DNA of 64,000 nucleotides from positions 36,564 to 100,563 of IMG/VR virus record IMGVR_UViG_3300008267_000009. One strand, 5' to 3'. Both the position numbers and the translations under genes were made by a program. Below are positions 1 to 64,000 of this stretch, piece after piece. The notes beneath the pieces were generated by a model. It searched no databases. It saw only the letters and a program-made list of their open reading frames with translations, and was not told where the DNA came from. Positions within the stretch are counted from its first letter, which is position 1; each line of letters opens with the position of its first letter. This stretch comes from a virus.

Positions 1-2
1 AG

Positions 3-140
3 TTTAAGTTCTACAGCATTTTTATATCAGAGATTTCCCCAACTAGTCCTTCTGAAGAAATCCAGGGATTTTTGTCTTCAGATGTAATCCTTGAAGTTAA
101 GTATGCCAGGATATCTGACGTAAATGGCAGGTTTGTATAG
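3..140 (+). CDS. 3' end of a virion protein (probably tail terminator/completion protein), truncated by window edge
   Basis: Open frame FKFYSIFISEISPTSPSEEIQGFLSSDVILEVKYARISDVNGRFV-TAG immediately upstream of the tail tube gene; function from position only. Confidence 0.5.
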   Translation, partial: FKFYSIFISEISPTSPSEEIQGFLSSDVILEVKYARISDVNGRFV

Positions 141-143
141 AGT

Positions 144-172
144 TTGCCTTTGGGTCGTTTATCCACTACAAT
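144..172 (+). promoter_or_regulatory. Candidate sigmaA-type promoter for tail operon
   Basis: TTGCCT-17 nt-TACAAT; AGGAGG SD before ATG 242. Confidence 0.5.
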
Positions 173-241
173 TAGACAAGAGGAACGGCCTAGCCAGCCA
201 CAAAAACTTAATATTATGTTTAAAAAACAGGAGGTATAACA

Positions 242-955
242 ATGGCATTTAATAATGCAAAGAATATTCTTGTTGGTGCATCACCACTATATGTATCAGT
301 CAAGGATTCAACAGATCCATCATACGTTGAAAATATTCTAGATTCAGGTTCAGGAGTTTCATTTGCTCCAAGAACATCAGCCGCAACTACACTTGCAGCA
401 TCTAATCTAGTTCGTAACGTTGGTTTCACCAACAATGGTCTTCAGATCACTTACAACCCAACATATGATTCAGTAACAGTAGATCAGCTTCTTGATACAG
501 CTAAGCTTTTCAAGTCAGCGATGGAAGTTATGATTGCAACCGAAATGTCTGAAGGAACACTTGCAAACGTTCTTTTGGTATTCGGACAGGGAGCTTCAAC
601 TCTCACAAAGGATAACGTAGCATCAACAGATGCATACCCTACAAAGGGCGCAACAGGTGCAGACGATAAGTCTCTAACACTTGGCCTTGAGGCTGGAGCA
701 CTTGGTGTTCAGCCAACAGAGCGTCAGTTGTTTGCAGTTGGTCAAGCACCAACTCTTGCAAAGGGTGCATCGGCAGAAGTAGCAGCAACAACAGAGCGTG
801 TATATTATGCACGTCGTGTTCTTTCTGTACAACAGTCACAGTTCTCACTAGCACGTAATACACCAACAACTTTCCCAGTAACATTCCGTCTGCTTCCAGA
901 CGCTAATTACACTGGTTCAGAATATGGTAAGATTATTGACCGAGTTCTTGCGTAA
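242..955 (+). CDS. Major tail (tube) protein
   Basis: 237 aa, strong SD, NVGFTNNGLQITYNPT...TVDQ and PVTFRLLP tail-tube-like motifs; precedes chaperone and tape measure. Confidence 0.85.
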   Translation: MAFNNAKNILVGASPLYVSVKDSTDPSYVENILDSGSGVSFAPRTSAATTLAASNLVRNVGFTNNGLQITYNPTYDSVTVDQLLDTAKLFKSAMEVMIATEMSEGTLANVLLVFGQGASTLTKDNVASTDAYPTKGATGADDKSLTLGLEAGALGVQPTERQLFAVGQAPTLAKGASAEVAATTERVYYARRVLSVQQSQFSLARNTPTTFPVTFRLLPDANYTGSEYGKIIDRVLA

Positions 956-970
956 TTAATTTATTAATTA

Positions 971-1004
971 ACAGGGCCCCCCAGAAATGGGGGGTCTTCT
1001 GTTT
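971..1004 (+). terminator. Rho-independent terminator
   Basis: GGGCCCCCCA-GAAA-TGGGGGGTCT stem followed by T-rich tract. Confidence 0.8.
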
Positions 1005-1060
1005 GTGGTGATAATACCTATATGTTATAATAAATGAGACTAGATCCTAGGAGGATTAAA

Positions 1061-1393
1061 TTGGCAACAACAGTATATAATGTAGAAGAAATCACCTTAC
1101 AAAATGGTGCCGTAGTAAAACTTAAGCCTTTAACAATTAAAGAGCTTAGAAAGTTTATGCAAGCCATCCAAAGAACTGGTGAAGCAACAACAGAAGATGA
1201 AACTCTAGATATTTTAATTGATGCAGTAGCAGTAGCACTAGAAAAGCAGCAACCAGAACTCGTAGCAAATAGAGACGCATTAGAAGATGCTCTTGACGTT
1301 CCAACCATCAACCGCATACTTGAAGTATGTGGTGGTATTAAGTTGGACGACCCAAACCTACTAGCGGCAGCGGTTCTGGCTGGTCAGAACTAG
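1061..1393 (+). CDS. Tail assembly chaperone (gpG-like)
   Basis: TTG start after AGGAGG SD; between tail tube and tape measure; slippery site near 3' end. Confidence 0.8.
   Translation: MATTVYNVEEITLQNGAVVKLKPLTIKELRKFMQAIQRTGEATTEDETLDILIDAVAVALEKQQPELVANRDALEDALDVPTINRILEVCGGIKLDDPNLLAAAVLAGQN
1351..1357 (+). other. Programmed -1 frameshift slippery heptamer C CCA AAC
   Basis: X XXY YYZ in chaperone frame; -1 frame opens right after TAA at 1339-1341 and runs to 1722. Confidence 0.75.
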
Positions 1394-1722
1394 ACTTAGC
1401 CGCTTTATTAGGAGAAGTTTTTCTTTTAGGTCATTGGAAAAATTACGAAGAACTAGAAGAAAGTCTTTCAATGCCAGAGTTATTGCAAACATTGAAATCT
1501 ATTAAAAAGAAAGAGTCGGAGGAAAGAAAGTTTCTTGCAGGAATGCAAGGTATCGATCTTAACATCGAAGAAGAAAAAAACGAAGGTCCTACCTTTGAAG
1601 ATGTCAGAAGAAAAGCATTAGGAATTGAAGCAGACGGATCTGACATAGTTTCACTACAAGGACAATTTGCTGCAGAAGCAGGATTTGGAATTGGAGCAGG
1701 TTTAGGATATTCTAAGGAGTAA
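1351..1722 (+). CDS. Tail assembly chaperone frameshift extension (gpGT-like)
   Basis: -1 frame reads PKPTSGSGSGWSELDLAALLGEVFLLGHWKNYEELEESLSMPELL..., i.e. the 1471 ORF extends upstream without its own SD. Confidence 0.75.
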   Translation, partial: PKPTSGSGSGWSELDLAALLGEVFLLGHWKNYEELEESLSMPELLQTLKSIKKKESEERKFLAGMQGIDLNIEEEKNEGPTFEDVRRKALGIEADGSDIVSLQGQFAAEAGFGIGAGLGYSKE

Positions 1723-1725
1723 TAA

Positions 1726-4700
1726 ATGGCTGATGAACAAGTAAGAACCCGAATTACCGCAGATGCGGATTTTTCGGGACTCATTGCAGATGTTCATAAA
1801 GTAACCGCATCCCTATCTAAACTGCAAGAAAAAATTGCATCATCAAACAAGATGTTTGCAAATCAAATTGCAGTAATGAATAGGTCCTTTTCGGACACTT
1901 TAAGAAGCACAGGCCAATTTTCAACACACTTTGTAAGCTTAAATTCTGATGTAGAAAAATTTGGAAAAAATTTAGATTCAGGACAGCTTAAGTTAAATCA
2001 ATATTATAAGACTATGCAAAATCACGCCAAAACATCTGGCGGACTTATTAGAGATCTTGCAAAACAACAAGTAGCATTGCAAAACGCAATTATACAGCCT
2101 CTGGGAAGAAATGCTCAGGGGCTAATGCAATTTAACGTACAGGTGCCTAGAGGCCTTGACGAAGTAAAAAATAAAACTGCAATTGCAAGACAAGAACTTC
2201 AGATTATGAATAAAGTTGTTCAGCAGGGCGCTGGTCAACTTATTAACTGGGGTAAAAATACACAGTGGGCAGGTCGTCAGTTAACTGTAGGTCTTACACT
2301 TCCTCTAGCAGCATTTGGAAAAGCTGCAGCAGATGCTTTTAGAACGGCAGATGCAGAGTTAACAAGACTTGTAAAGGTTTATGGAGATACTGCTGGAACT
2401 ACAACAGAAGAATTAGGTAAGGTAAGACAAGAGGTTGAGGCAACAGCTAAAGCTTTATCTCAAAATTTAGGTGCGTCATATAGAGAAACTTTAGCGCTAG
2501 GCGCAGATATTGCAGCAACAGGAAAAACTGGACAGGAGCTTATTGCTTCAATCGAAGAAACAACTAGACTTGCAGTGCTTGGAGAAGTTGATAGAGCAGA
2601 AGCAATGAAAGCAACATTAGCAATTCAATCTGCATTTAAACAAAATACAGATCAACTATCAGAATCAATTAACTTTTTAAACGCAGTTGAAAACCAAACA
2701 TCAACAAGTCTAAATGATTTGGTGGAAGCAATTCCAAAGGCTGGACCAGTAATTCAAGGTTTAGGCGGAAGCGTAAAAGATTTAGCTCTTTATTTAACAG
2801 CTATGCGTGAAGGTGGAATTAATGCATCTGAAGGTGCTAACGCACTAAAATCAGGTCTTGCATCTTTAATTAACCCTACAGATAAAGCTGTAGAACAATT
2901 TAAGGGATTTGGAATAGATCTTTTAGGAATTGTAAATGACAATGCTGGAAGCACCACAGATACCTTACTTGCTTTGCAAGCAGCATTAGATCAGCTTGAT
3001 CCATTAAAAAAGCAACAAGCAATTGAAAATTTATTTGGTAAATTCCAGTTTTCTAGAATGAATGCCCTATTTGAAAATCTAGGAAAACAAGGAAGCCAGA
3101 CACTACAAGTTTTAGACTTAATGAAAGCAAGCACAGGCGATTTGGGAGCATTGGCTGATCGAGAATTAAAGGCTGTTACAGAATCTGCTTCTGGAAGATA
3201 TAATAGAGCTGTAGAAGGATTAAAGGCTGAGTTGGCCACAGTAGGAAATCAATTTTTAGCAATTAACACAACATTAATTAATGTTGTTACAAAAATATTA
3301 GAATTTGTAGATAATTTACCTAAGCCATTAAAACAAGTACTAACATTATTTGGAGGGCTAACAGCTGTAGCTGGACCACTTATTATGTTAACTGGTGTAC
3401 TTGCAAACTTCTTTGGATATATAGTAAAGGGTGTATTCCATATGAAGGCTCTGTTTAAAGGCGGAGAAGGATGGAAATATTTAACTCCAGAAATTTTAGC
3501 AGCAGAAAAAGCTGGAAGTTTAATTGAACAAACTCTTTATAGCGATGCTAAAGCAGCAGGAGTTTTACAGCTAGCATTAAGAAATCTTATTGATGAGTTT
3601 AGTGTTCTAGAAGCAAAAGCAGCAACTGGTTCAATATCTGTAGCCCCAGCAGTTAACACTATGGCTGGAAATTTAGTTCAACGAGCAGGCGCAGGAGCAA
3701 GAGTAGTTGATAAAAATCACCCACTTGTAGGACCAGCTTATTCAAGGGCAAGTTCTCACATGAATCCTCGTGGAGTTATGTCAACAACAGAAAGACTTAA
3801 TCAAACAATGTTCGGCATGGTTCCTGGATCTATTCCAGTAAATCAAAGAATTGGTCAGAACCCACAAATTTATGCAGAGTCAGAATTACCAAATATACCA
3901 GGACTTACAAGAGTTAATGGAGCATCTACTGGCATAGTCGCCTCTGAAGCTGGAAAATGGCATGCAATGATGGCGACATTAGGCATGCAGTCAAAAGCAG
4001 AAATTGCTGCACTTAAAAAATCTATTGCTACTACTGGATTAGCAAGCGCAGAATTTATGCAAGTGTTTGACGATGTTTTGCCAGCAGTTCAAGCTATTAC
4101 TAAAAATGCAGCAATTGAGTCAAGAGCAATCATAGCACAACTTGAAGCAGGAGCAATGAATGTTCAACAGGCTAGAGCAGAAATTATGGCACTAAACTCT
4201 AGGACAGAAGCTCTTATTGCAGAAACAACTATGGCACAAGCAAAGGGAATGGGTAGGACTTTAAATCCAACTGTAATTCCTACATTAAATCAGCCAGTTG
4301 TAACGGCTACTGGTAAGTCTAATATGCGTGAGCTTTTTAAGAAAAGCAAAACAAAAAACTTTATTGATAGTATTGCTAGAAATTTAGGAGTAAGAACATC
4401 AGGTGCTGGTTATAATATAGAGACTACTAAGCCAAAAAATTTCAATGATGGTGGATATGTATATACAGCAAATGATGGAAGCATAGTTCCTGGGCCAAAC
4501 ATAAATGCAGATGTTGTTCCAGCAATGCTTACACCAGGAGAATTCGTTGTAAATGCTCAGGCAACAAAACAAAACCTACCATTGCTTATGGCTATTAATG
4601 GTGGCGCTGGAGGAACAGGTCCAAACTTTAATGGCGGAGGAACAGCCACAGATCTAGATTTATACAGACAAATATTGTCTATTGAAGAAAGATATGCAAC

Positions 4701-7700
4701 ATCTCCAAACTGGGGAGATGAGGCTAGATTTAGAGCTATAATGAATAATGCTAGCGCACTAGTGCCTCTTGGCGTAGATCCGTCAGATGCAATTGCTATG
4801 GCAACAGCGGACGTAGATACTGCTTTAAGAAATTCTTTTAGAAAAGATTTACGTGGCGGGCAAGGTGAGATTGATAGAAGATTATTTAAAGAGCAAGCAA
4901 GAAAAGTAACTCAAGCTAGACACAGATATATTAAACAAAAATATGGAAGATCATTGCTTACAAAAAATGCTGGCGGTCTGCAGGCTTTGTCTGCAAAACA
5001 AGCAAATCAAGATTCTGTAAAACTTTTAAGATTACTAGAAGCATCAGATCCAAAAATGGCGGCAAGGGTTTTCCCTAGATTATTCCCAGACGTAGACCCT
5101 TCTAAAATTAGACTATCAGATTTAACAAGTAGAAATCTTTTTGAATCAGAACACGTTTCTCCAAAAGACAAGTCTGGCTTTAGAAACTGGGGATATAATG
5201 CTGCAGGTAATTATATGCAGGCAATTGCTGGCGAGTCTAATATTAATAGATTGCACAACACTCTTGGAAATAGAGGCCTTGTTCCAAATGCCGTGCCGTT
5301 AACAACATCATCTGCAGAATCAGTGCAGAAACAAATGAGAGCTAAGCGTGGAAATATATCTTATCCAAAAGCAGTTTCAATGTCTCCTTCTAGAAGTACC
5401 AGAATTGCTAAAGCAATAATTGGTGCATCTTCAAGAAGAAGATTATTTAGTATGGCTTCTGCTGGCGGAATGAATAAGGGCGGAATGGTTTATGCAAACA
5501 AGGGAGGAATAATACCTTCATTAAGATCTGGATTTAGCGAGGGACGTGCTGGAAAATCTGGAGGAGAGCCTTCCGAAATGGGAGGAATGGGACAATTTGG
5601 TTTAGGTATGGGCTTGCAAATGGCTGGCATGTATACTGGAGGAAGCCTTGGAACTGGAATGATGGCTTCAGGAACTGCTCTTCAAATGTTGCCTATGTTA
5701 CAAATGCTAAAGCCAGCAATGGGACAATTAAAAAATATTACTGGGGCAGTAAGTTTATTTGGAAGAATTGCTGGATCAGCGTTTAGAATAGCTGGAGCAG
5801 CAGTAAAATTCTTTACTGGCCCTGTTGGACTAGCAATAATTGCAGTAGGTGGTTTAGTTGCAGCATATAAATTAATTAAAAAAGAAATAGCAGAACAAAG
5901 AAGAGAAACAGCTTTGTTAAATGGAATAACAAAAGAAGGCGCAAAAGAAGCTGGAATATCTTATGAAACAATGACAGAAAAGCTAAAGCGTGTTAACGCT
6001 GAACTAAAGCTTCAAAGAGAAAAAGGATTGCTTGCCTATGAAGCAACAACAAATTCTGGAGTATCTGGATTAACATTAACAATTGCAGAGTTAAAAAAGC
6101 TTAAAGAAACTGCAAAAGAAACTATGCCTACGCTGTATGCAACATTTAATAACATTGATTCTTCTAAGGTAAATGATTTAGCTGCTAACCTAAAAGCACA
6201 ATTTGTTGCAGGCGGAATGAGTGCACAAGACGCTACAAATAAAATTTATGCATTAATTGAGGCATCTAATAAGGCTGGTCAAGGATTTAATGCAATAGCT
6301 CAAAAGGGTTTTCAGCAAATTGTAGATAAAGGGTCTGCAGCATCCTTTACTATAGAAACATTAAAGGGAAATATTTTAGATTTTGAAAAAGGAATTAGAG
6401 ACGTAGATTCTGCAGCTTTCTCTGGCAATGTTGATTCAGTTATTAATTCTTTAGAAGGAGCAGTAAATGCTTTAGTTGGAACAAGAGATGCTAGTGGGCA
6501 AAAAATAACAGAAGCTCAAGCATTAGTTATGCAATACGAAAAGCTTAATACTCTAGGGGTAAAAAATCTTCAAATTGGAGAAACCGCTCTAAATAATTTA
6601 AAGAAAGAAAATCCTTTGCTAGCAAGCATATTAAAGTCAACGGATACTGTTGGAGGAATGTGGGCAAAGGTAAGATTACAGACTGCTGGAGTTAATGTTA
6701 ATTTAAAAAACATGAGCTCTGAACTAGCAATATCTCTTTCTCTTTACCAAGATGCTTTAGAGCAAGCAGGCGATCAAATAGAATCTGGAGAAGTTGTTTC
6801 AGATGCATTAGGAAAAGCAGCAGCGGGATCCAAAAAACTTGGCGAAGAAATTAAAAAGAATTCTGATATTCTTAAAAAGGCAGAAGATGCTCAAATAGGA
6901 ATGGATAGGGCAGCTATTAAAAGAATTAATGACAAGATTGCTGCAATAAGAAAAGAGGCAGATGCAAAAAAGAAAGCAATGTCAGATGCCCTTGAATCAG
7001 AAAATACAGAATTAGAGTTACAAAAACTTCAATTAGAAGCACAGGCTCAACTAGCTCGTGGAGACAGAGATGGTTATGCACAGACACAGCTTGCTATTAA
7101 ACAATTGGTAAATGAAACCCAAGCTAAAAAGGCTATGCAAAAAGTTGATGAACTTGCTCAAAAAGAAGAAGACAAGTGGAGAAAGAAGCTAGATGACGAT
7201 CAAGAAAAGAAAGATAGACAAGGTGATAAGGTTGATGCTGCAAATAAAGGAAACAATAGAGCGGTAGAGACAAAAGCCAAGGTAGACGAGTACCTTGCAA
7301 AGCTTACAGCTCTTGCACAAAGAATGTCTAATGCTCAAAGATTAAAAGATCCAACAAGAAGAAAAGAATCTGTAGATGCTGTAACTGGAGAAAAAAATCT
7401 TTTAATTGAAAATCTTGGCAAAGAGTCTAAAGAAGTAAGAGAATTTTTTAGCAATTATGTTGACCCTTCAACTGGTAAAAAATTAAAGGGTGTTGCTAAG
7501 TGGGGTGGCGGAGCAGATTCTGAATTTAATAAGCTTGTTCAAGAAATGGAAAAACAGGCTGGCACCAACTATGACAAGATGGTTAAAGACCTTGGTGGGG
7601 GTTCAACTTTAAATGACGTTGTAAGAGCAATGGGTGGTAAAGCTCCAGTAACAAGAAACATTACAGCCGATAATTTAAGTTCTATTTTAAAGGGTTCAGA

Positions 7701-8196
7701 AAAACTTAGCGACTTGTTTAAAAAGAATGGTGACCTTACAGACATAGCTAGAACAAGACTTATAAATAAATTTAAGTTAAAGCAAGATGATGTCTTTAGA
7801 TATGGGGAAGATGAATATAGAGTCACAATAGGAGAAGATGCTATTCTTCATGATGCTAAGGCTGTAAAAAGAGCTGGCGGAGGAAGATTTACCCCTGGAC
7901 AAACATATACCATAAATGATGGAATGAAAACAGAAGGTATTAGGTTTGATATGCCTGGAACCATATATCCTAATATTAACACTTCTCCAAGATATAATAT
8001 TCCTTCAAATAGCATAAATGGAATGAGCGGCGTATCAAATAATGCATCTTCTTCAAATTGTGTGTATAATGTTAACATAGCTCTCAACGGAACAAATGTA
8101 AGCGTTGATGAGGTTGTAATGAGATTTAAGCAAGAGCTTTCAAGAATGGGAGCTAAAGAGGGAAGAATTAAAACAATTGGAGCTGGTGTAGTATGA
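1726..8196 (+). CDS. Tail tape measure protein with inserted central domains
   Basis: 2156 aa, Ala/Gly/Leu-rich helical, TP901-like core in N-terminal third, DVVPAMLTPGEFVV motif, follows chaperones. Confidence 0.92.
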   Translation: MADEQVRTRITADADFSGLIADVHKVTASLSKLQEKIASSNKMFANQIAVMNRSFSDTLRSTGQFSTHFVSLNSDVEKFGKNLDSGQLKLNQYYKTMQNHAKTSGGLIRDLAKQQVALQNAIIQPLGRNAQGLMQFNVQVPRGLDEVKNKTAIARQELQIMNKVVQQGAGQLINWGKNTQWAGRQLTVGLTLPLAAFGKAAADAFRTADAELTRLVKVYGDTAGTTTEELGKVRQEVEATAKALSQNLGASYRETLALGADIAATGKTGQELIASIEETTRLAVLGEVDRAEAMKATLAIQSAFKQNTDQLSESINFLNAVENQTSTSLNDLVEAIPKAGPVIQGLGGSVKDLALYLTAMREGGINASEGANALKSGLASLINPTDKAVEQFKGFGIDLLGIVNDNAGSTTDTLLALQAALDQLDPLKKQQAIENLFGKFQFSRMNALFENLGKQGSQTLQVLDLMKASTGDLGALADRELKAVTESASGRYNRAVEGLKAELATVGNQFLAINTTLINVVTKILEFVDNLPKPLKQVLTLFGGLTAVAGPLIMLTGVLANFFGYIVKGVFHMKALFKGGEGWKYLTPEILAAEKAGSLIEQTLYSDAKAAGVLQLALRNLIDEFSVLEAKAATGSISVAPAVNTMAGNLVQRAGAGARVVDKNHPLVGPAYSRASSHMNPRGVMSTTERLNQTMFGMVPGSIPVNQRIGQNPQIYAESELPNIPGLTRVNGASTGIVASEAGKWHAMMATLGMQSKAEIAALKKSIATTGLASAEFMQVFDDVLPAVQAITKNAAIESRAIIAQLEAGAMNVQQARAEIMALNSRTEALIAETTMAQAKGMGRTLNPTVIPTLNQPVVTATGKSNMRELFKKSKTKNFIDSIARNLGVRTSGAGYNIETTKPKNFNDGGYVYTANDGSIVPGPNINADVVPAMLTPGEFVVNAQATKQNLPLLMAINGGAGGTGPNFNGGGTATDLDLYRQILSIEERYATSPNWGDEARFRAIMNNASALVPLGVDPSDAIAMATADVDTALRNSFRKDLRGGQGEIDRRLFKEQARKVTQARHRYIKQKYGRSLLTKNAGGLQALSAKQANQDSVKLLRLLEASDPKMAARVFPRLFPDVDPSKIRLSDLTSRNLFESEHVSPKDKSGFRNWGYNAAGNYMQAIAGESNINRLHNTLGNRGLVPNAVPLTTSSAESVQKQMRAKRGNISYPKAVSMSPSRSTRIAKAIIGASSRRRLFSMASAGGMNKGGMVYANKGGIIPSLRSGFSEGRAGKSGGEPSEMGGMGQFGLGMGLQMAGMYTGGSLGTGMMASGTALQMLPMLQMLKPAMGQLKNITGAVSLFGRIAGSAFRIAGAAVKFFTGPVGLAIIAVGGLVAAYKLIKKEIAEQRRETALLNGITKEGAKEAGISYETMTEKLKRVNAELKLQREKGLLAYEATTNSGVSGLTLTIAELKKLKETAKETMPTLYATFNNIDSSKVNDLAANLKAQFVAGGMSAQDATNKIYALIEASNKAGQGFNAIAQKGFQQIVDKGSAASFTIETLKGNILDFEKGIRDVDSAAFSGNVDSVINSLEGAVNALVGTRDASGQKITEAQALVMQYEKLNTLGVKNLQIGETALNNLKKENPLLASILKSTDTVGGMWAKVRLQTAGVNVNLKNMSSELAISLSLYQDALEQAGDQIESGEVVSDALGKAAAGSKKLGEEIKKNSDILKKAEDAQIGMDRAAIKRINDKIAAIRKEADAKKKAMSDALESENTELELQKLQLEAQAQLARGDRDGYAQTQLAIKQLVNETQAKKAMQKVDELAQKEEDKWRKKLDDDQEKKDRQGDKVDAANKGNNRAVETKAKVDEYLAKLTALAQRMSNAQRLKDPTRRKESVDAVTGEKNLLIENLGKESKEVREFFSNYVDPSTGKKLKGVAKWGGGADSEFNKLVQEMEKQAGTNYDKMVKDLGGGSTLNDVVRAMGGKAPVTRNITADNLSSILKGSEKLSDLFKKNGDLTDIARTRLINKFKLKQDDVFRYGEDEYRVTIGEDAILHDAKAVKRAGGGRFTPGQTYTINDGMKTEGIRFDMPGTIYPNINTSPRYNIPSNSINGMSGVSNNASSSNCVYNVNIALNGTNVSVDEVVMRFKQELSRMGAKEGRIKTIGAGVV

Positions 8197-8666
8197 CAAC
8201 AGTAAAGTTGCCTAGAGGATCAATATTACAAATAGAGGCAAAAGATTTATTGGCAACCCCTGCTGGCACCACTCTTATTTGGAATAAGGTTACAGAGCAT
8301 AATAGATCTGAGTTTAATATGTCTATTGAAAGAATAGAAAAAGTTGTTAGAACATCAAATGGCACACTTAGAAAAAACCATATTGCTGATAAAAGAATTT
8401 TTTCTACATCTTGGGACATGCTTCCTTCATATAGAACTTTTACTGTAGACGGAGCATGGGGAGCAGAAGACATTAGATCATTTTATTTATCTGATGCTGG
8501 AAAATCTCCATTTAATATTAGAATTAATTTAGCAAAAACTGGATCAGATCAATCTTCTTCTGGATACGAATCAGCAACAGTAATGTTTAGCTCATGTAAT
8601 TTTACACTTATTAAAAGAGGCTCCCAGCCTTTTTGGAATGTTTCTCTGACATTGGATGAGGTATAA
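8193..8666 (+). CDS. Distal tail (Dit-like) / minor tail protein
   Basis: 157 aa directly after TMP; RTSNGTLRK...WDMLP...WNVSLTLDEV pattern. Confidence 0.6.
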   Translation: MTTVKLPRGSILQIEAKDLLATPAGTTLIWNKVTEHNRSEFNMSIERIEKVVRTSNGTLRKNHIADKRIFSTSWDMLPSYRTFTVDGAWGAEDIRSFYLSDAGKSPFNIRINLAKTGSDQSSSGYESATVMFSSCNFTLIKRGSQPFWNVSLTLDEV

Positions 8667-10549
8667 TGATATCTGCTCTGGAGTCTACTAAAACAAATAT
8701 TAATCAAAGTGCTTCTTTAAGATTAAAGTCTGGCTGCACATTTGAGTATAATATGAATAGATTAGTAGATAATATTGTTGCTTCTGGTACAGAGTATGTT
8801 GCCGCAGATGGAAGCAAACCATTTAAAAAATTGTTTCCAGTAGATTCAGTTATTAAACCAAATAGACCGCTATCGGCAGGAATTAAGTACGCAATTAGCG
8901 GAGACGTATCACAAAATAGTTATAGAAATCCTAAATCAATTTCTTACCCTATAAGCTATAGAACGTATTATCCTGGAGCAGATACACTATATAAATATTA
9001 TATTTCTCCAAAAGGTTCTGGTCTTTCTGTTACATTAACTTATCCAAAAACAATCTTAACAAATAAGATAGTGGCAAGGTTTGAGCTTGCTCATTCAACA
9101 CCAGCAACATGGACAATATCTGGAAATGGATCAACTTTAGCAACTGGAACATCAGCAAGTATTGCAGCATTTGGAACTAGCAATGCAGGAACTTTAACAA
9201 TATATTGGAACGGTACTTCATGGTCCACAACAGAGCCATCAACTATATCTGCACCAGTTAGCCTTACAAGCATAGGAATTTCAACTCCTGGAGTTACAAA
9301 TAAATATATTGGTCTCATAGAGCTCTGTCCAAAATGGGTAGTGGATGTTTCAGATAGAATAACAGAATTTTCAATGTCTAAAGAGTCTTCTACTGGAGCA
9401 GATGAAATTCTTCCAGTTGGAAAAATAACAGCAAACTCACTTTCGTTGTCCTTGGTTTCTTACGAAGATAATAGAGTTGTTCAGACATTTGATAAAACAA
9501 ACAACTTTGATTCTTCAAAAATATACATATATAAACAAATTGAAGTTCATCCTTATATTAAAGTTTATCATTCTGGTGGAAATTTAACAGACTCAGAAGG
9601 ATCTTATGAAAAGATAGAGCAAGGAGTTTTTTTCTGCGACAATTGGAGCACACAAGAATTTGGAGAAATAGAACTAGAGGCCCTTGATTCTGCCAAGCTT
9701 TTGCAAGAAACTATGTGCCCAAATATTGTTTGTGAAGGGTATTCTGTTCCTGGAATTATAAGAAGATTGTTAGATGCAGTAGGTTTTACGTCTTATAATA
9801 TTAATCTTTTATCTACAGAAACTTCACCATTAAGTCCAAAATACTGGTGGTCGGATGACACAAAAACTGTATGGCAAGCGCTTCAAGAAATTTGTAGGGA
9901 TGCACAAATTACAGGAGTTTGTGATGAAAACAATATACTTCAATTTTACACTAGAGATTATATATTTAGCCCAACTAGACCAGTTGATTGGACGTTTAGA
10001 TATGCTTCAGATGGCTTAAACTTAGCAAACATTTTGTCTTTAAATAAAACAGATCTTCCATCTGCAAACCAAATAAAGATTTTATGGAATAGCGTTACAA
10101 CTAATCAATATGCTGGAGGATCTCAACAAATTTGGTCATCTAGCAATAGTTTTATGGGAGCACTTTCTTTAGAACAAAATTTATTAACTACAGCAGGAAC
10201 AGGTTCATTTGTTTCATTAAAAGCTGTAGAAACAAATGAGTATGCAGCAAACCAAATACTTTTTGAATACAGTGGATATTTAGTTATTGATTCTGAAATT
10301 ATAGAATATGATGCTGTTGAATATCAATATGAACAAGAAAATGGAAATAAAGTTTTAGTTATTGTTCAAAGCGATTCCGATGTGTTAAAGTTCCTAGGAC
10401 TTGGTGCAATTGGTTCTGATAAATATATTAGAACTGGAAGAGTTAGAATTAAAACAAGAGGGGCATTTGGTACAACAATTGATAATCATTATGCTGCAGC
10501 GCAAGATATATTAGACTCCTGGTCGGGGTATGAGGTGAAGTGGGTATAA
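8666..10549 (+). CDS. Minor tail / baseplate hub protein (N-part)
   Basis: 627 aa; TVWQALQEICRDAQ...CDENNILQF hub-like signature; tail context. Confidence 0.65.
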   Translation: MISALESTKTNINQSASLRLKSGCTFEYNMNRLVDNIVASGTEYVAADGSKPFKKLFPVDSVIKPNRPLSAGIKYAISGDVSQNSYRNPKSISYPISYRTYYPGADTLYKYYISPKGSGLSVTLTYPKTILTNKIVARFELAHSTPATWTISGNGSTLATGTSASIAAFGTSNAGTLTIYWNGTSWSTTEPSTISAPVSLTSIGISTPGVTNKYIGLIELCPKWVVDVSDRITEFSMSKESSTGADEILPVGKITANSLSLSLVSYEDNRVVQTFDKTNNFDSSKIYIYKQIEVHPYIKVYHSGGNLTDSEGSYEKIEQGVFFCDNWSTQEFGEIELEALDSAKLLQETMCPNIVCEGYSVPGIIRRLLDAVGFTSYNINLLSTETSPLSPKYWWSDDTKTVWQALQEICRDAQITGVCDENNILQFYTRDYIFSPTRPVDWTFRYASDGLNLANILSLNKTDLPSANQIKILWNSVTTNQYAGGSQQIWSSSNSFMGALSLEQNLLTTAGTGSFVSLKAVETNEYAANQILFEYSGYLVIDSEIIEYDAVEYQYEQENGNKVLVIVQSDSDVLKFLGLGAIGSDKYIRTGRVRIKTRGAFGTTIDNHYAAAQDILDSWSGYEVKWV

Positions 10550-12381
10550 TGACAGTTAATACAACAACACTAGCAGGAATCATGGCAGCATCATGGGGCA
10601 ACTTTTATGATGTTGATAGACCAGCAACTTCACCAACACCAGCTCAACTAGCTATTCCTTGGATACATGTTTCAATTATAAATTCTACAGATGTTCAGGT
10701 TATTATAATGACTCCGTCTGTTACTCCAGGAAGTTATAGGGGAGATGTCTCAGAGTCTACATCGTTTAGCAGCCCAGTAAGAACGTTTAATGATGTAGAT
10801 GGAATTTTTACATTAACAGGATTAACTCCAGGAAAAGAATATAGGCTTAGAGCAGCATGTCACGCAGCAGATCCATCAATATACGGAGCATATAAATATC
10901 ATACATTTACAATGCCTAAAGCAGCAAATGTAGGTTCTGTTAGTTCTACTGCTAATGGAGTTGCAGTTCCAAGAAATGTACCTCCAGAGCCATCGTATGT
11001 TGATACAACAACTTTGTCTGGAATACAAGCTGCTTCTGGTAACGTAGAGAATAATGCTAATGATGCTGGAGACTCAAATGAAACTCTAACTCCAGTGCCA
11101 ACTGGAAGCTACAACGCAGTTGCTGGAAATAGACAAGTAACTAGATCGCTCTTTAAGGTTACAAATAACTCAAAAGATAAAGATGCATACTCCATTGCAG
11201 TTAAAAATCTTGGAATATCTACATCATCTTCTTACTATACTTTTGGAGCAGCTCTGTTCTTTCAGAGCAGCGTAACAAATACGGATGCTTCAGGAGGATT
11301 TGGATTTTTTACAAGTAGTAATGGTATGGATGGATACTATGTTATGATGGAAACTACATCCAATCTTTCTATTCATGGAGAAAAAGAAGTAAAGATTTTA
11401 AAGGTTGTTGGCGGTAAAAAAACAATATTAAGTGACAGTCAAAATAGCAGCTCTTCTACAATGAATGGTATTGTGGGGGCAAAAAATTATAAAATTGATA
11501 TTAAGGTAAAGGCAAGTGCTACAGTTAATGTTATAGATATTTATATTAATAACTTTAAAATATCTGCAGTTGACACTAATACGCCAAATACTACTGATCC
11601 AACAAAATTAATTTTACCAGTAACATCAAATGTTGCTCTTGTTTCCTCAGTTGGATCATCAAACTTTGACTATGTTTATGCTGCTCCAATTAGTGAAAGT
11701 CAATATACTACTGGAGTTCTTCAAAACGTATACAACGGCCAGTTTGCAACAACCACCCTAGACTTTTTATATGGAGAAAAGGTACTAAGCAATTTTAATA
11801 AAGCAGAAATTCCTGGAGGTAAACTAGAGGAATTTGGAACGGTTGCTAGAGAGCTTAGAAAGGTTGCTGTAAAATATCAAGATAGGCCAGCACAACCTTT
11901 ATATTCAACTGTTGGTATTAATAAATTTATTCAAATACTAGGACAAAGACTTACAAGTTTTGGGGCTGAAATATATCTATTAAATAATTCAGGCACCTTT
12001 GTACCTTTAAGCGATGGTCAATTTAATTCATTTAACGTGATAGGAAACTATGTGGTTCCTACTGGACAACACGAGTATACAGACAGTACAATAAATGAAT
12101 TCAGTACTCCAGAGCCAGCAATATTTGAATCTGTATGGATTCAAACAGAATCTGATGCTAAAAAACTATCTGATTGGATTAAAACCCAGTGGTCAAAACA
12201 ACAGGTTATTTTAAGCATGAATGTATTTAGTAATCCTTTGATCAGTGTAGGAGACGTCATTTCTGTAAACTATCCAGACAATGGATTAGATGGAACTAAA
12301 AAGTACATTGTTACAAACGTAAATCAATCATTTAATCAGGGCCTAGATACATCTATAACTGCAAGGTCTATATATGTTTAG
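10540..12381 (+). CDS. Minor tail / hub protein (C-part) with FN3 and lectin-like beta domains
   Basis: 613 aa; FTLTGLTPGKEYRLRA FN3; C-terminal WIQTESDAKKLSDWI...NPLISVGDVISVNY hub motif. Confidence 0.65.
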   Translation: MGIMTVNTTTLAGIMAASWGNFYDVDRPATSPTPAQLAIPWIHVSIINSTDVQVIIMTPSVTPGSYRGDVSESTSFSSPVRTFNDVDGIFTLTGLTPGKEYRLRAACHAADPSIYGAYKYHTFTMPKAANVGSVSSTANGVAVPRNVPPEPSYVDTTTLSGIQAASGNVENNANDAGDSNETLTPVPTGSYNAVAGNRQVTRSLFKVTNNSKDKDAYSIAVKNLGISTSSSYYTFGAALFFQSSVTNTDASGGFGFFTSSNGMDGYYVMMETTSNLSIHGEKEVKILKVVGGKKTILSDSQNSSSSTMNGIVGAKNYKIDIKVKASATVNVIDIYINNFKISAVDTNTPNTTDPTKLILPVTSNVALVSSVGSSNFDYVYAAPISESQYTTGVLQNVYNGQFATTTLDFLYGEKVLSNFNKAEIPGGKLEEFGTVARELRKVAVKYQDRPAQPLYSTVGINKFIQILGQRLTSFGAEIYLLNNSGTFVPLSDGQFNSFNVIGNYVVPTGQHEYTDSTINEFSTPEPAIFESVWIQTESDAKKLSDWIKTQWSKQQVILSMNVFSNPLISVGDVISVNYPDNGLDGTKKYIVTNVNQSFNQGLDTSITARSIYV

Positions 12382-12401
12382 GGAAATGGTATAATAATAA
12401 A

Positions 12402-12785
12402 ATGACTAGCAAAAAAATATCAACTACTGGAATTGGCAATGTTGCTCCAGTAACTGTTTATTCTAATTCCAAAGAAAATAATGATCTTAGCCCAAACTCT
12501 AAGGTTGTTCTTCCAGGCAATGTTGTTGGTCCTATGTTGGTTGCATCTGCTGAGCTAGACTCCGACGAGGTAAACCTTGAAATAGTTCCAGAAGATGACC
12601 CAGCAGTTGTTGTGGCCAACCCAAATCCTTTATATGGGGTACCGCAATTATCTGATATACAGTTAGTATCAAATTCTGTTATCTATGATGCATCTGGGAA
12701 TCCTAGTGTAACTGCAGTATTTAAAATTAAAAATTCTAGCGGAAGAGAGCTAAAGGGAATAAATGTGAGGGTTCAATCAGCATGA
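12402..12785 (+). CDS. Tail-region hypothetical protein (leaderless)
   Basis: TGG-TATAAT (12390-12395) 6 nt before ATG. Confidence 0.6.
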   Translation: MTSKKISTTGIGNVAPVTVYSNSKENNDLSPNSKVVLPGNVVGPMLVASAELDSDEVNLEIVPEDDPAVVVANPNPLYGVPQLSDIQLVSNSVIYDASGNPSVTAVFKIKNSSGRELKGINVRVQSA

Positions 12786-13687
12786 TAACAAAATTTGGAA
12801 AAAGATTTTTAACAAACTATTTAGCAGGTAATGTCCCATTTGGAAATAAAGATATTGCTTTGGGCATAGGCTCAACAACTCCAAATGCTAAAGGTAAAGA
12901 CACAAGATTAGAGTTTGAGTTTTATAGACTTCCAGCATCTATTGGAAGTATTAATATAGAACAAACAGGAGTTGACGGAGACGGTGAAGCCGTATTTGCT
13001 TATAGTGTAATATACCAAGCAACAATACCGCAAGATGTTGCTGGAATTATATCCGAAGTTGGACTGTATCCTGGAATTAAATCGTCAAAAAATAATTTTG
13101 ATAGCAAGTTTTTAACTGACTTTGAAAATAATTTACTATGGTCTGATGGCTCCTTTAACCCAGTGCTAAGACCAAACTCTGATTTATTTAAAGCAAAAAT
13201 TGGAGAAAATATGGTGCAAGTAGATGTTGATTCTGCTAGCTCATCTAAAGAATATAAAAACTCTTTAATTTCTTATGATATATCTGGGTATAGTGTAAAT
13301 GACACAGTGACACTTGCTTACAAAAAAATGGATAACAATTTATCCAAAATTAGAGTAAAGCTTTATAGTTCAGACACAGCATATTGCTTTGTTGATTTTA
13401 CTCCAACATCTGGAACAGGAGATAGAATACAATCTCAATCGGTTTCCACACTATTTGCTAATTCTATAAATAGTCCAGATTTAACTTTAATTACAAAACT
13501 AGGAGTTGAAGTTTATTCAACTTCTGGAGGAGCCACACAGGTATATTTTGACGGAGTTAGAATAAATGATGAAGACACATTTGATCCAACCTATGGATTA
13601 ATAAGCAGGTCTTTACTAACAACTCCATTAGAAAAAAAGTCTGGCAGAACAGTAGACATAGAATATAAGATTTTGTTAGGATTCTAA
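12782..13687 (+). CDS. Baseplate/tail structural protein
   Basis: MITKFGKRFL...IALGIG...LEFEFYR...ISEVGLY pattern like tail-fibre/baseplate anchor domains. Confidence 0.6.
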   Translation: MITKFGKRFLTNYLAGNVPFGNKDIALGIGSTTPNAKGKDTRLEFEFYRLPASIGSINIEQTGVDGDGEAVFAYSVIYQATIPQDVAGIISEVGLYPGIKSSKNNFDSKFLTDFENNLLWSDGSFNPVLRPNSDLFKAKIGENMVQVDVDSASSSKEYKNSLISYDISGYSVNDTVTLAYKKMDNNLSKIRVKLYSSDTAYCFVDFTPTSGTGDRIQSQSVSTLFANSINSPDLTLITKLGVEVYSTSGGATQVYFDGVRINDEDTFDPTYGLISRSLLTTPLEKKSGRTVDIEYKILLGF

Positions 13688-15637
13688 ATGACAAATACTC
13701 AAGACGCTGGAAAGGGAATTGTTCCATCTGATTTAGCTTTAGTGGCTCAACCAGATATTAATAAAGATTATTTTAATGTAACAGTTAAAGACCTTAAAAT
13801 AAATAAAGCATATGCAATTCAATTTCAGTGGGTAGAGTTAGACGGAAAGCTTGGGTCTTGGTCCCCAGGATTTATTTTTACTACATCAAACGAGGTTGCT
13901 CCAGCAGTGCCAACTGGAGTTACAGTTCCATCTACAGCAAGCGGCAGTATTCCTGTTACACTTTCATCATTTCCCACAAATGCTAAAAGAGTAGATGTAA
14001 TTATAACTGGCGGTATTTTTGGAACAAGTACAGTTGCACATTCATTTACTACAGCAGGAACAACAACTATTGCTGCGCCAGCTGGAACATATCAAGTACA
14101 GTTAAGATCAATATCGCCAACTGGAGTAACAAGTACAGTTGGAACAACATTTACTGTTACAGTATCTTCTGCTGATATTGTTGTACTTCCTTCAACTGCA
14201 CCTTCTACTCCAACAGCTTCTTCCACACTTGGAGCAATACAACTTTCATGGAATGGAAAAACTTCAACTGGATCAGATCAACCTTCAGGGTTCGTTGCTG
14301 CAAAAGTTTATGTAGGAACAACTTCTGGATTTACTCCAGTAGATACTGGCTCTGCAGGAGCTAATCAAGTAGATGTTTTAAATTTTGCTAACGGCCAAAA
14401 CACATTAAATATAGCAGTTGGCACAGTTGTAAATGGAACTGCATTAACTTATGGCGTAGATTATTTTATAAAAATAAAAACAACTAATGGAAATGCTGCT
14501 CAGGATTCAGCAGCAGTTTTAGCTAGCGGAAGCCCAGTAAGAATTGGGCAAGTTGGTAATGGCGACATTGTAGAAATAACAGCAGATAAAATTAGAACTG
14601 GAACAATATCAACACAAACAATAACTGTTGGTGCACCAGGCGGCAAAAGAGTAGAATTACGTGGAAGCGGTAACTCATTTGAAATATTTGGAACTGGCGG
14701 AACATCTCTTTTATCATATAATGCTGCTGGAAACAAATTATCTGTAACTGGAGAAGGTTCTTTTACTGGAAGTATTACTGGAGCTAGCGGTCAATTTGAC
14801 GGAGATCTTGGAGCTTCTGGAGGAAACTTTACAGTAAGAAGCGGCATAGTAACTGCACTTGCTGGATCAATTGGTGGATGGGTAATAAATAGTCAAGCAC
14901 TAAAAAGCTCAGCAGTAACATTTCCTTCTATACAACTAGACCCAGTTGGCTCTAAGATAGAATTAAGGGGAAGTCCTGGTGGAAGTGACATAGGTAACTA
15001 TATTAAAATGGATACTACCACTGGACTAAGAATTGGATCAGTTAGTAGTCCAGCATTTACAGTTGCAATGGACGGATCAATGACTGCAACAAAAGCTAAT
15101 TTTCAAAATGAAGTTGGTGGAAATACAATTATATTAGATAACACTAGTTTTAGAATGTCTGGGGCTAACGGAACAACGACACTTGGATATAATTCAAACA
15201 TTACTTTATCTAGTACTGGAAATATTTATAACAGCAGCGGAAGCTACATAAGTTTGCTAAATAGCGAATCTTCAACAGAGCTATGGCCAGGAGGAGTGAG
15301 ATACTTCCAAGGATCGATATTTGGGTCAGCTCCAGTAAGTTTTTCTCAATATATTTATAATAGTCAATTAGTAAATTATACAAACTCACTACTTGGAATA
15401 ACCTGGACATCTGGACTTTACGTTACAGGTTCTTATGCATATAACAATAATAGCGTTTCAACAAGGTTTGGGGATGAGTTTAGGCCTCTTGGAGTAACTC
15501 CGTTTGGAGAGCAAACTCTTGGACAAAGATTGTTTAGCGGAACGGCAACTACAAACTCAGCAATTAATACAGATATTAACAATAGAGGGTACGCAGCGAA
15601 CTCTCAAAATGGCGATTTTTACTTTAGTACAGCGTGA
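13688..15637 (+). CDS. Tail fibre / minor tail protein with FN3 domains
   Basis: Ser/Thr/Gly-rich, FN3-like repeats, ITADKIRTGTI and GSIGGW fibre motifs. Confidence 0.7.
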   Translation: MTNTQDAGKGIVPSDLALVAQPDINKDYFNVTVKDLKINKAYAIQFQWVELDGKLGSWSPGFIFTTSNEVAPAVPTGVTVPSTASGSIPVTLSSFPTNAKRVDVIITGGIFGTSTVAHSFTTAGTTTIAAPAGTYQVQLRSISPTGVTSTVGTTFTVTVSSADIVVLPSTAPSTPTASSTLGAIQLSWNGKTSTGSDQPSGFVAAKVYVGTTSGFTPVDTGSAGANQVDVLNFANGQNTLNIAVGTVVNGTALTYGVDYFIKIKTTNGNAAQDSAAVLASGSPVRIGQVGNGDIVEITADKIRTGTISTQTITVGAPGGKRVELRGSGNSFEIFGTGGTSLLSYNAAGNKLSVTGEGSFTGSITGASGQFDGDLGASGGNFTVRSGIVTALAGSIGGWVINSQALKSSAVTFPSIQLDPVGSKIELRGSPGGSDIGNYIKMDTTTGLRIGSVSSPAFTVAMDGSMTATKANFQNEVGGNTIILDNTSFRMSGANGTTTLGYNSNITLSSTGNIYNSSGSYISLLNSESSTELWPGGVRYFQGSIFGSAPVSFSQYIYNSQLVNYTNSLLGITWTSGLYVTGSYAYNNNSVSTRFGDEFRPLGVTPFGEQTLGQRLFSGTATTNSAINTDINNRGYAANSQNGDFYFSTA

Positions 15638-15642
15638 TATAA

Positions 15643-18600
15643 ATGCCTAGATTATTTCAAAAGCGTGGTGGTACATGGTCAGAAATTCTTTCTGTATTTC
15701 AAAAACAGGGCGGTACATGGGTTGAAATATTAAATATATTTCAAAAAATTGGTGGTACATGGACTAAAGTTTTTGCAGCCGCAAAAATACCAGGCAATAC
15801 AGTAGCACCAACAATAACTGGAACAGGATATTTATATAGCACTTTAACAAACAATAGCTTAGGTACATGGACAAATTCTCCAACATCTTATACTAGACAA
15901 TGGAGAAGGGGAACTCCTCCAGCAGGAGGCGGAGAACCTCAAGGTTATTCTAATATAACAGGAGCAACATCTAGCACATATGTAACAACAGCTGCAGACG
16001 ATGGTAAATACATAATTTGCCAAGTAACTGCAACAAATGCTTTGGGCTCTAATTCAGCAGCATCAAATCCAATATATGTTAGCAAATATAGTCCAGTAGC
16101 AAATGGAATTTATACGATAACTGGATCGCCAGTTGTTGGTGGAACATTAACTGCAGTTGAGCAAGTCGGTACATGGAAAGCAACAACAACAAATACTGGG
16201 GATACATCACCAGATACATTTGTTTATACTTGGTCTAGAATAGTATCAGGTATTACACAAACACCTCCACTACAAGAAGGTACTTCTTCAAGCTATTTAA
16301 TTCAGCCTTCAGACAACAATACCACTATAGCAGTTGCAGTAACTGGAACAAATACTGGTGGATCCGCTACAACTGCTTATTCTGTTGTAGTAAATGTTTC
16401 ATCTGTTTATTCTTTTTCAATGGGTAAAACTTTACATATGAGCACAAACTGCTTTGTGTCTCTAGATAATCCTAGTGCTAGCTTTACAACTCTACCAAAT
16501 GGATATTCTATTCCAGTATCTCTTCAAGATTTTTGGAATCCAGTTGGATATAAATGGTCTAACGGAGAAGAGTTTGTTTTGCATTATGATGGATATAAAT
16601 TAAATCAATCAACAACAGCTTTCAGAGCAACATGGCAAATGAGATTTTATACAAATCAAAATTATGCAGATTTTAAAATAATTAGATGGGGAAGCAGTAC
16701 AGGGCCTGGAAGTAAAACTGTTGCTATGTATAAAGACGACGCTGTATTTGGAACAGCGGTTGCAGGCCCAATTGCTCAGTATATAGCAGGACAAACATTT
16801 AGAGTATACTATAGTGGAAGTCAGCCTACTCAATCTGTAGGCTTTACTGAAATTGTTACAGACTCAATGGTTCCAATATCAATAACTGCTGGTAGCGCAG
16901 ATGACGGCTACTTTTCTGTTGTTACATCAACAAATCAATATACTAAGCCATTTATATCTGGATTAACATCTTCTGGAACTGGCACAAGTATATCTACTAA
17001 TTCATTTACTACTGGCGGAGGATATAATGGGTTTAATTATGTTATTAGAACAGGTTCACACTTTGGAACACTTGTAGCTTCTGGATCATCTTTTGCTGGT
17101 TCATATTCTCAATCTGGACTTACAAGTGGAACAACATATTATGTAACACTAACACCATTTAATGCATATTCTCAATTAGGTGATTCAGTTCAATTTAGTC
17201 AAGCAACAACAAATGCTCCTGGACCATTTAGCGTAAATAGTGGAAGTAAGGCTATTCCTTCTGGCGGATACAGAACAGTTACTGTAGGATGGACAACTTC
17301 TACAAATGGTCCAAACTATGAAGTTCAACTAGAAGGAAGTGATGATGGTACTACATGGTCTGTAGTGACTGGTACATTTGAAACAAGAACTGTACGGCAA
17401 ACATTAAATTTATTATCTTCACCATATTTTACATCAAACTCTACAACATTTACAAACGTTGATTATCGATATTTTTATCGTGCAACAGCAAGAGCACGAA
17501 ACTCGTCCCTTGATTCAGAAAATGCTGCTTACTCAAATGGTGGAACATCTACTTCATTAGCATATTATGAAATACCAGGAGTTGCTCCAGGAACCCCAAC
17601 ATTAGGAACCATAACTGTAACAAAAACTACAGCTTCTATACCTTATACATTTCCATCAAATACTGGATCAAATACAATTGACTGGATTCAATTTTCATTA
17701 GATGGCATTTCGTTTAATAATGATTTTACTAGCCCATACGATTTTACTGGGTTGACATCTGGTACAACGTACACTCTTTATTATAGAGCATTAAATTATG
17801 ATAAGCTTTATTCAAGCACTTTAACTACTACATTTACTACTACAGCAGCTAAACCACCAGGGTTTGTACAATCAATAACAGCTGGCACTAAAACCAATAC
17901 AAGTATAGCTTGGAGCTGGACTGCTCCAACTGTAACAACATCAAATAATGCTGCTACTGGATATGAATATGCTCACACACAAAGTACAGCAACTCCAACA
18001 TCATGGACAGCTCAAACTGGAACAAGCGTTACTGTTTCTAATTTAACAAAAAATACAACATACTATATGCATGTTAGAGGCACAAATGCTGATGGTCCTG
18101 GACCGTCGACATATAATTCTGCCTCAACAAATAACGATAGCTTTTATACGGTTTCATTTAACGTTAATGGCTCTGGAGGAACTAATCCTGCATCTGTTAC
18201 TCAGACTACCGCAGGAGGATCAGTAACCCTTGCGGCAGCTCAAACAAGAACTGGTTATACTTTTGGCGGATGGAATACTAATACTTCTGGCACTGGAACA
18301 AATTATAATGCTGGATCTTCATATACACCAACTGCAGATATAACACTTTATGCAAAGTGGACGTTGGCATTTGTTACGCCAGCACCAACAACACCACCAA
18401 GCTTTATATTTTCAAGAGGATTAAATGGAGCTACATCTTCAACTAGACGTAACTGGGGATGGAACGTATCAAGTGGTATGGGAAGTTACAGTTATGTTAT
18501 ATATACTTTAGAGTGGCATAATGTTAACTCAACAACGCCTCCTTCAACAACAAGAACCCCAGACGCACTACTTACATTCGGATCTTCTGGTTCATCAGCT

Positions 18601-18801
18601 CCAGTATCAAATGGACAGACATATAACTTGAGCGGAAATTCAACTCCAAACTATAGAACAATGGCAAGGGGTTCTTCTTATGCAGGAACAAACGGAACAA
18701 CTATTACAGCCTCAACCAATTTTTCATGGGCTAGAGCAATATGTAGGGTAACAGGAACAAACGGAACTACCTATCCAAGTGGCTATACAGGATTCTTATA
18801 A
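15643..18801 (+). CDS. Large adhesin/tail fibre protein (Ig/FN3 domains and InlB B-repeat-like domain)
   Basis: 1052 aa; GLTSGTTYY FN3 repeats; YTVSFNVNG...RTGYTFGGWNT...ITLYAKW repeat; N-terminal FQKxGGTW x3. Confidence 0.75.
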   Translation: MPRLFQKRGGTWSEILSVFQKQGGTWVEILNIFQKIGGTWTKVFAAAKIPGNTVAPTITGTGYLYSTLTNNSLGTWTNSPTSYTRQWRRGTPPAGGGEPQGYSNITGATSSTYVTTAADDGKYIICQVTATNALGSNSAASNPIYVSKYSPVANGIYTITGSPVVGGTLTAVEQVGTWKATTTNTGDTSPDTFVYTWSRIVSGITQTPPLQEGTSSSYLIQPSDNNTTIAVAVTGTNTGGSATTAYSVVVNVSSVYSFSMGKTLHMSTNCFVSLDNPSASFTTLPNGYSIPVSLQDFWNPVGYKWSNGEEFVLHYDGYKLNQSTTAFRATWQMRFYTNQNYADFKIIRWGSSTGPGSKTVAMYKDDAVFGTAVAGPIAQYIAGQTFRVYYSGSQPTQSVGFTEIVTDSMVPISITAGSADDGYFSVVTSTNQYTKPFISGLTSSGTGTSISTNSFTTGGGYNGFNYVIRTGSHFGTLVASGSSFAGSYSQSGLTSGTTYYVTLTPFNAYSQLGDSVQFSQATTNAPGPFSVNSGSKAIPSGGYRTVTVGWTTSTNGPNYEVQLEGSDDGTTWSVVTGTFETRTVRQTLNLLSSPYFTSNSTTFTNVDYRYFYRATARARNSSLDSENAAYSNGGTSTSLAYYEIPGVAPGTPTLGTITVTKTTASIPYTFPSNTGSNTIDWIQFSLDGISFNNDFTSPYDFTGLTSGTTYTLYYRALNYDKLYSSTLTTTFTTTAAKPPGFVQSITAGTKTNTSIAWSWTAPTVTTSNNAATGYEYAHTQSTATPTSWTAQTGTSVTVSNLTKNTTYYMHVRGTNADGPGPSTYNSASTNNDSFYTVSFNVNGSGGTNPASVTQTTAGGSVTLAAAQTRTGYTFGGWNTNTSGTGTNYNAGSSYTPTADITLYAKWTLAFVTPAPTTPPSFIFSRGLNGATSSTRRNWGWNVSSGMGSYSYVIYTLEWHNVNSTTPPSTTRTPDALLTFGSSGSSAPVSNGQTYNLSGNSTPNYRTMARGSSYAGTNGTTITASTNFSWARAICRVTGTNGTTYPSGYTGFL
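15655..15770 (+). repeat. Three 42-bp coding repeats (FQKxGGTW)
   Basis: TTTCAAAA..GG.GGTACATGG at 15655, 15697, 15739. Confidence 0.85.
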
Positions 18802-18830
18802 TATGATATACTTGGAAAAATGGAGGATAA

Positions 18831-19067
18831 ATGACAAATAATTATTTAAGTAAGCAAGATATGCTAAATGTTGTAACAGCTCATATTAGAGATTTACATG
18901 CTGAGAAATATAGTCATCAACTTAGAATTATAGAATTTGATGCTGCTGGATCAGAAAATATTGATCAGCTTCTTTATAATCAAATAGCAGATATGGTTAC
19001 CCAATATGATTTAAGAATTTCAGCTTTAGAGGCTGAGAAAGAAAAAGTTTTGGCTTTGCCAGAATAA
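18831..19067 (+). CDS. Small coiled-coil protein (possible fibre chaperone), paralog 1
   Basis: GGAGG SD; similar to next ORF. Confidence 0.6.
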   Translation: MTNNYLSKQDMLNVVTAHIRDLHAEKYSHQLRIIEFDAAGSENIDQLLYNQIADMVTQYDLRISALEAEKEKVLALPE

Positions 19068-19079
19068 AAAGGAGATAAA

Positions 19080-19310
19080 ATGACAACGCTATCAAATGCA
19101 GAAAAAGCTCAAGTTATTAATCAAAGAATTAAAAATTTGAACTATACTAAGTATAATTATGATCTAGACCTGCTTGTTGAAAACACTAAGGCAGCACCAC
19201 TTGCCAGTGCTATTTCAACAATAACTACATCTATATCTGATATTAATGCTCAAATTGCTGCTCTAACAACTGAGCTTGCAAAGTATCCAGTAGAACAATC
19301 AGAGGAATAA
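19080..19310 (+). CDS. Small coiled-coil protein, paralog 2
   Basis: AGGAG SD; LS..E/D...V....I..L...KY...L...QI.AL..E shared with previous ORF. Confidence 0.6.
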   Translation: MTTLSNAEKAQVINQRIKNLNYTKYNYDLDLLVENTKAAPLASAISTITTSISDINAQIAALTTELAKYPVEQSEE

Positions 19311-19311
19311 A

Positions 19312-19497
19312 ATGGCTGAAAAAGCAGAACTAGTAATTACGGCATTGCAGCAAAGAATCGGTGAGTTAGTCTCAAATTATGAGACTCAAATTGCAATATT
19401 AAGAGCAGATCTTACAAAGCTGGTAGAAGAAAAGGACGCAAAGGTTGAAGCTACGAAGTCGTTCGAAGCCCATCTCGATAATATCACAACCAACTAA
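19312..19497 (+). CDS. Small coiled-coil hypothetical protein
   Basis: GAGG SD, heptad pattern. Confidence 0.6.
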   Translation: MAEKAELVITALQQRIGELVSNYETQIAILRADLTKLVEEKDAKVEATKSFEAHLDNITTN

Positions 19498-19843
19498 TTT
19501 CCCTTCAGGTATTGCTGTTAAAACAGACAAAGATACATACTGGATTAAAGATGGTAAAAGGTATAAATTAATTTCTGATAGGGCTGCCCAGTCTTGGTGC
19601 TTTACTACGGCATTAGCAACTGAAGCGGCATTGTCTGGGATTAAGCTTGTAGGTAAATTAGGGTTTAGAGACGGCGCTTTGATCAAGAACGTTGCAGATG
19701 GTAAAATGTATCTAGTATCACAAAATAAACTAAGACACATTGTTGACCCAGACGCTTTTGACAGATATGGGTTAGATAGGTCAAAATTAATTGAAGTGTC
19801 AGAAAAAGAAATTTTGGCACACGATTTAGGAGAAAACTTATAA
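19445..19843 (+). CDS. Hypothetical protein with two internal beta repeats
   Basis: G..VK....YWIKDGKRY.LIS / G.LIK....MYLVSQNKLRHIV duplicated motif. Confidence 0.6.
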   Translation: MKLRSRSKPISIISQPTNFPSGIAVKTDKDTYWIKDGKRYKLISDRAAQSWCFTTALATEAALSGIKLVGKLGFRDGALIKNVADGKMYLVSQNKLRHIVDPDAFDRYGLDRSKLIEVSEKEILAHDLGENL

Positions 19844-20265
19844 TGGCATTTAATGATGGAGAGCCTTTAGACGCAGCAAAACTCGGAGCCTTAGAGCTAC
19901 AGGTAAATAACCTTGCGTCTAGTATTCCAAAGATTGGTGCATCAACTACAAATGTTACTGTAACTAATAATACAGTTCAACAGGCAAATATTCCACAAAT
20001 TGTAGCAAGTGCTCCTGGTACAAAGTTTGAGTTAAAATCTGGGCAGGTTAACGAACAATATTTTTCTTTTAATGGGACAGTTAATAGTGTGCCTAGAGCC
20101 GTTATAATTACATCTAGGCATAGCGGAAGCGGTACTGGCTGGCATCCACAAATTAATACAAAAACTCAATCTATTACAAAAGACGGTTTTACCGCAGTAG
20201 TATATATGCCGTCAAGTGCCCCCACACACACAGTATATATTACTTGGCTAGCTATCTGCTATTAG
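19843..20265 (+). CDS. Virion protein with H-type-lectin-like C-terminus
   Basis: MAFNDGEPLDAAKL N-term; ITKDGFTAVV...VYITWLAI C-term. Confidence 0.5.
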   Translation: MAFNDGEPLDAAKLGALELQVNNLASSIPKIGASTTNVTVTNNTVQQANIPQIVASAPGTKFELKSGQVNEQYFSFNGTVNSVPRAVIITSRHSGSGTGWHPQINTKTQSITKDGFTAVVYMPSSAPTHTVYITWLAICY

Positions 20266-20267
20266 TA

Positions 20268-20295
20268 TTGACAATTTTTAATCATATGTTACAAT
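20268..20295 (+). promoter_or_regulatory. Promoter of replication operon
   Basis: TTGACA-16 nt-TACAAT with TGn extension. Confidence 0.7.
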
Positions 20296-20307
20296 TACTG
20301 TAACATC

Positions 20308-20332
20308 AAAGTCACGTACCCGTGACTTTTTT
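20308..20332 (+). terminator. Terminator-like hairpin just downstream of the promoter
   Basis: AAAGTCACG-TACC-CGTGACTTT TTT. Confidence 0.6.
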
Positions 20333-20350
20333 ACATATTTAAGGGATTTA

Positions 20351-21151
20351 ATGAGTAACGACTTAAAGTGGATGCTGTCATCAGACCAGCAATTCCCATA
20401 TCAAGATGACAAGATGATAGCTCTATGGTTTAAGGTTATGAAGTGGTTTAAGCCAGATGTAGTAGATTATTTGGGAGACACAGATGATCAAGCATGCTAC
20501 AGCAAATATAATGAAGGCTTGTCCTCAGAATTTCTTGCATTGCATAAGACTGACAGTAAGGATTTAATTGTTCCAATGATGCGTCATGAAGCAAAGGGAG
20601 CAAGAGATTTTTATGCAAAGACTAGAGAGATGTTACCAGATGCTCAGCTTTTTTCTGCTTTAGGAAATCACGATATTAGAATTTTTAATTACATGGATGC
20701 AAAGCTTCCAGAATATTTAAAAGAAGTAACACCAGAAACTCTTTGGAATTTAGACTCATTAGGTTATGAATATATATATTATGACTCTTTGCCAAAGCGT
20801 CGCTTTGGTGACGTGCATGTCCACCATGGAATCTCAATATCTGCAACTGGATCAGTAAGAAAAGATATGGAAGATCTTCAGGTATCTTTAATTAGAGGAC
20901 ACTCACACAGAATTGCCTCACACATGGTAACATATGAATTAAGAAATAATGGCGAAGGAGAAACCCTTCGTGGATATGAGATTGGTCACATGTGTGATGA
21001 AAAGGGGCCAGGGATGAAGTATACCCAGCACCACGACTGGCAAAAAGGTTTTGCTATTGCACATATTGTAAATGATTATCCTCACATTCAAATGATTCAT
21101 GTGTCCCCAGACTACTCTTGCGTTGTGGACGGAAAGGTGTTTACTCTATAA
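20351..21151 (+). CDS. Calcineurin-like metallophosphoesterase
   Basis: SDQQ, LGDTDD, GNHD, HHG, GHSH motifs. Confidence 0.85.
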   Translation: MSNDLKWMLSSDQQFPYQDDKMIALWFKVMKWFKPDVVDYLGDTDDQACYSKYNEGLSSEFLALHKTDSKDLIVPMMRHEAKGARDFYAKTREMLPDAQLFSALGNHDIRIFNYMDAKLPEYLKEVTPETLWNLDSLGYEYIYYDSLPKRRFGDVHVHHGISISATGSVRKDMEDLQVSLIRGHSHRIASHMVTYELRNNGEGETLRGYEIGHMCDEKGPGMKYTQHHDWQKGFAIAHIVNDYPHIQMIHVSPDYSCVVDGKVFTL

Positions 21152-21336
21152 TGTGGTGCGGAAAATGTGGTGGAAGAGTATTCGTTGATCGAGTATTTTC
21201 ACAAAAGCTTCACGTAGAAGTGTTCTGTATACTTTGCGGAAAACGTAATATGATTAATAAAGAAACGAGTGCGTTTGGAAAATGGCTAGAGAGAAAAGAA
21301 ACAGCAAATCAAAAAGCTTACGGTATTTCTTCTTAA
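21151..21336 (+). CDS. Small Zn-ribbon protein
   Basis: CGKCGG...CILCG; ATG overlaps upstream stop. Confidence 0.7.
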   Translation: MWCGKCGGRVFVDRVFSQKLHVEVFCILCGKRNMINKETSAFGKWLERKETANQKAYGISS

Positions 21337-21761
21337 ACGATAAAATACATAAAGTTTTAAAGTTATCTAGAGCAAAAGACGAACTAGTTTCCTGGTGCTA
21401 CCCAGATAAAAAAAGATATTTATATTCTTATTCTCAAGTTAAAAAGAATATGGAAAACGCTTACGATATTAATCAAGTTGGATTTATGCTTAACAAGCAC
21501 AAAGTTACAATAATAGATTATATATTAGAAGGAAAAATATCTGCTCCTCAGAAGGTGTACCCTATTGGAAATCCAGGTAGTAAATGGTCTAAGTATATGT
21601 TTAGTCAAAAAGACATTTTAGACATACATGAATTTATTTTAGACTCTGGACATTCTTTAGAGTTGCCATCACGCTCAGAATTATTAGCTCTTCTCAAACA
21701 CAACATTATATTGTATACTAAGACCGATAACGGATTCGTACCAGTATGGAAGGCGGAGTAA
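21282..21761 (+). CDS. Putative DNA-binding (MerR/excisionase-like HTH) protein
   Basis: YDINQVGFMLNKHKVTIIDYILEGKI HTH-like segment. Confidence 0.55.
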   Translation: MAREKRNSKSKSLRYFFLNDKIHKVLKLSRAKDELVSWCYPDKKRYLYSYSQVKKNMENAYDINQVGFMLNKHKVTIIDYILEGKISAPQKVYPIGNPGSKWSKYMFSQKDILDIHEFILDSGHSLELPSRSELLALLKHNIILYTKTDNGFVPVWKAE

Positions 21762-21871
21762 TGGCAAGTAGCAGAATTGTAATTTGCCCAGATTGTAACA
21801 AAGAGCTTGAAGTTAGATCTGATTTTGCACACCTAACATTATCTAACCATATTAAAAAGGAGCATAAATGA
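21761..21871 (+). CDS. 36-aa C2H2-type Zn-finger microprotein (not in ORF track)
   Basis: MASSRIVICPDCNKELEVRSDFAHLTLSNHIKKEHK; translationally coupled both sides. Confidence 0.7.
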   Translation: MASSRIVICPDCNKELEVRSDFAHLTLSNHIKKEHK

Positions 21872-22071
21872 CAACGAGAGTTAAGGTAGACCTTTCATTT
21901 ACACGTAATCTAGGCAATTATGAAAGCATTAAGATTGGTGTCGGCATAGAAGATGATGTAAGATCTGGAGAAAATGTTGATGCGGCAACAGAGCGTGTCT
22001 ATAAGTTTGTTGAAAATAAACTAATTGAAAAGACAACTGAGATAGAGAAAGAGCTAAAAGATGGCAAATAA
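21868..22071 (+). CDS. Phage hypothetical protein
   Basis: TRNLGNYESIKI motif; AGGAG SD. Confidence 0.7.
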   Translation: MTTRVKVDLSFTRNLGNYESIKIGVGIEDDVRSGENVDAATERVYKFVENKLIEKTTEIEKELKDGK

Positions 22072-22384
22072 TAAAGAGCCTTACATAATGCTGACTTTAT
22101 ATCAAAACCTATACAAGCAAAAATATAACACTGCTCCTAAAATTAATAAGTTTAGAGAAAAGTGGGCTATGCAAGATGTTATAGATAGCGTAGGTCTAGA
22201 ACGTGCAATAGAGATATTAGAGTATTACTTTAGTCTGCAAAAATCTGGGCACCCACTAAATTTCTTTTTCTATAATTTTGATAAAATGGAAGCTGCTATT
22301 ATTGCTATTAAAAAAGATAAAGAGGCAAGGAAAGCCTTGCTAGAAAAAACTAAAACGTTAGTAGAAAAAGGCGGTATAGAATGA
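22061..22384 (+). CDS. Hypothetical protein (possible helicase loader)
   Basis: Coupled directly upstream of DnaB; function by position only. Confidence 0.55.
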   Translation: MANNKEPYIMLTLYQNLYKQKYNTAPKINKFREKWAMQDVIDSVGLERAIEILEYYFSLQKSGHPLNFFFYNFDKMEAAIIAIKKDKEARKALLEKTKTLVEKGGIE

Positions 22385-23628
22385 ATACTGAGGCAACATT
22401 AATTTCTGCAGTATGTAAGAATAAAGACATCAGTGTACTTCTTGCTGATAATGTTGATGAAATTTTTACATCACATAGAGATATTTGGGAGGGCTTAAAG
22501 TCTTATTATTATAAGTTTAAAGCAGTTCCAGAAGTTGGTATTCTTCAAGAAAAGTTTAAAGACTTTGATCCAGACACAAACATTAAAGGCGAAACCGCAT
22601 ACTACTTGGATAAGTTAAAGAATGAATATCTTACTAGCAGAATTAAGAATATAATTCTTAAGGGTGGCTCTATGCTAAAAGAAGATGCTGCTTCAAGAGT
22701 TTTGTCTCAAATGCAAAGTCAGCTTTCTATGCTTAGTAAATTTACAAATAATGTTAGAGACCTAGAAGTTACAGATATTGAAAATGCTACTAAGCACTTT
22801 GAGTCAGTTAAACTTCGCTCTGCAACAATGGGTGGGTCCCCAGGAATTAAAACAGGGTTTGAAGCAATTGATTTAGCGTATCCAACTGGTATGGCTCCAG
22901 GACATTTAATTGTTGCTATTGGTTGGCCAGGACGAGGAAAAACTTGGTTTACATCTTACCTTGCATGTAAAGCTTGGGAGCAAGGATTTAAGCCAATGAT
23001 TGTTTCTCTTGAAATGTCTCCAGAAAATATGCGTGACCGCATTTACACAATGATGGGTTCAGGACTATTTCGTGCTAGCGATTTATCAAAGGGAGAAATT
23101 AATATTGATGATTTTCGTTCATGGGGACAAAAGAAGTTTGATAATAAAAACGGATTTGTTCTTGTCTCAAATGAGGGAATGTCAGAAGTAACTCCAGCAA
23201 CCATTCAAGGTAAAATTGATCAGCATAAACCAGACCTAGTTATCTTAGACTATCACCAACTTTTTTCTGATAATAAAAAGAGTATGGGCGCAACAGAGCG
23301 TAATATGAATATATCTCGTGAGTTTAAAATGCTTGCAATGACAAACAATATTCCTATTATTGATATTACTGCAGCGACAATGGATGATGTATCAGATCAA
23401 GATAATCCACCAATGCTTTCCCAAGTTGCTTGGTCTAAGGCTATCGAATATGATGCAGATATGGCTATTGCTATTCATAAGTATACTGGTACAAATATGA
23501 TTGAGGTTGTATCTAGAAAGAATAGACATGGACAAGAATTTGGAATGTATTTAGATTGGGACATCAACAGAGGTCTTGTAAAGGAAATATACGAAAACCC
23601 ATTTGCAAATGACTCATCGAAGAATTAA
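22381..23628 (+). CDS. dnaB: Replicative DNA helicase
   Basis: Walker A GWPGRGKT, SLEMS, ILDY, IEYDAD, KNRHG motifs. Confidence 0.93.
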   Translation: MNTEATLISAVCKNKDISVLLADNVDEIFTSHRDIWEGLKSYYYKFKAVPEVGILQEKFKDFDPDTNIKGETAYYLDKLKNEYLTSRIKNIILKGGSMLKEDAASRVLSQMQSQLSMLSKFTNNVRDLEVTDIENATKHFESVKLRSATMGGSPGIKTGFEAIDLAYPTGMAPGHLIVAIGWPGRGKTWFTSYLACKAWEQGFKPMIVSLEMSPENMRDRIYTMMGSGLFRASDLSKGEINIDDFRSWGQKKFDNKNGFVLVSNEGMSEVTPATIQGKIDQHKPDLVILDYHQLFSDNKKSMGATERNMNISREFKMLAMTNNIPIIDITAATMDDVSDQDNPPMLSQVAWSKAIEYDADMAIAIHKYTGTNMIEVVSRKNRHGQEFGMYLDWDINRGLVKEIYENPFANDSSKN

Positions 23629-23911
23629 AAGATTTCAGGTTCAGGTTGAGTTTCATGATAATTCTCAACTTATAAGCTTAAGGCCTCAGTATGAAAACTT
23701 GTTAATTCAAGATATGCGTGGCAAAGGATACATCAGGGTACTTGACATAGATCCAGCTTTTTCGGTAGAATTTACTGGTGAAACATGGAAGTTCTTAATG
23801 AGCATTCATGGCGTTTATGTAGGAAAGAAGAAGGCATGGCAATTAGAGGGTACAACACAGAACAAATTGATACCACGAGCTACTCACCAGCCCACATCAA
23901 GTCTGTCCTAA
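23609..23911 (+). CDS. Hypothetical protein
   Basis: Overlaps dnaB end and primase start; typical codon use. Confidence 0.6.
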   Translation: MTHRRIKRFQVQVEFHDNSQLISLRPQYENLLIQDMRGKGYIRVLDIDPAFSVEFTGETWKFLMSIHGVYVGKKKAWQLEGTTQNKLIPRATHQPTSSLS

Positions 23912-24834
23912 AATCTTTAGGGCTTAGTATAACTGGAGAAACTTCTAACGACTTTCTTTGCTACTGCCCATTTCATTCTAATAGACATACTTCAAGTTTT
24001 AGCGTTAGTCGTGAAAAGGGTGCATTTATATGCTTTAACCCATCCTGCGGAGAAGCTGGAACACTACAAGAGCTAGTTAAAAGAATTACAAATAAAAATG
24101 AGTTTGAAGCTATGAGATTTATATCTTCAAAAGAATCCGAAGCTTTAGAAAATTTTGATGAACTACTTGCAGAATCACTAGAAGAAAAGCCAACTTTTGA
24201 AGAGTTCTCTAAAGAAACTCTTGCAAAATTAAACGACGACCTTGTAACAGAATGGAGAGCACAAAAGTATTTTGAGTCCAGAGGCATTAAAATGGAGTCT
24301 GGAAAATACTTTAATTTAGGATATTCAAAGAATATGGATATGGTAACGGTACCAGTACATAGCCCAGATGGAATGCCTATCGGTATTGTTGCTAGATCAA
24401 TTGAAGGTAAAACTTTTAAAAATAGTACAAATTTGCCTAAGAGTAAAACGCTATTTAATATACACCGTGCTAAAAAAATTGGAGACCATGTAATAGTTGT
24501 TGAGTCTAGCTTTGATGCAATTCGTGTTCATCAAGCAGGATTTCCAAATGTTGTTGCTACTTTAGGAGGATTTCTTTCTACGGAACAACACAATTTGCTT
24601 AATAGGCATTTTAATAAAATAACTATAATGACAGATGCAGATACTGCAGGCAGGGAGCTAGGTAAAAGTATTGCTTCAAAATTAAAGTTTAAAGACCTAT
24701 TGTGGGCTTCCTATGAATATGGTAGAATATATCCTCATGATGCAAAAGATGCTGGCGATATGACCGATGAAGAAATAAAAATATGCATTAAAAATTCTGT
24801 TTCCGATATGGAATACAGATCTTGGAACTCGTGA
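23836..24834 (+). CDS. dnaG: DNA primase
   Basis: CPFH...CFNPSC Zn finger; TOPRIM VESSFD and DADTAG. Confidence 0.92.
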   Translation: MAIRGYNTEQIDTTSYSPAHIKSVLKSLGLSITGETSNDFLCYCPFHSNRHTSSFSVSREKGAFICFNPSCGEAGTLQELVKRITNKNEFEAMRFISSKESEALENFDELLAESLEEKPTFEEFSKETLAKLNDDLVTEWRAQKYFESRGIKMESGKYFNLGYSKNMDMVTVPVHSPDGMPIGIVARSIEGKTFKNSTNLPKSKTLFNIHRAKKIGDHVIVVESSFDAIRVHQAGFPNVVATLGGFLSTEQHNLLNRHFNKITIMTDADTAGRELGKSIASKLKFKDLLWASYEYGRIYPHDAKDAGDMTDEEIKICIKNSVSDMEYRSWNS

Positions 24835-24866
24835 TATAATGAAAACACAGATGGATATATACCATC
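24832..24866 (+). promoter_or_regulatory. Extended -10 promoter and 5' leader hairpin of ssb
   Basis: TGA-TATAAT 24835-24840; GATGG-ATATATA-CCATC. Confidence 0.55.
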
Positions 24867-24888
24867 AACTACAAACAAGGAGATATAA

Positions 24889-25560
24889 ATGAGTATAGTA
24901 AAGGGTCTAAAAGACCTAAACAAGGCATTGGACAAGCCTACTTATAGCGGTGGAGAAGACAATAAAGGTCGCTGGCTAAAGATTGAAGATGGAGAAAGCG
25001 TAAAGATTCGCTTTTTGCAAGAGTTGGATCCAGACTCACCAACATACAACGATAAGCTAGGTTGTGGATTTATTGCGTTAGAGCATACTAATCCAAAAGA
25101 CTATCGTCGTAAAGCATTAGATACAATGGAAACAGAAGGTCGTGATTGGGCTAACGAGCAACATCGTAAAGACCCAAAGGCTGGTTGGAAAGCTAGAACA
25201 CGTTTATATATTAACGTATTGGTGGATGACGGTAAGGAAGAGCCATACGTAGCAATTCTTTCACAAGGTACAAGCGGTAAAACAATTACGCCAACGCTAA
25301 TTGAATATGCTGGTGAAATGGGAAGCATTTCAAACCTAATGTGGCGCATTAAGCGCTCAGGCTCAAAAACAGATACAAGTTATACAATCATTCCTTTAGC
25401 TAAGGATGAGACTCCTTTCGACTCATCTGGGCTAACATTGTATGACTTAGAAAAAACTGCGGTTCGTCATGTTCCATATGCGGAACAAGAAGCATTCTAT
25501 ATGGGCGAATCTCAGGATAAAGAAGAAGCCTCTTCAACAAGCAACAATTTGGAGTGGTAA
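24889..25560 (+). CDS. Single-stranded DNA-binding protein (gp32-like)
   Basis: WLKIEDGESVKIRFL, IKRSG.KTDTSY, acidic tail ending EW; replication context. Confidence 0.75.
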   Translation: MSIVKGLKDLNKALDKPTYSGGEDNKGRWLKIEDGESVKIRFLQELDPDSPTYNDKLGCGFIALEHTNPKDYRRKALDTMETEGRDWANEQHRKDPKAGWKARTRLYINVLVDDGKEEPYVAILSQGTSGKTITPTLIEYAGEMGSISNLMWRIKRSGSKTDTSYTIIPLAKDETPFDSSGLTLYDLEKTAVRHVPYAEQEAFYMGESQDKEEASSTSNNLEW

Positions 25561-25561
25561 T

Positions 25562-25612
25562 TATATACAATGAGGCCAGTCTATTGACTGGCCTCATTGC
25601 ATATAGTAGAAT
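25562..25612 (+). promoter_or_regulatory. Perfect 14-bp inverted repeat containing the -35 of a leaderless promoter
   Basis: CAATGAGGCCAGTC-TATT-GACTGGCCTCATTG; TTGACT 25584-89, 17 nt, TAGAAT 25607-12, ATG 6 nt later. Confidence 0.75.
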
Positions 25613-25618
25613 AGCAAA

Positions 25619-25825
25619 ATGAAATCATACGACATACCAGACCCATTTACGCAGTTTCGTATAGATAAATACAACCGCACAAAAGGATTACGATACGATT
25701 TCTTTTCTGGCGAATGGGACATGGAATGTGGTTGTTGTGGTGAGCCACTCAGTGCTCCAAACCGAAAGACTATGACAAAGATTAGACTTTATCATACTAG
25801 AAATGAATGTTTAGGCGGATACTAA
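25619..25825 (+). CDS. Small Zn-binding protein
   Basis: CGCCG...HTRNEC. Confidence 0.65.
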   Translation: MKSYDIPDPFTQFRIDKYNRTKGLRYDFFSGEWDMECGCCGEPLSAPNRKTMTKIRLYHTRNECLGGY

Positions 25826-28800
25826 TGAATTTTACACATTTACATGTTCACTCCTACTATTCATTAATGGATGGACTAAATTCTCCAAAAGAGTTATGCC
25901 AAGCTGCCCTAGATGCTGGTCAAACTTCAATTGCAATCACAGATCATGGTACAATTTCTTCACATAGAGATATGCAAATAGCAGCAAAAGAACTGGGCAT
26001 AAAGCCTATTCTTGGCGTAGAGGCTTATATCTCTTCAACAGATAGATTTGATAGATCTTCTAAAACAGATAAAAGTATACAAGCGTATAACCACATTATT
26101 TTATTGGCTAAAAACCAAATTGGTTTAAATAATATTAATGTCTTGCAGGAAATTGCTTGGAACGAGGGTTTTTATCACAAGCCACGTATTGATAGAGAGG
26201 TTTTAAAAGAATATGCGGAAGGTATTATTGTTCTTAGCGGATGCCTTAATGGGCTTATTAGTAAGTGCATCGAAAAAGGCGAATTGGGAGAAGCAAAGCT
26301 TATACTCAAAGATTTTAAAAAAACTTTTCAAGAAGATTTTTATGTTGAAGTACAGTCTCATAATCCGCCAGAAATAAACTCTGCTCTTCTTAAACTTGCT
26401 GATGAGCTTAAAATTAAGGCGGTGGCAACTGGAGATGCTCACTTTGCTAAAGAAGAAGATAGAGTATTAGAAGAAGCCATGCTTATTCTTTCAACATCTC
26501 CTAAAGTAGATAAAGATGCAGATGTTGAAATGTCTAGAAATATAAAGGACATTAATGAAAGATTAAACTATCTTTATCCAGATAGAAAAATATCATTTCA
26601 GGATATGAATTTGTTTATTCAAACTCGTTCCGAAATTGAGGCAGACTTTAATAAGTCAGGTATTAATCGAACAGACATTTACGATAATACCATGGAGATA
26701 GCCTCTAAAATTGAAGAATACGATTTTAACAGGGGTCTAGACCTATTGCCTGTACCTAAGACCAATGCCGACCAAAAGCTCCGCCAAATGGCCCTAGAAG
26801 GCCTTAAAAGGCTAAACAGGGACGAGGATCAGACCTACCTAGATAGAATTGAAGAAGAGTTATCTATAATTAAAGATAAGGCATTTGCGTCCTACTTTTT
26901 AGTTGTTGCAGATATGATTAACTGGGCTAAAGGCCAAAATATTATGGTTGGTCCAGGTCGAGGTTCTGCTGCTGGCTCTTTAGTCTGCTATGCCCTTGGT
27001 ATTACAGATGTAGATCCAATTGAATATAACCTACTGTTTTTTAGATTTATTAATCCAGAGCGTAATGACTTTCCAGATATTGATACAGATTTTGAAGATC
27101 GTCGTCGCAAAGAAGTTAAGGATTATTTAAAAAAGAAATTTAAGCACGTTGCGTCTATTTCAACATATACTTATTTTAAAGATAAGGGTGTAATTCGTGA
27201 TGCTGCTCGTGTATTTATGGTTCCACTTCAAGAAGTTAACCGTGCAACAAAACAAATAGACACGTTTGAAGATTTTTTAAGTTCTCCAAATACTAGAGAG
27301 TTTAGAGCCAAGTATCCAGAAGTTCAATGGTTGGCAGATAAACTTCGTGGAAGAATTAGATCTGTAGGAGTACATGCTGCTGGTGTTGTTGTTGCAAAAG
27401 ATGAACTTAGAAATTATGCTCCTGTAGAATCTAGAGCAGATGCTAATGATGATGTTTCTGGAAGAATTCCAGTTGTTGGATATGACATGGACACTGTGGC
27501 AGATATTGGACTTATCAAGCTTGATGCACTCGGCCTAAAAACACTTTCTGTAATATCTGATACATTAAAATCAATCAAAGAGCGCAGCGGTAAAGATGTA
27601 GATCTATCATCAATACCAATGGACGATAAAAAGGTTTATAAGAATTTGAGCGAAGGATATACTAAAGGCGTGTTTCAAGCAGAAGCAACTCCGTACACCA
27701 ATCTTCTTATAAAGATGGGTATTGATAAGTTTGAAGATCTAGTTGCATCAAATGCTTTGGTTAGACCAGGAGCTATGAATACTGTTGGCGCTTCTTATAT
27801 TAATAGAAAAAATGGCAAGGAAGCTGTAGATTATAGCCATACTATTATGAAGGAGTTTACTGAAAATACATATGGTGTTATTATATATCAGGAGCAGGTA
27901 ATGCAAGCCTGCGTATACCTAGGTGGTATGTCTTGGTCAGAGGCTGATAAGGTCCGCAAGATTATTGGAAAGAAAAAAGATGCAAAAGAATTCGACCAGT
28001 TCAAAGATCAGTTTATTACTGGGGCTTCAAAACACATTTCTCAGAAAAAAGCAGAAGAGCTCTGGCACGATTTTGAAGCTCACGCAGGTTATTCTTTTAA
28101 TCGCTCTCACGCCGTTGCTTACTCTATGCTTAGTTATTATACTGCTTGGCTTAAAACTTACTACCCGCTTGAGTTTATGTTTTCAGTTCTTAAAAACGAA
28201 AATGATAAAGATGCCAGAACAGAATATTTAATTGAGTGTAAAAGATTAGGATTAAAAATTCTCCTGCCTCATATTAATGAGTCAAAGCTTTATTTTTCAC
28301 TTCAAGGGGAAGCAATTAGATTTGGTTTATGTGAAATTAAATTTATTTCAGACAGTATTGCTAATAAAATAATAGAGAAAGGACCATATAAAAATTATGC
28401 TGAATTTATTGAAAGGGCATCGCAAAAAGGTAGCGGTATTAATAGTAGGGCTGTTTCTGCTCTTAATGCCGTGGGCGCTGCGGCGTTTGATGATAATCCA
28501 AGACAAGGTGACGAAAAAGAAAGATACTACGAGTTCTTAGGAATTCCTACATTTAACTTAGACTTACCTCCAAGAATTAAATCTCAAGCAAGACCTATCT
28601 CTGAATTTGATGACCTAGGATCGTTCGTGATGTTTGGAATGGTCAAGGGAATTAAAAGAGGTAATGGTTGGTCAAGAATAGAAATTGTAGATGAGACTGG
28701 TTCTATAGGATTATTCCATACAGAGCAAACACAAATTGAGTCTGGCCAGATGTATTTTGTATTAGTTGGAGACAATAGAATTGCAAGATATATTAAGGTT

Positions 28801-29091
28801 TCAGAAATAGATCCAAAGTCTAATGATTTGTTTGTAGACTATTTGTATAGAAAAGAATATGATATTGCAGAAGATGAATATGTTGTTGTAAACTTTACTC
28901 CATATAAAACTAAAGCTGGGAAAATGATGAGTCATATAGTTTTATCTAATAAAAATAAAGAGTTAACTAGAGTAATTGTTTTCCCAACAATGTACAAAAT
29001 GTCTTTAGCAAAAATGCGTGAAGGAATGAAATGTAAGCTAGTCTTGTCAAAACTAGATGATGGGACTTTAAACGTAAAGGAAATAAAATGA
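25825..29091 (+). CDS. dnaE: DNA polymerase III alpha subunit
   Basis: PHP HLHVHSYYSLMDG, GRGSAAGSL, PDIDTDF, YSFNRSHA; no intein. Confidence 0.97.
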   Translation: MNFTHLHVHSYYSLMDGLNSPKELCQAALDAGQTSIAITDHGTISSHRDMQIAAKELGIKPILGVEAYISSTDRFDRSSKTDKSIQAYNHIILLAKNQIGLNNINVLQEIAWNEGFYHKPRIDREVLKEYAEGIIVLSGCLNGLISKCIEKGELGEAKLILKDFKKTFQEDFYVEVQSHNPPEINSALLKLADELKIKAVATGDAHFAKEEDRVLEEAMLILSTSPKVDKDADVEMSRNIKDINERLNYLYPDRKISFQDMNLFIQTRSEIEADFNKSGINRTDIYDNTMEIASKIEEYDFNRGLDLLPVPKTNADQKLRQMALEGLKRLNRDEDQTYLDRIEEELSIIKDKAFASYFLVVADMINWAKGQNIMVGPGRGSAAGSLVCYALGITDVDPIEYNLLFFRFINPERNDFPDIDTDFEDRRRKEVKDYLKKKFKHVASISTYTYFKDKGVIRDAARVFMVPLQEVNRATKQIDTFEDFLSSPNTREFRAKYPEVQWLADKLRGRIRSVGVHAAGVVVAKDELRNYAPVESRADANDDVSGRIPVVGYDMDTVADIGLIKLDALGLKTLSVISDTLKSIKERSGKDVDLSSIPMDDKKVYKNLSEGYTKGVFQAEATPYTNLLIKMGIDKFEDLVASNALVRPGAMNTVGASYINRKNGKEAVDYSHTIMKEFTENTYGVIIYQEQVMQACVYLGGMSWSEADKVRKIIGKKKDAKEFDQFKDQFITGASKHISQKKAEELWHDFEAHAGYSFNRSHAVAYSMLSYYTAWLKTYYPLEFMFSVLKNENDKDARTEYLIECKRLGLKILLPHINESKLYFSLQGEAIRFGLCEIKFISDSIANKIIEKGPYKNYAEFIERASQKGSGINSRAVSALNAVGAAAFDDNPRQGDEKERYYEFLGIPTFNLDLPPRIKSQARPISEFDDLGSFVMFGMVKGIKRGNGWSRIEIVDETGSIGLFHTEQTQIESGQMYFVLVGDNRIARYIKVSEIDPKSNDLFVDYLYRKEYDIAEDEYVVVNFTPYKTKAGKMMSHIVLSNKNKELTRVIVFPTMYKMSLAKMREGMKCKLVLSKLDDGTLNVKEIK

Positions 29092-29288
29092 CAGAAGATA
29101 TTGATAGCTTAGTTCAATCAATAAGCATGAACCAAGTTTTGGTGGCATTGTTAGAAGAGTATGGAAAGCTAACAGTTCCAACCCTTAAGTTTTTAGATGT
29201 AGATATAAAAAATAAAGAGTTGGTAATAGATTATGATGAGGATGGCCCATCATTTACATTTAGTTTGAGAGATAAAAATGAACAGTAA
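29088..29288 (+). CDS. Hypothetical protein
   Basis: Coupled ORF with SD. Confidence 0.65.
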   Translation: MTEDIDSLVQSISMNQVLVALLEEYGKLTVPTLKFLDVDIKNKELVIDYDEDGPSFTFSLRDKNEQ

Positions 29289-29625
29289 TCAAATTGTAAC
29301 TGAGTATGGGTTAGATGCATTGTCTGCTATGCTGCATGAGACTGCAATACAAAAAGGATTTTGGGATGGAGAATATTCTAATGACAAGATTGGAAACAAG
29401 CTGGCTTTAGTACACTCAGAAGTTACTGAAGTTTTAGAAGCAATTAGAAAAAGTAAAGGCTCTGAAGAAGTTGTAGAAGAAATGGCCGATGTAATTATTA
29501 GGCTTCTAGACATTTATGCGGCAATGATGAATGAAGGATCTGTAACACATAGCCTAGATGAAATTTTAGACAAGAAAATTAATATAAATAAAGAGCGTCC
29601 AAGACTTCACGGGAACTTATTTTAA
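29278..29625 (+). CDS. MazG-like NTP pyrophosphohydrolase
   Basis: HSEVTEVLEA...EEMADVIIRLLD...KININKER. Confidence 0.85.
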   Translation: MNSNQIVTEYGLDALSAMLHETAIQKGFWDGEYSNDKIGNKLALVHSEVTEVLEAIRKSKGSEEVVEEMADVIIRLLDIYAAMMNEGSVTHSLDEILDKKININKERPRLHGNLF

Positions 29626-29655
29626 ATGGTATACTAGGAGAAAGAAAAGGTAAAT

Positions 29656-30660
29656 ATGAAAATAGATATAGATAGTGTACTATCAAAATTAGATCCAAAA
29701 ACAAGAGCAAGAGTTCAGTCAGCACAAGACGTTCAAGTTGAAAAACAACTTACGCCAAGTATTGGGCTAAACTTTGCGCTCCGTGGCGGTTTAGGTTACG
29801 GCAGACAAGTTCTTGTATGGGGAAATAAGTCCGCAGGAAAATCATCATTTTGTTTACAAATGATTGCTATTGCACAAAAGCAAGGTAAGACATGCGCTTG
29901 GATTGATGCTGAAGCTTCATATGATCAGTCTTGGGCAGAGTCTTTGGGAGTAGATTCATCTTCCCTTATTTATTCTCCAGCAAAAACTGTTAATGACATG
30001 GTTGATGTTGCAACTAAATTAATGGAAGCGGGAGTTGACATGATTGTTGTTGATTCAATTTCTGCATTACTTCCTGCAATTTATTTTGAAAAAGATGGAA
30101 ATGAAATGAAAGATTTGCAAGATACAAAGCAAATCGGCGCTGAAGCAAAGGATATGACCCACGCAGTCAAGATGTTAAATTATGCAAACAAAAACACACT
30201 ACTTGTTCTCATCTCACAACAGCGAAATCAATTTGGATCTATGCATGCTAGTCACATCCCCACGGGTGGCATGGCAGTCAAGTTCTTTTCTTCCACTGTC
30301 ATTAAGCTATGGTCGTCTGAAGCTGAGGCAAATGCTATTAAGGCTGGGATTAAAGTTGGCGACAAGATCATTGAACAAAGGGTTGGGCGACCAGTTAACT
30401 GGATTATTGATTACAACAAACTCGGCCCCCCAAATCTATCGGGACAGTACGACTTTTACTACCAAGGGGAAACTCTTGGTGTAGATAGAGTCGGAGAAAC
30501 TTTAGATGTCGCAGAAATGTGTGGTATTGTAGAAAAAGGTGGCGCATGGTATACAGTAAATGGAGAACGTTTTCAAGGACGTGCAAAGGCTGTAGCATAC
30601 TTAAGGGAAAATCCAGATGTTGCAGACAGCTTAGTCGAGGAAATAAATGCCAAATCTTAA
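29656..30660 (+). CDS. recA: RecA/UvsX-like recombinase
   Basis: GNKSAGKS Walker A, WIDAE, VVDSI, TGGMAVKFFSS, GAWY. Confidence 0.95.
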   Translation: MKIDIDSVLSKLDPKTRARVQSAQDVQVEKQLTPSIGLNFALRGGLGYGRQVLVWGNKSAGKSSFCLQMIAIAQKQGKTCAWIDAEASYDQSWAESLGVDSSSLIYSPAKTVNDMVDVATKLMEAGVDMIVVDSISALLPAIYFEKDGNEMKDLQDTKQIGAEAKDMTHAVKMLNYANKNTLLVLISQQRNQFGSMHASHIPTGGMAVKFFSSTVIKLWSSEAEANAIKAGIKVGDKIIEQRVGRPVNWIIDYNKLGPPNLSGQYDFYYQGETLGVDRVGETLDVAEMCGIVEKGGAWYTVNGERFQGRAKAVAYLRENPDVADSLVEEINAKS

Positions 30661-30835
30661 TGAGTTTCTTAATAAAGAAATTAAACAGAAAGACTATGAA
30701 CTAGAAAATCTTCCAGGTGTTAGAGCATGCAATACATGTGATGAAGATGTAAACGGTGCAGCTTGGGACCCTATAGAATTAGTAATGTCTTGGAGATGTT
30801 CTAAGGGTCATGAAACGGTTTTTAAGGTTCAATAA
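30647..30835 (+). CDS. Small Zn-ribbon protein
   Basis: CNTC...CSKGH. Confidence 0.65.
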   Translation: MPNLNEFLNKEIKQKDYELENLPGVRACNTCDEDVNGAAWDPIELVMSWRCSKGHETVFKVQ

Positions 30836-31149
30836 TGTCAGAAAGATCAGAAGTTAAAAGAGATGGCGCTAAGGCTCAAAAAAATAGTGGTCGTGGTGAT
30901 TATCAAAAAGGTGATGCAAAATGGAATCAGTTTCTTGTAGATTATAAAGAAGCAGGATCATCTTTTACTTTAAATAAAGATAACTGGGCAAAAATATGCA
31001 CAGATACATTTAAAGTTAGTAGAGACATGCATCCAGCATTAAAGATTATTATTGGGACGGAGTCTAAGGTTAGGCTCGGTATTATTGAGTGGGCAGTATT
31101 AGAAGAACTGATCCAGTTTTGGGAGGACAACAATGGCAAACAAGCGTAG
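30835..31149 (+). CDS. PD-(D/E)xK nuclease (Holliday junction resolvase-like)
   Basis: NSGRG...KGDA....LVDYKE. Confidence 0.65.
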   Translation: MSERSEVKRDGAKAQKNSGRGDYQKGDAKWNQFLVDYKEAGSSFTLNKDNWAKICTDTFKVSRDMHPALKIIIGTESKVRLGIIEWAVLEELIQFWEDNNGKQA

Positions 31150-31261
31150 GTTTAACGATACCATTATTAGAAATGGCATGATTATTAAAATTCGTAAAGA
31201 TGGAACAGTAAGATCAGTAGTTGGTCCATACGTTGTCAATCATAAAAAGGAAAAGAAATGA
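31133..31261 (+). CDS. 42-aa basic microprotein (not in track)
   Basis: MANKRRFNDTIIRNGMIIKIRKDGTVRSVVGPYVVNHKKEKK; GGAGG SD. Confidence 0.65.
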   Translation: MANKRRFNDTIIRNGMIIKIRKDGTVRSVVGPYVVNHKKEKK

Positions 31262-31413
31262 AAGAAATATTTATGACTACATTAGTTGGAACTGCAGTAG
31301 GTGCCGTATTTAGTATATTTAGATTGCCAATCCCTGCCCCTCCAGTATTTGCAGGACTAATGGGTATCGTAGGTCTTTGGATAGGCTATGGAATTGTTCA
31401 GAGGTTTATCTAA
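31258..31413 (+). CDS. XapX/DUF1427-like membrane microprotein (not in track)
   Basis: RLPIPAPPVFAGLMGIVGLWIGY, two hydrophobic helices. Confidence 0.75.
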   Translation: MKEIFMTTLVGTAVGAVFSIFRLPIPAPPVFAGLMGIVGLWIGYGIVQRFI

Positions 31414-31523
31414 TGGAAATGTTTCTGATTGCAGGAATTGCAATAGGTTTTCTAATTGGATACCCTTTAGGCTTATTTATAGATAAGTTAGATAAAAGAG
31501 AGCGAGCTAAAAATGGCAGATGA
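31413..31523 (+). CDS. 36-aa single-TM microprotein (not in track)
   Basis: MEMFLIAGIAIGFLIGYPLGLFIDKLDKRERAKNGR; coupled. Confidence 0.6.
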   Translation: MEMFLIAGIAIGFLIGYPLGLFIDKLDKRERAKNGR

Positions 31524-31848
31524 AAATACATTAGAGTTAATTAGTGCTATAACTGAATTTAATGATCTTCACGAATACATGAAAGACGATCAGCTAGATA
31601 AAGCCTTAGCTGTTGTGGTAAAACTATTAATGAATCCAGATGTTCCTTCAGCAAAGGCTCCGTACTTGATTATTGAATTGCAAGCCATGTCAACTAAATT
31701 TGCAATGATGGCATCTTATTATTCTACAATTGCTAAAGATAAAGCTGGCACTACAAACAACAACAAGAAAAATATTTATTATTCAGCAAAGGAGTCCATA
31801 GACAAACTTGTAGATGCACTTAAGTATGTCGTTAGGTACAATTCATAA
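31513..31848 (+). CDS. Hypothetical helical protein (possible recombination mediator)
   Basis: Between recA cluster and exonuclease. Confidence 0.6.
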   Translation: MADENTLELISAITEFNDLHEYMKDDQLDKALAVVVKLLMNPDVPSAKAPYLIIELQAMSTKFAMMASYYSTIAKDKAGTTNNNKKNIYYSAKESIDKLVDALKYVVRYNS

Positions 31849-32633
31849 TGGGTAGAGATATAGTAAAGAATCTTAAATTTAAAAAGCATACTGGGAAACA
31901 TTTTGATCCAGAAAGATTTGCTCAGTTGCTTGATGAGTCATATCGTAATACTAAAAGAGCAGACGGAGAAATGACAAAGAAATCATTTAGTCCAAGTTCT
32001 TTAGGGTATGGGCATGGAACATGCCCTAGATACTGGTATATGGCTTTTAGTGGGGCAATGTTTATAGATGACAACGATGCTGTTGCCGTTGCAAATATGG
32101 CTCAGGGAACACAGGCGCATGAAAGACTTCAAAAGCTAATTGCTACAATGCCAGAGTTTAGAGCCGAAGAAGAAGAAATTATAAATGAATATCCTCCAAT
32201 TCGTGGATTCATTGACTTGATTATGGAATATGACAATGAAACAGTGATTGGTGAAATTAAAACTGCTAAGCAGGAAGTGTGGGACGCAAGACAGTCAGAG
32301 ATGAAACCCACTGCCAATCACTTGTTGCAGTTATTGACATACATGAAATTAAAAAATGCAAAAGAAGGATTCTTTTTGTATGAAAATAAAAACACTCAAG
32401 AAATACTTGTAATACCAGTATCAATGAATGAAAGAAATACTAAAATAATTGAAGATACATTTTTATGGATGTGCGAAGTTTGGGATAATTTTAAAGATGG
32501 CGATCTTCCTATGAAGCCAGCAGGAGCATCTAAGTCAAAAATGCCTTGCACCTATTGCCCAGTTAAAAAGGAGTGTTATGCTGGATTAACTGGAACAGTT
32601 CAGATAGAAAGATTTGAAGTGCCATCACTATGA
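31848..32633 (+). CDS. Cas4-like PD-(D/E)xK exonuclease
   Basis: CPRYW, GFIDLI...GEIKT, QLLTY, C-terminal CTYCPVKKEC (Fe-S ligands). Confidence 0.85.
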   Translation: MGRDIVKNLKFKKHTGKHFDPERFAQLLDESYRNTKRADGEMTKKSFSPSSLGYGHGTCPRYWYMAFSGAMFIDDNDAVAVANMAQGTQAHERLQKLIATMPEFRAEEEEIINEYPPIRGFIDLIMEYDNETVIGEIKTAKQEVWDARQSEMKPTANHLLQLLTYMKLKNAKEGFFLYENKNTQEILVIPVSMNERNTKIIEDTFLWMCEVWDNFKDGDLPMKPAGASKSKMPCTYCPVKKECYAGLTGTVQIERFEVPSL

Positions 32634-32917
32634 TTTGTGCCAATAAGGAATGCTTAAATGGTAAAGAGTTTACTCCTAAAACTCATAATCAAAAATATTG
32701 TTCAGAAGAGTGTTGCAGAATTGCAACTAATAAAAGAATAATGGAAAAGTATTATGAAAAAAAAGCAATACGAAATGGAACAATTATAAGAAAGTGCAAA
32801 AAGTGTAAGGCAAAGTTAAGTATATATCACAACGAAAGTTTTTGTTCTAGTTGTGAAAAGTCTATAAATTTAGAATCTAGAAACAACCTTTTAAGGATGA
32901 TAGATGACATTAGCTAG
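32630..32917 (+). CDS. Cys-rich Zn-finger protein
   Basis: CANKEC...YCSEEC...CKKC...CSSC. Confidence 0.7.
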   Translation: MICANKECLNGKEFTPKTHNQKYCSEECCRIATNKRIMEKYYEKKAIRNGTIIRKCKKCKAKLSIYHNESFCSSCEKSINLESRNNLLRMIDDIS

Positions 32918-33470
32918 CCTTGTTAAAACAAAAGCCAATAGAGTTTTAGGTATAGATGCTTCTACAAACTCTGTAGCTTTTTGCCTTATGGAAAATGATA
33001 AGCCTTTAAAATGGGGTAAGATAAATTTAGTTGGAGCAGACATATATGAAAAGATATATAATGCAAAAGTAAATACTCATGCTATGCTAGAAGAATTAAA
33101 ATCAGATTATATTGCAATAGAGGGAGCAATACTTGTCAAATCACCAGATGCTGTGATAAAATTATCTTATGTCTATGGAGTTGTTATTGCTGAGCTTATG
33201 TCTACTGGCGCTGAGGTTATTACAATTAGCCCTTCCTCGTGGCAGGCGTTCATTGGCAATAAAAATCCAACGAAAGATGAAAAGTCTGCAATAAGATTGT
33301 CTAACCCAGGTTACGCAGAATCTTGGTATAAAACTCAGTTGCGTAATATGCGTAAGCAAAGGACTGTAGATTATTTTAATAATAAATACGGTTTATCAAT
33401 TACAGATTTTGACGTAGCAGATGCATTCGGCATTGCTCATTATGCAAATAAGGTGTTGACACAAAGATGA
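32904..33470 (+). CDS. RuvC-like Holliday junction resolvase
   Basis: VLGIDAS, IAIE, DVADAFGIA. Confidence 0.8.
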   Translation: MTLASLVKTKANRVLGIDASTNSVAFCLMENDKPLKWGKINLVGADIYEKIYNAKVNTHAMLEELKSDYIAIEGAILVKSPDAVIKLSYVYGVVIAELMSTGAEVITISPSSWQAFIGNKNPTKDEKSAIRLSNPGYAESWYKTQLRNMRKQRTVDYFNNKYGLSITDFDVADAFGIAHYANKVLTQR

Positions 33471-34321
33471 TTCCAAAGAATTTATTTCAAACATACTATT
33501 GTGATTACAAGGATTTACCTAGTTATGTAAAAAATTGTACAGAAACATGGCAGCAAAACAACCCAGATTTTAATTATATCTATATGAATGAATCTGAATG
33601 TCATAAATGGCTACTAGAAAACTATGATCCTCAATACGCAAGAGCTTACGAGTTGTTAAAGCATAAAGCACAGAAGGGAGATCTTTGGAGATATAGTGTT
33701 GTAAATAAACTTGGCGGGATATACATGGACATAGACACTGTGTGCAGAAGACCTCTTTCTGATGTAATTGATTACAATTATAATTTTATCACATCGCTAG
33801 AGCTAGAAAAAAATTCAATGTTTACTCAATGGGGTTTTGGAGGACAAGCAAATAATCCTATTCTAACTAACCTAACAAACTATATTATAGAAAATGTTGA
33901 TGGTTGGCCAGATAATCAAAATTCTTTAAAAACTGATTTAACTGGGCCAGTGTCTTTTCAAAAAGCGGTAGTTAGCGTATTGGGTAACGACGCAGACTCA
34001 ATAGTTAATTTAATGGATTCACATGATAGTAGTGTTTTAGATTTTGGTTTGACCTGGGAAGATCGAATTAAAAGTGCTACAGAAGAAATAAATAATTCTC
34101 CTGCAGCGCAAAAAGAAAAATTTGGGCTGTACACCTATAACTTTAATCAAGCTGGTAGACATTTTATGTCTTCGCAAAGGTGGACAGACAATACATTTGG
34201 CAAACCAGGAGTTGTAACTAGAATTCTTGGTAGAAATCCTAGACAAATAAATACTGATTATGCTGAGGTTAAAATATATTTAAAAAATAGACCTGGCTAT
34301 AACTCGTTTGGAGGAATGTAA
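33467..34321 (+). CDS. GT32 (OCH1-like, DXD) glycosyltransferase
   Basis: MIPKNLFQT, W...NPDF, DLWRY.V....GGIYMDID, TGP. Confidence 0.88.
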   Translation: MIPKNLFQTYYCDYKDLPSYVKNCTETWQQNNPDFNYIYMNESECHKWLLENYDPQYARAYELLKHKAQKGDLWRYSVVNKLGGIYMDIDTVCRRPLSDVIDYNYNFITSLELEKNSMFTQWGFGGQANNPILTNLTNYIIENVDGWPDNQNSLKTDLTGPVSFQKAVVSVLGNDADSIVNLMDSHDSSVLDFGLTWEDRIKSATEEINNSPAAQKEKFGLYTYNFNQAGRHFMSSQRWTDNTFGKPGVVTRILGRNPRQINTDYAEVKIYLKNRPGYNSFGGM

Positions 34322-34660
34322 ATGGCATTTGATTTAATTGGTTTAAATCCAACTGGAATAGAGGGAAGGCATTTTAGAAGAAATATTACTGCCTGGTACT
34401 ATTTTTGGGATAGTATTAGTGATCTTTATCCAGAGATAGCGTCTAAAGTTGAATACGCATATTCTAATGATGGAGATATATTAGACAAAGAGTCTTGCGA
34501 AAAGTTAGCAACATTAATGATTGATGACATAGAAAATGGAACCATTAATCATTATTGTTATCAAAACTTTACAGTAAAGAAAATTATATCTCCTTCATAC
34601 GCAGACTACTACGATTTTTATTTATTTTTAACTCAATCAGGTGGATTTAAAATATGTTAA
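34322..34660 (+). CDS. Hypothetical protein
   Basis: MAFDL.G...G.HFRRNITAW...NDG...SGGF.IC; GGAGG SD. Confidence 0.7.
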   Translation: MAFDLIGLNPTGIEGRHFRRNITAWYYFWDSISDLYPEIASKVEYAYSNDGDILDKESCEKLATLMIDDIENGTINHYCYQNFTVKKIISPSYADYYDFYLFLTQSGGFKIC

Positions 34661-34803
34661 AGCTTTATCAGAGCAAAGAGTGGTTGTATAGAAGATATGT
34701 TGTTCAAAAGAAAACCGTAACAGAAATAGGAAAAGAATGCGGTGTATCTGCTATGACTATACAAAGATACCTAGAACAGTTTGGGCTGATTAAAAAAAGA
34801 TGA
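34654..34803 (+). CDS. 49-aa HTH DNA-binding microprotein (not in track)
   Basis: KTVTEIGKECGVSAMTIQRYLEQFGL. Confidence 0.75.
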   Translation: MLKLYQSKEWLYRRYVVQKKTVTEIGKECGVSAMTIQRYLEQFGLIKKR

Positions 34804-35381
34804 CTAATCCAGAAGCTTTTGATAATATTTATATAAATAATACGTGGGGTTTTAAAAGTGGAGCAGGCTCAAACCCAGTATTTGCTAAGCCATGGATTGA
34901 TCTTGTTAATTATTTTCTTTCAAGAAAAGATGTTAAGACTGTAATTGATGTTGGTTGCGGAGACTGGAGAATAGGTAAATGTTTAAATTTAGAAGGTAAA
35001 GATTACACTGGTATAGATATAAGTTCAGTTATTTTAGAAGAAACATCATTAAATGCTAAAGAAAATATTAAATTTATACATGGAGATTTTGAAACTTTAG
35101 ACATACATGATGCGGATTTAATTTTAATTAAAGATGTATTACAACACTTGACAAACTCTTCTATATATAATATTATTAATAAAATCATGGGCAAAACAAA
35201 ATATGCTTTGATTTGTGATGATTTAGGTAGAGATAATAAGGCTAATAATAATGCAGATATTTTGCCAGGATTACACAGATTTATTGATCTATCTCAAAAA
35301 CCCTTTAACTTTAATTTTATACAATTAGAATATTTTAAGGGCAAAAACATTAGTCTATATATTAGAGATGAGGAGCGGTAA
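34800..35381 (+). CDS. Class I SAM-dependent methyltransferase
   Basis: F..IY..N.W...SG.GS; VIDVGCGD; YTGIDI; DVLQHL. Confidence 0.88.
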   Translation: MTNPEAFDNIYINNTWGFKSGAGSNPVFAKPWIDLVNYFLSRKDVKTVIDVGCGDWRIGKCLNLEGKDYTGIDISSVILEETSLNAKENIKFIHGDFETLDIHDADLILIKDVLQHLTNSSIYNIINKIMGKTKYALICDDLGRDNKANNNADILPGLHRFIDLSQKPFNFNFIQLEYFKGKNISLYIRDEER

Positions 35382-35705
35382 ATGTTAAAGCCAGTATTTG
35401 AAGATGTAAAAGATTTTAATTGTTCAGATTTATATTTAAAGTCAGTTAGTGCTCCTTCAGGCGCTAAAATCTGGGGCGCATGCCATGAAATTGCACATTT
35501 ATTAATTGAAAAGAATATATCATATGGAGACTCAGCATTAAGTCCAGCACGTATATTTTCTCAAGCGGATTCTGTAGAACAACTTAAAGTTAGAATTGAT
35601 GATAAATTAAATCGGGTTATGCACAATCAAGGGTATGCTGGGGATAATGATGTCGACGATCTGATTGGATATTTAGTTTTATATAAAATAGCTAAATCTG
35701 TTTGA
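35382..35705 (+). CDS. Nucleotide-modification-associated (Nmad1/DUF1599-like) protein
   Basis: KNISYGDS...VRIDDKLNR...DLIGYLVL. Confidence 0.65.
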   Translation: MLKPVFEDVKDFNCSDLYLKSVSAPSGAKIWGACHEIAHLLIEKNISYGDSALSPARIFSQADSVEQLKVRIDDKLNRVMHNQGYAGDNDVDDLIGYLVLYKIAKSV

Positions 35706-35730
35706 TTTTTTAGTCGACTAGAAGTATAAT
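35702..35730 (+). promoter_or_regulatory. Leaderless promoter of terminase operon with palindrome in spacer
   Basis: TTGATT-17 nt (contains TAGTCGACTA)-TATAAT, ATG 6 nt later. Confidence 0.7.
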
Positions 35731-35736
35731 GTATAT

Positions 35737-36273
35737 ATGACAGAATTAGAGCCAGCGGTACATTTTGACCGAATGAATAAAGTAGTTGAAGAGCTGCTAA
35801 AAGGAAATACTCCAACTCAAATAGCAACTGCTACTGGTTTTAAAAGAGCTGAAGTAGTTGAACTAATTGATGAATGGAAGCAAGTAGTCCATAACGATGT
35901 AAGTTTGCGTGGTAGGGCTAAGGAAGCAATTTCTGGAGCAGACCAGCATTATGCTATGCTTATTAAAGAAGCCTGGAAAACTGTAGAGGATGCAGATACT
36001 CAAGGTCAGTTAAACGTTAAAGCAGGCGCACTTAAATTAATTGCAGACATAGAGACTAAAAGAATTACAATGCTTCAGGCCGTTGGCGTTTTAGAAAGCA
36101 ATGAAATTGCATCTCAAATTGCAGAAACAGAAAGAAAGCAAGAAATTTTAGTTGGCATATTAAAAGAAGTAACCGCTGGATGCCCTAAATGCAAACTAGA
36201 TGTAGCAAAAAGATTGTCTCAAATAACTGGTATTGTTGAATCCGTAGTAGTAGAAGAGTCCGATGTCGTTTGA
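35737..36273 (+). CDS. Terminase small subunit (putative)
   Basis: N-terminal HTH (TPTQIATATG), coiled coil, directly before large subunit. Confidence 0.65.
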   Translation: MTELEPAVHFDRMNKVVEELLKGNTPTQIATATGFKRAEVVELIDEWKQVVHNDVSLRGRAKEAISGADQHYAMLIKEAWKTVEDADTQGQLNVKAGALKLIADIETKRITMLQAVGVLESNEIASQIAETERKQEILVGILKEVTAGCPKCKLDVAKRLSQITGIVESVVVEESDVV

Positions 36274-38062
36274 TTTTAACGATCTAATTGATCTACTTGA
36301 TGGCGAAGAGTTTGAAGAGAAACCAGTAGACCTTCGTGAATTTGTTACAAGCCCAAACTATTTAGGTCTTCCTCCGTTATCAGATCTTCAATATACTTTG
36401 ATTGAAAAAAGTTCACAGATATATAAAGAGTCCACACTTATAAAACTATTTGGAGAAGAAGAAGGAAAAAGAATTGCAAAACAAACTGCAACAGAAGTAG
36501 TTGCACAGTTAGGCAAGGGAAGTGGAAAAGATTACTGTTCTACTATTGCTGTTTCATATATAGTATATTTACTATTATGCTTAAAAGATCCAGCTTCTTA
36601 TTATGGGAAGCCACCAGGAGATGCAATTGATATTATTAATATTGCTATAAACTCACAACAAGCAAACAATGTTTTCTTTAAAGGATTTAAAACTAGAATC
36701 GATAAATCTCCTTGGTTTGTAGGAAAATATGAAGCTAAAGCATCTGAAATGAAATTTGATAAAGCAATTACAGTTCATTCAGGACACTCAGAGCGTGAAG
36801 CGTGGGAAGGTTACAATGTTATTGTTGTTATTCTAGACGAGATATCTGGCTTTGCTATTGAAAATACAACAGGACACGATCAAGCTAAAACTGCTGATGC
36901 TATATACGATATGTACCGTGCATCTGTGGATTCTCGTTTTCCAGATTTTGGTAAAGTAATTCTTCTATCATTTCCAAGATTTAAAAATGATCCAATTCAA
37001 AAGTTTTATGAGTCAGTTATTGGAGAAAAAGAGACAGTAATTAGAACACATAAATTTAAAATTGACGAGGACCTTCCAGATGGAACTGAAGGAAATGAGT
37101 TTGAAATTGAATGGGAAGAAGACCATATAAAATCATACCTTATTCCAAAGGTATATGCGTTAAAGAGACCCACATGGGAAGTAAATCCAACAAGAAGTAT
37201 TGAAGATTTTAAAACAGCATTTTATAAAAATACTATGGACGCTTTGGGTAGATTTGCTTGCATGCCTCCAGAAATGATTGATGCATTTTTTAAGTCAAGA
37301 GAAAAAGTAGAAAAGGCTTTTAATAATACTGGAATTGCAGTAGATAAATTTGGAAGACTAGAAGAATGGTTTAAGCCAGACCCAGACAAAAAATATTTTA
37401 TTCACGTTGACTTGGCTCAAAAGCACGACCATTGTGCAGTTGCAATGGCACATGTTGATAGATGGGTAAATGTTAAAGTTACAAATGATTACTCTCAACC
37501 AGCTCCAATAGTACATGTAGATGCAGTAAGATATTGGACTCCTACACCAGATAAGTCTGTAGACTTTACTGAAGTAAAAGACTATATTCTTTCTTTAAGG
37601 ACAAGAGGTTTTAATATCGGTGTCTGTACCTTTGACCGATGGAACTCTCACGATATGATGCAACAATTAAAGCAATATGGAATTAATACAGAAATTTTGT
37701 CAGTTGCAAAAAAACATTATGACGATATGGCTATGGTTATTTTAGAAGAAAGAATTAGTGGCCCACACATACCGTTACTTATTGATGAATTGCTTCAGCT
37801 TAAAATTATGAGAGACAAGGTAGACCACCCACGAAAGGGCTCAAAAGATTTAGCTGATGCAGTTTGTGGATCAATATTTAATTCAATTAGCAGAACAAGA
37901 CCAGACTTGAATAATGAAATAAATATTCATACATATGAATCTATGTCCATGTATGATGATTTTAGTAGAGATAAATCAGACGTTATTAGCACAAACATGA
38001 TTCGTCCGCCCAGGATGCCAGAACGTTTGTCAGATGCCTTGGAAGGGATGGAAATAGTATGA
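36263..38062 (+). CDS. terL: Terminase large subunit
   Basis: GKGSGKD Walker A, VILDE Walker B, HVDLA nuclease, FDRWNS, KDLADA. Confidence 0.9.
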   Translation: MSFDFNDLIDLLDGEEFEEKPVDLREFVTSPNYLGLPPLSDLQYTLIEKSSQIYKESTLIKLFGEEEGKRIAKQTATEVVAQLGKGSGKDYCSTIAVSYIVYLLLCLKDPASYYGKPPGDAIDIINIAINSQQANNVFFKGFKTRIDKSPWFVGKYEAKASEMKFDKAITVHSGHSEREAWEGYNVIVVILDEISGFAIENTTGHDQAKTADAIYDMYRASVDSRFPDFGKVILLSFPRFKNDPIQKFYESVIGEKETVIRTHKFKIDEDLPDGTEGNEFEIEWEEDHIKSYLIPKVYALKRPTWEVNPTRSIEDFKTAFYKNTMDALGRFACMPPEMIDAFFKSREKVEKAFNNTGIAVDKFGRLEEWFKPDPDKKYFIHVDLAQKHDHCAVAMAHVDRWVNVKVTNDYSQPAPIVHVDAVRYWTPTPDKSVDFTEVKDYILSLRTRGFNIGVCTFDRWNSHDMMQQLKQYGINTEILSVAKKHYDDMAMVILEERISGPHIPLLIDELLQLKIMRDKVDHPRKGSKDLADAVCGSIFNSISRTRPDLNNEINIHTYESMSMYDDFSRDKSDVISTNMIRPPRMPERLSDALEGMEIV

Positions 38063-38295
38063 GTACATATCAAGAAAAAGCAAAAGAGTGTAAGTGTTGT
38101 GGTAAGCACGTTCCTCTTCCTACAGTTTTAAAAGACTACAATGGAGTTACTGTATGCCCAACTACATTTTCAAACTGCATGGAATATAAAAGAATATGGA
38201 AGTCTTTAGGCCAAAGGCCGAGTGGCTCAGTTAGGAAACATTTTTCAGAGTACGTTCAAAACCTTGTTGAACAGGAAAATTTAAATGAGTCATAA
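38059..38295 (+). CDS. Small Cys-rich protein
   Basis: CKCCGKH...CPTT. Confidence 0.65.
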   Translation: MSTYQEKAKECKCCGKHVPLPTVLKDYNGVTVCPTTFSNCMEYKRIWKSLGQRPSGSVRKHFSEYVQNLVEQENLNES

Positions 38296-39241
38296 TCAAT
38301 GGTTCTTAAATCCTTTAGGAGACATTAATTTAACAGATGAAAACTATAATACACTTCTATATAACAATATAGACAGAGGAAACTTTAGTTATTTAAAAAC
38401 ATTAGGAAGATCTGGTTCGGTTCATGATTATATACGTTACAACTATAATAGTCATGGATATAGAAGTATAAAATTTGAAAAAACAAAAGATTTTTTAGCT
38501 GCAGGATGCTCACAAACATTTGGTGTTGGTGTCGATGAAGAGTTTATATGGTCAAATGTTTTATCTAAAAAACTAAATGTAGAAATGCCTAATTTATCAA
38601 TTGTTGGAGGCTCAATACCTTCCATAATCAACAACCTGTTCGCCTACTTTAAAAGTTTTGGGGAACCTAAGACCCTATTTTTATTTTTGCCAGACCCATA
38701 TAGAATGCAAATACCTACACAAAGAAAATATATAACTTCTGATCATATTAGAGAAGAAGACCCCAGAGAGCCAAATCCAAACTACTTGACCTATCTTTAT
38801 CTTCAAAGAAACAAAAGAAGAGAATTTGAAAAATATCAAAAGATGCCATTCGACTTAGAAAGCATTCTAACTCCAGACATACCTTTTCTTTATAGCATGA
38901 GAGCAATAGAAAATTTAATACAATATTGTGATAATTTTAATATAAAGTTAATGTGGTCTACTCACGACATGGGCTTTAATTCAATGATGTCTGATGTAAA
39001 ATATAAAAATTATGTAGACTCCGAAGAACATTTATGGGCTGTAGAAGGTTACTATGGTAAAGATCATTTTGGCTATGAAAAGTTTATTACGACAAAAACT
39101 GTATACAAGGGCATTCCATGTCATGAAGAACTAAGAAATTTAGACCCAAGGATATTTGAGCGTGGTAACGATGGCTCTCATTACGGGATACATCAACACT
39201 ACCATATTGCAGAAATTTTTGAAAAGGCTTTTAATGACTAA
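38285..39241 (+). CDS. SGNH/GDSL-like protein 1
   Basis: NSHGYRS, GCSQTFG, NLSIVGGS, C-terminal DGSHYG..H. Confidence 0.65.
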   Translation: MSHNQWFLNPLGDINLTDENYNTLLYNNIDRGNFSYLKTLGRSGSVHDYIRYNYNSHGYRSIKFEKTKDFLAAGCSQTFGVGVDEEFIWSNVLSKKLNVEMPNLSIVGGSIPSIINNLFAYFKSFGEPKTLFLFLPDPYRMQIPTQRKYITSDHIREEDPREPNPNYLTYLYLQRNKRREFEKYQKMPFDLESILTPDIPFLYSMRAIENLIQYCDNFNIKLMWSTHDMGFNSMMSDVKYKNYVDSEEHLWAVEGYYGKDHFGYEKFITTKTVYKGIPCHEELRNLDPRIFERGNDGSHYGIHQHYHIAEIFEKAFND

Positions 39242-39332
39242 ACAGCCCGTATATAGAATAATGTATTTTGTCCAAAGAGTTAAAGTTAAACTTTTTAAAA
39301 AAGATAAAGATCAGAGAAAGTACATATACTAA
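39234..39332 (+). CDS. 32-aa basic microprotein preceding carbamoyltransferase (not in track)
   Basis: MTKQPVYRIMYFVQRVKVKLFKKDKDQRKYIY; coupled both sides. Confidence 0.55.
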   Translation: MTKQPVYRIMYFVQRVKVKLFKKDKDQRKYIY

Positions 39333-40819
39333 TGATAATAATGGGAATAAATGAATCTTCTCACGATGCATCAGTATCTTTAATTCAAGACGGTGAGATA
39401 CTTTTTGCTGGGCATGCAGAAAGATATAGTAAAGAAAAAAATGATTGGTACATTAATGAATCTTTAATTAAAGATGCATTACAATATGGGTTTCCAGATC
39501 GTATAGCTTATTACGAGAAACCCCTTTTAAAGGCCTCTAGGCTGCTTTTAAGAGGCGGAAACGGAGACTGGATACCAAAGTATACGGTCAGGAATATTTT
39601 TGGCAGACCAGTCCCTCAAACGTCATTTAAACACCATTACTCTCATGCAGCAGCAGGATACTATACTAGTAAATTTAATGACTGCGTTATTGTTGTTTTA
39701 GATGCAATAGGAGAATTTAATACTTCAACAATATGGGTCGGCGAAGGAAATAAAATAAAGCAAATAAAAAAGTTTAACTACCCACTTAGCTTTGGACTTT
39801 TTTATTCTGCATTTACAAAACTTATTGATTTAAAGCCTAACGAAGAAGAATATATTATGATGGGTATGTCTGCATATGGAGACCCAGAAAGATATTTTAA
39901 TCAGGTTAATTCGTATTTCCCTTCAATAATAGAACAAAAATATAACTTTCATAAAGGTATACATGATTTTAATTGGGGTCGCATACCATGTATGGCAGGG
40001 TTAGAAGGCACTGGATATGCAAAAGAATACTTCGATCAAATGAAGTTTGATCTTGCTGCCGCTGTTCAAAAAGTATATGAGATTAGGCTCATGGAATTCA
40101 TGAGATATGCAAAAGCAAAAACTGGTAAAGAAAAGTTAGTTTTTATGGGTGGATGTGCATTAAATTGTTCTGCTAATACTAGATTGTGGGAAATATTTGA
40201 TGACATATGGATTATGCCAAACCCAGGAGACGCAGGAAGTTCTTTGGGGGCAGCTGCAGCTTTGTATGGAAAACATTTAAATTGGCAATCCCCCTACCTT
40301 GGACATAATATTGTTGGAAAGTATCCAGTTGATGAAATTGTAAATGGCATTAAGCAAAATGGAATTGTTGCCGTTGCAAACGGCAGGGCTGAGTACGGAC
40401 CCAGAGCACTTGGAAATAGAAGTATTTTTGCTGACCCAAGAGATATTTCTATAAAAGATAAAGTAAATAGCATTAAGCAGAGAGAAAAGTTTAGGCCATT
40501 TGCTCCAGTAATTTTAGAAGAGTTTGCTAGCGAATGGTTTGATATGAATTTTTCTTCTCCATACATGCAGTATGCAGTTAAATGTAAATATCCAGATAAA
40601 GTTCCAGCAGTTGTTCATGTTGACGGAACCTCAAGAGTGCAGACTGTAAATAAAGAACAGCACCCAGGCCTGCATATGGCTCTAAGAAAATTTTACTGGG
40701 AAACTGGTATACCAATGCTGCTAAATACAAGCTTAAATATTAAAGGGCAACCAATTGTAAATGATTTAAATGATGTTAAAATCTGGCAAGAGCATTACGG
40801 GGAAAAAATATATGTCTGA
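39332..40819 (+). CDS. Carbamoyltransferase (NodU/CmcH/TobZ family)
   Basis: HDAS, ERYS, HHYSHAA, DAIGE, GGCALN, GPRALGNRS, FRPFAP, HVDGTSRVQTV, LNTSLN. Confidence 0.95.
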   Translation: MIIMGINESSHDASVSLIQDGEILFAGHAERYSKEKNDWYINESLIKDALQYGFPDRIAYYEKPLLKASRLLLRGGNGDWIPKYTVRNIFGRPVPQTSFKHHYSHAAAGYYTSKFNDCVIVVLDAIGEFNTSTIWVGEGNKIKQIKKFNYPLSFGLFYSAFTKLIDLKPNEEEYIMMGMSAYGDPERYFNQVNSYFPSIIEQKYNFHKGIHDFNWGRIPCMAGLEGTGYAKEYFDQMKFDLAAAVQKVYEIRLMEFMRYAKAKTGKEKLVFMGGCALNCSANTRLWEIFDDIWIMPNPGDAGSSLGAAAALYGKHLNWQSPYLGHNIVGKYPVDEIVNGIKQNGIVAVANGRAEYGPRALGNRSIFADPRDISIKDKVNSIKQREKFRPFAPVILEEFASEWFDMNFSSPYMQYAVKCKYPDKVPAVVHVDGTSRVQTVNKEQHPGLHMALRKFYWETGIPMLLNTSLNIKGQPIVNDLNDVKIWQEHYGEKIYV

Positions 40820-41834
40820 TAGAAGAAATAATCCATGGCAAAGGTCTGGTAAGCTATATGGAACTATACAAGATGCAATATTTGGCAATGTCGATAACGA
40901 CTTTGAGATGAACGATTACAAAAAGAGACGAATATATTTAAATGATCTAGGAGAAGAAAATTTTGTAGCTTATACTCATACTGGGTTTAAGCATAATATA
41001 TTGTATAAACACAATAAATTGCACTATAGATGCGAAGATTTTGATAAAAATGTTGACATATTATTTTCTGGATGCTCAATGACATATGGGTATGGCCTTC
41101 CAGTAGAACTTACATTTCCACATATTGTATCTAATAAACTAAATTATTCTTATGCAAACATAGGCTTGTTGTCTGAATCAGTTTCATCTCAAGTCAGAAG
41201 AACATTTGCTTACTTTAAAAAATATGGACACCCTAAATATTTATATGCAGTTTACCCAGATTTTGGAAGAATGGAATTTCCAACAAATAGTAAAGGTTTT
41301 ATTACTGGAACCCAGAAAAAAATTACAAAACAAGATATTATGGAGAGAAGTAATAACTTAACTGCTTGGCTTCAAAGAAATTTTTTGCAAAATGCACATA
41401 TGCCTGGAAACTTACCTAATTTAAAACTTTCTGCCCAACCTCATATTGCAGAAGAAGTTATTACTCCAGAAATACCACATTTTTATTCTTCTCAACTAAT
41501 ATTAATGTTACAACAATATTGTGATATTGCTGGAATAAAGTTTGAATGGACTACGTGGGACCAAGATCAATACAATATAATGTCTCAGTTTGAAGATTTT
41601 CCAAATATATTTAATCTTAATATGGATAAATGGACACCAGACTATGATAATACTTTAGACAACTATACAGACAATTCAAGCTGCCATAGTCAAATGAGAG
41701 AGGATTTAGGCACAATGTTTCATTTTGGCATGGATAGAGAGTACGGCATAGACCACGCTCATTGGGGAGCTCATAGGCATGCACATGTTGCAGATATTAT
41801 ACTTTCTCGTATAAACAGAATTCTTGTTGACTAA
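40812..41834 (+). CDS. SGNH/GDSL-like protein 2
   Basis: NKLHYRC, GCSMTYG, C-terminal DHAHWG..RH; paralog of 38285 ORF. Confidence 0.65.
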   Translation: MSDRRNNPWQRSGKLYGTIQDAIFGNVDNDFEMNDYKKRRIYLNDLGEENFVAYTHTGFKHNILYKHNKLHYRCEDFDKNVDILFSGCSMTYGYGLPVELTFPHIVSNKLNYSYANIGLLSESVSSQVRRTFAYFKKYGHPKYLYAVYPDFGRMEFPTNSKGFITGTQKKITKQDIMERSNNLTAWLQRNFLQNAHMPGNLPNLKLSAQPHIAEEVITPEIPHFYSSQLILMLQQYCDIAGIKFEWTTWDQDQYNIMSQFEDFPNIFNLNMDKWTPDYDNTLDNYTDNSSCHSQMREDLGTMFHFGMDREYGIDHAHWGAHRHAHVADIILSRINRILVD

Positions 41835-41861
41835 AAATATTCATAAAGATATAATGTGATT

Positions 41862-42170
41862 ATGGATGACTTTATGGATTACGACTCAAGGCTAAGCCAC
41901 TACATTGAAATTGGGGCTATATCAATTGAGGGGGTAGATCCAAATGGAGAACTAATACTTTCTGTTACTGATAAGGCTAAAGAGTTAGCTCCAGATTTAT
42001 GGCAGGCTCATATAGAATACGTAGACAAACAATTAATTAATTTGTATGAAAAGGGATTAATTGAAGTAGAATACAATGAAAATTTAGAGGCAACATTTAA
42101 ACTTTCTCCCACAGCGGTAGAAGACATAAAAGATAAAGGCATATGGTTAGTAGATGAAAAAGATGAATAA
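41862..42170 (+). CDS. Hypothetical protein (leaderless)
   Basis: TTGACT-17-TATAAT then ATG 6 nt later. Confidence 0.65.
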   Translation: MDDFMDYDSRLSHYIEIGAISIEGVDPNGELILSVTDKAKELAPDLWQAHIEYVDKQLINLYEKGLIEVEYNENLEATFKLSPTAVEDIKDKGIWLVDEKDE

Positions 42171-43257
42171 TATTGTCATCCCCCTTGCAGGAGAAGGCAA
42201 GCGCTTTGCAGATTTTGGATATGACGTGCCTAAGCCTCTTATTGTGGTTGATGGCAAAACTTTAATTGAGCATGCAATAACAACAATTGGTATACCTGGA
42301 AGATTTATTTTTATCACCAAAAAATATAAAAATGAAAAATATAACCAAGAGCTTACATCTATATTAAAATCATGTGCTCCAGATTGTGTGGAAATAAAAG
42401 TCGACGTTAAGCATCGTGGTGCTGCAGACGCAGTTATGTTTGCTAAAGAGTATATTGATAATGATAGTCCACTATATAATGCTAACTGCGACCAGATACT
42501 TGATTGGGATGCAGAAGAGTTTGTAAATACAGTAACAAATAATGGGTGCGACTCTGCTGTAGTTTTGTTTAAGTCTAGAAGCCCAAAGCATGGGTATGCA
42601 GAAATTGTAGACAATAAAGTAACTAAATTAGTAGAAAAAGATCCTATAACAGATCATGCTATGGTAGGCTTTCATTATTGGGCAAAGGGTTCAGATTTTG
42701 TAAGGTCTGCAGAAGCTTTATTAAACAACGATGGATCAGATGAGGTTTATATATCTCATACAATAAATGGATTAGTAAATGATGGATACTATGTTTATCC
42801 ATATTTTATTCCAAATAACGAGTATATTAATCTAGGCACCCCTGACGACGTGGCTTTGTATTTAGGCAAGGTTAAAGAATTTTATACAGAAAAACCAAAA
42901 ACAATATTTTGCGATATAGATGGAACAATAATTAAGCATGCACATATGTTTAGCGAGATAAGCAAACATAAATCAGAAGCGCTTGCTGGTGTTGTTGCAA
43001 AGTTTAATGAGTGGGACGCAAAAGGCCATAAAGTAATTTTAACTACCGCAAGAAAAGAATCGGCAAGGCAAGGTACTGAAAAAGCTTTAGAAGAGTTAGG
43101 TCTTTCTTGGGACCTTTTAATTATGGGGGTTACTAGCGGCACAAGAGTTTTAATTAACGATAAACTAAATAGAAGAGATCCAGATAGAGCAGTTGCAGTA
43201 AGTTTAATTACAGACGAAGGATTTATTTCAGAGGATTGGTCTAAATACGGATTATGA
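42154..43257 (+). CDS. Sugar-phosphate nucleotidyltransferase fused to HAD phosphatase
   Basis: IPLAGEGKRF...PKPLI, NCDQ, LGTP; C-terminal CDIDGT, TTAR, INDK. Confidence 0.88.
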   Translation: MKKMNNIVIPLAGEGKRFADFGYDVPKPLIVVDGKTLIEHAITTIGIPGRFIFITKKYKNEKYNQELTSILKSCAPDCVEIKVDVKHRGAADAVMFAKEYIDNDSPLYNANCDQILDWDAEEFVNTVTNNGCDSAVVLFKSRSPKHGYAEIVDNKVTKLVEKDPITDHAMVGFHYWAKGSDFVRSAEALLNNDGSDEVYISHTINGLVNDGYYVYPYFIPNNEYINLGTPDDVALYLGKVKEFYTEKPKTIFCDIDGTIIKHAHMFSEISKHKSEALAGVVAKFNEWDAKGHKVILTTARKESARQGTEKALEELGLSWDLLIMGVTSGTRVLINDKLNRRDPDRAVAVSLITDEGFISEDWSKYGL

Positions 43258-43583
43258 AGTTGTCTAAGCTAAATGAAACAATAGGCGGATGGTTTGTTGG
43301 TAATTTCCCACAGGCGGCTTTTCAAACAGATGCATGCGAAGTTTCATATAAATATCACCATAAGGGTGAACATTGGCCCGTACATTATCAAGAAAAAGTT
43401 ATAGAAATAAATCTTATGGTTCGAGGAACTATGAAAATGCATGACAAGATTTTACAGGAAGGCGACGTATTTATACTTTATCCATATGAAATAGCAGATC
43501 CAGAATTTATAACTGACTGCGAAGTTGTTTGTGTTAAAGTTCCTGGAATAACAAACGACAAGGTTGTAGTAAAAAAACAATGA
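43254..43583 (+). CDS. Cupin-fold protein (sugar isomerase/epimerase-like)
   Basis: GGWFVGNF, H.....EIN...G......GDVF.L.P, VKVP. Confidence 0.7.
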   Translation: MKLSKLNETIGGWFVGNFPQAAFQTDACEVSYKYHHKGEHWPVHYQEKVIEINLMVRGTMKMHDKILQEGDVFILYPYEIADPEFITDCEVVCVKVPGITNDKVVVKKQ

Positions 43584-44047
43584 AGCTTATAGCTCACAGA
43601 GGAAATGTTTTTGGACAAAATCCTGAAAAAGAAAATCATCCTGATTACATATTAGAGGCTTTAGAGTATGGCTGTGAAGTAGAATTAGATTTATGGGCAA
43701 AAGATAACGATTTATTTCTAGGGCATTCAAGCCCCGATTATCCAATATCTTCAGAATTTCTTGAGTCAAATTCTGAAAAATTTTGGGTTCATTGTAAAAA
43801 TATAGAGGCCCTTTGGATTTGCATGTTTAAATTAAAAAATATCCATTATTTTTGGCATCAGGAAGATGACGTATCGGTTACAAGCAAAAAAATTTTTTGG
43901 ACATATCCAGGTAAACCTTTAACTCCAAACTCTGTTTTACTTATTTTAAATGAAGAGGCTTTAAAAAAAGAACAAATTGGTGGAGATATATACGGAATAT
44001 GTACAGACTATGTAGATGAAGTAAAGGGGCGCTTAATTAATGCATAA
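43580..44047 (+). CDS. GDPD/PLC-like phosphodiesterase
   Basis: IAHRGN, EN, VELDLW, LGH, HCKN, GICTDY. Confidence 0.8.
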   Translation: MKLIAHRGNVFGQNPEKENHPDYILEALEYGCEVELDLWAKDNDLFLGHSSPDYPISSEFLESNSEKFWVHCKNIEALWICMFKLKNIHYFWHQEDDVSVTSKKIFWTYPGKPLTPNSVLLILNEEALKKEQIGGDIYGICTDYVDEVKGRLINA

Positions 44048-45185
44048 CAATGGCATGAAGGCTAGATTTGAGTTTGATTCCGTAGAAGCAGTTGATGTTC
44101 CAGAATCAGTTGGAAAAATATTTAAATTAAAAAATGTTAATTTTACTCCTAAACAGGGTGCTGAAGTTGTTGAAGTTCCAGGTAAAACATTTTTTGTTAG
44201 TGCAGGGTATTACATATGGCATTTTTTGTTTGATGAAATTGCTGCCTACATATATGTTAAAAAACATGTTAAAGATTTAAATTTAATGTGGGTATATCAG
44301 CCAGATATTAGATCTAATACCAAAGAAGATTTTTTAAATGAAATAAAAACAAGATCTTTTCATAATGAAAACACAACTGGAATAGAAGTTCATAAATACT
44401 TTGAAGATGTTATGAGAATTTTTGGCGGACAAGACTATGTTTTTTGCCCTAAAGAAAGAGAAACAAACTATCATTTTGAAGAATTATATTTAGTTTGGGA
44501 TCCTCATGATTTTTTTGTTGATAAAAAATATAAATTTTTACAGCTAGGAAACCATTGGTCTGGTGTGCCGTATGCTTGGTGGACTAGATATAATTGGCAA
44601 GAAGGCGATAGATTTACTGGCGATATATTTGAGCATCAATGGTGGAGAAGAATAGGTATATCTGAAATGAGAAGTATCTTCTTAAAAGAATTAGAATCTT
44701 ATCCTGAAATGCCTTATAAAAAAATTTTTATTTCTAGAAGAGATGCTGATGCAAGATACAGTAAGGAGTTAACAGAAGAAAAAGATAAATTATCTTTTTT
44801 TAGATACGTGGATCCAGAAATTAATAATATGATTGAAGATTATTATGTAGAGCGTGGATACCATCCAGTTAATTTTGAGGGCATGTCTTATTTAGATCAA
44901 TTAAATTATATAAGAAGCGCCACACATGTTGCTGGATTAATTGGATCTGGATTTACAAGCCTGTTTGTTGCAAAGCCAGGTTGCGTAGTAACAGAGATAC
45001 TAGTAAATAAAAAATATAACTACACGTATAAGTTTCTTGCGGATATTGTTCCATTTAGGCTACACAGAATAGATCTTAGGTTACTAGTAGGAACACCAGA
45101 AAAGTTTCAAGAAATTTTTAAATTAAAAAATGATTACATAGATTCTTTGGAGGAAAGCTATCAAAAATATAATCCAAACAATTAA
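44040..45185 (+). CDS. GT61-like glycosyltransferase 1
   Basis: WHFLFD, KIFISRRDA, EGMSYLDQ, GSG. Confidence 0.75.
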   Translation: MHNNGMKARFEFDSVEAVDVPESVGKIFKLKNVNFTPKQGAEVVEVPGKTFFVSAGYYIWHFLFDEIAAYIYVKKHVKDLNLMWVYQPDIRSNTKEDFLNEIKTRSFHNENTTGIEVHKYFEDVMRIFGGQDYVFCPKERETNYHFEELYLVWDPHDFFVDKKYKFLQLGNHWSGVPYAWWTRYNWQEGDRFTGDIFEHQWWRRIGISEMRSIFLKELESYPEMPYKKIFISRRDADARYSKELTEEKDKLSFFRYVDPEINNMIEDYYVERGYHPVNFEGMSYLDQLNYIRSATHVAGLIGSGFTSLFVAKPGCVVTEILVNKKYNYTYKFLADIVPFRLHRIDLRLLVGTPEKFQEIFKLKNDYIDSLEESYQKYNPNN

Positions 45186-45189
45186 TGTT

Positions 45190-46146
45190 ATGGACATATT
45201 TCCAGTTACCGAAACTACTTTTTGTATGAGGTTTCCTAATATGCAATACACTTCTTACGCAATGAAGCAGAGTGAGTATCCATTGATTCCAAAGTTAGAC
45301 GTTGAGCCAAATTTAAATAGAGACATACTTGTTCTTCCCTATGTTGAAAAATATTTTCATACATTTTTTGAGTATATTCCTAAAATTTTATTTTTAAAAA
45401 ATATTAATCCAGCAGTCTTAGTTATATTTGTGTGTTCTGAAAAAACACAGTATGATGAGGATACGAATCTTTTTCATTCTTGGAAAAATATTGGTAATCA
45501 TAGAGAAGATCATTTTAAAGATTTTTTAGATAGATCTCAAATTAGTTATGTTTGCACCTATAAAGACTCTGATTTTTTTAAAAATATGATTGCTCGTTCT
45601 GGATATGTATTTTATGATTCAATAAAAAAGATTCATATGAAAAGATGGATGAATGATTTTTATAAATTTCCAAGCTCGATATCTTATTTTCCAACCTGTT
45701 CTCAGACTACAGATACGCTTTTACCAATGGTAAAATATTTAAAGGGCATCAACAATGACAATATAGAATCTTTTAGGTCTATATATATATCTAGAAGAAA
45801 TTTTCCAGAAAGAACTTTAGATAATGAAAAGCAACTAGAACAATTTATGCTAGATAGTGGGTATGAAGTATATTGTTTTGAAGATATGAATATTTTTGAT
45901 CAAATAAGGTTAGCAAAAGAATCAAAAAGAATTATTATTTTGAATGGTTCGTCTGCTGCTAATTGCGTATTATCAAATCCAGGAACAGAAGTTATTGCTT
46001 TTAATAATGGCGCTGAAATTGTAGGGGTTTACGAAAATGCATGTAAAATGTATAATATAGATTATAAATTAATAGAGATGCCAAATAACGATGCATTATG
46101 GATTATTGATTATTTAAAACAAAATAATTTAAACAAGCCTTTGTAG
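45190..46146 (+). CDS. GT61-like glycosyltransferase 2
   Basis: YFHTFFEYIPK, IYISRR..R.L.NE, EDMNIFDQI, NGSSAAN. Confidence 0.78.
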   Translation: MDIFPVTETTFCMRFPNMQYTSYAMKQSEYPLIPKLDVEPNLNRDILVLPYVEKYFHTFFEYIPKILFLKNINPAVLVIFVCSEKTQYDEDTNLFHSWKNIGNHREDHFKDFLDRSQISYVCTYKDSDFFKNMIARSGYVFYDSIKKIHMKRWMNDFYKFPSSISYFPTCSQTTDTLLPMVKYLKGINNDNIESFRSIYISRRNFPERTLDNEKQLEQFMLDSGYEVYCFEDMNIFDQIRLAKESKRIIILNGSSAANCVLSNPGTEVIAFNNGAEIVGVYENACKMYNIDYKLIEMPNNDALWIIDYLKQNNLNKPL

Positions 46147-46209
46147 CTCAGAGGACAGAGCAGGACTCTTCTAAGGTCTTGGTCGCAGGTTCGACTCCTG
46201 CCAAAGGCG
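46137..46209 (+). tRNA. tRNA-Arg(TCT)
   Basis: GCCTTTG/CAAAGGC acceptor, TAGCTCAG, CTTCTAA loop, GGTTCGACTCC; no encoded CCA. Confidence 0.92.
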
Positions 46210-46213
46210 CAAT

Positions 46214-46286
46214 TGGGGATTAGCTCAGCAGGCAGAGCGGGAAGCTGTTAACTTCTAGGTCATAGGTTCGAATCCTATATCCCCAG
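46214..46286 (+). tRNA. tRNA-Asn(GTT)
   Basis: TGGGGAT/ATCCCCA acceptor, CTGTTAA loop, GGTTCGAATCC; no encoded CCA. Confidence 0.92.
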
Positions 46287-46306
46287 CAAACATTATCAAA
46301 TAAATT

Positions 46307-46621
46307 TTATTTTTTACCCCATATGTATACAGGAATATTAATTTCTTTTGCTATTTCTAATTCAAGGCGGGCACCCTTTGATTGCTCCCACCCTTCTATC
46401 ATTACTATGGCTTCTGCTTCCAGTAATTGTTTAATATCTTTACGCATGTACTCATGTCTTGGCAAATCTTTTTTACCTTCAAAAGCCTCAGCAGGATTAA
46501 ATACTATTGCACCTTCTTGCCTAAGTATTTTAGCAACTTTATTAAAAGCTGGATGGTTAAATTCTGGAATACCAGTCATAGGTCCAGATATATATATATA
46601 TTTACCATTCATTATTGTCAC
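46307..46621 (-). CDS. DUF4406 / nucleoside 2-deoxyribosyltransferase-like protein
   Basis: IYISGPMTG..FN.PAF, NPA, YMR.D, GWEQSKGARLE. Confidence 0.85.
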   Translation of the reverse strand: MTIMNGKYIYISGPMTGIPEFNHPAFNKVAKILRQEGAIVFNPAEAFEGKKDLPRHEYMRKDIKQLLEAEAIVMIEGWEQSKGARLELEIAKEINIPVYIWGKK

Positions 46622-46639
46622 TAATTATTTCCTTTTTTA

Positions 46640-47218
46640 TTAAGGCATAAAATATCCAGGATGTGGTATTAAGCAGTCCATATATGCGTATCTTGTACCA
46701 GAAGTAACCTCAAGTGTTTCATGCTCATACTCTCTATCAACTTTAAAAATCAATAAATCATTTTCTTCTGGTTTATACTTAAAATTAATTTTTGGAAAGT
46801 TAATCTCTCCGCCTTCAAAATCTCCAATATACAACCCTATTTTGTAATAAGCTATTGGATTATCGTTAATATAAAAAGAAGAATTGTTATTTATTTCAGC
46901 AAATTGTCCAGTTTTTAATCTTACAAAATTAGCATGTTGATACATCCAATACTCTGGAGCAAAATAGTTAAATATTGGATCATGAAACTGATTATCTATG
47001 ACATCAAGGCTGCACTTATCTCCCCAAAATGTACCCTCTATGTCGCCTATTTCATAGTTTCCATGTCTATGCCAATCATTTTCTTCAAAACTATTTAGTT
47101 TATCTTTATATATTGTTAATAGTTCTGGATCTAAATAATTTTTAATTAAATAAATTTCATCAAACAGCTTAACTGTTCTAGGATCAGATTTAAATCTAGG
47201 CTCAGTTACGAGCATCAT
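46640..47218 (-). CDS. 2OG-Fe(II) oxygenase-like protein lacking HxD
   Basis: DFEGGEINFP, YKP, EHE..V.SG.RY; no HxD at expected position. Confidence 0.75.
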   Translation of the reverse strand: MMLVTEPRFKSDPRTVKLFDEIYLIKNYLDPELLTIYKDKLNSFEENDWHRHGNYEIGDIEGTFWGDKCSLDVIDNQFHDPIFNYFAPEYWMYQHANFVRLKTGQFAEINNNSSFYINDNPIAYYKIGLYIGDFEGGEINFPKINFKYKPEENDLLIFKVDREYEHETLEVTSGTRYAYMDCLIPHPGYFMP

Positions 47219-47942
47219 CGGCAGTCCAAAGGTCTCCGAGTAGCCATCTTCCTATAGACTCTTCAGATCGGTCATTTACGTACTTAAAGTACTTATCACT
47301 CTTGTAATTATAAAAAGTTCCTGGGGCCATATCATATTTTGTTGCAAAACAAGAAAATGCGTATCTTACGCCCTTTGTTACAGGTTTAGTTGCATGAAAA
47401 TATGGAGCTTCTGCTCCGTGAATAACCACGTCTCCAGGTTCTGGCTTATATACTAATTCTCCAGGCATGCATTCAATATCACCATTAGGCTTTAATGTGC
47501 CATCTGCTAAAAATGCTGGATAAAAAACTTCTCCGCCTTCAAATTCAGATAGGTAGGTTACTACTCCGTAATCAATAAGACTACATGTTCCGTACGTATC
47601 TTCTTGGGTTAACTCATGAGCCTTGTCTTTTCCAGGATTGTCTGCATGTAAAAACATTCCTTCGTGACCAACTCTAGATGTAATTACTTGTGATTGAGGA
47701 TTAATTACATAATCTGGGTAGAGCAATTCTGAAACATGCTCCCATAGATCTATAATTCCAGGCACTGGTGGACTCATTTTATCGTCATACCAAGGAATTG
47801 CATTGCCCTCTTCTTTAAAAGATTCTGGATTAAATGTGTCTAATATTTTAACAAATCTATCGCACATTTCACGAGGAACATACCCTTTAAATACGTATAT
47901 ACCTTCGGTTAATTTAGTGCATCCTGGCTTATCATAGAACAT
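47202..47942 (-). CDS. 2OG-Fe(II) oxygenase (prolyl-4-hydroxylase-like)
   Basis: LHAD, YL.EFEGGE, FH..PV.KGVRY; leaderless TGA-TATAAT-6-ATG. Confidence 0.85.
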   Translation of the reverse strand: MFYDKPGCTKLTEGIYVFKGYVPREMCDRFVKILDTFNPESFKEEGNAIPWYDDKMSPPVPGIIDLWEHVSELLYPDYVINPQSQVITSRVGHEGMFLHADNPGKDKAHELTQEDTYGTCSLIDYGVVTYLSEFEGGEVFYPAFLADGTLKPNGDIECMPGELVYKPEPGDVVIHGAEAPYFHATKPVTKGVRYAFSCFATKYDMAPGTFYNYKSDKYFKYVNDRSEESIGRWLLGDLWTADDARN

Positions 47943-48009
47943 ATATGTATTATATCACAGCTAAAATTCGACCCTTCCTACATTATAAATAAAATGCTAT
48001 AATATATAA

Positions 48010-48297
48010 ATGAGTATAGAAAACCATAAATGGGTTCGCCTACCTAGCGGGGAAGTAAACGAGGCCTATCTTGACCATAACACACACAAAGGTCCTTTTT
48101 GTGTAAACTGTTTTAAATTTTTCTGTTTACAATGTGAAAAAGACTTAGGGCTAAATAGTAGTGGATCTGCATCTGATGGATCTGTAGATTATTATTTACC
48201 TAAGTGTGAAGCAAATCTTGATAATGAGGTAGAAGCGTGGTCTCCAATTGGTGGAGAACTAGCAGTTTCATTAATAGAAAGAAAAGTACATGCCTAA
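48010..48297 (+). CDS. Cys/His-rich hypothetical protein (leaderless)
   Basis: H...HKGPFCVNC...CLQC; TGC-TATAAT-6-ATG. Confidence 0.65.
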   Translation: MSIENHKWVRLPSGEVNEAYLDHNTHKGPFCVNCFKFFCLQCEKDLGLNSSGSASDGSVDYYLPKCEANLDNEVEAWSPIGGELAVSLIERKVHA

Positions 48298-48877
48298 TCC
48301 AGTATACGTTAAAAACGATATTTTGTTGATAGAAGATTTTTTAACACCAGAAGAAACACAAAAACTTTTTGAGTTTGCAAGCAACCCCGAAGCAGACTGG
48401 TCGTACCAATATGATTATGATATTGCAGAACAAGCTTCTCAAGGCGGTAGATTTAAAGAAGGTGATCCAGAGTTTGATGAAGTAGTTGCAAAGAAAAACC
48501 CATTTTGGTCAGACAAGATGCTTGCAATAAAGTTTCCAGCACTACAAACAGAATTAACAAAAAGAACATTAGCAGTTTTTGATGATAAATATAGAATTAA
48601 TCAGATTGCAAGAATCCAAAGACAGTACCCTGGATCAGAACTAAAGCAACACCACGATCAGGGCTATGATTTAACTTTACAAAGAGCTGTTATTATTTAT
48701 TTAAACGATAACTATGAAGGCGGAGAAATTTATTTTACACAACATGATGTTAGGCTAAAACCAAAGGCTGGGTCACTAATAACTTTCCCAGGCACAGACG
48801 ATTACTTGCATGGAGTTGCAACAGTTCAGCCAGGTGAAACAAGGTACGTAATAAGCACCTTTGCTTTCAATAAATAG
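48290..48877 (+). CDS. 2OG-Fe(II) oxygenase (prolyl-4-hydroxylase-like)
   Basis: HHD, IYLNDNYEGGE, LHGV..V..GETRY. Confidence 0.88.
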   Translation: MPNPVYVKNDILLIEDFLTPEETQKLFEFASNPEADWSYQYDYDIAEQASQGGRFKEGDPEFDEVVAKKNPFWSDKMLAIKFPALQTELTKRTLAVFDDKYRINQIARIQRQYPGSELKQHHDQGYDLTLQRAVIIYLNDNYEGGEIYFTQHDVRLKPKAGSLITFPGTDDYLHGVATVQPGETRYVISTFAFNK

Positions 48878-48889
48878 GGGGAGATTAAA

Positions 48890-49426
48890 ATTTTAAAAGT
48901 ATCAATAATTGGATGCGGTTTTGTAGGAGCCAGACTTGTAGAAGAAATAAACTCTGAAAGAGAAGAAAGTTTTCTACTGGCAAGAGAAGAGCACGGAGCA
49001 AAGATTGTTTTAAACACCGTTTTAGTTAAAAATGTTGCAAAGTATTCTGATAACACACCAGCTAACTACACATCTAATCTTAATGATTTATTGTCTGATG
49101 ACTCAAACCTTGTAATAGATGCTAGCAATAATTCAACATCTGAGTGGGCTAGAGGAACATTAACTGAGCTAGCTAAAGCTGGAAAGTCTGTAATAATTCT
49201 AAACAAACCCTTGCTTGCTAATAATGTAAATCTTTTTGGTGAGTTAGAAAAAACTTACGGCGTAAAATTTTTAATTGGTGCCTGCATTTCAAAAAACTCT
49301 CCAATTAACGTAAGCCAACTTAATTATTTATTTAATGGCACTGAACGATTTGAACAGCGTGGGCACTCTTCAGATGAAGTATGCCGAGCAATTTTTGAAG
49401 AAGTTCTATATTTTTATAATAAGTAA
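48890..49426 (+). CDS. Homoserine-dehydrogenase-like NAD(P)-binding domain protein, probable ATT start
   Basis: Frame open from 48878: LKVSIIGCGFVG...LLSDDSNLVIDA...AKAGKSVIILNKPLLA...GVKFLIGAC; GGGGAG 6 nt before ATT 48890. Confidence 0.7.
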   Translation: MLKVSIIGCGFVGARLVEEINSEREESFLLAREEHGAKIVLNTVLVKNVAKYSDNTPANYTSNLNDLLSDDSNLVIDASNNSTSEWARGTLTELAKAGKSVIILNKPLLANNVNLFGELEKTYGVKFLIGACISKNSPINVSQLNYLFNGTERFEQRGHSSDEVCRAIFEEVLYFYNK

Positions 49427-49430
49427 AATA

Positions 49431-49497
49431 TGATATAATTGTTACAGGACGCCCAATAGGGGTCCTAATTAACTTATTCGCTTGAAGGAGGAATAAA
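49431..49497 (+). promoter_or_regulatory. hsp20 promoter and structured leader (RNA thermometer candidate)
   Basis: TGA-TATAAT; AGGAC(G)CCC-AATA-GGGGTCCT; TTATTC/GAATAA stem enclosing AGGAG; TCGCT motif. Confidence 0.6.
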
Positions 49498-49920
49498 ATG
49501 GTAACAACATTTGCATGGGACCTTTTTAAGGACCCATTTTTTATTGGGTTTGATAGAGCCCTAGATACATGGAATCATGTACAAACAGTATCTGGATCTA
49601 CAAATTACCCACCATATAACGTAATCAAGGTAGATGAAGACAACTTTGTTGTCGAACTAGCTGTTGCTGGATTTTCTAAGTCAGACATTGAAATTTCAAC
49701 AGCAGATGGAAAACTCATTGTAAAGGGAGAAACAGAAGCGGAGAATAACGATTCGAAGTTTATTCACCGTGGTATTGCTGCTCGTAAATTTACTCGTGAG
49801 TGGGCGCTTGGCGAACATATGGAAGTCAAGACGGCTGAACTTAAGGACGGAATGCTAAAGATTGATATTGAACGCATTCTTCCAGAAGAAAAAAAGCCAA
49901 AGACAATTAAAATCAAGTAA
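49498..49920 (+). CDS. Small heat shock protein (Hsp20/IbpA-like)
   Basis: NYPPYNV, ELAVAGF, HRGIAARKF, DGML. Confidence 0.95.
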   Translation: MVTTFAWDLFKDPFFIGFDRALDTWNHVQTVSGSTNYPPYNVIKVDEDNFVVELAVAGFSKSDIEISTADGKLIVKGETEAENNDSKFIHRGIAARKFTREWALGEHMEVKTAELKDGMLKIDIERILPEEKKPKTIKIK

Positions 49921-49928
49921 GGTATAAT

Positions 49929-50038
49929 AGAAGTCTGCACCCCGTCACTGGGGAGTCGCAGACTATTCGGGTCGCTACCCGAAGGATACACCTGAGCATG
50001 TGTATAAACTGCTCCTTAATTTTAAGGAGAGTGAAGTA
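49929..50038 (+). ncRNA. Structured leader RNA / riboswitch candidate
   Basis: Two hairpins, H-type pseudoknot and anti-SD hairpin; see findings. Confidence 0.6.
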
Positions 50039-50224
50039 ATGCCCATTTATGAATACAAATGTGAGTGTTCACCAGAAAAAATTGTATCAAAAGAAAGATC
50101 AATAACATCTATTGAGCCTAACTATCTTTGTACAAGTTGTGGTAAAAGACTACAAAGACATTACGGATCCTTTGGAATACAGTTTAAAGGTACAGGATTT
50201 TATAAAACAGATAACGTTAAGTGA
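50039..50224 (+). CDS. FmdB-family Zn-ribbon protein
   Basis: MPIYEYKCEC...CTSCG...FKGTGFYKTD; AAGGAG SD. Confidence 0.85.
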   Translation: MPIYEYKCECSPEKIVSKERSITSIEPNYLCTSCGKRLQRHYGSFGIQFKGTGFYKTDNVK

Positions 50225-50274
50225 TTAGATGATATAATTACTATGTAACAAAATTTGTTATGTAGGAGTTATAG

Positions 50275-52275
50275 TTGACTAGGACTAAGCTATGGAGATT
50301 AACATTAACAGCCATTTTAGGGTTTGGTTGGCTATTCCTTACACCTGCTTATAGCGATGATCCATTAAGTTTAGCCGCTCAAGAAATACAAGAGCTAAAC
50401 GAAAAAGTTGGCAACCTAACAGAAGAGGCTGAAACTCAAGCCCTCATAGATATAGCAGAAGATAAATATGATGATGCAGTAGCCGCAAAAGAGGCTAGAG
50501 ATGATGCATATGATGCATATGATGCGGCGGTAGCATCAGAGGCAACATCATTACAAGAAAAGAATACAGCTCAATCAGCAGTAGATGGGCAAACAGCAAC
50601 AGTTGCTACATATTTGTCACAAAAAAATTCTGCTAAAGATGATTTAGATATAGCACAAATAAATTTTTCTACTGCAAATAGCAATCTTCAATCAGCTCAG
50701 TCAGTAATTGATAATGCTGGCGGAGATGGTCTGCAATATACCGTATACAATTTAGCAAGAATTTGGCCTAGTTATGCAGTACTAGATTCTGTAATTTGTT
50801 CTGGCACATGGAACTCAAGCTATATGGACTTACCAGTTTGTGGCAATAGATATGAAAATATAGTAGTAAAGTTTACTGGAAAAATCACTGTACCGTCATG
50901 GTTTACAACAGTAGCGTTTGCAGGATATACAGATGACGGCTTTAAAATGTATATAGATGGAGTGCTTGCAGTTAATAACTGGGTAGAGCAGGGGGCAAGA
51001 TGGAGTGCTTGGTCTCCAACGTATGATGTAACTGAAGATAAGACTTTGGATGTAGAAATATGGTGGTATAACGGAGGAGGCCCAGGATCCTATCATCTTG
51101 GATGGACAATTCCTGGTGGATCTACTGGCGCAGGTTGTGATTATGCTGGAAATCCAAGAGTATGGGGACAAGATTTTAGTTGTAATCTTAATACATTTTC
51201 TTCTGGCCCTGGTGCAACACAGGCAGAAGTTAACGCATACAATGCAGCAGTAACTGCAAAGGCGGCGGCACAGACAGATTATAATACTAAGTTAGCAATT
51301 TATAATAATAAGGTTACTGCATATAACACTGCAAATTCTACATTAACAGCGTATAATCAAACGCTGACAACTAAGACTAATACATATGATGCTGCTGTAA
51401 TAACTACAGCAAATGCTTTAACTGCTAAAAATAATACACAGTCATCTTATAATCAATCTATTATTGATTTAAATAATGCAATAGATGACGCATGGGAATT
51501 ATATAATGAAACTTGGCAATTTGAAGAACAACAAAGAGTTGCTGCAGCAATAGCTGCTGCTATGGCAAATCAACCGCAGCCAACTCCAGATGCAACAACT
51601 GATCCTACGCCTGAACCTTCTCCTGAGCCATCACCTGAACAAACTGAACCAGACGATTCCACTCCAACTCCAGATTCTGAAACCACAGATGAACCGACAC
51701 CAGATCCAACTCCTGAGACAGAGCCCACTGATGAGCCTTCACCAGAGCCTTCACCTCAGCCATCGGATATAGATCAAGAGCCAACTCCTGAACCAGAGCC
51801 AACTCCTGCTGAACCTTCTGAAGAACCATCTACCAATACTATCACAGAAGAGACAGCAAACCTAATTGCAGATTTAACAAGCAAAGATACATTAACTAAA
51901 TTAACTCCAGAGCAAAAAGCGGCGGTTGCAGAAGGCCTTGGAATTAAAACGGAAGAGATAGCAAAGGTGGCAGTATTAGCAGCTTCTGATAAAAATTTAG
52001 CAACAGCTCTAGAAGAATTCGGTGATAGAATTAAAGAGAACGCTAGTGCTCCAATGCCATATACGTTAGCAGATGCAACAACAGAGGTTGCGACAGAAGC
52101 ATTTTTATCAGACCCAATCGGAGCCATTGCAGATATAGATTTTGAAAAATTACTTAGCCCATCAGAATGGGGTAAGGATATGACAGATGACCAAAGAGAA
52201 AAAGCACAAGAAGTAGTTGTACCTGTAATTATTGCAGGAAATATTGTGGCAGCAGCCATGACAAGGAGGATATAA
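50275..52275 (+). CDS. Secreted/membrane-anchored surface protein: signal peptide, coiled coil, PA14 domain, Pro/Glu/Thr-rich stalk, C-terminal hydrophobic anchor
   Basis: TDDGFKMYIDG...INNW-like VNNW...WYNGGGP PA14 motif; PTPEPSPEP repeats; VVVPVIIAGNIVAAAMTRRI tail. Confidence 0.8.
   Translation: MTRTKLWRLTLTAILGFGWLFLTPAYSDDPLSLAAQEIQELNEKVGNLTEEAETQALIDIAEDKYDDAVAAKEARDDAYDAYDAAVASEATSLQEKNTAQSAVDGQTATVATYLSQKNSAKDDLDIAQINFSTANSNLQSAQSVIDNAGGDGLQYTVYNLARIWPSYAVLDSVICSGTWNSSYMDLPVCGNRYENIVVKFTGKITVPSWFTTVAFAGYTDDGFKMYIDGVLAVNNWVEQGARWSAWSPTYDVTEDKTLDVEIWWYNGGGPGSYHLGWTIPGGSTGAGCDYAGNPRVWGQDFSCNLNTFSSGPGATQAEVNAYNAAVTAKAAAQTDYNTKLAIYNNKVTAYNTANSTLTAYNQTLTTKTNTYDAAVITTANALTAKNNTQSSYNQSIIDLNNAIDDAWELYNETWQFEEQQRVAAAIAAAMANQPQPTPDATTDPTPEPSPEPSPEQTEPDDSTPTPDSETTDEPTPDPTPETEPTDEPSPEPSPQPSDIDQEPTPEPEPTPAEPSEEPSTNTITEETANLIADLTSKDTLTKLTPEQKAAVAEGLGIKTEEIAKVAVLAASDKNLATALEEFGDRIKENASAPMPYTLADATTEVATEAFLSDPIGAIADIDFEKLLSPSEWGKDMTDDQREKAQEVVVPVIIAGNIVAAAMTRRI
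51571..51830 (+). repeat. Low-complexity Pro-rich coding repeats
   Basis: PTPD/PTPE/PSPE units. Confidence 0.85.
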
Positions 52276-52472
52276 TGAAAATAATTAAAGGTTTCTTTAA
52301 TTGGATATGGGAAGCAATAAAGGAAAGCATAGCCCAGCTATGGACCCTCCTTGGATTCTTCATAGCCTGGTTGACCCTTACAGGGACGGCACAGGATGTA
52401 GTGGGTATAGCAACAGTGGCAGTTACTGTAATTTGGCTAATTACCATACCTCTCAGAAAAGACGAAGAATAG
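52275..52472 (+). CDS. Small membrane protein (holin-like)
   Basis: Two TM helices, charged tail. Confidence 0.6.
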   Translation: MKIIKGFFNWIWEAIKESIAQLWTLLGFFIAWLTLTGTAQDVVGIATVAVTVIWLITIPLRKDEE

Positions 52473-52486
52473 GGTATAATAGTGGT

Positions 52487-52705
52487 ATGAAAAGAATAAC
52501 TGCTATTGCTTTGTCAGGGCTATTAATGCTATCATTAACTAGTTGCGGGTATCAGGGTTTTTATAGATACCCATGTCAAGATCCTGCTAATTGGGAGAAG
52601 GCAGAATGTAATCCTCCAATTTGTGAAGCGACAGGCACATGCACTAAAGATGTAATTGGTAAAGATCAAATTACAACAACCGAAACAGGTACTTCAAATG
52701 GCTAA
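52487..52705 (+). CDS. Cys-rich lipoprotein (leaderless)
   Basis: MKRITAIALSGLLMLSLTSC lipobox; YRYPCQDPANW..AECNPPIC...GTC; TATAAT-6-ATG. Confidence 0.75.
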   Translation: MKRITAIALSGLLMLSLTSCGYQGFYRYPCQDPANWEKAECNPPICEATGTCTKDVIGKDQITTTETGTSNG

Positions 52706-53108
52706 AGAAAGACTTACTGCATCAGATCTAGATGCTAGATTAAAATTTATTTTAGGAATCACATTAGGCACAATCCTTTTGTGCACAACATTGGGCATTC
52801 TGTATGCTCTAATTTTCGTAACACAACCAATTGGCGGACAATCAGAGAACGATAAGATGTTCTTTAATGTGCTTGGTTCTGTTGCAACATTTATTACAGG
52901 AACACTTGCAGGTCTACTGATTGGTCAATCTGGTGCTAAGGATATTATGTCAGCACAATTGGCAAATAAAGAAATGGATGCAAAGAACACACAGGCAGAC
53001 AAGAAGCTTGAAGCAGAAATTGATGCAACTGCAGCACGTTTAGCAGCAAAGCCAAACGGCGCAATGCCAGCAGAACAACCAGTTGATACAGATTGGGATA
53101 AAGAATAA
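52698..53108 (+). CDS. Two-TM membrane protein (holin candidate)
   Basis: Two TM helices and coiled tail, next to endolysin. Confidence 0.6.
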   Translation: MAKERLTASDLDARLKFILGITLGTILLCTTLGILYALIFVTQPIGGQSENDKMFFNVLGSVATFITGTLAGLLIGQSGAKDIMSAQLANKEMDAKNTQADKKLEAEIDATAARLAAKPNGAMPAEQPVDTDWDKE

Positions 53109-53311
53109 TGTCAGAGTCAAATAAGAAAAGTTTAATTAAAACAGCAAGCTGGGAAACATTCCATCTAATTGGTGTTGCTGGCGTTATTTACTTGTTTACT
53201 GGAGAGTGGGAGTACGCAAGTCTTGGAGCACTATTGTATATAGGATGGGAAGCAATAGGCTACTACATTCATGAAAGAGCATGGGCTAAGTTTGGAAAGA
53301 AGGTTAAATAA
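53108..53311 (+). CDS. DUF2061-like membrane protein
   Basis: KSLIKTASW...YYIHERAW. Confidence 0.7.
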   Translation: MSESNKKSLIKTASWETFHLIGVAGVIYLFTGEWEYASLGALLYIGWEAIGYYIHERAWAKFGKKVK

Positions 53312-53907
53312 TGTCACAAGATTTTCCAGTACCAGCAGAAACAGCAAAAGCTCCCAAAGGTAGCGCTGCTAGATTAATTCAAGTTGCTAAGTCTCAGGTA
53401 GGATATATTGAAGGTCCTAAAGACAACGAAACCAAATACGGTGCTTTCATGAAAGCAAACTTCCAACCATGGTGCGGAAGTTTCGTTAACTGGTGTGCGT
53501 CAGAAAGTGGCGTAAAGATTCCTAACACTGTTTATACCCCAGGAGGTGCACAGGCTTTTAAGAAGGCTGGTGCATGGATTGATGGAGATCTTGCAGATCC
53601 AGAGCCAGGAGATATCGTCTATTTTGATTTTCCTTCAGATGGTGTCGATAGAATTTCTCACGTAGGAATTGTGATTGAAGATAATGAAGACGGAACAGTT
53701 TGGTGTATAGAAGGAAATACTTCTTCTAAAAAGTCAGGAAGCCAAAGAAATGGCGGAGAGGCTTGTAAACAACTTCGTGCATTTAAGAAAAATAAAGCAG
53801 GAGTAATGGTTTCTATTGTAGGGTTTGGCCGTCCAAAGTTTAAGTCTGGAGGAGCGGCAAAGCCATCGACATCATCTACTGGAGTTTGCCCAACCTGCGG
53901 TAAATAA
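53311..53907 (+). CDS. CHAP-domain endolysin/amidase
   Basis: QPWCGSFV, PGDIVYF, SHVGIV, IEGNT. Confidence 0.88.
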   Translation: MSQDFPVPAETAKAPKGSAARLIQVAKSQVGYIEGPKDNETKYGAFMKANFQPWCGSFVNWCASESGVKIPNTVYTPGGAQAFKKAGAWIDGDLADPEPGDIVYFDFPSDGVDRISHVGIVIEDNEDGTVWCIEGNTSSKKSGSQRNGGEACKQLRAFKKNKAGVMVSIVGFGRPKFKSGGAAKPSTSSTGVCPTCGK

Positions 53908-54051
53908 ATGAACACCTATAAAGTAAAACTTGAAGTAGAGGCAGAAGTAGAAGCCTTTGATGAGGGTGATGCTTTAGATTATGCTAACGATATTTTTGGC
54001 ATAGATGATGAAATTAAAAATGTAAAAGTAGTTAGCATAAAGGAGAAATAA
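53908..54051 (+). CDS. 47-aa acidic microprotein (not in track)
   Basis: MNTYKVKLEVEAEVEAFDEGDALDYANDIFG...; coupled. Confidence 0.65.
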   Translation: MNTYKVKLEVEAEVEAFDEGDALDYANDIFGIDDEIKNVKVVSIKEK

Positions 54052-54416
54052 TGGAAAAGGGATTAAGACCAGAAGTTACTCGTGAACAAATGTATGCGGT
54101 AATAGAACATCTTCAAGAAGCTATTGAAGCAATGATTGATGACGAGGTAGAAACAGAAGATGCAGAAATGGAGTCAGAAGACTCTACAGAAATTGAAGAT
54201 ATGTCTAAATCAGAAGATTATCAATCAGATAACGAAGAAGAAGACAAATGGAATAACATGGAAAAGGCTTGTTGGTCTGGATATAAGCAAGTGGGCATGA
54301 AAGAAAAAAATGGCAGAATGGTTCCAAATTGTGTTCCAGTAGAAAAGTCATACGATAAAGAAGATAAAGAAGAGCCAATTAAAAAGTCTATATGGAATGG
54401 AACTTTTATTAAATAG
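54051..54416 (+). CDS. Acidic protein with CWxGY...VPNCVP motif
   Basis: ACWSGYKQVGMKEKNGRMVPNCVP. Confidence 0.7.
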   Translation: MEKGLRPEVTREQMYAVIEHLQEAIEAMIDDEVETEDAEMESEDSTEIEDMSKSEDYQSDNEEEDKWNNMEKACWSGYKQVGMKEKNGRMVPNCVPVEKSYDKEDKEEPIKKSIWNGTFIK

Positions 54417-54419
54417 GTA

Positions 54420-54449
54420 TTGACATACCATGTTTAAAAACGGTATAAT
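54420..54449 (+). promoter_or_regulatory. Consensus sigmaA promoter of whiB operon
   Basis: TTGACA-18 nt-TATAAT. Confidence 0.75.
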
Positions 54450-54485
54450 AGTTATACCTAGGCGGAATAATTGATTGGAAATAAA

Positions 54486-54719
54486 ATGCTCTGCCTAACC
54501 GAAAAAGGCGTAGATGTCTTTATTAAAAGATATAATAATGGACAACGAGAATCTTTTTGGAACAATTATGATCTATTAATATGGAATAAAGATCACAACG
54601 GGTATACCAGCGTAAATGGGCTTTTTAAAAATAATTCATGGGGATTGGTAGATAGAATATCTATTAGTAATCAAGGAACATGGAAACTCTCAAAAAAATA
54701 TGTCAAATATTTTAGATAA
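54486..54719 (+). CDS. Hypothetical protein
   Basis: Trp-rich ORF upstream of whiB. Confidence 0.6.
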   Translation: MLCLTEKGVDVFIKRYNNGQRESFWNNYDLLIWNKDHNGYTSVNGLFKNNSWGLVDRISISNQGTWKLSKKYVKYFR

Positions 54720-55011
54720 GCTTGGTATAGATAGAAACGATTTTCAATGGTTTCATTTAGCTTTATGCCGTGGTATGGATACAAATTTATTTTATGATAA
54801 ATATGAAGTAGACGTTAATGTTGCAAAAAGTATAGATGAAGCTTGTTTGGGTTGTCCAGTAATAAAAATTTGTTATGAAACTGGAGTTAAAAATAATGAA
54901 CATGGTATATGGGGCGGAGTTTATTTAAATTCAGGGTCTGTAGATAAATCTAGAAATGTACATAAAACAAAAGAAGTCTGGAAGAGAATAAAAGATAAAC
55001 ATGGCAAATGA
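54700..55011 (+). CDS. whiB: WhiB-family Fe-S transcription factor
   Basis: W...ALC...CLGCPV...C...GIWGG. Confidence 0.9.
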   Translation: MSNILDKLGIDRNDFQWFHLALCRGMDTNLFYDKYEVDVNVAKSIDEACLGCPVIKICYETGVKNNEHGIWGGVYLNSGSVDKSRNVHKTKEVWKRIKDKHGK

Positions 55012-55303
55012 TCATTTTAAATATGGCATAAATCATTGGAATGGTGAGCCAAACAAACCTGTTTTTTATACTGAAGAAATGAAAAAGGCTATACGTCAAA
55101 TACAAAAGCCTCAAATGTTATTGTTAGATATAGCAAAATACCCAGATTTTTTAGCATTAAGGCTTTATGAAGATAATTTTCTTCAATTTGAAGGAATAAA
55201 AAAAGAAATGGTTATTGATTATGTTACTAAAGTAAAGAAAGTAATAGAATCATATGGAGTAAGATGTGAACTTGAAGGAGTGCCAAGTGCCAACATTTTA
55301 TGA
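55001..55303 (+). CDS. Hypothetical protein
   Basis: Coupled to whiB. Confidence 0.65.
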   Translation: MANDHFKYGINHWNGEPNKPVFYTEEMKKAIRQIQKPQMLLLDIAKYPDFLALRLYEDNFLQFEGIKKEMVIDYVTKVKKVIESYGVRCELEGVPSANIL

Positions 55304-55481
55304 AACTGTAATAGTTGTATATTTACATAACTACCAAACTACAGGTACCGTAGAATCTTTAGGGGCATATGCATCCTTAGTTAAATATAAAAAAGATGAT
55401 GAAGAGCACGAAGAATTAATAGATAATTCTGAATTCGCCATATTGGACGAGTTTGTTTTTGAAAGGACTACAGAAGAATAA
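55287..55481 (+). CDS. Small hypothetical (SH3-like) protein
   Basis: GTG after AAGGAG; GTVESLGAYASLVKY. Confidence 0.55.
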   Translation: MPTFYETVIVVYLHNYQTTGTVESLGAYASLVKYKKDDEEHEELIDNSEFAILDEFVFERTTEE

Positions 55482-55718
55482 ATGGACAAAATACTATGCT
55501 ATTCTTGTAACAAGAGCAAGAATAAATTAAATTTAAAACCGTCTGGACTTTTAAATATAAACCTATTAATGTGCGAAACATGCATAGAGTCAAAATTTGA
55601 GCCTAGGTGGGTAATTATCCTTGCTGGAAGACAGCACGGAGCAGAATTTGTTAGAGAGCAAGTACTAAAAAAGAGGTATGTTGGGGCAGAAATTACTGCT
55701 TCTGAGCTCATTTTGTAG
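55482..55718 (+). CDS. Small Zn-finger protein
   Basis: CYSC...CETC. Confidence 0.65.
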   Translation: MDKILCYSCNKSKNKLNLKPSGLLNINLLMCETCIESKFEPRWVIILAGRQHGAEFVREQVLKKRYVGAEITASELIL

Positions 55719-55756
55719 CCCTGGACCTTCGAATTTATAAATAGTATACTTATATT

Positions 55757-56311
55757 ATGACCTGCATAGTAGCAATAGCCCAAAATGGGGTAGTATACAT
55801 GGGAGCCGATCACGCTGCCTCAGATGATAAAACAGGATGGATTCTTTCTAGAAAAGATCCTAAAGTTTTTAAAGTTGGACAATACGGCATTGCATTTACA
55901 GATTCCTTTAGAATGGGTCAAATTCTTCAATACAACTGGACACCACCAAAGTATACTCCAACAAAAACAAATTCTGGTTTAGATAAATTTATGAGAACAA
56001 AATTTGTTGATTCTGTAAAAGATGCTTTCAGGTCACAAGGTTTTGGATCTCAAGTTTCTGGGCAAGAAGACGAAGGCGGAATTTTTCTTATTGGAGTAGA
56101 AGGAAGAATCTTTACTATGGACGAAGACTTTCATATAGGTGAAAATGTTGTAAACTTTATGGCAGAAGGAAGCGGCGGAGCAATAGCTCTGGGAGCATTG
56201 TATGCAACCAGAAATCAAAAGAATCCTCAAGTAAGACTCAAGTCAGCACTTGAAGCAGCGGCAGAGTTTAATATGGCTGTAAAGGCACCCTTTTCTTATA
56301 TCAAGGTTTAA
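55757..56311 (+). CDS. HslV/proteasome-beta-like Ntn hydrolase (leaderless)
   Basis: N-terminal MTCIV, GAD, K.FK, GSGG.IALGAL; TATACT-6-ATG. Confidence 0.8.
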   Translation: MTCIVAIAQNGVVYMGADHAASDDKTGWILSRKDPKVFKVGQYGIAFTDSFRMGQILQYNWTPPKYTPTKTNSGLDKFMRTKFVDSVKDAFRSQGFGSQVSGQEDEGGIFLIGVEGRIFTMDEDFHIGENVVNFMAEGSGGAIALGALYATRNQKNPQVRLKSALEAAAEFNMAVKAPFSYIKV

Positions 56312-56325
56312 GGTATAATAAGACT

Positions 56326-56664
56326 ATGAATACTTTCATTGTTGCTATATTATCTGTTTTAGGTTTTTCTGCTTATAAGAAAGCAAATGATTTTTTTTCT
56401 AAAAATGTTTTAATGGTAGTTGATAAAAACGATGTAGAGCCATTTTTAGAAGACAATGACTTAGAAATAAGCAAGCAAAATATGGAAGCTATGGACTTAA
56501 GGGGAAACCCTACGCATGAATGTGTATGCGGCTCTGTAATATGGAAAGTTCATGCACAATTTGATGATTATCAAATAGCTCAGTATTTTCTAGATATGGA
56601 ATGTGCCAGATGTGGATCTTTGGCAACAGCACCAACCCCACTAGACAGAGAGATACAGGAATGA
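56326..56664 (+). CDS. Membrane-anchored Zn-ribbon protein (leaderless)
   Basis: N-terminal hydrophobic helix; CVCG...CARCG; TATAAT-6-ATG. Confidence 0.65.
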   Translation: MNTFIVAILSVLGFSAYKKANDFFSKNVLMVVDKNDVEPFLEDNDLEISKQNMEAMDLRGNPTHECVCGSVIWKVHAQFDDYQIAQYFLDMECARCGSLATAPTPLDREIQE

Positions 56665-56822
56665 GAAAGTCTGAAAGACTAAGAGAACTTGAAATTCAAA
56701 TGGCTGTTTTATCAGAAAGAGTCGGAGTTTTAACAGAAACATTACTTAATTTAATAGAGATTAGAAAGCTTGAGCGTAAAGAGCTTGAGTCTGGTAAGTG
56801 GTATACAAAGCCAAAAGAATAA
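56661..56822 (+). CDS. Small coiled-coil protein
   Basis: MRKSERLRELEIQMAVL; coupled. Confidence 0.55.
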   Translation: MRKSERLRELEIQMAVLSERVGVLTETLLNLIEIRKLERKELESGKWYTKPKE

Positions 56823-56861
56823 GTTGTTGACAAGCTTGTACCTATTTAGTAGAATGAGTCT

Positions 56862-57806
56862 ATGAACAAAAAAATAATGGCGGTATTCGCCTCACTAAGC
56901 GTAATATTATCTCAATATTCTTATGCTGGTAACGCAGCAGTAAAGAATAACACAATCAATACACCATCGCTAGCCATACTTGATACTGGGCTAGACACCT
57001 CATTGCCAATTTTTTCAGGCAAAGTAATCCATGAAGTTTGTTTAATTGGATGGAGCACATGTCCAAATGGTTCAGGATACCAAGAAGGTTTGGGAGCTTC
57101 AGTAGTAGATCGTAAGTTTATATCTACAAACGAATTTTCACATGGAACACAAATGGCATCTGTTGCTGTCAATACTAATCCAAACATGAACATTGTTTTT
57201 ATTAGAATAGTTGGGCATACTGCCGATGGCAGGAGACAAATAGTTCCAGACAGCACAATTGAAAGTGCATTAAACTGGGTGGCAACAAATAAAGACAAGT
57301 ACAACATTAAAGCAGTCTCTATGGCACAGGGCTCTATGAGTAGACACTCACGATCTGCAGATTATTGCCCTAAGATTTCAAATGTGGATCTAGCAATAAA
57401 CAAGCTGTCTTCATTGGGAATCCCTGCATTTTTTTCAGCAGGAAATAATTTTAATTACACACAAATTAATTGGCCAGCCTGTGTGCCATCAGCAATTGCA
57501 GTTTCTGCAACTGACCAAAGAGGCGGTATCAATAACTATACAAACTATGATAAAAACCTAACAGATATTTTTGCCCTTGGCGAAACAAATGCAACTTTGC
57601 CTGGTGGTAAAATTTCTAGAGTTTCTGGAACTTCTGTTTCAGCTTCAATTGCTGCTGCAAACTGGGTAAAGCTTGCAACTGCAAAACCACTTTTATCGTA
57701 CTCTGAACTTTATGCTCTAGTATTAAAAACTGCTGGAGAAACTAAAGGTTCAAAAATTCCTACAGTTAAAGCACGATTTGATATTGAGAAGGCTATAAAT
57801 GGCTAA
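56862..57806 (+). CDS. Secreted subtilisin-like (S8) serine protease (leaderless)
   Basis: Signal peptide; ILDTG, HGTQMA, SAGN, SGTS; TTGACA...TAGAAT-6-ATG. Confidence 0.9.
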   Translation: MNKKIMAVFASLSVILSQYSYAGNAAVKNNTINTPSLAILDTGLDTSLPIFSGKVIHEVCLIGWSTCPNGSGYQEGLGASVVDRKFISTNEFSHGTQMASVAVNTNPNMNIVFIRIVGHTADGRRQIVPDSTIESALNWVATNKDKYNIKAVSMAQGSMSRHSRSADYCPKISNVDLAINKLSSLGIPAFFSAGNNFNYTQINWPACVPSAIAVSATDQRGGINNYTNYDKNLTDIFALGETNATLPGGKISRVSGTSVSASIAAANWVKLATAKPLLSYSELYALVLKTAGETKGSKIPTVKARFDIEKAING

Positions 57807-58011
57807 TCAGCATACCGTACTTGAAGGCATTGTAGAAAGCGTAACAACTGATCTATACAATCAGTGGGTAGTTGCGCTTCCACAATCAGAAAAAACTGAA
57901 GAAAAGTTTAAATCATTGCAAAAAAATGCTCATGACACTACATTATTTATTATTCAAAATTTTATGGATAGATTTAATGCAGCAGCAGAAGAGCTAAAGG
58001 ATAAAGAATAG
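57799..58011 (+). CDS. Hypothetical helical protein
   Basis: Coupled ORF. Confidence 0.6.
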   Translation: MANQHTVLEGIVESVTTDLYNQWVVALPQSEKTEEKFKSLQKNAHDTTLFIIQNFMDRFNAAAEELKDKE

Positions 58012-58015
58012 AGAC

Positions 58016-58324
58016 ATGATGATTAATGTTAACGACAGTGATTTTGATGCAGTACTAAAGTCACATAATCTAATTCTAATAGACTTTTGGGCAGAATGGT
58101 GCAGACCATGTAAAATATTTTCTCCAATATTAGATGAAATATCAGAAGAATATGGAATCTGGGTTGGGAAAATAAATGTTGATGATAACCCTATTAAGTC
58201 CGTAGAGTATGAGGTTGTTAGCATTCCAACAGTTATTCTTTTTAAAGATGGAAAACCAGTCAAGAGAATAATTGGAGCTAAGCCAAAACACTCCCTAATT
58301 AAGGAGTTAAAGGAATGGCTATAG
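58016..58324 (+). CDS. trxA: Thioredoxin
   Basis: DFWAEWCRPCK, SIPT, GAKPK. Confidence 0.92.
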   Translation: MMINVNDSDFDAVLKSHNLILIDFWAEWCRPCKIFSPILDEISEEYGIWVGKINVDDNPIKSVEYEVVSIPTVILFKDGKPVKRIIGAKPKHSLIKELKEWL

Positions 58325-58509
58325 AAGATTTTGATTCAGATAATGCTGAATTTGAAATTTGGATAAAGAACGGTTATGATAGGGGCTGGATTTCAGATGT
58401 GTTTTGTAATACACACGAAGGTCCACCATTATCAGAAGAAGAAATTAAAGAGTGGGATGAAGGCGGAGATCCGTGCTCTTTTCAAGTCAAAGTAAATATG
58501 CTAAACTAG
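58315..58509 (+). CDS. Hypothetical protein
   Basis: GWIS..FCNTHEG...GGDPC; AAGGAG SD. Confidence 0.65.
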   Translation: MAIEDFDSDNAEFEIWIKNGYDRGWISDVFCNTHEGPPLSEEEIKEWDEGGDPCSFQVKVNMLN

Positions 58510-58556
58510 GATTCCACGCTCATTCAGAGGTGGATAAATTAAGGAGAATATATTAA

Positions 58557-59615
58557 ATGAAGTCATTTAAGAAGATCGCTCTTGCAATGGTTGCAGCCGT
58601 TGCTATGGGTACACTCGCAACACCTGCAAGTGCTGCGCCAATGGTTGTAACTTCTGTTAAGAAGAACACTGGCACAGTGGCATCGCCGACATGGACAGCA
58701 CAGACTGCTGGAACATCGGCAACATCACCAATTACAATTCCAGTACCAACAGATAACTCTGTTGACTCACTAGATGTAGTTGAATTTGTAGTAACAGTTG
58801 ATACAGGAACAGCAGTAAATGTTTCTGCAACTAATGCAGTAGTAGTTTCAGCATTTGCAACTTCTACAGCACCAGTAACAGCATCTTCAGGTTCAGCAAC
58901 ATGGAGCCTAAATGTTGGTACAGGAACAACAGCAACGTTTTATGTATATACTAAAACGACAGCAGTAAGCTCTGTAGCAATTACAAATCAGGGCACAACT
59001 GTAACATATTTCCTACAAGGAACATCTACTCTAATCGATAAGATTGCCGTAACTGGTGTAGATTCTGCTCCAGCAGGAACATCTGTAACAGTAACAGCAA
59101 CAGCACAGGACGTATTCGGAAATAAGATTTCTGGAAAGACTCTTAATGCAATTGCAAATGGTGCAACTCTTGATACAGTAACAGTAACAACAGGAGCAAC
59201 ACTAACAAACTTTGGATCAGCAGACGTTAAGTTTGTTGCCCCAGCAACAGGTCCAGTAACAATTGTATTCTATGCTGCAGCAGCAGACATGGCAGCAGCG
59301 GTTACAGGATTCAGCACACCTTCTGCATCATCTGTAAAGATTATTGCAGTTCGTGATTTGGCTGGAGATCTAGCAGCACTTACAACACAACTTGCAGCAG
59401 CAAATGCTGCTAAGTTAGCAGCAGAGGCATCTCTAGCAGCAGAGAGAACAGCACTTGCATCAGCAAAGGCAGAACTTGATGCTCTAAAGGCTAAGGCTAT
59501 TGTTGATAAGGCAGCAGCAGATCTTGCTAAGGCTACATACGTCAAGGAATACAACGCCCTTGCTAAAAAGTGGAACGCTAAGTTCCCTAAGCTTAAGGTA
59601 ACACTTAAGAAGTAA
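58557..59615 (+). CDS. Secreted Ig-like surface (S-layer-like) protein
   Basis: MKSFKKIALAMVAAVAMGTLATPASA signal; Thr/Ala/Val beta domains, DVFGN motif; C-terminal coiled coil and basic tail; strongly biased codons. Confidence 0.75.
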   Translation: MKSFKKIALAMVAAVAMGTLATPASAAPMVVTSVKKNTGTVASPTWTAQTAGTSATSPITIPVPTDNSVDSLDVVEFVVTVDTGTAVNVSATNAVVVSAFATSTAPVTASSGSATWSLNVGTGTTATFYVYTKTTAVSSVAITNQGTTVTYFLQGTSTLIDKIAVTGVDSAPAGTSVTVTATAQDVFGNKISGKTLNAIANGATLDTVTVTTGATLTNFGSADVKFVAPATGPVTIVFYAAAADMAAAVTGFSTPSASSVKIIAVRDLAGDLAALTTQLAAANAAKLAAEASLAAERTALASAKAELDALKAKAIVDKAAADLAKATYVKEYNALAKKWNAKFPKLKVTLKK

Positions 59616-59619
59616 TTTA

Positions 59620-59655
59620 ATATGTGGGGCAGGATAACTTCTTGCCCCACATATT
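59620..59655 (+). terminator. Strong terminator hairpin
   Basis: ATATGTGGGGCAGGA-TAACT-TCTTGCCCCACATAT. Confidence 0.8.
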
Positions 59656-59676
59656 TATAAATGATACAATAAACTT

Positions 59677-59826
59677 ATGGAACCCAGTGTATATGAACTA
59701 GAAAATTATTTTAAAGAAAAATATACAAAGCAAATATTAAAAGAAATAAAAGACTTTGAATTACCAGAGCACTGGAATCCAAAACAAGTAATAGACTATA
59801 TTACTTATAAACTAGATCGGAAATAA
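59677..59826 (+). CDS. 49-aa microprotein (leaderless; not in track)
   Basis: TGA-TACAAT-6-ATG; ...FELPEHWNPKQVIDYITYKL. Confidence 0.65.
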   Translation: MEPSVYELENYFKEKYTKQILKEIKDFELPEHWNPKQVIDYITYKLDRK

Positions 59827-59827
59827 A

Positions 59828-60022
59828 ATGTTTAAGAAACTAAGACTATGGATGCTTGAGCAGCAGGTTAATGCCATTGTTGCACAAGATTCAGGAAAGA
59901 AGGAATCTACCGTGGCAAAAACTACAAAGAAGACTGTAGCTAAAAAGGTGGAAAAGAAGTCAGAGGCTAAGAAGGCTCCTGTCAAGAAGACTGCACCAAA
60001 AAAGACTACAAAGAAGAAGTAA
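59828..60022 (+). CDS. Lys/Ala-rich histone-H1-like small protein
   Basis: AKKAPVKKTAPKKTTKKK tail. Confidence 0.65.
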   Translation: MFKKLRLWMLEQQVNAIVAQDSGKKESTVAKTTKKTVAKKVEKKSEAKKAPVKKTAPKKTTKKK

Positions 60023-60026
60023 TACT

Positions 60027-60161
60027 ATGTCAGATATCCCTGTAGAACACGAAAATATAATTCGTGAAAAGGTTATTCAAAGTTTACTTGCTCTAACTAT
60101 ACCTCCATCATGGAGCCCAGACTTTACATTAAGGTATATAATTAATTATATAGGAGCTGAT
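60027..60161 (+). CDS. 44-aa microprotein, paralog of 59677 ORF (not in track)
   Basis: ENIIREKV...LTIPPSWSPDFTLRYIINYI. Confidence 0.55.
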
Positions 60162-60168
60162 ATTAAAC

Positions 60169-60915
60169 GTGATTAAAGAAATAACTACAGGGATATTTGC
60201 CATTGAAAATTATATAAGTTTAGATACATGTAAATTTTTAAGCAATTGTTTTGATTTATCTATAACTCCTACTAGCAGAAAATCGATTTATGCTGGACCA
60301 TCTTTTTCAGAAAAAAATCCCAAGCAGGGATTGTCTGATGGACAAAATTATTTTAAATATGATCAAGCCGAAGGCAATTCCTTAGAAGCATCTAACTATA
60401 AAGTAGGCTTGGATTTATTGGCTGGGATTGCAGATAGAACTGCAAAGACAATTTCTCATCATTATAATGGAGACTATTACCTAAAAAGTATGTTTTGGAG
60501 CAGGATGTTGTCTGGAGCGAAAAATACTTTACATATGGACAATTGGTATGAAACATCAGACGGTAATTTAAAGCCAAGACCGTTTAATAAACACGACAGA
60601 TCAGGCCTCTTGTATTTGAATGATGATTTTGAAGGCGGAGAAATTAGATTTATAAAAAATGATTTTAAGATTAAACCAAAGCCTGGTACATTCATATTCT
60701 TTGAAGGAAACTTAGACTCGGCACATGAAGTTTTAGAGGTTACTTCGGGTATTAGAAACAACATTATATCTTTTTATGGAGATAATGAATTTTATACCTC
60801 TGATACAAATATACAAATAGAAAACCTAGAAATTACAATAGATGAAGTTCAAAGCACCGAAGAAAGCTTAGCAAAAATTAAGCAGATTATAGAGGACTAT
60901 GACCAATACGTGTGA
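60169..60915 (+). CDS. 2OG-Fe(II) oxygenase (prolyl-4-hydroxylase-like)
   Basis: LHMD, LYLNDDFEGGE, AHEV.EV.SG.R. Confidence 0.88.
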   Translation: MIKEITTGIFAIENYISLDTCKFLSNCFDLSITPTSRKSIYAGPSFSEKNPKQGLSDGQNYFKYDQAEGNSLEASNYKVGLDLLAGIADRTAKTISHHYNGDYYLKSMFWSRMLSGAKNTLHMDNWYETSDGNLKPRPFNKHDRSGLLYLNDDFEGGEIRFIKNDFKIKPKPGTFIFFEGNLDSAHEVLEVTSGIRNNIISFYGDNEFYTSDTNIQIENLEITIDEVQSTEESLAKIKQIIEDYDQYV

Positions 60916-61015
60916 AATAAAAGGCTGTGATAAGCCTGCTACAAGGCTTACAAGTACCGAATCTAACTATATAGAGATATGTGAAGGCCATTGGTACGAG
61001 AAATACAGAAAATGA
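60899..61015 (+). CDS. 38-aa Zn-finger microprotein (not in track)
   Basis: CEIKGC..PAT...ICEGH; GAGG SD. Confidence 0.6.
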   Translation: MTNTCEIKGCDKPATRLTSTESNYIEICEGHWYEKYRK

Positions 61016-61077
61016 TATAATAGAGGGATAGATAGACTTCTAGACCTATCTAAATAAAAACCTATAGGAGAAATAAA

Positions 61078-61224
61078 ATGTCAGACGGAAAGAATTTAAC
61101 AGGCTTTAACGAAACAAAGCCAGGAGCAACAAACAGCTTGGGAGAGCAGTACGCTGCAGATCCAAAGTCAGCATTCCCATCAACAGATGTATCAAATCAG
61201 GCATCAGCACAGGGACCAAAGTAA
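61078..61224 (+). CDS. 48-aa disordered microprotein (not in track)
   Basis: TGA-TATAAT promoter, leader hairpin, AGGAG SD; MSDGKNLTGFNETKPG... Confidence 0.7.
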   Translation: MSDGKNLTGFNETKPGATNSLGEQYAADPKSAFPSTDVSNQASAQGPK

Positions 61225-61227
61225 ATC

Positions 61228-61386
61228 ATGTGCGTTGAATGCGGTTGTGAAAGCATCGGAAGCGAAACAGGTATTGCAAATATTCCTGGCGGCATCCTTG
61301 ATGTTACAAGAGATGGGGAAGCAGGATTAACATTAAATATGTCAGCAACTCCAGAACAAAGAGAAAGATTTATATCTGGTGAGTGA
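61228..61386 (+). CDS. 52-aa microprotein with N-terminal CxxCGC (not in track)
   Basis: MCVECGCESIGSETG... Confidence 0.65.
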   Translation: MCVECGCESIGSETGIANIPGGILDVTRDGEAGLTLNMSATPEQRERFISGE

Positions 61387-61567
61387 TAACGGAACTGGTA
61401 TGGGAACCCCACCTAATCCATCACCATCGGGTGCGGTAACAAGTAGAGAAGCTACTAGAAAGAACCCAAGACAGGGTTTAAAAATAGATACAAATAAACA
61501 TGGTATACGTAGAGAAACATCTCTAATTCCAAAAGCGCCTAGAAAAACAAGGCCTAAAAAGGTATAG
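61379..61567 (+). CDS. Small basic disordered protein
   Basis: Coupled GTG start; Pro/Arg/Lys-rich. Confidence 0.55.
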   Translation: MSDNGTGMGTPPNPSPSGAVTSREATRKNPRQGLKIDTNKHGIRRETSLIPKAPRKTRPKKV

Positions 61568-61577
61568 TATATAAAGC

Positions 61578-61608
61578 AATTCCCCCCTATTACTTAGGGG
61601 GGAATTTC
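61578..61608 (+). terminator. Terminator hairpin
   Basis: AATTCCCCCCTA-TTACT-TAGGGGGGAATT. Confidence 0.75.
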
Positions 61609-61621
61609 ATATTAGGACAAT

Positions 61622-61714
61622 ATGTGTAAAAATTGTGGGAACTGTTCAAAAGAACATAGCGGAAGAACAATCGATGATTCAATAGATGAATCAGAAGCTA
61701 GTATATTGGTTTAG
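61622..61714 (+). CDS. 30-aa Cys-rich micropeptide (not in track)
   Basis: MCKNCGNCSKEH...; AGGA SD. Confidence 0.5.
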   Translation: MCKNCGNCSKEHSGRTIDDSIDESEASILV

Positions 61715-62007
61715 TTGTCTTTAGTAACGGCACGTTCAATTCTATCAATTGAATCACGCAATGAAGATCCGCCGTTGTTAAATAGTTCAGCTTTAATAAT
61801 TGCAAGCTCAGCATCTATTTTTTCAAAATGCTCTTGACCGTCATTTAGCCTCTTAGTAATACCTGGTTTATCTTCTGTGCCGTACCAATCATCAATAAAC
61901 TGAAACCAAGTTTTAAATAGCTTTGAAACTTTGTTAATTATGTATATAAGAGCCGAAAGGGCGGCTCCTATCAAAACTATCCATTGTAGAGGGTTCATGT
62001 TACTCAT
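61711..62007 (-). CDS. Single-TM coiled-coil membrane protein
   Basis: TM helix, NGGSSLRD motif typical of actinophage lysis-region proteins. Confidence 0.7.
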   Translation of the reverse strand: MSNMNPLQWIVLIGAALSALIYIINKVSKLFKTWFQFIDDWYGTEDKPGITKRLNDGQEHFEKIDAELAIIKAELFNNGGSSLRDSIDRIERAVTKDN

Positions 62008-62110
62008 AATTGTTTAATTATACATTCCTAGTATACTCAATGCAATTAACTAAAATTGCTCAACAGACATTATGGTTGACAAGGATCTGTATAAATTATA
62101 TAATTAAGAA

Positions 62111-62284
62111 ATGCTAAATATTATTGAAAAAATTGTGTGCTTATTTAAAGGGCACGACACTCGGTTTGCTGGGAATTGCCCGTATACCAGAAGGTCCTAC
62201 AACGCATGCCTAAGATGCGGTAAAGTATCCGATCAGGGGATAGTGTTTGATCTTACAGAAGAAATAGATAAAGAGGAAGTATAA
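62111..62284 (+). CDS. 57-aa Zn-binding microprotein (leaderless; not in track)
   Basis: TTGACA-17-TATAAT-6-ATG; CLFKGH...CPY...CLRCG. Confidence 0.7.
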   Translation: MLNIIEKIVCLFKGHDTRFAGNCPYTRRSYNACLRCGKVSDQGIVFDLTEEIDKEEV

Positions 62285-62285
62285 A

Positions 62286-62672
62286 ATGATATACCACAAG
62301 CACCTTTTGGTTAATGCTAAGGTCAACTCACCAATTAGAACTGAAGAAGAAGGAGTGGCATTCTTAGAAAACCTTGTGAACAAAATTGATATGAAAATTA
62401 TCAAAGGACCATTTGCCAAGTTTGTAGATAATGACGCAGAGGGAAACTCTGGGTTAACAGCAATAGTTATGATCGAAACAAGCCACATAGCATTTCATAT
62501 TTGGGACCAGGTAAATCCAGGACTGTTGCAGTTTGACCTATACACATGCGGAAAGCTAGAACTAGAAAAGGTTATAGGATTAATTAAAGAAAGATTTGAT
62601 ATTGTATCTATGGACTATGTATTGTTTGATAGAGAAAATGGATTTAATGTGGAAGCGCAGGGTCAAATTTAA
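62286..62672 (+). CDS. speD: S-adenosylmethionine decarboxylase-family pyruvoyl enzyme
   Basis: HLL, GLTAIVMIETSHIAFHIW, DLYTCG. Confidence 0.85.
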   Translation: MIYHKHLLVNAKVNSPIRTEEEGVAFLENLVNKIDMKIIKGPFAKFVDNDAEGNSGLTAIVMIETSHIAFHIWDQVNPGLLQFDLYTCGKLELEKVIGLIKERFDIVSMDYVLFDRENGFNVEAQGQI

Positions 62673-62812
62673 TGCCAGCAATGTGCCATTGCAATATGTC
62701 TAGAAACTACCCGTTTTGTGACAATACACATAAAAAGATAAGCCCACAAGGCACTGTAACTCCAGAAAAATCTGAAGGATTTCCTAGTCCAGAACAACCA
62801 CAAGAAGGCTAG
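62672..62812 (+). CDS. CDGSH-type [2Fe-2S] microprotein (not in track)
   Basis: CHCNMSRNYPFCDNTH fits C-x-C-x2-S-x3-P-x-C-D-G-[ST]-H with G>N; coupled to speD. Confidence 0.75.
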   Translation: MPAMCHCNMSRNYPFCDNTHKKISPQGTVTPEKSEGFPSPEQPQEG

Positions 62813-62886
62813 ACGTAGTATTTTTTTTTAGTGTATAATAAGGAGAGAAGACTGGGATCACAGTCATAAACAATAAGGAGAAACTC

Positions 62887-63087
62887 ATGAGTCTAGAAGC
62901 AACTTGGTCAGACAAGATCGGAACCTGGGAAGTCGACGTTCCAGGCAAGAAGTTCGTTCGTAAGGACGCAGAAGGCGCAGCTAACGGCGAGGTAACATTT
63001 GATTATGTCGCTGAAACAGATTGCCCACAGTGGTTCAAGGACCACCTTGCTGCTAATGCACCAGCAGAAGAACCAGCAGCAGAATAA
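62887..63087 (+). CDS. Small acidic protein, likely highly expressed
   Basis: Own TATAAT promoter, leader hairpin, AAGGAG SD, biased codons. Confidence 0.7.
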   Translation: MSLEATWSDKIGTWEVDVPGKKFVRKDAEGAANGEVTFDYVAETDCPQWFKDHLAANAPAEEPAAE

Positions 63088-63102
63088 GTAAACTGTTTTA
63101 AG

Positions 63103-63140
63103 TTAAGGCTAGGGAATAACTCTCTAGCTTTAATTATTTA
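63103..63140 (+). terminator. Terminator hairpin
   Basis: TTAAGGCTAGGGA-ATAAC-TCTCTAGCTTTAA then T-rich tract. Confidence 0.7.
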
Positions 63141-63160
63141 TATTAGAAATATAGTGTATT

Positions 63161-63322
63161 ATGACCGAATATAGTGAAGCGAAAAGTGCGGCGGCGAGAG
63201 AGATGAATTCAGATCAATTCGACGATGAGTATGACCTAGATAGGTCTATGCGTCTTAAGATCGCCATAGAGAAGGTATTTGAAGAAAATGCGGATCTCTT
63301 TGAAAGGCTTAAAAATGAATGA
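63161..63322 (+). CDS. 53-aa microprotein (not in track)
   Basis: MTEYSEAKSAAAREMNSDQFDDEYDL...LFERLKNE; start uncertain. Confidence 0.45.
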   Translation: MTEYSEAKSAAAREMNSDQFDDEYDLDRSMRLKIAIEKVFEENADLFERLKNE

Positions 63323-63419
63323 GCCTAAAATAATGAAAATGGACTGGCGTCCATTGGGATATTGGCCAGTTTATAGGGATGGAAGATTAGAGTGGGAAAA
63401 GGATCCAGATAATGATTGA
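63315..63419 (+). CDS. 34-aa Trp-rich microprotein (not in track)
   Basis: MNEPKIMKMDWRPLGYWPVYRDGRLEWEKDPDND; coupled both sides. Confidence 0.55.
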   Translation: MNEPKIMKMDWRPLGYWPVYRDGRLEWEKDPDND

Positions 63420-63750
63420 AGCTATTGTAAATAGGATTATGAGATGGGACTCACTGAGAAATGCTGTATTTGATGAAGTCAATATGTATAACTCATTAAC
63501 TAGAATAATTAATGATCCAGAGTCCATGAAAACAGCAGCAGCATATTGGGAAGAAAAGGCGGGCTGGAAGGGCTGGAATACCAATAATAACAAGTACTAC
63601 TTTAATGATATAGAAGAGAATACTATAGGAGATGCAATGGAAGCACTTGATATAATGTCTAATAGATCTATAGGATACTCTACAGGCAAATGGTCAGATG
63701 ATGATGATATTCATCCAACAATTACTCCCTTGTTTGGACCTAATAGATAA
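63412..63750 (+). CDS. Hypothetical protein
   Basis: 112-aa coupled ORF. Confidence 0.6.
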   Translation: MIEAIVNRIMRWDSLRNAVFDEVNMYNSLTRIINDPESMKTAAAYWEEKAGWKGWNTNNNKYYFNDIEENTIGDAMEALDIMSNRSIGYSTGKWSDDDDIHPTITPLFGPNR

Positions 63751-63786
63751 ATCTAGTTGAGTAAAATATTATGCTATAATCAGATT

Positions 63787-63945
63787 ATGGGCATATTAGA
63801 TAATTTAGAAGCTTACCTTGAACACCAAGACAAATGTGTCTATTGTGGAGAAAAGGCTTTGTATACACAAATAGGACAAGTAGGTAGAATCTACCGTGTT
63901 GTCGATGTGTGTAAGAAGCATTTCATCCAAGATGAACCTTCATAA
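63787..63945 (+). CDS. Small Zn-finger protein (leaderless)
   Basis: TGC-TATAAT-6-ATG; MGILDNLE...CVYCG...VCKKH. Confidence 0.65.
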   Translation: MGILDNLEAYLEHQDKCVYCGEKALYTQIGQVGRIYRVVDVCKKHFIQDEPS

Positions 63946-63964
63946 ATAGAGATATAATAGACTC

Positions 63965-64000
63965 ATGAAGAAATATATGGTTGCTGATTTAGTTAAAGAC
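63965..64000 (+). CDS. 5' end of leaderless ORF, truncated by window
   Basis: TATAAT 63953-58, ATG 6 nt later. Confidence 0.45.
   Translation, partial: MKKYMVADLVKD

Follow-up and report, generated by a model that had tools for sequence, protein, structure and literature searches.

Genomic context and anatomy of the leader

The window analysed here, 64,000 nucleotides in length, is part of a 100,563-bp IMG/VR virus record (IMGVR_UViG_3300008267_000009, positions 36,564 to 100,563) whose completeness is estimated at 86%. Blastn against the GenBank phages returned no match, and the best cultured match to the hsp20 product shows 42% identity. The phage carries a gene for WhiB, which suggests that its host is actinobacterial; RNase J is generally present in actinobacteria.

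The element lies on the plus strand between two genes of the same orientation. Adjoining it upstream is an hsp20 gene (49498–49920; Pfam HSP20, E = 8.8e-21) with its stop codon at 49918–49920. Downstream is a gene for a 61 amino acid FmdB-like zinc-ribbon protein (50039–50224), whose ATG at 50039 is preceded by the Shine-Dalgarno (SD) sequence AAGGAG at 50024–50029; the product matches Pfam Zn_ribbon_8 with an E-value of 5.7e-5 and a score below the gathering cut-off. A promoter-like site, AAGACA-17 nt-TATAAT (49900–49928, with TATAAT at 49923–49928), has 10 of 12 matches to the consensus and is sigma-70-like. Directly behind TATAAT is a structured region (49932–50014) made up of three hairpins (P1, P2 and P3) and an H-type pseudoknot, and we infer that transcription starts at the foot of P1.

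P1 (49932–49964) has an outer stem AGUCUGC/GCAGACU, an inner stem CCCC/GGGG and the loop GUCACU, with an asymmetric internal loop in which a single A stands opposite AGUC. P2 (49966–49983; UUCGGGU-CGCU-ACCCGAA) is variable and optional. P3 (49986–50005; AUACAC/GUGUAU) bears the 8-nt loop CUGAGCAU and forms stem 1 of the pseudoknot. The 5' strand of stem 2 (S2), GAGCA at 49994–49998, pairs with UGCUC at 50010–50014, which follows directly upon AAAC (50006–50009), the core of loop 3, whose 5' side differs in length and sequence among relatives. The pseudoknot is 30 nt long and its 3' end lies some 21–25 nt ahead of the start codon. Overlapping the 3' strand of S2 is a hairpin that would sequester the SD (ACU.CUCCUUA/UAAGGAG.AGU, 50008–50032), in which CUCCUUA (50012–50018) is complementary to UAAGGAG (50023–50029); the sequence AGUGA occupies 50030–50034. 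Each of the elements listed in the preliminary description (TATAAT, P1 to P3, GAGCA/UGCUC, the anti-SD sequence, AGUGA and the ATG) was located at the position it had given.

The 117-nt leader has a minimum free energy (MFE) of -42.3 kcal/mol (z = -3.9), a value that none of 200 shuffled sequences equalled. Comparison of the window region with the Rfam 15 covariance models, including those for preQ1-I/II/III, SAM-II/V, fluoride, pistol, hatchet, HDV-like, manA, wcaG and glnA, gave nothing at gathering score and nothing at E-values up to 10, nor was there a match for nine variant loci. The proposal that the leader belongs to no described Rfam family held up in these searches.

Conservation and covariation

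Loci were gathered through proteins similar either to Hsp20 or to the zinc-ribbon product. In 74 of the 80 loci picked by hsp20 protein similarity alone, the element is present directly downstream of hsp20. The remaining six comprise three whose sequence runs no further than the hsp20 match or a little beyond it, two of a diverged type (L004) and one that is cut in P1. Together with the fold statistics, this bears out the earlier reading of the region as a genuine, conserved, structured non-coding leader containing an H-type pseudoknot. All gathered IMG/VR loci yielded 263 element matches representing 66 distinct sequences of 56–115 nt. Since these lengths are not divisible by three and P2 is present in some copies and absent from others, the region is non-coding, and the possibility that the leader is coding DNA was rejected. 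The motif (T/G)(A/G)(G/C)TATAAT is kept 4–6 nt before P1 behind at least five different upstream genes, as judged by their C-termini; promoter and leader therefore travel together.

The pairs of P3 covary in the alignment of this clade, with the compositions GC 19/AU 13/CG 7, GC 35/CG 9 and AU 39/UA 6, and the C-G pair closing its loop is found in 45 of 46 clade copies. P2 is absent, replaced, doubled or accompanied by an additional hairpin in relatives, with six of its seven pairs altered on both sides. P1 is nearly invariant in the clade, its inner stem, loop and AGUC bulge never varying, and for this reason it is neither supported nor refuted by covariation; more distant copies have unrelated hairpins in its position. 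In S2, a C-to-U change giving G.U occurs in 15 of 46 clade copies and a few copies are mismatched. The single clade case of a double change, from A-U to G-C, is shared by L184 and L208 (CUGGGCA ... AAACUGCCC), and the wider family described below has such changes on a massive scale. The covariation called for in the preliminary description is thus present in P2, P3 and S2. AAAC was found in 46/46 clade copies and 109/109 copies of the wider family, an invariance that is partly artefactual because the search patterns required AAAC.

Two smaller proposals did not survive the comparison. The P1 loop sequence UCACU had been held to be complementary to AGUGA between the SD and the start codon; AGUGA occurs only in the nearest relatives of the window and is missing from nearly all others, and we therefore regard the complementarity as chance. 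A threefold repeat of GUCRC had also been pointed out, the third copy of which sits in the variable P2. Neither did AAACUGCUC prove to be a dispersed genome motif, its other copies (in G000 and G003) lying inside conserved coding sequence.

Downstream genes and variant copies

The genome of the window has one copy of the element. Behind the leader of most relatives the first gene codes for an SNase-type nuclease, a holin-endolysin pair or a 2OG oxygenase; a 135 amino acid SNase-type nuclease takes first place in most, with the zinc-ribbon gene second, joined to it by a TAATG overlap. The suggested link with FmdB is not supported, since in most relatives the zinc-ribbon gene is not the first behind the leader.

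Phages of the L004 type have a variant leader with a different P1 domain ahead of a holin-like gene and an endolysin gene. L127 has two copies, one before a unit of 2OG oxygenase, nuclease and hsp20 genes and another, lacking P2, before the zinc-ribbon gene. G003, a complete relative of 109,912 bp, possesses three. One corresponds to the main copy; the second, diverged and promoterless, lies immediately behind a stop codon; the third, a weak match of 20.9 bits with a G-C double change in S2, is situated 4 nt before a tRNA-Asp gene. The pseudoknot is thus combined with different 5' hairpins and followed by different genes, within the phage group as well as in unrelated contigs (e.g. L333). A generic H-type scan for further pseudoknots with other S2 sequences in this phage gave 10 in G000 vs 6–13 in shuffles, and this candidate was dropped.

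The Shine-Dalgarno hairpin

The hairpin sequestering the SD in the window has a predicted free energy of -10.5 kcal/mol (z = -4.1). Among 72 distinct tails of the family the median is -3.9 kcal/mol; the mean, also -3.9, compares with -2.5 kcal/mol in shuffled spacers (z = -0.8), and 39% are no better than the control. Many variants have CUCA mismatches and hairpins of about -1.8 kcal/mol. Pairing between CUC and the SD's GAG appears in the MFE structures of 65 of the 72 tails, as any CUC close to AAGGAG would tend to produce. The mutually exclusive SD hairpin of the preliminary description therefore stands as a strong structure in the window, but across the family its stability does not exceed that of shuffled spacers.

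Two variants are of interest here. In L184/L208, S2 is altered on both strands and the SD has changed from AAGGAG to GGAGG, with its pairing to CCCC retained; in L063 the hairpin is retained with a different 3' arm. These hint at co-variation of the hairpin, each as a single event. The window sequence also permits a short form, CUUA-AUUU-UAAG, that could coexist with the pseudoknot as a downstream hairpin of the kind called hp2 in exonuclease-resistant RNAs.

A widespread pseudoknot family

Intergenic copies fitting the pattern of the window pseudoknot, with P3 stems of at least 4 bp, were discovered in several bacterial and archaeal genomes, namely Saccharibacteria, Wolfebacteria, Methanobrevibacter, Lactobacillus, Eubacteriales, Calditrichaeota and Melioribacteraceae. 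Copies in Lactobacillus, Eubacteriales, Methanobrevibacter, Saccharibacteria and others lie in prophage head modules and beside ardC; the neighbours of distant copies include Mu-F followed by scaffold, SPP1 portal followed by scaffold, and, in three elements, ArdC. In tombus-like RNA viruses the same pseudoknot immediately follows the replicase ORF, a position that is classical for exonuclease-resistant RNAs (xrRNAs).

A loose pattern, in which only GAC/GUC, CU, the flanking G and A, and AAAC were fixed and the 3' strand of S2 was left free, gave 101 distinct matches in IMG/VR. All five S2 pairs can form in 65 of these and at least four in 87, where fewer than one would be expected by chance. 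In the alignment of the wider family S2 is 87.5% paired, its 3' strand having been left unspecified, and three of its pairs show many double changes: pair 10-28 (GC 82, CG 4, UA 3), pair 11-27 (GC 49, AU 33, UA 8, CG 5) and pair 12-26 (CG 44, UG 27, GC 11, UA 10). S2 varies in the wider family, which does not keep the exact GAGCA/UGCUC helix; that helix, with an A/T third P3 pair, was recovered from IMG/VR only in L333 and L334, which share one sequence.

An upstream ORF stops within 120 nt of 74 of 85 wider-family copies (median distance 12.5 nt). An SD with a start codon follows within 150 nt in 45 of the 85 (median 32 nt) and a tRNA within 130 nt in six, and some copies have no ribosome-binding site nearby. 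Several distant copies (L298, L301, L306 and L324) are directly followed by a U-run, and two of these, from Saccharibacteria (L298) and Wolfebacteria (L324), are at the end of a gene with a convergent gene facing them. The pseudoknot of the window is a single instance of an uncatalogued module with a very wide distribution, which takes in phages, prophages, ArdC-bearing mobile elements and tombus-like RNA viruses.

Comparison with known RNA elements

The pseudoknot most closely resembles the coremin and xrRNA-WCC exonuclease-resistant pseudoknots, yet it departs from them in some defining features. The coremin motif (xrRNA-C), which occurs in beny-, cucumo- and many other RNA viruses, consists of a short hairpin with an obligatory C-G closing pair and a YGAD or YGNNAD loop, a spacer, GUUAAACUAC, in which three As and CU are essential and insertions are tolerated at the 5' end, and a second hairpin (hp2) directly downstream (PMC6546385, PMC10520033). 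Its C-G loop-closing pair is found in 109/109 copies of the wider family, although the search pattern required it. The AAAC(U) core of the spacer, whose AAAC was likewise required, is followed by U in about 90% of copies and preceded by 0–9 extra nt. A pseudoknot-like tertiary contact between loop and spacer, a position in UTRs or intergenic regions at the start of protected RNAs and, in some family members, the sequence CGUUAAACU are further points in common. In contrast, the 8-nt loop CUGAGCAN falls outside the YGAD/YGNNAD consensus, and the family loop, CUGAG(C/U)AN, has U rather than G at the second position; coremin loops of 7 and 8 nt are Xrn1-resistant, but these start with CG (PMC10520033). 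Moreover, the hairpin stem covaries freely instead of being GUC/GAC, S2 is a 5-bp Watson-Crick helix and the carrier here is a DNA phage of bacteria. Enrichment for hp2 was weak or absent: non-overlapping downstream hairpins of at least 4 bp occur in 67% of the clade vs 46% of shuffles, and the wider-family mean is 2.9 vs 2.5 bp.

xrRNA-WCC, known from Sanxia picorna-like virus 5 and from selected variants, has a pseudoknot stem, GAG/CUC, whose pairing was established with compensatory mutations (PMC10321173). With it the family shares an H-type pseudoknot, an antiparallel Watson-Crick S2 beginning GAG/CUC, here backed by natural covariation, and an A-rich loop 3 ending in AAAC. Its S2 has 3 bp and uses the C of AAAC, whereas ours has 5 bp and starts after AAAC; its loop 1 is a single essential G as opposed to the invariant CU, and its Xrn1 resistance needs hp2.

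The preQ1-I, SAM-II/V and fluoride aptamers are similar in size and topology, in combining conserved loops with a covarying stem 1 (S1), in their A-rich loop 3 and in having a 3' strand close to the SD and able to compete for pairing with it. They differ in that no Rfam match to them appears at E-values up to 10, that the family has no coherent gene association and that many of its copies are unrelated to any SD. The 5' stabilisers of Gram-positive bacteria and their phages (5'-terminal stem-loops, the SP82 polypurine stabiliser, the ribosome-protected hbs leader; see also PMC5737220) are likewise promoter-proximal and near a strong SD, and could block the entry of RNase J into the coding region, as is conceivable here. 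Those are simple hairpins or bound ribosomes, whereas this is a sequence-conserved pseudoknot spread across phages, mobile elements and RNA viruses. Class 3 xrRNA of the ST9a type (PMC11702639) differs in architecture, and the glutamine riboswitch of Melnitz-like phages (PMC9004378) is unrelated. HDV-like, pistol, hammerhead and hairpin ribozymes were rejected, since the leader lacks their helix order or their core motifs, and Rfam gave no match. A search of the literature for xrRNAs in phages found no report.

Possible functions

From the structure, conservation, covariation, distribution and positions described above we infer a block to exonucleases and an effect on translation, and our preferred, if still tentative, proposal is that the leader pseudoknot is a constitutive 5' stabiliser, or an insulator or boundary element. 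Behind a sigma-70-like -10 box, at a distance of no more than about 6 nt, come one or two hairpins peculiar to the clade (P1 and the optional P2), and then the pseudoknot. P1 would cap the 5' end of the message; the pseudoknot would act as a mechanical barrier where the ribosome footprint, or ribosome-binding site, begins on its 5' side, and could stop 5'-to-3' decay by RNase J or 5'-end-dependent scanning. In tying up the anti-SD-like CUCC it may also leave the true SD open, and barrier and open SD together would stabilise and insulate the downstream message. A mechanical block to bacterial 5'-to-3' decay is plausible because a flaviviral xrRNA stops bacterial RNase J1 in vitro (PMC5760640) and because of the post-replicase position in tombus-like viruses.

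Several observations count against a stabiliser. The copies of L298 and L324, with their U-runs and convergent neighbours, leave nothing behind them in need of protection and resemble terminators more closely. A purely mechanical role does not explain why the P1 loop and bulge hardly vary, and the SD hairpin of the window is plausibly strong enough for a real switch. The hp2 that coremin requires is not clearly enriched, and loop and loop 1 do not fit coremin and xrRNA-WCC. 

If RNase J or ribosomes were blocked, this would be a 30-nt device for marking or protecting the 5' edge, common to phages, mobile elements and eukaryotic RNA viruses and spanning bacterial phyla and archaea, and with it a new principle in the architecture of phage messages. 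Were it a true xrRNA, DNA phages and mobile elements would have their first class of such RNAs. Rfam would gain a large family that it now lacks, and synthetic transcripts a compact part for stabilisation or insulation. As to the window, the claim moves from a private FmdB riboswitch to an instance of a generic module combined with a clade-specific invariant hairpin, P1.

The original proposal was an undescribed riboswitch or translational ON-switch, in which UGCUC pairs either with the P3 loop, leaving the SD free, or with the SD, closing it, and the choice is governed by a ligand, a metal, temperature or a protein, the signal possibly being read through the invariant P1 loop and bulge. We consider this rather unlikely. 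The competing strands do overlap, the hairpin of the window is strong, and CUC:SD pairing recurs in most tails and is kept through the changes in L184/L208 and L063; furthermore, S1 covaries, whereas loops 1 and 3, S2 and the pair closing S1 are kept, a combination also seen in small pseudoknot aptamers, and P1 is invariant in a clade in which P2 and P3 drift. Against this, hairpin stability across the family is not above that of shuffled spacers, and what follows the pseudoknot (nuclease, zinc-ribbon, holin-endolysin, oxygenase, scaffold and ArdC genes, tRNAs, a ribozyme-like RNA) is functionally unrelated. The same pseudoknot lies far from any SD, before tRNAs, before the ribozyme-like RNA and at gene ends, and it resembles none of the pseudoknot riboswitch models, preQ1 and SAM-II included. 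A riboswitch dedicated to sensing a ligand would not be expected to show this pattern, that of a generic module which is shared by phages, mobile elements and RNA viruses and mostly follows stop codons. What stands of the proposal is the conserved structured RNA, its absence from Rfam families and the strong hairpin of the window; the FmdB link, family-wide selection for the anti-SD and the P1-loop pairing do not. It is also doubtful, though conceivable, that the pseudoknot is a true prokaryotic xrRNA of coremin/WCC ancestry or design, with P1 as a sensor through which a phage or host factor would switch both protection and SD access.

The remaining alternatives are less probable than these. 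The constant location at the start of a multi-gene unit, within a few nt of a -10 box, would suit an element acting on transcription, either a modifier of RNA polymerase like HK022 put or a pseudoknotted pause site or terminator marking unit boundaries. With its two or three stem-loops and an internal bulge the leader resembles put RNAs in form, and several distant copies directly precede U-runs. Such a role is nevertheless improbable: the main clade has no U-run after S2, the tight conserved SD spacing (about 10–12 nt) points to translation or decay, and presence in RNA viruses copied by an RdRp argues against a role specific to bacterial RNA polymerase. A role of P1 chiefly as a DNA operator, bound at +1 to +30 by a repressor of the phage or the host while only the pseudoknot acts as RNA, appears quite improbable. 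P1 is indeed an inverted repeat at the presumed transcription start and shows no compensatory change, but its repeat pairs CUGC/GCAG and CCCC/GGGG are off-centre, with A opposite AGUC, which misfits a single dyad and fits an RNA internal loop, and distant copies swap P1 for unrelated hairpins at the same place. Because of the differing repeat centres and these hairpins an RNA hairpin is preferred, and the hairpins in turn indicate a structural RNA role. A processing signal, at which RNase P or some other endonuclease would cleave polycistronic phage transcripts between units, guided by a coaxial pseudoknot that resembles a tRNA acceptor/T-arm or by other means, seems highly unlikely even though one copy in G003 lies 4 nt before tRNA-Asp, a few others have tRNAs downstream, tRNA clusters adjoin hsp20 in relatives and the boundary position is general; there is no NCCA-like tail after S2, most copies are not near tRNAs and that G003 copy is itself a weak match. 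There is a slim chance that none of these readings is right.

A GIR1-like element in RNA-virus contigs

In ten IMG/VR contigs the pseudoknot is followed by an element of 200–250 nt. The GIR1/lariat-capping model (RF01807), for which the Rfam search found no core in the window, matches this element in six of the ten at 23–45 bits (E-values down to 3e-8), below the gathering score of 100; such sub-threshold matches after the pseudoknot were seen only in tombus-like RNA-virus contigs. Pfam identified RdRP_3 in one of the ten contigs and Viral_coat in three, by which at least four of them are tombus-like plus-strand RNA viruses. In the contigs checked, the GIR1-like element is located just before the coat-protein gene.

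Pseudoknots upstream of FmdB-like genes

In L394 and L354, two IMG/VR contigs matching the loose pseudoknot pattern, the pseudoknot again lies immediately upstream of FmdB-like genes, whose products begin MPRYDYKC... and MPVYEYKC..., respectively. Pseudoknot stem 2 in these contigs (GGACA/UGUCC and GGGUA/UGCCU) differs from that of the window. The window's clade may therefore not be the only one in which the pseudoknot is associated with this small zinc-ribbon protein. The zinc-ribbon protein of the window (50039-50224) and its relatives has a highly conserved C-terminus, FGIQFKG(N/T)GFYKTDN, the remainder being variable.

One relative, L127, contains two copies of the pseudoknot leader (L127:846-873 and L127:2422-2480). 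Its genes are rearranged, the locus reading IMPDH-like, copy b, 2OG oxygenase, SNase nuclease, hsp20, copy a and the zinc-ribbon gene. Copy a is without P2; copy b retains the P1 stems and AGUC bulge, with the loop UUCAUC instead of GUCACU. The contig L333 has a 5' hairpin domain different from that of the window leader and, 5' of its hairpin-pseudoknot leader, a micro-ORF of four codons (MRYQ; L333:~70-90) with a strong Shine-Dalgarno (SD) sequence.

Pseudoknots in RNA-virus contigs

The same pseudoknot was observed in ten IMG/VR contigs (L368, L397, L386, L377, L362, L391, L435, L448, L335 and L371), immediately 3' of a large ORF, which is a replicase where identified. Pfam revealed RdRP_3 in one of them and Viral_coat in three. 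Next after the pseudoknot is an element of 200-250 nt, and in L391, L335 and L435 the gene that closely follows this element is that of the coat protein. The model of the GIR1 or lariat-capping ribozyme (RF01807) gave sub-threshold matches to this element in six of the ten contigs (23-45 bits, E-values to 3e-8). Conserved blocks in these matching elements are CCAAAACGG, CUACACGGC and GGAUCCCAUACA; the coordinates of the locus are 1442-1689 in L368 and 923-1179 (minus strand) in L397. A lariat-capping-like ribozyme between the genes of RNA viruses would, if true, be remarkable.

Copies near tRNA and ArdC genes

The complete relative G003 carries a weak pseudoknot copy (L288:5364-5397; AAAUC / CUAGGCAC / GAUUU, AAAACUGCCC), and the 5' end of a tRNA-Asp lies 4 nt beyond its end. 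Across the wider family, a tRNA is found within 130 nt downstream in 6 of 85 copies. ArdC-type anti-restriction genes adjoin three of the approximately ten copies in prokaryote genomes (L307:1780-1805, L328 and L301/L304), the hosts being Melioribacteraceae, Calditrichaeota and Methanobrevibacter; the pseudoknot is upstream of the gene in two cases and downstream in one.

A second possible leader

A second TATAAT (50233-38) is located 3' of the zinc-ribbon gene in the window and is followed by an 11-bp hairpin, such that 50233-50277 may represent a further promoter-plus-5'-hairpin leader. In addition to the 11-bp hairpin, the 43-nt stretch 50238-50280 includes another of 5 bp, and the stretch as a whole folds at -11.1 kcal/mol (z -3.0). 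The 3' arm of the 11-bp hairpin extends into GUAGGAG, the SD of a gene for a 666-aa PA14-domain protein starting with TTG at 50275.
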